Below, piece after piece: positions 1 to 64,000 of a DNA stretch of 64,000 nucleotides. Within the stretch, counting starts at the first letter, position 1. Each line of letters opens with the position of its first letter. The position numbers and the translations under genes are program-made. The notes below the pieces were generated by a model. The model was not told the DNA's origin, made no database searches, and saw only the letters and a program-made list of their open reading frames with translations. The stretch comes from Raja brachyura (taxonomy: Eukaryota). The DNA is taken from assembly GCA_963514005.1 (NCBI GenBank), contig OY740820.1, forward strand, positions 23,932,001 to 23,996,000, given 5' to 3'.

Positions 1-204
1 ACCTTCCAACACAGAGCTGATGCCCTGGGGCGGGTCCAGAGAGGAGTAACTTTGATACAAACTCATGGCATTAATATAGTTATTAGTCATTTCAGATACA
101 GAGGGTATGACAAGCTAGTAACCAATCATCTGAGTCCTTCTGGTGATTTACAACATCAGTTGCATGATCCCCTTTCCCTGGCCTCATTACAACCTTTGTT
201 TGCC

Positions 205-1163
205 TGTGGTATAACTTTGCTTATTTTATTTCAACACAGCAAAACCCCAGAAGGCCCAATTATCAAAGAACACCTCTCAAAATATAAGATACATTTGTAA
301 TACAATTATCACACGTCATACACACTTCCCATATCAAGAAGAAAGATATTTCTATAAATCTAAACAATTTCTATAAGTCTAATGTTTACATTCCTACTAA
401 GACAATACATTTCATAACTTGTTTCACGACAATTTTACTATTACATATGTATTTAAAACATTAATTATATAAGTTTGCTGAATTACAATTTCTAAGTTCA
501 AAACACATGCACATGTCCCAAGCATGCATGGGTTGTAAATCTGTCAACTTAGTTGATAAGTGTTTGGTACCAGGAGAAACTTCATTCTTAACTTACAGCC
601 TCCCCTTTTTCTGCTACAGTATCTCTGGGAGATGTATTTCCAATCTCTCTACAAGGCCTTTTACAAATATTACAGAACAAAGCATAAAATCACAATTCAG
701 AATTACATCAGTATCCATCAATCTAATTAGCTTCTTCTCCAAGCAACTACTCCGCTTCACATACGTCCTAATTCAACATAGCCAAGGCTAACTACAGGGC
801 CTCTTATCTCTCAGCCTTGAATTCTATCTCAAACTCAGCACAAACCTCATAACCTAAGAATTTACCCATAGAGAAAATAGTTGACCTCTGGCCTAAGAAG
901 AGGCCCCTATTCAGCTATCCATTCTTCAACACAAAGTCATATCAAATACAATTTCCTCCAGTATTACAATTGCCTCAAAGCAATAAACTAAGCTAAGCAT
1001 GTTCAGGTTAGCTGTTTCTATGTCTTGACTCATCGTTCCTGTGTGTGTATATGCTTAATTGCACTTTATTTAATCAGGAAAACCTTTAGCTTTTCTTTTG
1101 CAAATTACCTAGCTTATATAAAAGTCAGTATCCGAGCAGTACTATTTATATAATACTTCCTCA
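205..1163 (-). mobile_element. Possible solo LTR
   Basis: Minus strand begins TGAGGAAG..., has TATA-like motifs, and ends AATAAAATAAGCAAAGTTATACCACA. AT-rich and distinct from the flanks; no clear TSD. Confidence 0.3.
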
Positions 1164-1546
1164 AATGCACTGCATATCATAGGCAGATTGCAATGTGTTA
1201 ATGCAAGTATTTAACTCTGCAATTGGGGAAGCATTTCAGGCAGTAAAGAAAAATTGTCACTTCACTGTGGAAAAATAATATGCTGTGAGTGCGCACAGCA
1301 TCATCACACAATCCCCAGGGTGAGACGGCACCTTCAGGGTCTGCCAGGGGAGGTAAATCTCATCCCCACTCGTTGTGAAGGATGGATACTAGAAGTGCAC
1401 AAGATGGAGTTAGATATATTGTGAACGATTGGGCCACGGAAAACTAACACTGAAGAGGATTTGCAATAGAAAGGACCAGCCATGATCATAATGAATCGTG
1501 GGGGCAGGTTCGAGTGGCCAAGTGCCTAGTCCTGCTTAAATGTTTT

Positions 1547-1740
1547 AAAAAGACACAAAGTGCTGGAGTAACTCAGTGGGTCAGGCAGCAACGCTGGAGA
1601 ACATGGATAGGTGACATTTCAGGTCGGCATACTTTTTCAGACTGATCAGTCTGAAGAAGGGTCCTGACCGGAAACATCACCTATCCATTCTCCAGGGATG
1701 CTGCCTGACCTGCTGAGTCACTCCAGCACTTTTGTCTTTT
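1547..1740. mobile_element. Fold-back (inverted) pair of Penelope pLTR fragments
   Basis: Two inverted pLTR arms meeting at the palindrome CAGACTGATCAGTCTG. Confidence 0.8.
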
Positions 1741-1889
1741 TTTGTAAAACAACATCTGCAGTTCGTTGTTTCTATATTTTGTCTGCTTTAACTTTTGGGT
1801 TCTTGTGTTATATTCAGGAACAATACCCCAGGAAGAGTCAATTCCCCATGGAGAGTCAATAACATCTTCATGTAAAGAACAACTCAATG

Positions 1890-2580
1890 GAGAAGGGACT
1901 AAAATTCCTTGGGGTACCGACTGGCACATAGTTTCCTGAAAGTGGCAACACAGGGAGAAAGGGTGGTGAAGATGGCATTTAGCATCTTTGCTTTCATCAG
2001 TCAGGACATTCAGTACAGGAAGTGGAACATCGTGTTGGATACATACAAAACGTTTGTGAGCATCGTTCACAGTTCCCGTCCCCCAGCCTTAAGAAGGACG
2101 CCATTGAGCTGGAAAGGGAATGGAAAATATTGATGAGGATGTTACCAAGACTGAAGGGTTTGAATTATAAGGAGACGTTGGATAGACTGGGACTTTTTTC
2201 CCTCGAGCGTAGGAGGCTGAGGGGTGACCTTATAGAGTTTATAAAATGATAAGGATGTAGATAAGGTGGATGGTCATAGTATTTTTCCCAGGGCAGAGGA
2301 GTCAATAATTAGGTATAGATTTAAAGTGAGAGAGGAAAGAATTATAAGGGACCTGAGGGGCAACTATATCATAGTGTGGAGTGGGTAAATGGAATGAGCT
2401 GCCAAAGGAAGCGGTAGAAACAGGTACAATTATAACATTTAAAAAATATTTGAACAGATGCAAGGATAGAAAAGGATTAGAGAGATACGAGTCAAATCAG
2501 GCAAATGGGACTAGCTGAGATAGACATTGGTCAGCATGGAGGAGCTGGGCCGAATGGTCTGTATTTGAGCTGTCTGCCTC
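1890..2580 (+). mobile_element. CR1 LINE 3' fragment
   Basis: RMLPRLKGLNYKETLDRLGLFSLERRRLRGDLIE, the typical CR1 ORF2 C-terminus; boundaries approximate. Confidence 0.85.
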
Positions 2581-2815
2581 TACAGCTTTAAGAGGGAGGC
2601 AAGGATGCAGAAACTGATTATGAAGGAATTTTTAAGATAATGAAGGAGACAAAGAGGTGGGATTCAAAGCTGGATCAGTGAGAGAGAGAATGAATTGAGT
2701 GGTTTAATAATGTGGAACAGAAGCACCATATCTAAGCAGCCCATTAAGTCAGAGCAATGGTTTCTTCACACAAGCTCTCATCTCCTCCCACTGACCTGCA
2801 CTGTAAATTAACAAC

Positions 2816-2911
2816 GGTTACACAAAAAGCTGGAGATACTCAGCGGGTGCAGCAGCATCTAAGGAGCGAAGGAGATAGGCGACGTTTCGGGTCGAGACCC
2901 TTCTTCAGACG
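2816..2911 (-). mobile_element. Short Penelope pLTR insertion with hammerhead core
   Basis: Near-identical reverse complement of 15492-15586; 15-bp TSD CTGTAAATTAACAAC (2801-2815, 2912-2926). Confidence 0.88.
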
Positions 2912-4939
2912 CTGTAAATTAACAACTCTAACTTCAATATCTCTGATGTTTCTTGCTGCCTGTCTTTGCCAGCAGTCTTCAGGGAAATCTACTTGGGAAT
3001 AAGCATCATCCCCAATTCCTTCTCGGAAATTGCAAGTATTAGAAAATGACAAAGACTCTGACAAACCCCACTGCACAAGGAACATGGGTTATTTTTCCCT
3101 TTCCTTGCTTTCATGCCAAATGGATGCCATTTCATCAAAATCATCTATATCAAACCACTGGAGATGAATATTCAGCTCAGTATTGTAATATGTCGCATGT
3201 CTCTAATCTACAAACTGAGGCTGCATGTCTCTAATCTACAAGCTGCCCCTGTGATGTGAACTGCTGCGTTTGCAGCTTGTCGTAGCACAAGGCCTGTAGG
3301 GATGGATCCAAGCATCAGGTTGAGAGGGGCAAGGTGACAGGAGCTAGGTTTCAAGGAAACATGCAGGGCAAAGTGATGGGTGCCTGAAACGTGCTGCTGG
3401 GGTTGGTGGTGAAGGCAGATATGATAGTGGCGTTTAAGAGGCTTTTAGATCGGCACATAGATATGCAGGGAGTGGAGTGATATAGATCATGTCAGGCAGA
3501 GCAGACTCGTTTTATTTGGCATCATGTCGGCATGGACACTGTGGGCCAAAGGGCCTATTTCTGTGCTTTTCTATGTTATATGTTCCAGGCAACCCTGGTG
3601 TGGTGGAGAAGATACCAAACTCAGCCACTGCTGACCACAAAATCACATGAGAAACTGATACAGAGCTGCGGTGTTTAAAATAAACATTCAAAGGCTAGTT
3701 GAGTGGAAACCAAAAAGTTCATCATCCATCTGATCAGAGTGCTCCGATCCAGACACATGGACCCTGGGCTGAAACCAACAATATCACACCCACTGCCACT
3801 CCACCCATTCCAGCCAGGAACAGTGCAACTCCGCAGATCCCACAGCAACTTCCTGGTACCCCAAAAGATGCTATGCAAATGTATAGCTCTTCTTTACTTT
3901 GCCAAAATTTGCTCTTTTGACAGGCAATAAACAGGCATTTCGGTCAGGAATCAGCGATATGCTTAAATGCACCCCTCAGATTCAATCTTTATCCTTCATA
4001 AGGACTTATGACGTCTGCTATTGTCTAAGTTTGATCACAGGGGCCTGGTATACTGCAGGAGAGACAGAGACATTCCAGCCAGCCCTATGGTTTTCAAAAC
4101 ATTACACATCTAATCGCAGAAAAATAGCAAGTTTTATCACACAGACAAAAACAAATTAATTAGAAATCAAATAGTTATGCAGGAAGGCTGCAGCAAGCCC
4201 TGGAAATCCCTGATGCCAAGATCAGCTTCGACCCATTCCTGCTCCTTGCCACAGACCTTCACCGCACAGTTCTGTCATTGGCCCCCTACCTGTGCGATCC
4301 AACTCCCTCATACGCCTTTGCCAAGCTTGGTCTTGTAGGGTGCAATGACAGGCTGGTGCCAAGAGCCATGGGTGCAGTGATTGACTGGGACTGAGAGCCA
4401 GGGGTTAGCCATGGGCTGAGACAAAGGAGGAGAGTATGGATGAGCCAAACGAGCTGTGAGGTGCCAGGAACAAGAACTTTGGGATATGAGAAAGGCTGTA
4501 GACAGTGCAGTCTCAGCCCAGGGGGCAATGATTTCTGTCCAAAATAACACTAATTGGAGGAGGGTGGCTGCATTGATGCAACTGCTGACGTTGGCCATTG
4601 CTGATAGGATCTCTGAAGGACGTGACATGCAGTGAATAGGACTGAGCGTCTGCCATAGCAGAGCCCAACAATGCTGGAACTCACAGAGCGACTTCCGCTG
4701 GCCGCACTCTATTAGCCTTGTGCTGATGTTTGTTTTCAATACACATTTCCTCTCCACGTGCACCTGCCATTGAAATTGATGAGTTATTGCATGGGAAACA
4801 GGAAATATTCCATTAATATTTCCTTCCACACCTCTTAGCAATCTAAACGAGAGTAAAGTCCTGTCAAAACACACACAGCCCTTCCGAACATTCACCAATA
4901 ATCTAAGAGCATTGCATTCAGCAACCAGAGCTTCACACA

Positions 4940-5250
4940 TACAAACCACAGGGATGTCATAGTCAGTCAGCCTTGATCGATTGCTGTTTGTCTATTGTCA
5001 CAACAGGTCCATGGCAGATGCCATCTCCCGGACTCAACTCTTCCTAGGATCTTGTGGATTACAAAGATATCTATGTTAAGATTCCTATTTATTGAGTGTT
5101 TCTCTGCTTTAACATAATAATCCCAACCAAACCCATCTCCAAACTCCTGAACATAGGTCAGCACTCCCCTTTACAACTTGATCCTCAACTTCCTGGCCCC
5201 TCGACCACAATCAGTGAATATAGGTAACAAAACATTGTCCATGTAATTCT
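4940..5250 (+). mobile_element. Rex1/Babar LINE RT remnant
   Basis: Degenerate match to YVRLLFIDYSSAFNTIIP...CNWILDFL..RPQSVRIG; boundaries approximate. Confidence 0.6.
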
Positions 5251-5621
5251 CACCTCCGCTGCTCTGGTATAACCAGAATGGGCAAGGTCTATGTAGGCAC
5301 TCCTGGGATCCACACAACACGTACATCCCCTTACATAAAGAGAGATGTAAGCATCTTGAGAGATACAACGCTGCGTTGCTCAGACACACGACTTTTACTA
5401 CTGAGCTCTTCACTAACAAAGAAGTGTGTCCCTCCTCAAACTGGAAAGTGTACATTGTGCCTGGAAGGTGAATGAGGATGCAAGGATACACACCAAAAGC
5501 TGGAGTAATTCAGCGGGACAGGCAGCATCTCTGGAGAGAAGAAATGGGTGACGTTTCGGGTCGACAACAGTTTCTACATGCGATTCCCCGTGTGCAGACA
5601 TTCTGCAAATATGTCCCACCT

Positions 5622-6197
5622 TTTTGGATTTGCATCTGCTGCTTGAAGACTTGTTGATACAATTGTCCCGATAAACTGCGTGTCTTGCTCTCTGCCCGTA
5701 CAGTGTCATGTTGAGGGGAATTAGACAATGATGGCACAGGGGGAATGGCTACTTGGGTTGTGTTCCAGGCAGGGATCAGTGCATAGAACCCCACCAAATA
5801 AGTTATCAGGGGGCTAACGAACGATACCGCAAGGGAAAATATCTGAATATAAAACGAGTAACATTTCTCCTCCCCAAACATCAGTGGAAGACAAACCTGA
5901 CCTCCCTCTATTGAATATTCATTGCAGTTTGATTACAGCCCCCTGCAGCAAACAGTGGAGATGTGGAAGTAGACAGAGACAAATGGCACACTTGTACGGC
6001 GACAACCACATTGAAACCATGCTTAGCCTGAAGCAGTCACACCGCCTAACACCAGCCAAAGCATGAATACTAATTAGCAGACAGAGCTGACAAGCTAATT
6101 CCCCTCAACATGACACTGTACGGGCAGAGAGTGAGACACGCAGTTTATCGGGACAATTGTATCAACAACTCTTCAAGCAGCAGAAGCAAATCCAAAA
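5622..6197. repeat. 103-bp inverted repeat (arms 5622-5724 and 6095-6197)
   Basis: Arms are reverse complements with 4 mismatches by manual alignment; 370-bp spacer. Confidence 0.92.
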
Positions 6198-7894
6198 TGA
6201 CTGTCCTTTGAGAGCAATTTTGTGAAACTGATTATTGTCCCCAAATCAAAGCAGACAGTTCATGAGTTTCACTTTGCGGAAAATGAAGATTGGGAAGAGG
6301 ATGATGCAGTGGGCTGGTCTCACACTGTGATGCTTGGACAGGTAAAATAATGAGGAAGGGTCTCGACCCGATACGTCACCCATTCCTTTTCTCCAGAGAT
6401 GCTGCCTGTCCTGTCCCGCTGAGTTACTCCAGATTTTTATGGAGTGCAGGAAACTCAGCGCTCCCCTCTCCAAACCCCATCTCTGCTGCTCAGCTCTTCA
6501 TGCCTTGTAAGGTTAATCAGCGTCAGCACTTCCCTCCATTCACACATGTAGTCTTCAATGAGGCATCGGAGCTCAGCGGATTCTCTGGCGGTGAGGGGTC
6601 CCAGAGACGGTCAGGCGGATACTTGGTCCAGGAGAGTCGTAGTGTTGATGTGCTGTGCGTATGATAATCACTGGCATTTAGGATCAAAGTATCAAACATA
6701 TTCTGGGCAGCTGGTAAATGTCAACAGGAGTATACAATAAAAAGAAATCATTTGGGGGCCTCTGCTCTGGGGGACTGGGATAATCTGCTTTAGATTTTTT
6801 TTTACTGTGTAAGCAAATATTTCAAGAGATGCATCAGAATTCACAAAATGGGCTGATCATGGAATCACTGAAGCCCATACGCCCCGGCAGAGCCATCCAA
6901 TGAGCCCTTTCCTCTGCTCCCTCTCCGTGGGCCTGCATGCTTATCCTCAGCATTTCTCCATTCGCCTCAGGAGCGGCACACTTGCCTCTGCCTCAGTCGT
7001 TCCACGTTCAAACTCGAGAACAAAATGTAAACTATTGCTCCACTCATGAAGATGACATCATTCAACGTTTGATCTCTCCTCCCCTTTACCTACTTAAAAC
7101 CTGTTGTATCTCTAACATTTCTCAGTTCTGATCGAAGATCAATGCCCTGAACCAATAACTCTATTTTTCTTTCCGCAAATATGACATGACCTGTTGAATA
7201 TTTCCAGTGTGCATTTCATTTAATGAACAAAGGGCTCCCGATTGTCTCAAGTTAATGGAAAGGTCCTGGTGCATTACTCCATGGAACAGCAGGGAAGAAC
7301 TCTCGTATGTTGCTGATAAAAGTTTCACTGTACCTCGGTACACATGACGATAACCAAGCTGATTAACTGCCATGGAACCACAACCTCTGCTTGCCGATCC
7401 GCATGCCATGGAAATAGTTCCTCTCCAATCCATAATTAAAACCTTTCACAATGTTAACAATTATTTTACATAATGTGATTTAAAAAGCAGAATGTGAGTG
7501 ATGTACGGTGTGGGTGGTAACAGTCCTTGCATCACGTGATGCCGATAAGGTTTGGGCTGAGGCAACATTAGGTCAAAATATTGGTTTCCTAAAAGTCTCC
7601 CTTCCTCCCTCCTTAAGATGTTCTAGAAAATCTCATTCTCTGTTCCAATCTACTCACACCATCCATCCTCAGCCTTGTCCACTATTTAAGGAATAGTACA
7701 TATTTCACTTCACAGACCAAGTTCAATACTTAGATAATAACAAATAAGGCAAATCCTTCAAACACCAGGAGCCAGTATTGATTCCATGTCCCCCCTCCTC
7801 CAGGCCCATCATTTGTTCCATTTAATACTGCCTTCTACCAACATCCCTTTTGTCATTTAATGTTCCTTGCCTTCTAATCTATCACAACCCATCC

Positions 7895-9152
7895 CATATA
7901 ACCATATAACAACTACAGCACGGAAACAGGCCTTCTCGGCCCTTCCAGTCCGTTCCGACCATTTATTTTCCCCTAGTCCCATCTACCTGCACTCAGACCA
8001 TACCCCTCCATTCCCTTTCCGTCCATATACCTATCCACTTTACTTTTAAACGTTAAAATCGATCCTGCCTCCACCACTTCTGCAGGAAGATCATTCCACA
8101 CAGCCACCACTCTCTGAGTAAAGAAGTTCCCCCTCATGTTACCCCTAAACCTCTGTCCCTTAATTCTCATGTCATGCCCTCTTGTTTAAATCTTCCCTAC
8201 CCTCAATGGGAAAAGCTTATCCACGTCAACTCTCTCTATCCCTTTCATCATTTTAAAGACCTTAATCAAGTCCCCCCCTTAACCTTCTGCGCTCCAAAGA
8301 ATAAAGACCTAACTTGTTCAACCTTTCTCTTAGTTGCTTAGTTGCTGGAACCCAGGCAACATTCTAGTAAACCTCCTCTGTACTCTCTCTATTTTGTTGA
8401 CTTCCTATAATTAGGCGACCAAAATTGTACACCATACTCTAGAATTGGTCTCACCAATGCCTTGTACAATTTTAACATTACTTCCCTACTCCTATATTCA
8501 ATGCTCTGATTTATAAAGGCCAGCACACCAAAAGCTTTCTTTACCACCCTATCTACATGCGATTCCACCTTCAGGGAACTATGCACACTTATTCCTAGAT
8601 CCCTCTGTTCCACAGCATTCCTCAATTCCCTACCATTTATCATGTACGTCCTATTTTGATTTGTCCTGCCAAGATGTAGCACCTCACACTTATCAGCATT
8701 AAACTCCATCTACCATCTTTCAGCCCACTCTTCCAAATGGCCCAAATCTCTCTGTAGACTTTGAAAATCTACTTCATTATCCACAGCACCACCTATCTTA
8801 GTATCATCTGCATACTTACTTATCCAATTTTCCACCCCATCATCTAGATCATTGATGTACATGACAAACAACAGTGGACCCAACACAGATCCCTGAGGCA
8901 CCCCACTGGTCACCGGCTTCCAACCTGACAAACAGCCATCCACCATTACTCTCTGGCATCTCCCATTCAGCCACTGTTGAATCCATCTTGCTACTCCGCC
9001 ATTAACACCAAAAGATTGAACCTTCTTAACCAACCTTCCATGGGGAACCTTGTCAAAGGCCTTACTGAAATCCATATAGACAACATCCACTGCTTTACCC
9101 TCATCAATTTCCCTTGTAACTTCTTCAAAAAATTCAAGAAGGTTTGTTAAAC
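7895..9152 (-). mobile_element. CR1-clade LINE (HER1-like), 5'-truncated RT and 3' tail
   Basis: DVVYMDFSKAFDKVPH, SGVPQGSVLGPLLF, SKYADDTK; premature TAG at 8712-8710; frameshift near 8400; (GTTATATG)n tail. Confidence 0.92.
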
Positions 9153-10274
9153 AAATCGTCCCCTTAATTCTTTCTCTACTTAAAATGTGTTGATTTATAA
9201 GCTTTTTCTGTTCTGGTTAAAGATGAATGAATGCTGGACATTTAATTTTCTCTTCATTGTTGCTGCCTGACTACTGAGTATATTGTACATTGAAAACGTA
9301 CCTTTTGACATCAACATTAGTTTGATAATTTTGTCCACTGTACCTTTAACACTGTTTCAGGATATCTAAAAGTACTTTACAACTTTGAAGGTGTAATCAG
9401 TGGTATGTGTTGTATACAGTTTTGTGGTGTAGGCACGGTTGTGATGTTGGAATCGCAGCTGCCTTGGGATGTTTCATTATATGTGAGGTGCCGCATAAAT
9501 ATACGTTGCTGTCAATGCTGTAGATTTCTGCCAGCTGATAAGGTTTATATATTGCTGAAATGAATAAATAAAATATTACTAAGGAATGTGAGATAAAACC
9601 AGCCAGAAATATAAAAACAGATGGTACGAATCCCTATAGATATTTGTAAATGAGCTAACGGATTTTTAATCCTATAGAAAACTAATATGGGGAATTAATT
9701 AACCAGTCTTTAACCATTATGGAAGATACAGGTAGTATATTAGAAACAGCTCTACATCAAGAATTGGCGAGCAGAGAAACTCAGGAAAATAACAATTACA
9801 TTAGTTCGTAGGCCCCATAGCCCCTGACACCCAATTACAAGGGTAGGTGGACTGAACAAATGGGCAAAGCTGTGGGCTGACAGGTCTCCAGGACCTATGT
9901 ACTTCATCCAAGGGTCTTGAAATGAGTGGCCAATGAGAACGTTGATGCCTGGTTTTAATTTTCCAAAATTCCCTAGATTTTTGAAAACTTAAGTGTAATA
10001 TTTTACAATTTAGTAATACTCCATTATTCAAAAAGAAGGAAGGTTAAAACGCATGAAACTGCAGGCCAGTTGGATTAACATCAATCAAAGAAAAAATTAC
10101 AAGCTGTTATTATTGATGTTAAAACAGTGCACTATGAAAATTAATCAGGCAAAGACCATAGGGCTTTCGGAAAGCTTTCTAGTTAAATCAAATTATTGGA
10201 TTTCTCTGAAGAAGTAACAAGTTCTCTGAATTGGGGGAAGGGGGTGGCGCGCTGTATTATAAACTTTTGGGAGA

Positions 10275-10555
10275 TATAGCGCAGAAACACACCCACGGAA
10301 TCTGCACCTACCAACACATCACCGCATACACTTGCACTATCCTACACAATAAGGACAATTTACCTTTTTTTTAACCAAAGTCGATTAACATACAATCCTG
10401 TACGTTTTTGGAGTGTGGGAGGAAACCAGAGAAAACCCACGCAGTCACATAGAGAACACACAAACTCCATACAGACAGCACCTGTAGTCAGGATTGAAAC
10501 CAGGTCTCTGGATCCGTAAGGTAACATTTCTTCTGTTGCACCACCATGCCACCTT
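10275..10555 (-). mobile_element. tRNA-derived V-SINE (HE1-like)
   Basis: tRNA-like head followed by the V-domain GGAGTTTG..TGTTCTC...GGTTTCCTCCCAC; partial copies at ~11.9-12.06 kb, ~15.7 kb and ~21.0-21.15 kb. Confidence 0.75.
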
Positions 10556-11308
10556 AATTTATACTTAGTTTTACGTATAATTTGTGTCAAAAAAAATAAT
10601 AAAGTGTTTTTAGTTCAAGGTCATGGAACTAACCATGGGGAGGTTTTTGCTTGGAAAACAGGAAGGCTCAAATGGATCCCTTTCTAGTTACAAAATATAA
10701 TGAACTTATTAAGCAAGGAGATGAAAAGCTGCTACAGGTTAGGGTTAGGGTTGGAGATGAGATTTACAACCAGATCAGCCATGATCTTATTGAACGGCAG
10801 AGCAGGCTTCAGAGGCCGAGGGCTAGTGCTGCTCTTCATCTGAAGGCTCAAATGTTCATGTGTAGCTAAAGCAACATAACATCCTCACACCTCAAACTCC
10901 CACACTCTACAGCTCAAACCATGCACTCCACACGCTGCCCACATGCGCAACATCAGATTCACACTTTCATCAGAGAATAGGCAGCAGATTAAAGCTTACA
11001 AGAAGCACTGCTTTTTTTCTGCCACTCAGATTAGAATTCCTGTCCCGTGAAGGAAATACCTCCACCCTGAGATAAACTGCAGCCACGTCTTCTTTGTATC
11101 TATCATATCTGCAGATTTTGGATAAACCCTAGTTCTCCAGGGACACCTTCCCTCTGCTCACTGCTTCTCCCAGGCACTCTGCCTTTCTGCACACGTCTCC
11201 TTGCCTCTCTCTTCTCACGAAGGCAACATGCTGTATTGCATGTTTCATGAATCTAAGGAACTCATATCCACAGGCTAATAGAAGAGAATGAAGCTACACT
11301 TGCCAACG

Positions 11309-11322
11309 GTTTCCATGGTAAC
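11309..11322. promoter_or_regulatory. RFX X-box (intronic)
   Basis: GTTTCCATGGTAAC, near-perfect palindromic X-box in non-repeat sequence. Confidence 0.55.
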
Positions 11323-11731
11323 CTTCAGTCAGTGAGGGAACTCAAATAGGGGGTGGGGTGGAGCCTGTCACATCCTGCCAACTGACATTGCTCTTCTTTT
11401 GTTTAAGCAAGGAGACAGCTCATGTAGAATTGCCTCTGCAACAGCTGGAAAACAGCACGGTTTACATACACATCTACCACAAAACACCCTTCCCCAGTCC
11501 CGCATCCTCCTCTAGCCTCATCCCCACATCCAGCACCCTCCTCCACTGCATCTGAGGCATGGTGGTATAGTCGTTCTATCACTGGTATAGGAGCCAGTGT
11601 TCTGGGTCCAAAAAACATGGGCACCAGTTTGAAACCCACCTTGACCATCAGGACGTTTACATTCAAATAAAAAGCAATTAGAAAATTCTAATATGTATAA
11701 ATTACTTAGTCTCAGTGAAATAAGAAAAAAA

Positions 11732-11762
<31 letters not shown>

Positions 11763-11779
11763 GAGACACACACACACAC
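11732..11779. repeat. (GA)n(CA)n compound microsatellite
   Basis: Direct reading. Confidence 0.95.
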
Positions 11780-13774
11780 CAGTGAGAGACGAAAATAAAG
11801 AAAGTGTGGAAGCAGGCCCTTTGGTCCACTGAGTCCGCAGCAACCAGAAACCGCTCATTACATTAATCCAACATTAAGATGATTTTTTTTATTTTCCCTA
11901 CATTCTCATCGATTATCTCAGAATCTGCGGTCACCTGCAATTTATAATGGCCAATAAATCTGCTAATTCATGCGTCTTTAGGGTGTGGGTTTTCTCCGAG
12001 TCCACTGGTTTCCTCCCACGCCCCAAAGACTTGTGGGTTGTAGGTTAATTAGCCACTGTGGATTATGGAAAACAAATCTGGTAGGAAAGGTGCAATAACT
12101 GTCCTTACCAGCAGTGCCACATCCTCCAGCTCCATTCTCCCCTCACAGCCCAACCACACCTCCACACCAACCCCAGAGACCACAAGCATCACGACCTGCC
12201 CAGACGTTGCAGCAAAAAACAGCATGTTTTTTCCCTTAAATATTGGGAGACTGAGCCATTCCCCTTTGGAACCTTCAACCATCACTGTTCCTGTTCTCAC
12301 CAACACCATCTCCTTCTCTGAGATCCACCAGTAACCGGTTCTCAACCAAAGTGTTTGCCACCAGATATCATTCTAAGACAGCACCAAAGCACCTTTCATG
12401 GTCACCAATACGACCACAATTCCACCCCAGTGTTGCTGCCAGACTCCACCACTGCTGAAACTCTTTCCCATACCTTTATCTAAACTTTGTTTCTGGCCTT
12501 ACATAAATTTGAAGCCAACCAAAGATCTGTGTCCTTGCCTCAAGTTTGTTCACCCATCACACGTGCTATGTGTCTAAAGTACAACAATTCTCATCTTTGT
12601 TTTATAATCGTTTCATGATATCACCTCTGCTGCCCTCAGTAACCACACAGCCCAAAAACTGCAAAATCTCCTTGTTCTTCTAATTTGGGTTTGCTCATCC
12701 CACGACAGCTGTGTTCTCAGTTGCCAAGGCAGTAAGGTGTGGAATTCCTCTCTGCCTTTCCCCTCCTTTAAAATGCTACAAAAAAAACTGCCTCTGGTCT
12801 GTCCTAGCAATCCTTTATATGACAGCATCAATTTTCCTTTGCTAAAACTCCTTGGAAGCATTTCAATTCTTTTAATGTACCAAAGTAACCTCTTTTAATT
12901 CATCTCATGAGATGCTGGGTTGCTGGCAAGGCCAGGATTTATGGCCATCCGTAATGCCCCACCAGCTGCCTTCTTGAACCATTACTTTATTGTATAAGCA
13001 TTTCCTTAGCAATGTAGGGCAGGGAGTTGCAGGACTCACACCCTGGGACGGTGCAAACAAGTCTCATGAATGATGGTGTGTGACTTGGAGAAGGTGATGC
13101 TCCATTACACCTGCAGTCTTTGTTCATCTAGTTGGTGGAGGCTGGAGGCTGGGGAAATATTGTCGGAGAAACACTAGTTGGTTGTTCATTTTGAAAATAA
13201 ATTGGTCGGGCTTGAAGACAATAATGTCAGGCCCAGGAGTCAGCTCAGAACATACAAAAAGCAGACGAGTTGAACATAACAAACTGATCAAGTATAAAAG
13301 GCCAAATACTGCAAGAAAGAAAACTGGGTGATCATTTTCCAAGCAGTGTCAATATGAAGGATCTTGGGTATGATCAGTCATTTGAAGCAGTCTAAGTAAA
13401 CTAGAGAATGCATTAACTTTTTAATATTGTAAACTGAGTACTGTGTTGGATCTGTATAAATAATGGCCACTGGTGGCAAGCCCTCAGAGCAGTGCTGTTC
13501 CCAGAGGATTAGTTCTGGTTAGACAACGGTACCTCCCCAGTAGAAGGCAGGAGAGTGACAGGGCCCCATACATAGTGCGTGAAAGTTGGACAAGAGGAAC
13601 TGGGTGAAACCAGACAGGGGCTAACAGGTCAGATGGCTCAGTTTCACAAGGAATGAGTACTATTAAACTGCATCTTGAAACCACACGAAAATTAGATCAA
13701 TTTAATTGCCTCCTGCAGAAACCTGTTACATTAAGTCTTGGAGTCCCTTTGGCTCACCAGAATACACTAACTAC

Positions 13775-15587
13775 CTTGACTCCATCCTATCCCCCTTTGT
13801 TAAATCCCTCCCCACCTATGTTCAAGACACCTCAGGCACTCTCCGTCGGCTCCGCACATTCCGTTGTCCAGGCCCCCATCCTCTCATCTTCACCATGGAC
13901 GTCCAGTCACTATACACCTGCATCCCCCACCAGGATGGTCTCAAAGCCCTCCGGTACTTCCTCGACCAGAGGAGCAACCCATACCCATCCACTGACACCC
14001 TCCTCCGTCTAGCGGAGTTGGTCCTTACCCTCAACAACTTCTCTTTTGACTCCTCCCATTTCCTCCAAACACAAGGCGTAGCTATGGGCACACGCATGGG
14101 CCCTACCTACGCCTGCCTCTTTGTCGGGCACGTCGAACAATCTTTGTTCTCGGCGTACCAGGGCCCCACCCCCGACCTTTACCTCCGTTACATTGACGAC
14201 TGCTTTGGTATCACCTCCTGCACCCACGCACAACTGACTGACTTCATCCATTTCACCACCAACTTCCATCCGGCACTTAAAAATACGTGGACCATTTCCG
14301 ACATTTCCCCTACCATTCCTTGACCTCACCATCTCTATTGCAGGTGATACACTCCTGACTGACATCCACTACAAACCAACTGACTCCCACAGCTACCTGG
14401 ACTACTCTTCCTCCCACCCTGCTTCCTGTAAGGACTCCATCCCCTATTCCCAATTCCTCCGTCTACGCCGCATCTGCTCCCAGGATGACGTGTTCCACAC
14501 CAGGTCATCACAAATGTCCTTGTTCTTCAGAGAACGGGGTTTCCCCTCCCCCACTATAGATGAGGCTCGCACCAGGGTCTCCTCCATACCCCGCAACACT
14601 GCCCTCTCTCCCCATTCCCCCACTCACAACAAGGGCCGAGTCCCCCTGGTCCTCACCTTTCACCCCACCAGCCAGCGCATACAACAGATAGTCCTCCGCC
14701 AGTTTCGCCACCTCCAACGTGACCCCTCCACTCGCCACATCTTCCCATCTCCCCCCCTGTCTGCCTTCCGCAAAGACCGCTCCCTCCGCAACTCCCTTGT
14801 CAATTCTTCCCTTCCCTCCTGCTCCTCTCCTTCCCCAGGCACTTTCCCTTGCAACCGCAAGAGATGCTACACTTGTCCCTTCACCTCCCCCATCCACTCC
14901 TTTCAGGGACCCAAGCAGTCATTCCAAGTCCGACAGAGGTTCACCTGCACCTCCTCCAACCTCATCTACTGCATCCGTTGCTCCAGATGCCAGCTGATCT
15001 ACATCGGTGAGACAAAGCGGAGGCTGGGCGATCGTTTCGCCGAACACCTCCGCTCGGTCCGCAATAACCAACCCGACCTCCCGGTGGCTCAGCAATTCAA
15101 CCCCCCCTCCCATTCCGTATCCGACCTCTCGGTCCTGGGCCTCCTCCACAGCCAGAGTGAGCAACACCGCAAGTTGGAGGAACAGCACCTCATATTCCGC
15201 TTGGGGAGTCTGCATCCTCTGGGCTTAAACATTGAATTTTCTCAATTCTGTTAACCCAGACTGCCCCCTCCCCTCCCCACCTCTCCCTCAGCCCTCGGGC
15301 CCTGACATTCCTTCTCCATCTCCCACCCCCCCCCCCCACCCCAGTCGCACTAGCTTCTCATTTTCACACCACAAACTGCTTACAATGGCCTGCTTCCTTT
15401 ATCATCAATACTTTTTTGCATATCTTTCATTCATTGTTTTTTATCTCTCCACCTCACTGTTTATATCTCTCGTTTCCCTGATCCCTGACCAGTCTGAAGA
15501 AGGGTCTCGACCCGAAACGTCGCCTATCTCCTTCGCTCCTTAGATGCTGCTGCACCCGCTGAGTTTCTCCAGCTTTTTGTGTAACCC
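13775..15587 (+). mobile_element. Penelope-like retroelement (Neptune-type), 5'-truncated: RT, Cys linker, GIY-YIG endonuclease and 3' pLTR
   Basis: RT motifs TMDVQSLYT, QGVAMGTRMGP, YLRYIDDCFG; CNRKRCYTC linker; GIY-YIG NLIYCIRC..IYIGETKRRLGDRFAEH. One +1 frameshift in the C-run 14307-14310. 12-bp TSD TACACTAACTAC (13763-13774, 15588-15599). Confidence 0.93.
15494..15521 (+). ncRNA. Minimal type I hammerhead-ribozyme-like core in the Penelope pLTR
   Basis: CTGAAGA-A-GGGTC-TC-GACCC-GAAA-CGTC: conserved CUGANGA and GAAA boxes, 5-bp stem II, palindromic ACGU in place of stem III, GUC cleavage triplet. Penelope pLTRs are known to carry minimal hammerheads. Confidence 0.65.
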
Positions 15588-17999
15588 TACACTAACTACA
15601 CCTCTATTTACATGAATTCCTTTTTATTCTTCCCACATTCACATCGTATTCTTCTAAATGGTCAATTAATCTAACAACCAACATGACATTGGCATGTTGG
15701 AAGAAACCAGAGCACCCAAAGGAAACCCACGTGTAAATTTCACACAGACAGCACCAGAGATCAGAAATGAGCCAAGAGTTGGAAGAACTGCGTCACCCCG
15801 AATACTTGAATAACTGTTCTTCATTCAAGCCAAAGTACAATTATGCCCGGAAAAATTGCAAAGGCTAGATATACAATCAAATACTTTTAAAACAACAGCC
15901 AGAACTTATGCTATACTAATCTATTCCAAATGTAAAGCTTTATTATGATTTTTGCTTTATCTAATCTGTCGTAAAAAAAATTTAAGAAAAAAATAAGCAC
16001 ACAACTTACAAAAGATAATGCAAATTCATCTAATTCGCCATTAATACACAATTCTACCAAGGATGCAAAACTTTGTAAAGTTCCCCTGTTGAGAGCATCT
16101 GAAATGAAATGGTCCACTTGCTAGCATTGTTATTCTGCAAAGTGTTTCTTTTTCAGACCAATTTAAACTTTTCTTTTCCGGAGCTTTCTTTGTATTTGAA
16201 ACAAAAGTATGTATCCGTCAGCGTGGAGAACAGAGCGGGTTGCATAGCTCGCTACCTGCCTGCCTGCCCGCCTGCCTGCCTGCCGCTGCTGCTGGGAATG
16301 CACACTATTTGGCAGAACCATGCTCAATACCTGAATGTGCTGCTCTACACTGCAATCACCTGACTACCTGCCCACCAGTCCATCAAGTCTATGACTACCC
16401 TACCCACTTGCAGGAGGGGTAATTACAGCAACCAGAATGTAGAAGACATTCACCACTATGTTCCCTTGATTAGAAGACTTTAGTTGTGAGGAGAATTGGA
16501 TAGGCTGGGTTTGTTTTCCCTGGAGCTGAGATATGACCCAATAGAGGTCTTTAAAATTATAAGAGACATAGATAATCTATTTTGCACAATAAACATATCA
16601 ATAACAAAACGGCATAGGTTTAAGGTGAGAAGAAGAGGTTTTCAGGGAATTTAGGGGACACACAGACAGAGTCATTGATATCTGGAGCCCATTGCCAGAA
16701 GAGGTGGTGGAATTAATTATTGTCACTATGTTTAATGTACATCTAGACAGCCACTTATATCCTATACAGGGTACAGACCGAATGTGGGCAGATGGGATTA
16801 GAAAAGTTGGCATGGTCTTGACGAGCTGAGCTGAAGAGCGTGTTTCTGTGCAGCTTGACTCAATGACTCCCTGACTGATGTTAACTTCACCCATGATATG
16901 TTCATGCAGAATCACAGCATGATTGCAGCATACAGGAGAACACTGACCCAGAGAATTCACACCTGCTCTTTGCCTGAGCAACTCTCTTGTTCCACACATC
17001 TCCCTTCTCACTCGGCAGATATTTCTCCACCACGTTTTATCTGATCTCTCTTGAAGTCCACACTCAAACCTATGGGGCAATTTCAACCATACATCACATA
17101 AAACAGTTTTTCATTATGTCGTTCTTAATTCTTTCTCCCTTTTCTTTCACCCTAGTGAACAGCCACTATCCACTAGGTGTCCAAACCCCTCATCATTTTA
17201 TGCATTCCTTTCAACCTTCTCTTTTCTAAAAAAAACAGCTTCTTTAACCTATTTGTGTAACTGCAGCCCCTCATCCTAGTAACTATCCTCACAAGATCTT
17301 TTCTGAATCCTCCCTCATACCTTCACAATCTTCCCAAAAATCTACCAGAATATTCCATTTCATCTGGACCAGTGTTTAATAAAGGTTTATATTTGTGAGT
17401 AAGACTCCTGAGATATTCAGGGTAGTTATACCACAGTAACACGTTATCTCAATGTCTGACCTTCAGGCGAACCAATGGATTTGATTTCAGTTCTGATAGT
17501 GGTTCACTTTTGCTCTTCCAAACACTCTGATACAGTTCTCAAATCTTTCCCATTTCAAGCCTTCCAGTCCAGCAGGCATGTCTAATCCCATTACTAAAGC
17601 CCCAGTGGACACCACAGAGCTAATTACACCGAATACCCAGCACACACATTCAACCCGACCAGCCTATGCCAATGTTTATGCTCCACTGAAGAATCCTCCC
17701 CTCCAATGCTATCAGCATCAGTCTTTATCCCCTTAGCCATGAGTTTCCTATCTTGGTTAACTCTAAGGGTGAGAAAGATTGAGAAGATTGTTAGGGTGCT
17801 GACACAGCCGAGCTTGCCACCTGTCTACATTGAGCCCAGGGTCTGTTGTGCACCTGTTCAGTAAGATCTGGGCTGCGTGCCATCATGAAACAAATGTAGG
17901 ATGGAGTTGAATTTCTGCAGGCCAAATATGGGAAGGATGCCCCATTGTACATTGGAGTCAAAGAGTTTTACAAATCAAAAAACATATTTAATAGTAATT

Positions 18000-18480
18000 G
18001 ATGCTGCTCCATTTATTTCTCTTAATCAAGTGGCATGGTGAAAGTGCGTGTTTGTAAATTGAGGGAATGTTTACCACAATTTGGGGAGCAGCTCTTCAGC
18101 CACTGGAGGAGGTGTGGTGGGGTAGTGTTCTACTGGGGAGTAGTGGTCCCTTGCTTGTGTGTGCTCCTGAGATATGGTCTAAATGCAGCAGGCACTTCAA
18201 AGCACCTGAGAAATAACACCAACGCAGTCTGCGCAAAATTCTCTCTATGTCGCGAAGGATAAGTGCACTAACATCACCATCCTCTCCCAGGTTAACACTC
18301 TCAGCACTGAGATCTTAGTGACAGTCAGCTCTGATGGGCAGATCATGTTGTTTGTATACCTCACACTAGGCTCCTGAAGTAAGATACCTTATCACACCAA
18401 CCAATTACCTGTGGACAGTTGAAGATATTGAATAATGCTCACAAAACAGTTTCTACCCCAGCCATAACATAGTCTGTGGG
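18000..18480 (+). mobile_element. RTE (BovB-like) LINE remnant
   Basis: Degenerate HQRSLRKIL...TNITILSQ...QL*WADHVVC.P.TRLLK C-terminal RTE motif; boundaries approximate. Confidence 0.6.
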
Positions 18481-20143
18481 TCCTTCATTGGTTTCATCAG
18501 CAATCAGGATGTGGAGCGGATGTACACTCTCCTTCATCAGAAGACAAGGGATGCAGAGGGAGGAGACAGAGGGAGAATGCTGGACTGGGCAAAGTCGTGG
18601 GGAGGTTGTGAGAGCAAGAGAAGCAATGGGCTAAGGAATGCATGAGGGAAGAGTCTGAGAGACGACAAAAGCACACAGGATAAAAAGATGCAAGGTAGAC
18701 ACAAAGTGCTGAAGTAACTCAGCAGGACGGCAGCATCTCTGGAGTGAAGGAATGGGTGACGTTTCGGGTCGAGACCCTTCTTCAAACTGAAGAAACATGC
18801 CAAGAGAGATTGACAGATACTTAGTTATTAAGGGAATTCAGAGGTATACAATTAGTACAGGTAAGTGGCACTATCTAACTATGATCTAACTCATAATTGA
18901 GGTCGCCAGTCCATATGCAAGGCTGTTTAGAGTTAGCAAGCTCATGATTTTCCTTCAAACCATGAGAGGAGGAACATAGTGGGCACTGGCGTCAAAAACC
19001 GTCAGTGCAGCAGTCACACAGAAGAGAATCCAAAGGGGTATCGACACTGCGGTCTGCTCCAGCTAACTGCAAATCAACAGAGCTTAATTACACCAATGAT
19101 CTCTTATCAGGCAGGAGTTAAAATATAGCTCAGTAATCATAGCCCAGAGTTAACCAACAGAGCTGGGAAGCTGCCAGTGGAATTGAGAGGAAATGCATTT
19201 CATTTTAATTAAAAACAAAATCACAGGGCGGAGAGCCTCAATACATTGTCCCAGCTGCTGCATGCAGCTTAATCACAGTCGCAAAGGAATCTGACAGCAG
19301 AAGCATTTCTCCAGTCTCAGATGGGATACAGAATATATCAGAGCATAGAATAGGTTAGCAAAGGAACAGGTCCTGTGGCACATAATGTCCATGCAGAACA
19401 TGATGCCAGGTTAAACTCGTCTCCTGTGCCTTCACCCAATCCATATCCCTCCACCCCTGCATATCCCAAAGGCTCATACACACCTGGACATCATCTGCAA
19501 ACTTACTAACCAACCCATCTACATTATCATCCAAATAATTTCTATATATCACAAACAAAAGAGATTCTAGTACCAGTACATGTAAAAGGAAACTGCTGGT
19601 AGAACTCCTTGAGTCAATCAGCATCTGTGGAGGGAATTTAACAGACAACATTTCGTCAGGGATATTCTTCAGAAGAGCCTTGACCTGAAATGCTGCATCA
19701 GAATCTGTGGATAACACTAACTTATTACAATGAGACAAGGCATGCAGGTTAAAACATGTATGTGAATCACAGCATATGGAGCTCTGGGAATATAAAAGTG
19801 GAATATCTTCTTAATGGTAAAAAATATATATGCTTATTAAGACTAATTGTCTTCAATTGTAATCCTTTAAATGTCAGAGTTTGAAAGGCGACTTGATCAA
19901 GGTGGTGAAAAATTAAAATAATTTGCAGGACAAATACACATAAATCACTCCCCCTGGTAGGGAAGTCAGGAATTAGGAGACATCATTTGAAGATTATTAT
20001 TTGGCCATTCGGAAGGACATCTTGAAGCAGTTTTATGATTGGACAGAAACTTGGAATACTCTCCAAAAGGCTGTGGATCCTCAGACAAATGTGGCTTTGG
20101 AAATTAAAGCAGCTAACGGGACCAAGGGATATGAGATGGAGGA

Positions 20144-20213
20144 AACTCAGCGGGACAGGCAGCATCTCTAGAGAGAAGGAATGGGTGACATTTTGGGTCT
20201 AGACCCTTCTTCA
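20144..20213 (-). mobile_element. Short Penelope pLTR insertion
   Basis: pLTR reverse complement; 11-bp TSD GAGATGGAGGA (20133-20143, 20214-20224). Confidence 0.8.
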
Positions 20214-23200
20214 GAGATGGAGGATTCAGATAGATAAATGGAGCTGAAATATAGATCAGCAATTATCTAATTGAATGGTGGGGAAGTGTAAAAGGGCTGA
20301 ATGGGTTATTTTTGTTCCTGCATCAGCAACATCCAACTTTAGTGAAGTCACAGATAGGAACCACCGTGTAGGAAAGGACTGCAGATGCTGGGTTAAATCA
20401 AAGGAAGACAGAGATGCTGCTTGTCCCGCTGAGTTAATCCAGCATTTTGTGTCTACCTTCGGAAAAAACCACTGCCTTCCTGTCACACTTCCAAAGGGCA
20501 CACTTTGTGAACAGAAAGTGGCCCTTTGGACAACTTCCATCATTTAATCACACAATGGCTGATCTGTATCTTAACTGCATCTACTCACTATGGTTCTAAA
20601 ACCCCTAATTTAACCTTACTACATGTTCATACCCCAATTTCTTTATCTTAGATATATTATTGCATTCCTGATGGGAAACATACATGTGATACCTACTGTA
20701 GAGTTTCTGGGGATTTTGCACTCCTCATCCCCAATGCACTGACCCTCACATTAAATGTTGTGCAGTCTTGCTCTGGACTCTTCCCCCAGGTTCTGCACAT
20801 CCCATTAACATTTGCATCTTAATGTTATTTTCAGGTATTCCTTTACAACACAATCGGCTCACTGAATTTCCGTAGCTCTGGAAGTGGCCGAGCAACCCTG
20901 TTCCATTATCTAGTTCCCCGTCACCTATTGTTATCCACATGCCTATTAACTCCCCTGATTTTCCCACTCCCCATCTACAGTTGTGCTAATTTATAATGGC
21001 TAATTGCTTCATCGACCAGCCCATCTTTGGAATACAAGAAGTCGGAGCACATGGGGATACCCACACGATCACAGGAAAATTGTGCAAATTACACACAGGC
21101 AGCATTCGAGGTCAGAATTGAATCTGGATCCCTAAAGCCTCGAAACAGTTACACTACCTACCACCAACCTTAACCCTGATCACCTCCTTGTCACCGATAG
21201 CTAAGGTCATACAATTCCCTGCTATATATCAACCCTCTGCCCTGGTAAAAAATCACCCAGCAAACAAGACCCCAACAGCCATGAACAACAATACCAGTTT
21301 GTAACTTAAATCATAACAGTCCTTTCACTTTTCAAATATCCACAACCTACATGCTGGAGGCTAAACAGCTCCAGAGACTAGAGTTCTCAGAATTATTAAT
21401 AATGTATGACGTTCTGCTGTGCAGCACTGAAGAAAACACTAAATTAACCAAAGCCTTGCCAGCGCAACCCTTCCCCCAGCAACAGTTCCTGGTGATCTGC
21501 ACCTCTCACTGGTTCTGCACTTCCATTAATGAGGAAGGCACAGGATTGTTAATCTCACCCCTTCCCATACCCTCCTCCAGAAAAGGGGGTCAAATGGCAA
21601 ACACATTCCGAAACCCCACCGCCTGTGCACAAACATCCACACCACACAAATGAGCAATGAACACAGGACGTCTACATCCGTCATGATCCAATAATGCAGG
21701 CACAGTGGGAAACGAGAGGGAGAAAGAAAAACAAAGACAGAGAGAGAACACTCTCAGAATTTCACAGCTCTTTCCTCTTCAGTTTCAGACGTTAGCTATA
21801 ATTCTTTACACGTGATCGTGAGAGGCAGGCGGGGGGGAAGAGGGTATTTGGGGGAAAACTGCAGTCGCCAAACAATGCTCACTTGTTCTGAACTGATTGA
21901 GATTAGTAGGAACTCTTTTCCCCTCACTAACCCTGGGCTGCAGGAGCAGATGGGCTTTAGTCAAACTGCAGGAATATCTACTTTGACCCTTACCTCAAAT
22001 ATGAAGAAAGGTTTAAAAAAAATGTTAAAACTGCAAATGCTGGAAATCTGAAATTAAAAACATAAGATTCTAAAAACATGCTACAGGTCAGGCAGCCTCT
22101 GTGAAGAGAGAATACAGGTCAGAAGAAAGATCTCCAACCAGAAATATTACTACCTCTGGCCTGCTGAGTACTTCCAGTTTCAGTTAGCTACACACATTCC
22201 AATAGAGGGAGCGGTGCAGAAAGAGGCAGAGGGCTGATGCCTAATGTCACAGCATCATGTGTCAGGAGGATTGCCCAGAAAGATGCACTCCAGCACTGAG
22301 ACAGCACATGGAGAAGGATCTTGCAAAGATAAGTAAGATATAAACAGGATATAAAAGCTGAACTGGAATCAATTCAAATTAAACTGGCAATAAAAGGACA
22401 GGGGGGAAATGAGTTCAATGTGTGTGAAGGAGTGCTATCAGGAAGTAGTTCAGCAATTAAAACAAGCACATAGACTCGGAATGGAACAATGGAATTGAAA
22501 GCATTTGAGAATAGTCAAACTTTGATTAACCCTTGGCACTGAAACAAGAATATCCCCAGTAGATTAGATCTGTATTCTTTAAGTTTAGAACAGTGATAGT
22601 ATTGAAACATGAGGTCGTGAGTGATCGTGACAGGGTGAATGTTGAGATGTTGCCATTGGCGGGAGGCTTAAACAAGGAAACACGGTTACAAGGAGGGCGG
22701 TTCCTTTAAACTGTGGTGTGAATGATTTTCTTCCTGCAAAGGGTGGTGAATCCCCTAAATTCCAGAGGGTTGTGAAGAATACGCCACTGATGGTATTTAA
22801 TGAGGAGATACATAAACATTTGAAAGATGAGAAAATAAAGAGTAATGGGGAGCAGGTACAACAAAGTTTTGGTCTGGGGTGGATCAGCCACGATCAGATT
22901 AAATGGTGGGGCAGGTAGTTCAGGAGGCAGGTAGCTCATTTGTATTCTCATGTTTTAAACATGAGGAAGGAGAGGCAAGAGTCAACCCTGACAATAGTCA
23001 TACAGCCTCCATCATGACAGTCAACCGACCAATACATTGCAACAACAGTCCGCAGGCAAATACAAGCGATCACAACTCATTGTGCTGCCACCTTACCAAC
23101 AGGCACTTAAATGGACACGTATTCTTGCATGTGATACGAAGAGCTGCAGTCACAGAAGGGTAAAAGCATTAAAAGGTGAGGTTGGAAGGAGGGGTGGGGA

Positions 23201-26200
23201 GGGGACAAGTGGAGATGGCAGATGGTGGGAGCCACAGTATAGAGTTTAAGAGAGTTAGGGAAAATCAATTTAGCTGCAAAATGTTGTTACAGTACCTGAC
23301 TCACCTACCTCCTCTGGCAGCCGTTCCACATACCCACTATCTGTTTAGTTAAGAAATTAGGAGCAAGGTAAGGTAACTGGACACACAGATCACCCAAAGC
23401 AGGCCAGGCGGAATGAATGCTATCCTCCTTTCTCCAAGTCCCAATGAGAAGTACCTTCCTGCATGCTGAAATAAATGTTGCTCCTTCCCCCAAAGATGAA
23501 ACTTTTTCCTTCAAGTAATTTAAGCCGAACTTCAAAGTTGTAATCAATTCCCATAACGCTGTAACTTTTTTTACCAATGATATAACCAATTCCAGTAACA
23601 CTGGGCCCCATTCCCCAATACTGTAACCAAATCCTGTAGCAATGTAGTTCCCTCCCCTCTGATGAAAACGATTTCCTCAATCATAAATCTATTTCCTCAA
23701 CCCCCCCAACCCTCCCCCGAGGAGTGTAACCAATTCCTTTAATGATGCAACTCCTCTCCCTTAACGAGTTAACCGCTTCTGTCAATAATGCAATAATTCC
23801 TCCTAATCAATTCAGCAAAACAGTCTTAAAAATACAAGTAATGCAAATAAAGTAAAGATGTTCCACACAAGGCCTGCTCCAGACTAGAGGTCAGAGGGAG
23901 AGTGTTGCTGTGGGGCACTCTCTGGATCCCATCCTGCTCTTTCTCATATTACAAATGTGCTCTGCTTCAGTTGAAAGGGCAAGGTTCATGGTTCACAGAG
24001 GTTATATCACTTGAGTTCTGATCCTGTCTCTCTCTAATAGATGACAAGCCAGCTATAAACTCAAGGACCACTAGATATTCCCAGGATACCAGGTCAAAGG
24101 TTAGGTCTGTCAGCTCATTAATGGATGTAGTTACTAGGTTACGACGATCGGATTCTCTGCATTTGTCAGCTGGGAATCTATCATCCAAGAAGCCAGCAGA
24201 GCAACAAGGCTGCAGGCTCCTTTTAATCCCAGGGTGAACAGCGGGTATGGCTCAGATGTGTGAACGATAAGTAGCAGAACAGGTGGCTATTGCAGGGCTG
24301 CAGGGCAGAGGCTAGTGTGTGCCTTTCACAATGGCGCACAAAGGAAGAGGTTCTCAAACAAGCAGCTGCCATCATGAAATTTGTGCAACTGGTGAATGTA
24401 GAATCTCAATCAATTTATTACTCAGTTGGTAAATGCATTTCCCAGGATGACCCAACACTTGCACAACTGGGCTAGATGCAGGAGCTCGTGCTGTGCATGG
24501 AAATGCATCACTGCAGCACCCTGCTCATAGAGGCACCTTTGTTTACATGCAAGATCCACCTTTTTGTTATCGTCATTGAATACAACTGATTTGAGTGGTA
24601 AGCAAACTGTAATCCACACATATACAACTACATTTTTTTCATAAAACAAATCAAGAGCAGACTATGAACTGTAAACCATCACCCAATCAGTAAACCGGTC
24701 TTTTCCAAATGTATTCTATCCGGTAAGCATTAAGGCACTTTGCTTCCAATGGTCTAATGTTCCTCAGACTGACATGTGGTTTGGCCAGACCTTGTTTTGT
24801 TCTTCTCCCTTGGCATGAGCAAATGACATTTACCCCATTTCATATAGCAACAGAGATCTAGCACAGAGGGCCCCGCTTGTTTCCATGGTCATTCCCCATC
24901 TCCTGCCTCTGGGTTCAATCAATTTAAATGGGATCACTGTAAAGACGTGGTAATGTTCGCAACACGTGAATTTAAGTGTAAGAAATGTATATCCTGATGG
25001 AGATCATCCACCAAGAAAGGCAACTATACACCATGCCCCACACAATCCCACAACTCCAGCGCACCTATTAATGCTGCAGAACACCTTTACGTTATAGCCC
25101 GACGAACTCTACAAAACCCAGCACACCAGATACATTCTCCATTCAAACCAATATCTTAGTGCTGAACAAAGCTTCATACACCATATTACCAGCACAGCTA
25201 ACCTCCGCAAACCATCAGCAATTAACATACACCAGGTGCTCATCTCTCTCTGCACCAGCCCACACCCAATGCCATGAAACAAAGGGGCCGAGAACCCTCA
25301 GCCAGCTGAACAAACAGACTGCACACCAGGATTCTCCTTCCAATTCAATCTCTGTAGTCTATGGAATGACACCTCTGAGAAAAGTCAATAACTCCAAAAT
25401 GATAAGAGAGTATTGGGGAAGGTGGATTAACTGCTTATACGTTGCTTTTAACTACCTGCTTTGGAAGTTATACACCAACTTGTTTTAAACACATGAGGCT
25501 AGATTTTCATGTTGTGATGCTGATAACAAACTGAACAATCTAAACTGGGATAGGCAATAGACACAAAATGCTGGAGTAACTCAGCGAGACAGGCAGCATC
25601 TCCGAAGAGAACGAATGGGCGACTCTTTGGGTGACGCTTGACCTGAAACAACACCCATTTCTTCTCTCCAGAGATGCTGACTGTCCCAGAGTAACTCCAG
25701 CACTTTGTGTTTATCTTCGGTGTAAACCAGCATCTGCAGTTCCCTCCTACACACTGTAGGCAATAATGCTAGTGGAAAATCTATATTATTTACTCTAAAA
25801 TGAGATAAATACCAGCTACTGTGCTGAGCTGATTCGGAGGTCCGCTGAAAAGTGACCAAAAATGTTTGGGTTAATTCCCGCCCAGGAGCATCGCTGCCCA
25901 GAACCAATGGTTTCTTGGCACCTCACCAAACTGCTATTCATCAGTACCGGTCATTCAATCATTGAGGCCATCACAGCTGAGACTGCTGCTGTCCTCGGCA
26001 ACCATCCAACAACTCTTTCCAAGTACTCAGAGCAAGAACTCTGGATGAATCCCCGGTCTTATAATGCCATCAGCTAACTCAGCACACATCTCCAAAACTA
26101 TTTTTTAATTACAGTGCAAGTAATGAGTTGCTTCAGATCTGCATCGATTGAAAATGCTTTTTGGGAAGATTCCAATTGACAAACAGTTGTACAGTGTAAG

Positions 26201-27160
26201 CAAAGTTCCACAGACCAACCATGGTTTATCCTTCCATCGGCTACAGCCTGCCCACACATTCCTCCCTCACATGCAACATTCTGAGGGCCCCGCTTGTTTC
26301 CATGGTCATGAACAAGCCGTCCCTCTCACCTATCGAAAGCACAGAGACGGGTGCTTGCCTGGTTAAGTGCTTTATTAAAGTACAGAAGGTCACTTGCATT
26401 GGCCAATCTCAAACAAATAGCACTTTACTACTTCACTAACACCCAACATTTAAAAAGAACTCAAAACGCAATTTTTTCCATACTGGTTTCTAAAGGGGCA
26501 TTTCATTAGCTGCATGCACACAGAGTCTTGTGTGTCCAAGCTGTAAGCTTACAGCCTGTAGCTCTTGGCATCGTTCAACAGGCATGTATGTGTTTCCAAA
26601 GAAAACAAGAGCTAATGCTGGATGAATGAGTGATATCTAGAGGGGCCTATAACTGACTCTGAACAAACAACACTGAAAAGAAAAGCAGATTTTCAGACAT
26701 GCACCCCAACATCAGGCTCTCTCACACTCATTCATTACTTTGGTGCCGATGTATTCAACAGCTTCATGTTGGCAGCCTTACCAAGACTCCCTACAGACCA
26801 GAAAACCCACCAAACTTTGGTGGTGACAACAACTAAAAATCTCAAGTTACAGTTTAGACATATCCCTTCCACCACTTTCAGTCAATGTCCCTCAGCCCCA
26901 ATCAGAATGACTTCTCTCTCCGTAAACCACAAACACACGGGCCTAGCCTCACAACACAATACAATACATAGAAACATAGAAAATACGTGCAGGAATAGGC
27001 CATTCAGCCCTTTGAGCCATTCAATATGATCATGGCAGATCATCCAAAATCAGTACCCCGTTCCGGCTTTTTCCCCATATCCCTTGATTCCGTTAGCCCT
27101 AAGAGCTAAATCTAACTCTCTCTTGAAAACATAGAACCTTCCAATCTTGGGAAAAATAAA

Positions 27161-27400
27161 AATGCTGGAGTAACTCAGCGAGTCAGGCAGCATCCCCGGG
27201 GTACATGGATAGACGACACTTTGAATGAGTACACTTCTTTTTTTGTTTTGGGTAGGGACCCTTCTTCAGACTCAGTAGAAGTGTCTGACCCAAAACGTCA
27301 CCTATCCATGTTCTTCAGGGATGCTGCCTGACCCACTGAGTTACTCCAGCATCTTGTGCCTTTCCTTGCTAAACCAGCATCTGCAGTTCCTTGTTCCTAC
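27161..27400. mobile_element. Inverted pair of Penelope pLTR fragments
   Basis: GCTGGAGTAACTCAG... and ...CTGAGTTACTCCAGC arms in inverted orientation; boundaries approximate. Confidence 0.7.
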
Positions 27401-40670: not shown

Positions 40671-41539
40671 CTATACAAATAGGATATATTGGTAGTAGTT
40701 CACAGGCCAGGCAGTATCTAGAAGACTTGAACTGAAACGTTATCTTTATTCTTCTTTCCACAGATTCTGTCACTGTGTCAATGAACACAGAATTCTCCAA
40801 TTTTAGGTAAACATTGTCTCCTCCCCCCCTCCCCCCCCCCCCCGGTTCTACACATCTACCCATATCCTTTCATGCACTCCTTGTTCTTGTGCCGTTCAGA
40901 TCCTTTCCCCTCCTCCACCCTTATCCCCTCCCCAACCCTCCCTCTGGTTCTACTTTTCACACCTCACTTTCCTCTTATCAGATTCCACCATTTGTCTTCT
41001 CCACTCTTCATCACTATCTTCACCCTTTTCTCCCCCCTCTGACTCACCTGGATCCACCTATCACTTGCCAGCTCTTGCTCCATGCATTTCCCTCGACTCT
41101 TACAACCAGCTGTTACGCCTCTAATCCAGTCTTGAAGGATCCCGATCTGAAACTTTCTCTGTCCATTTCCCTCAAACAAGGAAAGGGATATCACACCAGG
41201 GGGCCACATGCATGACAAGGGTGTCTGGTACAATGACAGTTTGTGAACACTACCAAATATAACATTAAGTGTGTGTATATCCGCTGAGAATGTCAGAAAA
41301 GTCTATGCATTATTCTTGTTTTGTATACATTTCTTTATTATTGTGAATAAAGTTTAATTTTGGAAAACAAATTCCCTCCACAGACAACCGCAGACCCACT
41401 AAATTCCACCAACAGGACTGTTTTTCTGCAAACTTTATCAATGTGGAGTTCAGGACCTCCGTTGCAGTAGATTAAATGATGAAAAATAACCTGCAGCCAA
41501 GCGAGGACAATCACCATTCTGCATATCTAAAAGTCCCAC

Positions 41540-41840
41540 ACAGTAAATTAAGTCACTTTGAAATTTTTTTGCTTTTGCACAGAAGGAAATGCAACTGCTA
41601 ATCTGCAGCCAGCAATGTCCTACCTTGCAGCAATCCAATATTGGCTGGGAAATAGATTGCCTCCAGGATACTATGCAGAACTAAACTGATCTTTCAGTGG
41701 CTGATGCAGAATATATTGTATCAATTTGGGAGAAAGACGAGGTTTAATGTTCACATCACATAAATGATAATATGTCTGACACTGCAGTATTCACTCAGCA
41801 TTGCACTGGTGTGTTAATCATGTTTGTGTGCCTCAGATGG
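41540..41840 (-). mobile_element. Ancient DeuSINE
   Basis: Reverse complement of the same pattern (CAGTGCAATGCTGAGTG..TACTGCAGTGTCAGA...ATTAAACCTCG); boundaries approximate. Confidence 0.5.
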
Positions 41841-42532
41841 GATGACATCTTAAAAATAAACTGTAGTTATTTATCTAGGTATTCCAATAGCACCTGCTAA
41901 ATTCGCAGCCTTTACCCTCTAAAGAAGGTAACATGCACAGGGACACCTCCCTTGTAGTTTCCACACGTGTTACACATCATGTTGCCATTGCTTACTGGAT
42001 CTAAAGCCTAGCATTGCCTGCAGTGAGGCTGTGTGAGCATCACATCAGAAGCACTGCCGAGGTTCCAGATATTGCACAAAGCCTGCACATGAATACGAAA
42101 AAATGCCTTAAAACAATAATTACAGGCTCAGAATTAGAAAGGGAGGTTTTAGATTCCATTTCAAACATTTGCCATCTGGGACCTCAGTAATGACTGCAGC
42201 TGATATCTGCAGGTTACGAACATAACCTTCAATTTAAAGACTTCAGTAGAGCTTTTAACATTTGGTCGCATCCACTTGAAGGTAGTTTGAAGATGTAGAA
42301 AGGAAGGAAATGTGTGTGCATCGCAGCCACTCTAAATAGCCCCAGAATGTGAAGCAAACACTTTAATTAGGACCTGCCCTAAGGGCAGAACACAAGAAAC
42401 ACATCCTCACTGATGCAATCAATGCAGTATTGTACACAAGTAGAGCATGTTTGTATTCATTGCCACTGAATAAATACGGCATTCCATAAATAGAAAATAA
42501 CTCACCTGCTGCAGGTTTTTTTTAGAAAAGCA

Positions 42533-42538
42533 TTTATT
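42533..42538 (-). terminator. Candidate ADPGK polyadenylation signal
   Basis: AATAAA on the minus strand followed about 10 nt later by an A-run; the adjacent sequence is U-rich on the minus strand like a 3' UTR. Implies a 3' UTR of about 3.2 kb. Confidence 0.4.
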
Positions 42539-44633
42539 CCAATATCTTGCTTTAAAAAAAGTAAAATAGTGACTAGATTGATACAGTACTTAAACCACTG
42601 ACATTTAACAAAAAACCCTCAAATTTATGTTTGACATTGATATTTTACATGAGAAAAAAGGCATACATTTTCCAACAAACTGTCCATGAGGTATCTCTAG
42701 ACTTCACATAAAAGAGCAGATAACTGGGGTTAACAAAGATGCAGTCAACTTAAATCATGTCAAACATTGTTTGGCTAAATCTGTCACAATTTAAAATATA
42801 GATGTCATACTAATGTTCCCAATGCCAAGAAAAATATTGACCTTGAAATCAAATTGCACATCAGACTGACATGAAACCCATTTTTTCAATGATGCTGTTT
42901 CAAGTCCCTTGTCCTCACTAGGTGTCTGCAGAAGATCCCAATCTAAAACATTGTCTTTCTATTCCCTGCACCGATGCTGCCTGGCCTACTGAGTTCCTCT
43001 AGTGCTTTGCTAACAATTCCAGCACCTTCAGTTCCTGGTCTCCTGGTTACATTTTGCTTGGTCAAGATCACAAACAGACAGCTAGCAGTCCCCTGCAATG
43101 TTAATGCTGAACGTCAGTTAGATCTTGCTCAGCAGATTGTGCAGAGTTGTATTTGGTGGCAAACTCACCACCAAACACAACTATGGAGTATAAACAATGT
43201 GGGAATAGAAATGCTCGGTTTGTCTTGCCTCTCACACAGCCTGCAGACTCCCCTGTTGAGTTCCTTCAGGAACTTGTTTTTCACTTGAGATTCCAGCATC
43301 TGCAATCACTTGTGCCTCCAGCAGTCAGCCTCTGCTGTGTTGGCCATGAGCAGAGTACATAGTTGTATAATATACTGCAACACAAAACCAATCATTTTGC
43401 AGAAATCTCATCCGCACTTTAGTTTTTACATGAACACTCCACACTTGGACAGGTTCTTGGATAGGCAAGGTTAGAGAGATATGTGGGAAAATGGGACTAG
43501 CTTTGATGGGGCATCTTGCTTTTCATTTGATGGGTTGGGCGAGGGGCCTGTTTTTGTGCAGCACGACTATGACGTTCTGGCATTACAGTGCCTTCTGTAC
43601 AGGTCTCTGCAAGGAGGAGCATAACCAGAAACCACTGATACATTTGCAATATTTTTGCATATATTGTGGGCAGAAGACACATTTCGAGTTCTCTTTCATC
43701 ATAAACTGGTTCCATAAGGCATACTCCAGTCACAAAGATCCCCGGTATGCAGGACCTGTGAGGAGTTTAGGTTCTAAAACAAGGCAGTTGAGTTAACCTC
43801 TACCACCAGTTGTGACTTCAATCATCCCCTTCCACCTGAAAACCCAAACAGCACAGGCACAACCAAGGAGGATTTGAAATTTAAAATAAAATAGAAAAGA
43901 ACCCAGAATGTGCCTAATATAAAAAATAGATTACAGGCTTAAATACCCAGGTTCACCCACCAGTAATAATACAACTAAGTTCCAATCAAACTAAAGAATT
44001 AACAGAATTTATGCCCCAGTATGTCACAACATTTGGTTCAATGACATTTGAGAGAAGGCTGTTTCCGAGCAGAGGTGGAAGATCTGAACACTCAGTCAGC
44101 TGCCCGCTTTAGACTTTGCCCTCGCTCAGACAGCTCACCCCCAGCGAGAATGAAGGAGAAATATCACATTTCCAACTCATCTTTAAATGCCCGTCTAATT
44201 TTCCCACTCCACATTGGGTGGAGGGGATTTCAATGCAAGGCGTTTCCAACCCTACACACGCCCTCCCACCACCGTACAATCCCAAGTGCAACTGTCCATT
44301 CTCTACGTGGCAGCCCCAACAGTTGGCTCAGGAAATTATTTAGTACTGCTACCTTACAAGGCTGTATATTTTGCACCAAGGGCTCTTGAGTGTGCAGTGG
44401 GATCAGGAGCCCTCTCAGCCTTCCCAGCCATTGATCCAACTAATGTTGCATCTCTTGTCAGCCAACTCAGCAAAGGTTAGGTCATGCACAAGCCTCTAAC
44501 TACTAGGGGAGTTTTACTTCGCAGAACTACATTTCGTTATTTCGCACAAGCAAGAGAGCTAAATCAGAATCATGATCACAAACAGTTCCTTAACCTGCCT
44601 TCATGAAAAAGCTGCAAATTAGCACCTAACCTT

Positions 44634-44657
44634 CCCCCCCCCCCCCCCCCCCCCCCC
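44634..44657. repeat. C24 homopolymer (G24 on the ADPGK sense strand)
   Basis: Direct reading. Confidence 0.9.
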
Positions 44658-45727
44658 AACACCCCTTCAAGCATTCTTTATACACCCAGTCCTCCTGAAA
44701 TAAATAGGAATTTTGGGATAACGCTATTTCAAAATGTGGCTGTCACTGAATTAATCATTTGATGCAATAGAAAAATCCATTCTGTTTGAAGTTATTAACC
44801 CACCAAACTGAACAAAACGCACTAAAGCATAACTGATCAGTATCTAAGGAGAGGTGACAGGTGGGACTATGGACCAGTGACAGTAAAGTTGAATGTTTCA
44901 AATTGTAAGCCTGGTACCATTCCAAATCCATGCCTTCCCCGTTCAGCCTGGGAGAAGGGAGGAAGCAATGTCTGCAAACACGTCTGACACTTACTGCAGC
45001 AGAGTCGGTGCCTCTGTTTCTCTTGATTAATAGCAGTAGCAATATTGGTGTAGTAAATAAGTGAGGCAATTACTGTTCACCTGGCCCTCGACAGCAACAA
45101 TGCAGGAATTCCCCTCCCACCACGGTTTTACAATTCTCACATACTGCATTTTGCGATTGATATTGAATTAGGCATGCTTTGGTTTGTAAATTCCTGCAGA
45201 CAAGGAATAGAATTGAAACCACAACCTTTTTGCATGTGAAACACTGCCCAGAGGAAATGATCCAAAATATGGAGATGGATAAAAATCCAGGTGCACAGTG
45301 TGATAATAACCAGTCTGCTACTCTGCATCCTCACATACCCAAACACAGCATTGAATACAAGACACCACAAACATATTGTCCAAACCACTTTGTAACCAGA
45401 TTTCCAAAGTTGATTTCATCAAAAACATAAAGCATGGGTATTCCCTGACAGAAAAGATTTGATATTCAGAATACAGCAAGGTATAAGACATTGTGTAAAT
45501 AAAAACGGCGTTATTTTGTTTTGTTGGCTTTTACACACTACACCAGGATTAAAAAGAGCAAGCACCTCACACTAATATCTGCCACCCTTTCTCTCTACTC
45601 TACCCCGTGACCATTTATCTCAAATGTCCCCAATTAACGACCCATTCCTATACACTGCACAGAGTTTGACATTAATACATAGTCAAGTTTGACTCTGTCT
45701 TGTTGAACATAGACGTTCAGAGTCAAG

Positions 45728-46285
45728 TCACAGCCGCCCAGAATACAACAGGCCTTCTGCAGAGATGCTATCTCCTAATCCCACAGTCCTGACTGGGTCA
45801 ATGCAAACCATCACCGGAGTGATGAAAAAGGAGATGTTTTCTCGATGCCATATGCCCACAGGGTTGGTCGGACTCAATGTCATTTTCTTTGCTTTCAATG
45901 TTTTGTCCATTTGTGACAGAACGAATTGCATGGGGGATTTGAGAACCACTTTAGTGGGATCGATGGTGTCAGTGCCACATGCTTGACTGCCAGCAACTCT
46001 TGCACCAGCTGCCACAGATGAGTTCTGGTTGCTCCAGTGACCGTTGATGACCGCTATCATGTGGTAGGTCAGGGTGTGAAAATGAATGCGCGTTAAATCT
46101 GACTCCTTGGTCTGATCTGTTTGCCCATACTCTTTAAGGAGCCAGAAGATGATATCACTGACCATTCCAACATCAGGGGCTCCATTCCAAAACTCCTGTG
46201 TGCTGTGAGGCCCTGAACCAGCTTGACTGATGAACAAGAGTTCCTGCTCATTCAGGCCAATCGAGTTCACAATAGTAAGAACCTG
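45728..46285 (-). CDS. ADPGK: ADPGK exon 7, last coding exon (alternative acceptor at 46282)
   Basis: CTCAG|CAG|GTT tandem acceptor; (Q)VLTIVNSIGLNEQELLF...TRIHFHTL...RTVGLGDSISAEGL, with the ribokinase-family NEQE and GxGD motifs; TGA at 45730-45728. Exons sum to 1479 nt = 492 aa. Confidence 0.96.
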   Translation of the reverse strand, partial: QVLTIVNSIGLNEQELLFISQAGSGPHSTQEFWNGAPDVGMVSDIIFWLLKEYGQTDQTKESDLTRIHFHTLTYHMIAVINGHWSNQNSSVAAGARVAGSQACGTDTIDPTKVVLKSPMQFVLSQMDKTLKAKKMTLSPTNPVGIWHRENISFFITPVMVCIDPVRTVGLGDSISAEGLLYSGRL

Positions 46286-46896
46286 CTGAGGAAAAGAAGA
46301 ATGGATCAGCTTGGAGATGAACTAACAGAATACCAAATACACTTAGATGATTACAACCCTTGGTAAAGGGGCGGACAGCAAACCAGCTGCCTGTCACACT
46401 GCTTCTAAATAAAACAATGGCCCAACTCACACGCCCTTGCCTCAAGTTGCAGCTGAGAACAGTATGCTAAATAGTATTCGAGACGACATCTCCTAGTCCT
46501 GGACTCAACACAGAGTCCAAGGGCGGTGACACAACGGCCTGAGGTTAGCGAGTGCGAGTTGGTACCAGATGTGGGCAGCTCCACAGATGGGTCAGAGAGA
46601 CACTGGAGGCCTATAGGATGGTCAATCCTGTCCATAGTTGGGAAGCACGAGAGACTGCATACAATGGTCTCTCATAGATGCCAGTGATTGACCAGATAAA
46701 AGGTAGCTGTGACACTGATTCAGCACCATAAACCTGCCTGGATTCAGTACGGGAATGGGATACTAACCCTCTCCCCTCATTACCTGTAAGGCAACAAGGA
46801 AACATTTATTGTTCCACTTCTAATCTTCGAGAAATGGAGACATTCCACCTCTGAGGAACCATCGACCTTCTCAGCACCTACCCCCAAAATAATTAC

Positions 46897-46995
46897 CTGT
46901 TCCACAATCGCGTTCATGTAGTCTGTGTCTGTCATGCTGGCCAGCTCCAGGTGCACGGAGATTTCATTGGGGATCTTCGAGATTAACTCAGCAAC
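46897..46995 (-). CDS. ADPGK: ADPGK exon 6
   Basis: CAG acceptor; VAELISKIPNEISVHLELASMTDTDYMNAIVEQ (HLELASM motif); CAG|GTAATT donor; 99 nt. Confidence 0.95.
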
Positions 46996-48592
46996 CTGTG
47001 GTTTAGATTAATGGGGGAATGGGAGGAACAAACAGAAGTCATTATTTTCAAAATGAAACAAGTTACAGTTCAGGGAAGCATAGTCCTGCTATAAGAAACT
47101 AAAAAATGCTACAACAAAATCCAACACTAGCCTTCTACAAGCAGGAAACTATGCACCCTCAACAAATTATTATTGATTCTTTGCCCAACATCTGAAAAAC
47201 CTTTTTTTTCTGCCCAGCATTTCTTTGATGGCATCAGTTCTCGCTGGGCTGGAGTGCAGCTCGCCAATGAAGACCAGGTTGCCTCCACCTCCCACCCCAC
47301 GTTGTTAGTTTTCAGTAGTGCAGCCAATCCTACAAGCATCTGATGCCCTGATACAACATATCACTGGACAGAACAACACTGTGGAGAGCAGTCCAACACC
47401 TCCACATGGAAGAGCTGATGCAGAAAGAGATTATCTCTGGATCACATCAGGAAGATCTGCCATAATAATATGAAGGAATGACTGGATAATTTTCGTCTTG
47501 CGTCTGAAGTGGAAGAGGAGCAAGAATTAGAAATGGAATGGAGTTATTTGAGGTAATTTGCAAGACTCAAACAGCAAATTTCAGCCCAGGGAGCAGCAGG
47601 TAAGTTCCAAATAGTTGTGGAAAGTAATGCAGCAACGAGTCCAATCCATCCTTTACAGCATTACATTTATATTTAAGTTTGAGAAGCATAGATAGGATGA
47701 ACAGTCAGTCTTTTTCCGCCAGAGTGGAAATGTCCAAAACTAGAATCCATAACTTTTAAGGTGGGAGGGGGAAAGCTTAAGGGAAATTTGCAAGGCAAGT
47801 CTTTTGTTTTTACACACACAGAAATGTTAGGTCCTTAGATGCACTGTCAAGGGTGATGGTAAAAGAGGTATGGCAGCTACATTTAAGAGGAATTTAGACA
47901 GCCACACAAACAAGCAGGGGATAGTGGTACAGACAATGTGCAGGTATATGGGATTGGTTTCATTTGTCATCGCAGTCAGTACAGTCATGGCGGGCCAAAG
48001 GATCTATTCCTGTGCTGTACTGTGTTACCAATGACAAGTAAGGCTTAAGAACGGTACCGATAAAGATCAGGATAGCTTTCCTGTTCTTCATGTGAGGAGG
48101 TTTCCTGTAGCAAAGTTCAGCATCCTTCATGTGGTCACATTGGGATCACATGCTTTGAAGAAGCCACAGCTTCTCAGTGTTACAAACACCTCAGAAACCC
48201 TGGAGGTGCTGGTGCCATGAATGGCAGATTAACAGAAGCTTCAGTTCAAGTCACCTAAGCCTTGGAACCAAGAGTTCATCTCATCTAACTAAGACACTCA
48301 TCCTACACAAGGGCATCCACTTTTGGAGCTCAATCTGATCGATGTTCATTCCCATCCTCTGTCCAAATTCTCCCGATTCACTGGAAAACTTACAATACAG
48401 AATGCAAAGTGTATTGGGGTATTAATAGGGGTGAGGTCCAATAGTTCAGAAGACCTGCCAGTCCAGCACTACCACACGATGTCCTGAAGGCTTCATGTTA
48501 TCAGAGTGTAACGGTATTCCCAATAGTCAATTATGTCAACGAGCTGCCAGTCAAGACAAACAACAGATACTGTCGACGGTCTGTGCTCACGA

Positions 48593-48662
48593 CAGAGGAG
48601 TTGTGCATGCCAGAGGAGCTGTGCACGCCAGGGGAGTGGTACACACGCCAGAGGAGTTGTCA
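48593..48662. repeat. Short minisatellite, ~18-20-bp unit (CAGAGGAGTTGTGCATGC), ~3.5 copies
   Basis: Direct reading; ADPGK intron 5. Confidence 0.75.
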
Positions 48663-50064
48663 CTGCAGAGGATAGTGATCATAGTCGACACAGCTGCATC
48701 TTCTGTGAGTTCAATTGCTTCTTATTGCTAATATATTAAAATAATCTATTTCTTTGTCACCTAACATTCAACATTGTTTGTGACAGTGAAAGAAAGCTTT
48801 GTAAATCAAGGCCACATACCCTAAATATGTGATTGCTATTATCGTGACACTTTGTAATTTGAACATTTACAAATAAAGGGATATTGATAGATCTATAATG
48901 GCATCTGTTCAAAAATGAATCAGAAACCAAATTGTCTGTTGATGGAAGGAGAAAGGGCATCTTTGTGACAATTCAACACAGTCTAGAGGGTGATAACACC
49001 AGGAGTGAATCTAAAGAGAAGCATTGATGCTGACAAAAGGGTTGAAGCCTACTAGAAAGCAATAAAAGATCACAATGTAACAGAGACAAAAATACTCAGA
49101 TATTATTGAAAGCTGCAAAAGTCTGTATGTAATAATAGGGAGAAGGCAAGGCTTTTAAATAACATTCAGCATTTCAATAACAGGAAAGAAGAGGAGCAAA
49201 GCAAATTGGTGAAGAAAATTAAAGTAACATTTAAAGAAAACAATGCACAAACAATGTAATTTAATATTTTGTTCAAACTCCTCACTGTGATATGTGCAAA
49301 TTTGTTACAAGGATTTATATGGTGGATTATAATCTCTGTTAAATTTGACACAGAGTGTTTACTATACCCCATGTCTAAGAAAAAGACGTACATGTCATTA
49401 ATAATGTGGCATCCAATATATTTGACCCCGAGAAGAAAACAACAGATACTTACCTGGCAAAGCTGCCTTGCTGATTTTCATGGTGAAGAGTGCACTATAA
49501 TTATCAGTAAAAGTTAGAAAAAACAGGAGCTAGAGGAGATCAGTACTTTACGGCAACTCTGCCATTCATCACGATCGTGGCTGGTCATCTACCTCAGCCA
49601 TTTCCCTGCACGATTCCCTTAAACCCATCGTTCTCTATACTCAATAACTTCAAAGACCAAGCTGCTAGAGCTCCAGGCTACAGAATTCCAAAGATTCCCC
49701 ATCCTCTGATTGAAGCGGCACCCTCATTAAAGGGCCTCCTACTTATTCTTGTGATCTCTGGTTCTGGACACCCGAGCCAAGGGAAATATCCTCTGTCAAG
49801 CCCTGTCAGCACTTTGTAAATTTCAGCAAAAAACTCCTCATTTTCTGGTGTCAAACCCCATAAAATACAGGCCTAATCTACTCAATTTCTTCTTATAGAA
49901 ATTCTGTATAAGGCAGATAATCATTGTGCAATTCCCAAAGCTACCTCCCTCGCTGAATTAAAGGGTGTGAAGACCTTTAGAAAGACCAAGGGAGGTAATT
50001 CTATACAACAGCGCACACACTGCCAGAGCACAGGTGGCTTTGCGGTGTTTGATGACAGTATTCA

Positions 50065-50304
<240 letters not shown>

Positions 50305-51272
50305 TTAGCTTCATTCTGCATGAAAAAAAAAGACTGGCAAAATTAAATAATCCATTGCTACAGTGGATTTGCCATGTATTATCACCATATAGCTATCACT
50401 GACTACAGGCCTTTAAACAAGCAGTAAAGGGAAAAAAAACACTAGCTCACCTACAGTAACTTATTTATATCATTAAAACAGATTAAAATCTTTACAAACA
50501 CTTTAAATTTGAAGTGTTTGTATTGTAACCTAATGTAACATTACCAGCAAAGTCCCATTGAGAGAGAAGTGGTATCCGGGACAACTGGGATCTCCCTGTT
50601 CTCTCCACAATGTGTCATTACATGTCTAACATGCTTTGTCGAGTTTATTGTTGTACACACAAGCACGGTGTTGCTTGCAGGAGCATCACAGGCACATAGA
50701 CACACACTAACCCACAAAAACAAATGATACATACATCCCACATGAAATTCCACTGCATTAAAAAAATATAAGTAACAGCTTAGCTTTGAGCATCTCCTGA
50801 CCACCATTCACATCACTGTTTCATTGAACATGGAACAGTACAGCCTGGGAATGGGCCATTTGGCCCACAATGTTTGTGTTGAACGTAATGCCTAGCTGAA
50901 CTGATCTTATCAGCCTGCACGTGATCCATATCTCTCTATTCCCTGCACTTCCATGTGCATAACTGAAAGTGTCTTAAGTGCCATTATTGTGCCTCCACCA
51001 CCACCCCAAGCAATGAATTTCCAGGCCCACAATTTTATTTTAAACCTGTCCCACACATCTCCATTAAACTTTCCCCCTCTCACCCTCTAGAGTTGGACAT
51101 TTCCACCCTGGGGAAAAAGATTCTGACCATCCACCCTATCTGTGCCTCTCATCCTTCTACTCAGTCTCCCCTCAACCTGTTATACTGAGAGAAAACAATC
51201 CAAGTCCACCCAACCTCTCCCTGTCACTGAAACCCTCTAATCTAGGCAGCATTCTGGTAAACCTCCGCTGCA

Positions 51273-53252
51273 TCTATATAATTAAAAGTCTTATCTTGAC
51301 CACTTCATGTTTGCGCTGCTGTTTGATTTTAGAAAATCGCTACCATATATGGCTGTGATTTTTTGGCCATCTTACTCCGAGTCTTCCTCCGATGATCAGG
51401 CCCCGAGGATTTTTCCCCATCGATGAAAAATAAAAGAGTTATTAGTGTTTAAAAAATCTTCTCTCTCCTGTCAATCATTGCAATGAAGGCAATGGGGGGG
51501 GGGTGTGGAGACCAGGCACGTGCCATCAAGGTAGGCAAGGCAGGCACTGCCTACCCCGACTAAAATTATGAAATGGCAATTATTAAATATAAATAGTAAC
51601 GGCATGGGAGAATTATGCCTATGTAAGAGACCGATCTCTTAGGTAGGCATAATTCTCCGTGCCTTTCATCCGCAGCGCTTGTGACACGGGAAGCTCTGTG
51701 TAGCCCACGTGCCGTCAGCTCTGCCTGAAACCGTCAATTTCAATCGGGGCTGAAGGCAGCAGAAATTTTGCCTTTGCAGCACTGCGCATGCGCAGCATCA
51801 TACTGCGCATGTGCATCAGTCACTTGTGCATGCGCAGCGCAGGTTTCTTGGCGGGGTTTTCAACCAAGGTTCGTCGTGTACCAATGATGTGGTAAGTACA
51901 TTTTGTGATTTTTTTTAATACCGTATTTCCCGGGGTGAGGGGGTGTGGGGGGGGGGGGAAGCGAAGAGCTCCTTTCACAGCGTCTGGGGAGTCTGGCCCG
52001 GGGTAAAGTTGCGGGGAGGGCACGAATATTATGAATGAGGGGTCGGGGGCATCCTCTTGCGACACTCCTTGCAAGGGGGCGTGGAATGACACCGCTCTGA
52101 GGCCGGGGGGGAGAGAGAGAGAGTAGCTCGGGTGGCTGAGCGGCCTCCGGGCTGGACAGCGGAACCAGCCGCCACCTTAGCTCCTTCTGCTGGTCCCCGC
52201 CCACCTCTGGCAGCTCTCCAGCTAAAAACCTCTCTCCTGCCGCTCGCTGGCCTCACTCATGTCATTCCGACAGCACGATTGAGGATACTGGGCTGTGGGA
52301 ATTTAAGGATTTGCAGGAAATTGCTGACATGAACGAAGTCGGCGAACGGCAGGTGACAGGTGTTCAGACGGAGAACACTGCCAAAGCTGAGCGGGCCGGA
52401 AGAAGGCGCTGAAGTGGCGGCCAGTTCAGCTGTCAGGTCCCGGTGGCCGCTCCCCGAGCTGCTTCTATCCCCAGCTACAGTACGTGGCTTTGCGCCCGGA
52501 GAGCTGCGGCAGCGGTGAGTGAGTGAAGATTCCAGTACTTTGTGATAAGCACTTTCTTGCGATTTTCACCATTGCTCCTCACATGTCCAGCCTACAACCT
52601 CTATATATTGCTCAGACCCTCTAGTCCTGGCACCTTCCTCGTAAATGTTCTCTGTGTCCTTTCCAGCGCTGGTAGTATCCCCGACACCCTCCTTCTCAAC
52701 ACTCGTGCCCTCCCCACAACTTTACCCCTGGCACAGACTCTCCACACGCTGTGAAAGAAACTGTCCCCCCAATTGGTCCAGGACTAGGAAGCCTTGGGCA
52801 AATTGAAATGCCGCGGTTTTTATTTATTTATTTATTTATTTATTTAACGGGGCGAACAATTTGCGCATGCGCGGTTTAAATTATTTTTTAAAGTGGACTG
52901 AGTGCCTACCCTGAGTAATTACTCACGGCACGTGCCTGGTGGAGACTGACTATAAAACCCGGATGTTTGGACGTGGCTCAGTTGCTGCAGGAAGGAGAGG
53001 CCACGACTCTCAGTCTGAGTTGGGAATCTACACAACACTGCGTGTCTACTGAACTATGAGTGCGCTTTTATGTGACGTCATGTGTCCCTTCGGCCCACAA
53101 CACCCATACTAGTGCTCCAGAACACCCCTCCCCTTCCCCCCCCCCCCCCCCACTGGACAGCTAGATTGGAATTGGTGGAGAGGTGGAATATTGCGTTGGG
53201 GGACCAGCCCTCCCGTATGAAGCTGGGACCCAATGTGTCCCACTTAGTCTAG
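51273..53252 (+). mobile_element. Non-autonomous Helitron in ADPGK intron 4, with a nested hAT
   Basis: 5' TC (TCTATATAATTAAAAG); 3' hairpin TGGGAC..GTCCCA (53224-53242) then CTAG; inserted between A and T with no TSD; flanks rejoin into continuous CR1 sequence. Confidence 0.85.
51513..52938. mobile_element. Non-autonomous hAT transposon nested in the Helitron
   Basis: Perfect 12-bp TIRs CAGGCACGTGCC / GGCACGTGCCTG; 8-bp TSD GTGGAGAC (51505-51512, 52939-52946). Confidence 0.9.
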
Positions 53253-53405
53253 TCTTCCCTAAAGCTTCCACATCGTTCCTGTAATACGGTGACCAGGACA
53301 GAACGCAATACTCCAAATGTCCAAGAGAGCTGCATTGTGACTTCCTGACTCTTATATTCAATGCCCCAAACAATGAACGCAAGCATACCATATGTCTTCT
53401 TTATC

Positions 53406-53494
53406 TGAAGATGAGTTTCGACCTGAAACATCATCTATTCCTTTTCTCTAGAGATGTTGTCTGGCCCCCTGAGTTATTCCAGCTTTTTGTGTCC
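53406..53494 (+). mobile_element. Short Penelope pLTR inserted into a CR1 LINE
   Basis: 12-bp TSD GTCTTCTTTATC (53394-53405, 53495-53506); insert begins at (C)TGAAGA. Confidence 0.8.
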
Positions 53495-54040
53495 GTCTTC
53501 TTTATCACCCTGTCTACTTGTATTGTCACTTTTAGCGAACTATGAGCTTGTATTTCAAAATTCCTGTGCACATCAATGCTATTAAGGGTCTTGCTATTAA
53601 CTGTATGCTCTCTCCTGACATTCAACTTCCCCAAGTGCAACACTTACTCTGGTTAAACTATGTCTGCCATTTCTGCAGCTGACCTATATACCACTGTTAC
53701 CTTATCCCATTGCTACTAGTCCAATGTTGGTGTCCATCAGCAAACATATATACAATGTTATGACTTTGCCATGCATAAACTCTTTGCTGTGCTTCCCGTG
53801 ACCACACTTTAAAGATATTTAATTGCTTTGGTACGTTCCACAAGAACTAGCAATGCAACTGTGGAAGGCATCGCAACCCATCCAATCATACCCTCAACTA
53901 ACATCAATGTCTATTCTGGCAAGGCCACTGGATGGGGAACCCCGTCACATTCCTCACACCAGGATTCATGGACTAATTGATGCACCAGTTACAATCAGGT
54001 TGATGTTAACAGCAACACAACGAGAAAGATTCCTCACTCA

Positions 54041-54190
<150 letters not shown>

Positions 54191-54517
54191 TTATTCCTTC
54201 CAAAAGCAGAACAAACAGATGAGGCATGGCTGCAGCTGCAGCACACCCAAGCAATGTTACAGAGATCATAGGAGGCCCTCACTGGTATTTAGTCTCATGA
54301 TGCTGGACCCTTAAGAGTTACTAGACTAATGAAGCAGGGAGATCTCAGCAGCCCTGCTGATGCCAGTGGTGCGAGTTAAACCCACAAAGAGCTGTGGCAA
54401 GCAGTTATAAACCACCCCAGGCCTGACCCACACCGTGCACAGGCACTCAATCTCCTGGCAACGTGTAAACTGTGAACGTGGTTCTCCAGCCAAAGAATGT
54501 AGAATTAGTGGACTAAC

Positions 54518-54580
54518 CGACAGGTTACCAGATGAGCCCAGCTTCTGACCAATGAGAGCAGCATTTCCACCGACAAAGTG
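54518..54580 (-). CDS. ADPGK: ADPGK exon 3
   Basis: CAG acceptor; HFVGGNAALIGQKLGSSGNLS (conserved GGNA motif); TCG|GTTAGT donor; 63 nt. Confidence 0.95.
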
Positions 54581-57500
54581 CTGCAAGACAAAAGAATCGA
54601 GTTAAGAATGGCTTCAAATCAGCAGCAGAGCAAATCCCTTATCCTAGAGACACAAAATGCTGCAGTAACTCAGCGGGACAGGGAGCATCTCTGGATAGAA
54701 GGAATGGGTAACGTTTCAAGTCAAGACCCGTCTTCTATCATTCTACCAGTTTGCATCTATCTTTGGTGTAAACCAGCATTTGCAGTTCCTTCCTACATGT
54801 GTTCCATACCCTTCCCATTCATGCGTAGTTAAATGCGTTCATCCCAATAATAAAAAGGAATAATTAGATAAAACTATATTAGTTTTATCTAATTGATCAA
54901 TTGATTTAGCTTCTCAAACTGCCTCCAATGACAATGACTTAACTGCAGGACGTCAACTTTAGTGTTCGGTGATATGAGGTGCTTACTCCAGATGCACCAT
55001 AAATGTGAAATGGGACGTTTCCATGTTGAAAACAAAATGAGGATGAAAGCTGTTCTGAAGCTTAGCCACTCTTTTCAAATCAAGCGACACGTCGGGTCGG
55101 GATCTTTCTTGAAAATGTCTGAAGGTTCTGATCTGAAACATCACATGCCCATGTCCTCCAGTGATGCTGCCTGACCCGCTAAGTTACTCCAGCCCTTTTT
55201 ATTTTAAATTTACCAGCATCTGCAGTTCTTTGTCTCCACATTTATCTCAACAAGCCTGACTTTACTTTAGGGTGTTCCACAGCATGGGTTCAGATCCAGT
55301 CTCCAGTTTAAAATTCACACGAGATCTCACACAGAGTGTGGCCAGAGCACATTTAACAAGCCCAATATTACCAGGTTTGTTTAAAAGCTTCAAGGGACCA
55401 AACCCAGGCAGCACCTTTGGAATGTACAATAGGGGAGATTAGAATAACTGCATTCAGTTAGTACACAAGTATAAGACTACAGTCTGAGTACTGTGCACCA
55501 TTCTGGTCTATTTTCCATCATTCTAATTGTCCCCCCGAGGAAGTCGGAAAAGGTGGAAAATGCACAAATAAAATAGGATTATGCTAAAAATGAAAAACGT
55601 GTCCAGATTTTGGTGGGTCATACATACTAATGCTGGATTGTGACCACATATTGACAGGGTCCTGAAACATTTGCAAAAGCCTTCTTTGTGAAAGCTGGCT
55701 CTGTTACTGAAGGCATTTTACGACGTGGCTTTTGGCAGCTTGCCCAGTCAGCTTTCTATACACTATGGCTGGCTGCTGATTTGCAAAGTACAATGCACCT
55801 CATTTTAAATCACACACCATTTCCCTGGAGACTGATCAACCGTGGTTTGCACTACACTGGTGGACTGTGTAGTTCGTACCACAGCCTTGTTCAGGTCTGG
55901 ACCCAGGGTTGTAGAACACTGGCTGTGAAAGGTAACCTGCTTATCTAATCTGAGACGCAATACAATTCTCAGCAATCAGTAACCCATTCCTCTGGCATTT
56001 GTTTTTTTTGCAATTTATGAAAGTATTTAAACAGTACAAGTTTGCACATGAGTCACTTATGCCAATATGCATTTCAAAACCTTAAAACCGAACAATGCCT
56101 TAATTCACTGCCAGAAGGTTTATGACTTAGGAGGCCATTTGGTCCACCATGTCTGTTCTATTCAAAAAAATCGCTAGCACCTTGCAGCACTGGTTCACAA
56201 TCCTGTACACACCTGAGCTCTTTGAGTGCTCCTCACATACTATTAAGCCGTGGAGACAGCTTCCCCATCTACAACTGTTCCTGCAGAAAGCTCCAAGTTC
56301 CCATCACCACTTCTATGCCTTCCATCAGTTACTCTGCCCCCTGGTTTTTAACTACTCTGCTTAAAAATAATCCTTCCGATTTACTCTAGCTATTCAATAT
56401 TTACTCAGTGTTACACACCAATTAAGACTTTCCTCAGCCTTCACTATTCTAAAGAAAGCAATCATAATGAATCCAATCTTTCCTGATAGCTTTAACCTTA
56501 CAGTCCTCGCAAAACCCTTGTAAATCTCTTCAATCTTTCCACACTTTTCTTGAAATGATGTGCAATGCACAAGTCCTGGTCTAACTAGTGTTGTTTACAG
56601 ATCCAGCTAAACTCCAATGATGTGATATTATATGCTACAGCTAACAAGGAAAGCATTCAAGAAGCCTTTTCATCACCTTCATGATCTGTCCTGAAACCCT
56701 AAGGGGTATATACACTGAATCTCCTGTTCCTCTGCACTGCTCACTATTATCCCATTTACTGCACAGTGCCTTGCCTCATTTCATCTCCCCATATGCAACA
56801 CACCAATCCAGATAAAATTCCATTTGCCAATTTTTTGTTCAATTCTGAAGTTTATAAATTCAGAAGTCATAGGAGCAGAATTAGGCCATTCGGCCCATCG
56901 AGTTTACTCCGCCATTCAATTCTGGCTGATCTATCGGTCCCTCTCAACCCCATTTTCCTGCCTTCTCCCCATAACCTTTGACTTTGTCAAATGCTTTCCA
57001 CATCATTGACCGAGCAATCAGAGTTGCAACAAGCCCTGCCTTCCTTTCAACAAGTTCTACATCTTCTTACCCAAGCCACCAGTGCAGCTGCACGGAACGT
57101 CTACCTTACCATCAAAATAACAGCTGTATATATGTCAACTTGGCTCCTCGAAGTGTCACACTCCTTTCAGAGTGAAAGGTTTCAAAGAGGTAAAGCTTCA
57201 TGTAAAGTTGGAACTGCAGCACCCACTTGAACGCAGCATCATTGGTGCTGAGGCAGCTCCAGATGTGACATTGGTCAAAGAAAACTTTAAACCGTTTTGG
57301 TCTGATGTGTGAAAAGCACTGTGTCAAAATGAACTTGCACAATTTATACACAGGGCTTTGAGTGCAATGACGAGTCGGGAACTCTCTCGAGGTCTTGGCC
57401 AATAATTTACCTCGATAAAAGTAATGTCTTCTCTGTTTCCCCATTAGACAGTAGAAAATAACATCAGCCGCACTTCCCTGTACTGAAGGCTAATTCATTA

Positions 57501-57762
57501 ATGTTGGCACGTCAACATATCCTCATGCCATGGAGATGTTATGAAAGCGAACTCTCTGTCAGTTCAACAACTGCCCTCACACTGCCTCCTCATCAAACGC
57601 ATCCTATCCCTGGACCTGAAGAAACTAGCACCTTCAGAATATTCCTTTCTTCCTGTAAACTACAAACTTGGTGCAGTTTCACAAACCTCTCGTTCATCTC
57701 ACCTTTCCCCCACTGCTTTCTCCAGTCTGGGTGTTGCCCTTGTATTTAATATTGTCCCTTCA

Positions 57763-58110
<348 letters not shown>

Positions 58111-59974
58111 TCATGTGGGTTACACGCATGCAACTTCCATAGTTTCAGTTTTTTAAGTTTTTATAGAATCATAGATAAGAATAACACAGAAATAGGCCCT
58201 TATAGCCCACCTCGTCCATACCAACTGTGATGCCTTTCCCATTTGCCTATATTAGGCCCTCATCCCACTATTCTTTTCCTATCAAAGTACCTGTCCACAT
58301 GCCTTTTAAACATTGCAGTAGAACCATGTTGCATTTATTCTAACATTAACAGAGTATCTCACAATCCCTTAAATGTCTACGCAGCATATTTTAAATGAAC
58401 CAAATGTAAGCATGTCAACTGTTTAAGGAAATCTATTTGACTAATTGACGAGTGAGTTTATAATTCTCTTTGCACCGCGGGTCTAAACCCTGGTGATAAC
58501 ATCCAGCGTCACTGGCTCAATCCAGTTATCAGGAACATGCTGACAACAGCAATGGTGGCTACAAAATGTTAAAGACTTTACCTGGTGATAAGAATTCGAT
58601 TCCTAATAAACCTCCTAATAAAAACCTAACGTGAAAGAGTAGGCCATTCGGGCCCTCGTACCTGCCCCATCATTCAGCCTGACTTAACTTTTACTTCAGT
58701 GTCACACTCCTGCACTAACCCCATATCCTGCTGTTCCCAACATATGTAAAACCTTTACTGATCTCCATCTTGAATACAAATTCACTGGTACTTGCATCCA
58801 GTGCCCATGATCTGGTCACATCTACACTGGAGAAATCAAACACGGACTGGTTAACCACTCAACAGAACACCTCCATTCAGTCCACAAGAAGGACACTAAA
58901 CTTCCTGCTGCTTGGCAGATTTAACACTGAGTTTGATAAAATCAGACAACCAGTCTTTCCTGTTTGTATAGTTATCCATCTGTAACAAGAATTCTCTCCA
59001 TAGGTGCCTGATCAGCTGGGTATGTACAGCATCATCTTTCATTCCGGATTTCCAACATGTTTTACTTAAAGCGCCTGCACTGAAAGTCATGTGCAAAGGA
59101 CAACCTTGGTCCCTATTCTATTCGGCATACGTCTGTTCTCTCCACCCTGCTGTCTGCAATTTCATACACAGTTCTAGGAGTGGCACCATCCAAATATGTC
59201 AGCTGTCACTCAGCTATCATAATATTGCCTGTACTACTGAGCATTTCCAGCATTTTCTATTTACATTCCCGGTATTACCCAAGGTCGTCTCAAATGTACT
59301 TGGTGACCACCTGACAGCCTCCTTGGCTAATGGATTCCAATGATTCTTCATGTTCAGGGTGAAGAAATTTCTGCTCGTCCGTGTCCTAAACAGTCAACCG
59401 CTTATTCTGAGAACGAGACCCATGGTTTGCAACACCCCAGTCATGAAAACATCTTCCCTGTATGTACCCCGACAAACCTCAGAAGGATTTGGTACTCTTC
59501 AATTGATTAAGTTGCATTCCATTGACAACAAAATGCAGGTCCATTCTGCCCAAACTCTCCACCCACAAAATCCCACCGCTCCATGGACCTTTCTCCAATC
59601 ACTGACCTGACCGTCCATCCCTTGTTCCCTTTACCCACTCTTATTACCCCCATTCTGCACTACCAACATCTTCCAAATACATCTCTCCTATCCCCACCTC
59701 TGTCCCTCCAACACCCACCTCTGCATTATCCCACTGTCCCCATTACACCCTCTATACATTAACCCATTCTCCTTTACCCCACCACATCACCCTCTCTCTC
59801 TCTCTCTATCCTCACTCCTCTCTGGACCCTTCTCAAACCCACCCCCTCCCTCTACCCATCCCACCCCTCCCCACCCATCCTTCATCCGTCACCGTCCCGC
59901 CCCTTTCCTTCATCCCTCCCCACCCCCTTCCCTCCCTGTCCCGTTCCTCTATCCCTCCCCGGCCCGGCACTCAC

Positions 59975-60189
59975 CCCACGGCCACCCTGGACCAGCCCAC
60001 ATTGGGCGGTATGATCATGGAATCCCAGGCCTCGGCCAGTAGCTGTTCCAGCGGCTGTTCGGCGGAGCTGCGGGCCAGGCTCTGTGAGAGGAACCGTGTG
60101 AGCACTTGTGGGCCTTCCAGGCGGCAGGAGGGGTGCATGAAGAACAGACCGATGGCCAGCAGCACCACGCCGGCAGCGACGCGCCACAT
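59975..60189 (-). CDS. ADPGK: ADP-dependent glucokinase, coding exon 1 (N-terminal hydrophobic signal/anchor)
   Basis: ATG at 60189 (context AGG-ATG-T) gives MWRVAAGVVLLAIGLFF...LAEAWDSMIIPPNVGWSRVAVG, resembling vertebrate ADPGK (LAAAWDALIVRP..WRRVAVG). GG|GTGAGT donor, 215 nt, phase 2, inside a CpG island. Confidence 0.93.
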
Positions 60190-60284
60190 CCTGCAGGCCG
60201 GCGGCGGCCGAGCGGATGCGGAAGCTGGGCCGTCACACCCGGAAGCGCCGTGCCCGTGCAGGCGCGCCGCCGCAGCCGTCGCCC

Positions 60285-60298
60285 GTCCCCATGGCAAC
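60285..60298. promoter_or_regulatory. RFX X-box in the ADPGK promoter
   Basis: GTCCCCATGGCAAC (reverse complement GTTGCCATGGGGAC) matches the RFX consensus GTNRCC-AT-RGYAAC. Confidence 0.65.
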
Positions 60299-61870
60299 GG
60301 GGCCTAGGACAGCGGCCGCCGCCTCAGCGCCGGGTCCATCTCCACACTGTGAGCCCGAACCGTGACTGCACACTTCCTTGTGGATTACACAGACCTGCGG
60401 CCCACCAAATGCTTCAGCTACCAATACACTGAATGCTAGAATAACTCAGTGGCTCAGGCAGCAATGAAAACAAGGAACTGCAGATGCTTCAGTAAAGCTG
60501 CCAGGCCGAGGAAGGCCTGAATTCAAGCCTGTAATGAATAATTCACTGGGCGTGTGCGCAATGGGTAAAGTCAACAACATTCCTCTACTTGTACAGGTGG
60601 TACCGAAACCCAAAACACACATGATACATTACAGTTGACAGTATTCCAATAATCTGACAGAGTTAACACCAGCACTGATCAGAATGCAATTCTGCAACGT
60701 TACATGCGTTTTTCATTGACAATCTGTAATCAATTCACACAAAGATCTGCAGAATGTTTATACCCATTGCATGCCTGGTTACATTTTTGTTAAGACCCAG
60801 AAAACCTTCCAGAAATAACAAAGAACTAAACGTCCAGCATGAACGAGGACCTCGAAGAAATTAGATTAAGTACAAAGTGATAACAAGGATATGAATGTTG
60901 CAGGAGCACAATCTACAGCCAAGGTTTTGGTTTTGGATGGGCGGGATGTCTTTGCAAACATAGATTCTGCAAGGTTCCCACGAGTTTCAGTTAGCAAGTG
61001 TGACCCCATTATTAAAGAACAGGAGGTAAAAGGAAACAGAAACCAGTTAGTCTCATACCAGCAGTAGGGAACATTCCAACTTTTTCCATTTAGGATTGAA
61101 CAAACTTCAAAACAGATTTATTGAAGTGAAAACATATTTAAACAAGTCTTAGAAAAAATATTTGACTAATCTGTCAAATGTTTTGAGCACTAGTAACTAG
61201 CAAAATAGATAAAGGCAACCCAGCCGATGTGTATTTGGAATTTTAGATCTTTTGATAAGATGTCATACAAAAAAAAATTGTAAAAAATTAGAATATATAT
61301 TGGGAATAATATACTCACCGAGACTGAAGATTGGTTATTGGTTAGAAAACAGTAGGAATATATTAGAAAAAAAAACAAAGTGTTGGAGTAACTCAATGGG
61401 CCAGGCTACATTTCTGGAGAACATGGATAGGTGACATTTCAATATGAATACATTGGTCATTTTCAGATTGGGAGATTGTGATTAATCTTTTTCTCCCCCA
61501 AATATAATTTATTCATATTATAAACAGTTAATACAATTGAGACGTGTCAATCTCTATGTTCACGTTAACACTAACTAATCTGATGAGCAGATTATCTAAT
61601 TTGTGTTTTGGGGACACGATAATGTCCATTGTATCAGCACAAGAAACTGCAGATGCTTGAGTAAAACACAAATTGCTGGTGGAACTCATGTGTCAGGCAG
61701 CAGGTGTGAAGGTAAATGAACGAATGATGTTTCGGGTCGAGATTCTTCTTCAGACTTCAGAGATTGAAATGTGCTGGTGTTTAGAAGGACTTGGGCGTTT
61801 GTTTCTATATATGAATTGCTGAAAACTAATATAAAAGTTCAGCAGGAAGCTATAGATGCAAATAGTATGT

Positions 61871-62022
61871 GTAGGAAGGAACTGCAGTTGCTGGTTTAAA
61901 CCGAAGGTAGAGACAAAATGCTGGAGTACTCAGCTGAACAGGCAGCATCTATGGAGAGAAGGAATGGGTGACTCTTCAGACTGGGTCTCGACCCAAAACG
62001 TCACCCATTCCTTCTCTCCAGG
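61871..62022. mobile_element. Penelope pLTR inverted composite
   Basis: 16-bp TSD GATGCAAATAGTATGT (61855-61870, 62023-62038). Confidence 0.8.
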
Positions 62023-62099
62023 GATGCAAATAGTATGTTGGCCTTTAATGCAACAGGATTTGAGGAGAGACACATGCTACAATTACAAGGTGCGCCCAC

Positions 62100-62480
62100 T
62101 CCCCCCTCCCTACCTCACCACTGGATCCTTGACTTTCTGACTCATAGCCCTCAATCAGTGAGGATAGGCACCAATAACTCCCCCCCCCAATAACTCAACA
62201 CTGGTGCCCTGCAAGGATTCTCAGTCCCCTACTATACTCCTTATACACTTACGATTGTATGGCCAAACTCTATGTTCTAACTCCATCTACAGGTTTGCAG
62301 ACTGCACCACTGTAACAAAACCCTTCTTCAGACCAGTCTGAAGAAGGGTTTCAGCCCGAAACGTTGCCTATTTCCTTCGTTCCATAGATGCTGCCGCACC
62401 TGCTGAGTTTCTCCAACATTTTTGTCTACCTCTTCCTCAATGTCAGCAATATGGAGCTAGTTATTGATTCTACTAGCAAT
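62100..62480 (+). mobile_element. Rex1/Babar LINE RT remnant interrupted by a Penelope pLTR
   Basis: LNTGA.QG..SPLLYSLYTYDC...SIYRFAD.TTV, then a pLTR at ~62318-62430, then LNVS..ELVID. Confidence 0.65.
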
Positions 62481-62644
62481 AATATAATAAAAATGCTGGA
62501 AACAACCAGGCAGCGTCTATCAAAAGAGTCAAAGGCTCCTCATCAGAACTTGAAAAGCAAGAAAACAATTTAGTTTCAAGTTGTAGAAAACATGAGAGAG
62601 GGCATGGAACGGACAAAAAAAATCTCTTAAAGGGTGAGGCCAGA

Positions 62645-62658
62645 GTTGCCATGGTGAC
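62645..62658. promoter_or_regulatory. RFX X-box-like site upstream of ADPGK
   Basis: GTTGCCATGGTGAC. Confidence 0.45.
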
Positions 62659-62879
62659 ATGCTGTTTAAAAAGGCATCAGATTGATGGTTTAATGAGAGC
62701 AGTTAGAGAGAGAACAAACAAAGAGATGTGAAATCTGTAAAATGTGGTCTTAGCTGTTGTGGAGACTGAAACCAAAAGGTGAATGTTGGAAATGGTCAGC
62801 AACCAGGCAGTGTCTGTGTCTAGGGAAACCTGAGGTAATATTGCAGTAGATTATCTGCAGCAGATTTGGCTGGATCTGA

Positions 62880-63260
62880 CACAGACAGAGACAACAACCA
62901 GAAATTGTTGATTACAGAATTGAGTGCTGGGAACTACAATGTGAGATTGGTCTCACAGCAACAGGTCCGACCAGAAATGGGATGGAGAATTAAAGTGTCA
63001 GGCAATTGGAAACTTACTGTCACTGCTGCAGACTAAACAATGTGCTCCTCAAAATGGTCACCCAATCTGTGTTTGGTTTTAGTTATTGTGAAATTAGATT
63101 GTGAACACAAAATACCGCATGTAGATTGTAGAAAGTACAAGTGAATCACTGCTTCACTGGGAGGACCTGATGAGAGGGACGGGGACAAAGTGTTGAAACT
63201 CCTGCAGTTGCACGAGAATACTGTTTGAGGAGGGAAGTAGAGTGATTGCAATATTCTGTC
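62880..63260 (-). mobile_element. Old Penelope GIY-YIG remnant
   Basis: Translates to ...TKHRLGDHFEEH, similar to ETKRRLGDRFAEH of the young element; boundaries approximate. Confidence 0.65.
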
Positions 63261-64000
63261 TAGGCCTGAGCTCCCTATGTACCTGCAATAGAGGGAGTGC
63301 AACAAATATTCACCAGATTGATTGGTGGGATGAGGGTTTTGTTGTATGAGGGCTGATTAAGTCTGGGCTTTTACAGGCTCTGAGCACAGCTTGATGAAAC
63401 CACATACAGTTCTGGCCATCTGGATATTTTTTCTTCACTTTCTCTTGAGAGAAAGCCTGATAGGGATACCATACAGTTTAAATGAAATGGAAGAAGGTTT
63501 GGATGATAGCCTCAATGCAGTTGCTGGGTATTCTCTCCAAAATGATAAAATTCTTGCTTCCAATAAAACTTCCCAAATTTTCTTTTCCCGCTGTTTAATT
63601 CTATTTCAAGAAAGCTGCTGAGTTTGTAAATAATTAATTTTGCTTTTCAGATGAACAGAAATAATTTCTGACAGATGGAGATCATAGCTAAAGACAACAG
63701 ATTATTGGCAAAAGAACCCAGCTAAGAAATGGGCAGAGAGTGCTCAGCCCAGGAAGTTGTTACCTGGAACTGGGAGATGCACACACTGTGGTTTTTGGAA
63801 ATTTTAAATTAATCTGAAAAGACACAGCAAATCAGAGAGCATCTGTGGAGGAAAAGAATTAACAGTATAACTGGATGACCTTTTTTTGTAATAGGCCATA
63901 TCTGACATAAACTGGAAAATCTGGCGATCTACACAAAAATCAGGAGTAATTCAATGGGTCAGGCAGCAAAGGAATAGGTGACTTTTGCAGTTCCTTCCTT

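Follow-up and report, generated by a model that had tools for sequence, protein, structure and literature searches.

The 64-kb window, by which we mean the whole stretch of DNA analysed, contains on its forward strand a truncated copy of a Penelope-like retrotransposon that carries a candidate hammerhead ribozyme near its 3′ end. The copy and its flanks comprise the following features:

13763-13774, forward strand: left target-site duplication of 12 bp, the final 3 bases of which also fit the element
13775-15587, forward strand: 5′-truncated, probably Neptune-type Penelope-like retrotransposon copy, ~1.8 kb of a ~3.95-kb unit
13775-15254, forward strand: remnant of the RT-EN ORF, its frame shifted near 14306 by comparison with a natural copy that is intact
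14850-14876, forward strand: CX4CxxC linker finger, a Neptune/Nematis feature as defined in PMC8557442
14961-15008, forward strand: GIY-YIG core with two cysteines of the CCHH motif
15255-15587, forward strand: 3′ untranslated end, which in partial tandems is the 5′ pLTR
15588-15599, forward strand: right target-site duplication

This copy is dead and a solo end; as it is without an upstream pLTR, the ribozyme motif has no partner for pairing in cis. Its RT and GIY-YIG matches, which mark the host as a Penelope-like element, each fall slightly under the Pfam cut-offs. Around it, ~25 short 3′-end stubs of the same element group, drawn from several subfamilies and lying on both strands, are scattered between window positions 1551 and 62422, some of them head-to-head, and matches to the element tail number 251 in 664 kb. 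No host exon turned up close to the element copy when 86 frames of the minus strand were scanned with Pfam. Elsewhere on the minus strand of the window lie the C-terminal part of an ADP-dependent glucokinase at 45731-46321 (PF04587, E 3e-54), a GC-rich, signal-peptide-like frame at 39660-40043 that is probably a first exon, and a fragment of a LINE-type reverse transcriptase at 8713-9216 (PF00078, E 3e-20), which we take to be CR1-like. There is also an inverted repeat of 103 nt with arms at 5622-5724 and 6095-6197, which are 96% complementary and 370 nt apart.

A reading made from the sequence alone had described the host as a young Penelope retroelement, and this description was borne out. 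The 29 best-scoring other copies share 96-98.5% identity, a ranking by score that proves the existence of young copies rather than the mean age of the family, and one of eight long loci fetched (L070) retains an unbroken frame of 1203 codons; on these two grounds we consider the family to be young. The intact frame encodes a protein with DKG and YIDD in a single ORF, a CX4CxxC linker at residue 1070 and, at the C terminus, a GIY-YIG domain with CCHH. At ~1190 aa this ORF compares with 660-1000 aa for most of the homologues listed, and it includes a long Pro/Ser/His-rich stretch at residues ~170-470, ahead of the RT. The traits of EN+ Penelope-like elements (PLEs) are present in the family: a single ORF, the RT DKG, GIY-YIG with CCHH, partial tandems, inverted 5′ copies and an optional tail of 30-40 nt. 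Among the eight long loci, two are partial tandems (L069 and L073), in which the hammerhead motif, located on the sense strand of the pLTR, is doubled at a spacing of 3957 and 3938 nt, respectively, and three carry inverted upstream copies (L069, L071 and L074).

With regard to clade, a CX2-5CxxC linker finger is found in Neptune and Nematis, and Penelope/Poseidon elements are without it (PMC8557442), so the CX4CxxC linker, a finger common to 99 of the 101 scored homologues, rules out Penelope/Poseidon and narrows the choice to Neptune or Nematis. Five related loci, whose RT-EN shares 34-50% amino-acid identity with the family, carry the hammerhead motif printed for the Acropora digitifera Neptune element or a near copy of it, and placement of the family in Neptune is therefore likely on sequence grounds.

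The predicted ribozyme and the features overlapping it are arranged as follows:

15486-15497, forward strand: hot spot at which genomic copies have their 5′ junctions, holding 49 of the 65 mapped and peaking at 15490-15492, with a putative RNA start at A15491
15492-15493, forward strand: 5′ strand of stem I (2 nt)
15494-15500, forward strand: CUGANGA box (C3-A9), invariant in six subfamily majorities
15501, forward strand: extra nucleotide between A9 and G10.1, an A in 15 of 15 relatives
15502-15513, forward strand: stem II hairpin, with 5 bp and a 2-nt loop or 4 bp and a 4-nt loop, including G10.1-C11.1
15514-15521, forward strand: GAAA box, then the palindrome ACGU, which is expected to form stem III between molecules, and the GUC triplet, with the predicted cut after 15521 (PMC4209133)
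15522-15523, forward strand: 3′ strand of stem I (2 nt)
15496-15534, forward strand: predicted rival rod fold, in which the first box and the cut site are both base-paired

In the letters of the window, CTGAAGA (15494-15500) is followed by A15501, GGGTC (15502-15506), TC, GACCC (15509-15513), GAAA (15514-15517) and CGTC (15518-15521), with ACGT at 15517-15520 forming a palindrome and GTC the cleavage triplet. Past the motif, the element continues for 66 nt to its 3′ end. Both hammerhead boxes, the 5-bp stem II, the extra A after A9, the ACGU palindrome and the GUC triplet that had been proposed are thus all there. The accompanying caveat, that only about 2 bp of stem I are evident, also proved correct, at this locus and across all six subfamilies seen: here, stem I consists of the wobble U15493-G15522 and of G15492-C15523, followed by a mismatch.

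Judged by sequence, the motif fits the minimal type I hammerhead (min-HHR) published for metazoan PLEs, since the core boxes (CUGANGA-H and GAAA), the extra nucleotide, G10.1-C11.1, the palindromic 15.2-16.2 without a loop III and the NUH triplet of that consensus are all present, as are its pyrimidine-rich 5′ flank, its position on the pLTR sense strand and its occurrence mostly in solo truncated copies (PMC4209133). The motif class is already known from PLE pLTRs, having been described in Xena, Poseidon and Neptune elements with low activity as dimers (PMC4209133), and the motif itself is ordinary. What differs is stem I, which has two pairs with a wobble or U-A here, whereas published min-HHR stems, ranging from 2 to 6 bp, mostly have 3-5 bp and the 2-bp ones consist of G-C/C-G (PMC4209133). 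The A. digitifera Neptune hammerhead has the same architecture, with a stem I of 3 bp and a different stem II sequence (PMC4209133). Table S1 and Fig. S3 of that paper hold no chondrichthyan entries, and our literature search, of incomplete coverage, turned up no description of PLE hammerheads in chondrichthyans and none of a start site located three bases ahead of the core. The traits of a canonical type I hammerhead, namely a stem I of ~6 bp, loops making tertiary contacts and an Rfam hit, are absent at 15494-15521; comparison with hammerhead models, which had been suggested as a check, gave no match in an Rfam scan of 10000-20000 up to E 10.

Six matches to the hammerhead-core pattern occur in the window, where shuffles predict 0.02, but these are copies of one repeat and hence not independent events. 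Likewise, the 50,608 occurrences of the exact 28-mer in the 2.7-Gb genome (reversed control, 0) reflect repeat amplification and not selection; as a minimum of exact copies, this number compares with ~9,000 motifs reported for Xenopus (PMC4209133).

To evaluate conservation beyond this repeat, 80 loci were fetched purely by protein (RT) similarity, 26 of which had at least 250 nt past the ORF. The strict motif follows the ORF in sense in 12 of the 26 and in antisense in none, and among the remaining 14 a degenerate version occurs in two or three and one has the motif on its 5′ side. Eleven of the 12 motifs (one duplicate omitted) and four from 5′ pLTRs make up 15 related motifs, all of which have the extra A and G10.1-C11.1 and 13 of which have a stem I of at least 3 bp. 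Stem I comprises 10 distinct types that form 31 pairs versus 7.8 after shuffling, a value reached by none of 20,000 shuffles, and stem II forms 42 of 44 pairs versus 32.4 (P 5e-5), with the proviso that these shuffle P values overstate independence since several of the related motifs come from the same families. As both stems covary in relatives selected by RT, we regard the structure as real.

Within the genome, the anchor was present in 348 of 626 hits, of which 268 were sorted into six subfamilies. The CUGANGA and GAAA boxes are unchanged in all six majorities, so the conservation check across subfamilies that had been set for the claim did not refute it. Stem I has 2 bp throughout, and a longer one was never found among these majorities. 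Changes in stem II are confined to the loop or leave the pairing intact (U-A to U-G), and within the genome they are one-sided only, whereas N1.1 is A or G and position 17 is C or U, giving a GUU triplet in one subfamily. These differences are compatible with a hammerhead of the predicted form.

The role of hammerheads in PLEs is treated as an open question (PMC8557442, PMC11167929), and this family has left insertion ends in very large numbers, a natural archive in which the starts and ends of copies point to the RNA start and give exact boundaries for constructs in a cleavage test. An anchor 3′ of the cut occurs in 45,778 copies genome-wide, and 88 of its first 100 places together with 600 kb sampled by position yielded 89 young copies, the majority of them within the initial 4 Mb of a single contig. 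While 24 of these continue upstream, 65 have junctions, 49 of them at 15486-15497, with a peak at 15490-15492, and 12 at 15498-15531. The hot-spot junctions adjoin non-element DNA in 34 cases, with a target duplication in 15 of the 32 tested, and are head-to-head inversions in the other 15. Loose ends at 15490-15492 were likewise present in public contigs from two other runs. At the 3′ side, 64 of the 89 copies end near 15587 and 18 end ~35 nt further, and these two groups match the two start sites predicted from PMC11167929.

By eye, the base ahead of A15491 is G in 46 of 100 rows (P 1.6e-4), and among non-element junctions classified by script it is G in 10 of 22 (P 0.07); with A about as frequent and T depleted in the latter, this is no more than suggestive of a copied cap. 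The hot spot also fits YYANWYY, which we take to be the Initiator consensus. The pLTR of D. virilis Penelope contains an internal promoter together with an RGACGTGY element downstream (PMC2377424); only the ACGT core of that element has a match in the pLTR of the present family. In tandem copies the ORF ATG lies 135 nt past the cut.

At the predicted cut itself there is no pile-up of genomic 5′ junctions, with 1 of 65 falling within 15520-15524. A search aimed at junctions near the cut, which gathered 1,011 copies lacking the GAAA start, revealed no peak at 15522 either: the 29 loci inspected comprised 7 mutants and 22 true junctions, 2 of the latter at 15522, and in a tally by eye of 100 targeted rows, ~9 events at 15522 stood beside 5-10 for every position from 15516 to 15520 and 13-15 for 15524 and 15525. 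Thus, of the proposal that a chondrichthyan Neptune family carries this ribozyme, the motif, its pLTR site, the linker finger and the covariation stand, and the Neptune attribution stands indirectly, through the A. digitifera-type motif, but there is no sign of cutting. Since copies start just ahead of the ribozyme and end well beyond the cut, their ends argue for uncut RNA as the template.

These ends bear directly on the proposal that the motif routinely cuts in vivo as a tandem dimer, with unit-length and possibly circularised RNA as the main template (proposed in PMC4209133). Partial tandems do place two motifs on one transcript, every core position is intact, and a 61-nt tandem array on contig C2 (55272477-55272633) has a unit whose first base coincides with the predicted cut or adjoins it (three rows), although it is a single event. 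However, the 3′ ends of copies lie 66 or ~100 nt past the cut, their 5′ ends lie ahead of the motif, and the copies without the GAAA start form no peak, all of which makes routine cutting very unlikely for this family. Two inverted arrays at locus L031 (600-1060 and 2260-2720) repeat a 66-nt unit that corresponds to the 3′ end from G12 on and is without the first box; we rejected it as a cleavage product because the unit begins at G12 and not at the cut. Non-LTR retrozymes, whose preprint includes one chondrichthyan genome, are also short pLTR-derived sequences with a type I hammerhead (bioRxiv 10.64898/2026.07.22.740005). In contrast to these, the short copies that we examined occur as dispersed stubs or as inverted pairs, and the trait of retrozymes, a tandem series of units that all contain an entire hammerhead, was not seen among them, the copy at 13775-15587 being solo and both short tandem arrays seen being without the first box.

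A closer parallel is offered by PAc, a Poseidon element of Anolis carolinensis, which likewise has a hammerhead in its pLTR, two kinds of 3′ end separated by a tail and no ends at the cut, but belongs to the Penelope/Poseidon clade without a linker finger and has an ORF that begins inside the hammerhead (PMC11167929). Cutting by the PAc hammerhead required protein, insertion in vitro did not depend on the ribozyme, RNA-seq showed no ends at the cut, and two internal start sites define the tail (PMC11167929). For the present family, folding predictions on six sequences favour a rival rod by 4.3-5.7 kcal/mol. Together with the 2-bp stem I in every subfamily and the lack of a footprint of copy ends at the cut, this points to weak or conditional activity: self-cutting is likely to be weak or rare, and the predicted ribozyme of the family is probably active only under certain conditions.

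Alternatively, the ribozyme may be dead, given a stem I shorter and weaker than those of 13 of the 15 relatives and published 2-bp cases made of G-C/C-G. Under this explanation, the motif would be a hammerhead by descent that lost cutting in this lineage and was retained in another role, either that of an internal promoter or that of a signal bound by protein, which accommodates the short stem I, the preferred rod fold, the missing junction peak, the Initiator-like hot spot and the precedent of the D. virilis promoter (PMC2377424). Against it, the subfamily changes obey hammerhead rules, with a stem II wobble, a pairable N1.1 and an H at position 17, and stems I of 2 bp exist in print (PMC4209133), while the confinement of the RGACGTGY match to its ACGT core speaks against the promoter component. 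We therefore consider loss of cutting unlikely, albeit less so than routine cutting.

Based on these comparisons, we propose, with a probability of roughly 0.6, that the 28-mer represents a hammerhead of the minimal type I class within a young Neptune-type pLTR, likely located three bases past the RNA start; it is predicted to be off by default, with cleavage after GUC confined to dimers assisted by protein. In this model, an internal pLTR promoter would start the RNA at about A15491, and the element protein would prime reverse transcription internally at ~15587 or ~35 nt further on, in the tail. The main template would be uncut RNA; where the template started in the same pLTR, copying could run off its 5′ end after ~97 nt and so yield the short stubs and head-to-head pairs. 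Cleavage, if any, would require two motifs paired via ACGU and refolding by protein, by analogy with PAc of Anolis.

A more speculative extension, which we put forward tentatively and hold to be doubtful, is that the Neptune pLTR of this lineage starts a capped RNA three bases ahead of the core and thereby caps stem I at two pairs, so that a ribozyme in the off state would double as an internal promoter. Internal priming ~97 nt downstream could then make each pLTR a source of full-length 97-nt retrocopies that contain both a promoter and a priming site. These would amount to a SINE-like unit that bears a hammerhead, renews itself and numbers tens of thousands of copies.

The preferred model takes the fixed 5′ boundary as a transcription start. 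It could instead be a splice acceptor (pyrimidine tract, CTGAC, CAG) or the result of template switching at the near-palindrome CAGTCTG, but this appears even less probable than routine cutting. An acceptor-like sequence is present directly ahead of the motif, an intron of D. virilis ends at helix I (PMC4209133), one locus joins a donor-like site of the 5′ UTR directly to 15493, and 15 of the 49 hot-spot junctions are inverted pairs. However, the join of donor to 15493 occurs at a single locus genome-wide, none of the 30 copies inspected among the 83 without the donor is joined directly to 15493, and the 34 of 49 hot-spot junctions adjoining non-element DNA share no upstream exon, with target duplications in 15 of the 32 tested. 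We also rejected, as a main route, splicing that would excise the entire ORF like an intron, as it has one locus to its credit, which the junction hot spot explains equally well.

The donor-like sequence in question, CAAG/GTATG, lies at the pLTR-body junction of L069 and L073, where it overlaps the ORF ATG 164 nt past the inferred RNA start; its GT is kept in 1,351 copies and lost in 83. At locus L290 (contig C16, near 43.6728 Mb), the donor-like site is joined exactly to the acceptor-like site in both inverted arms.
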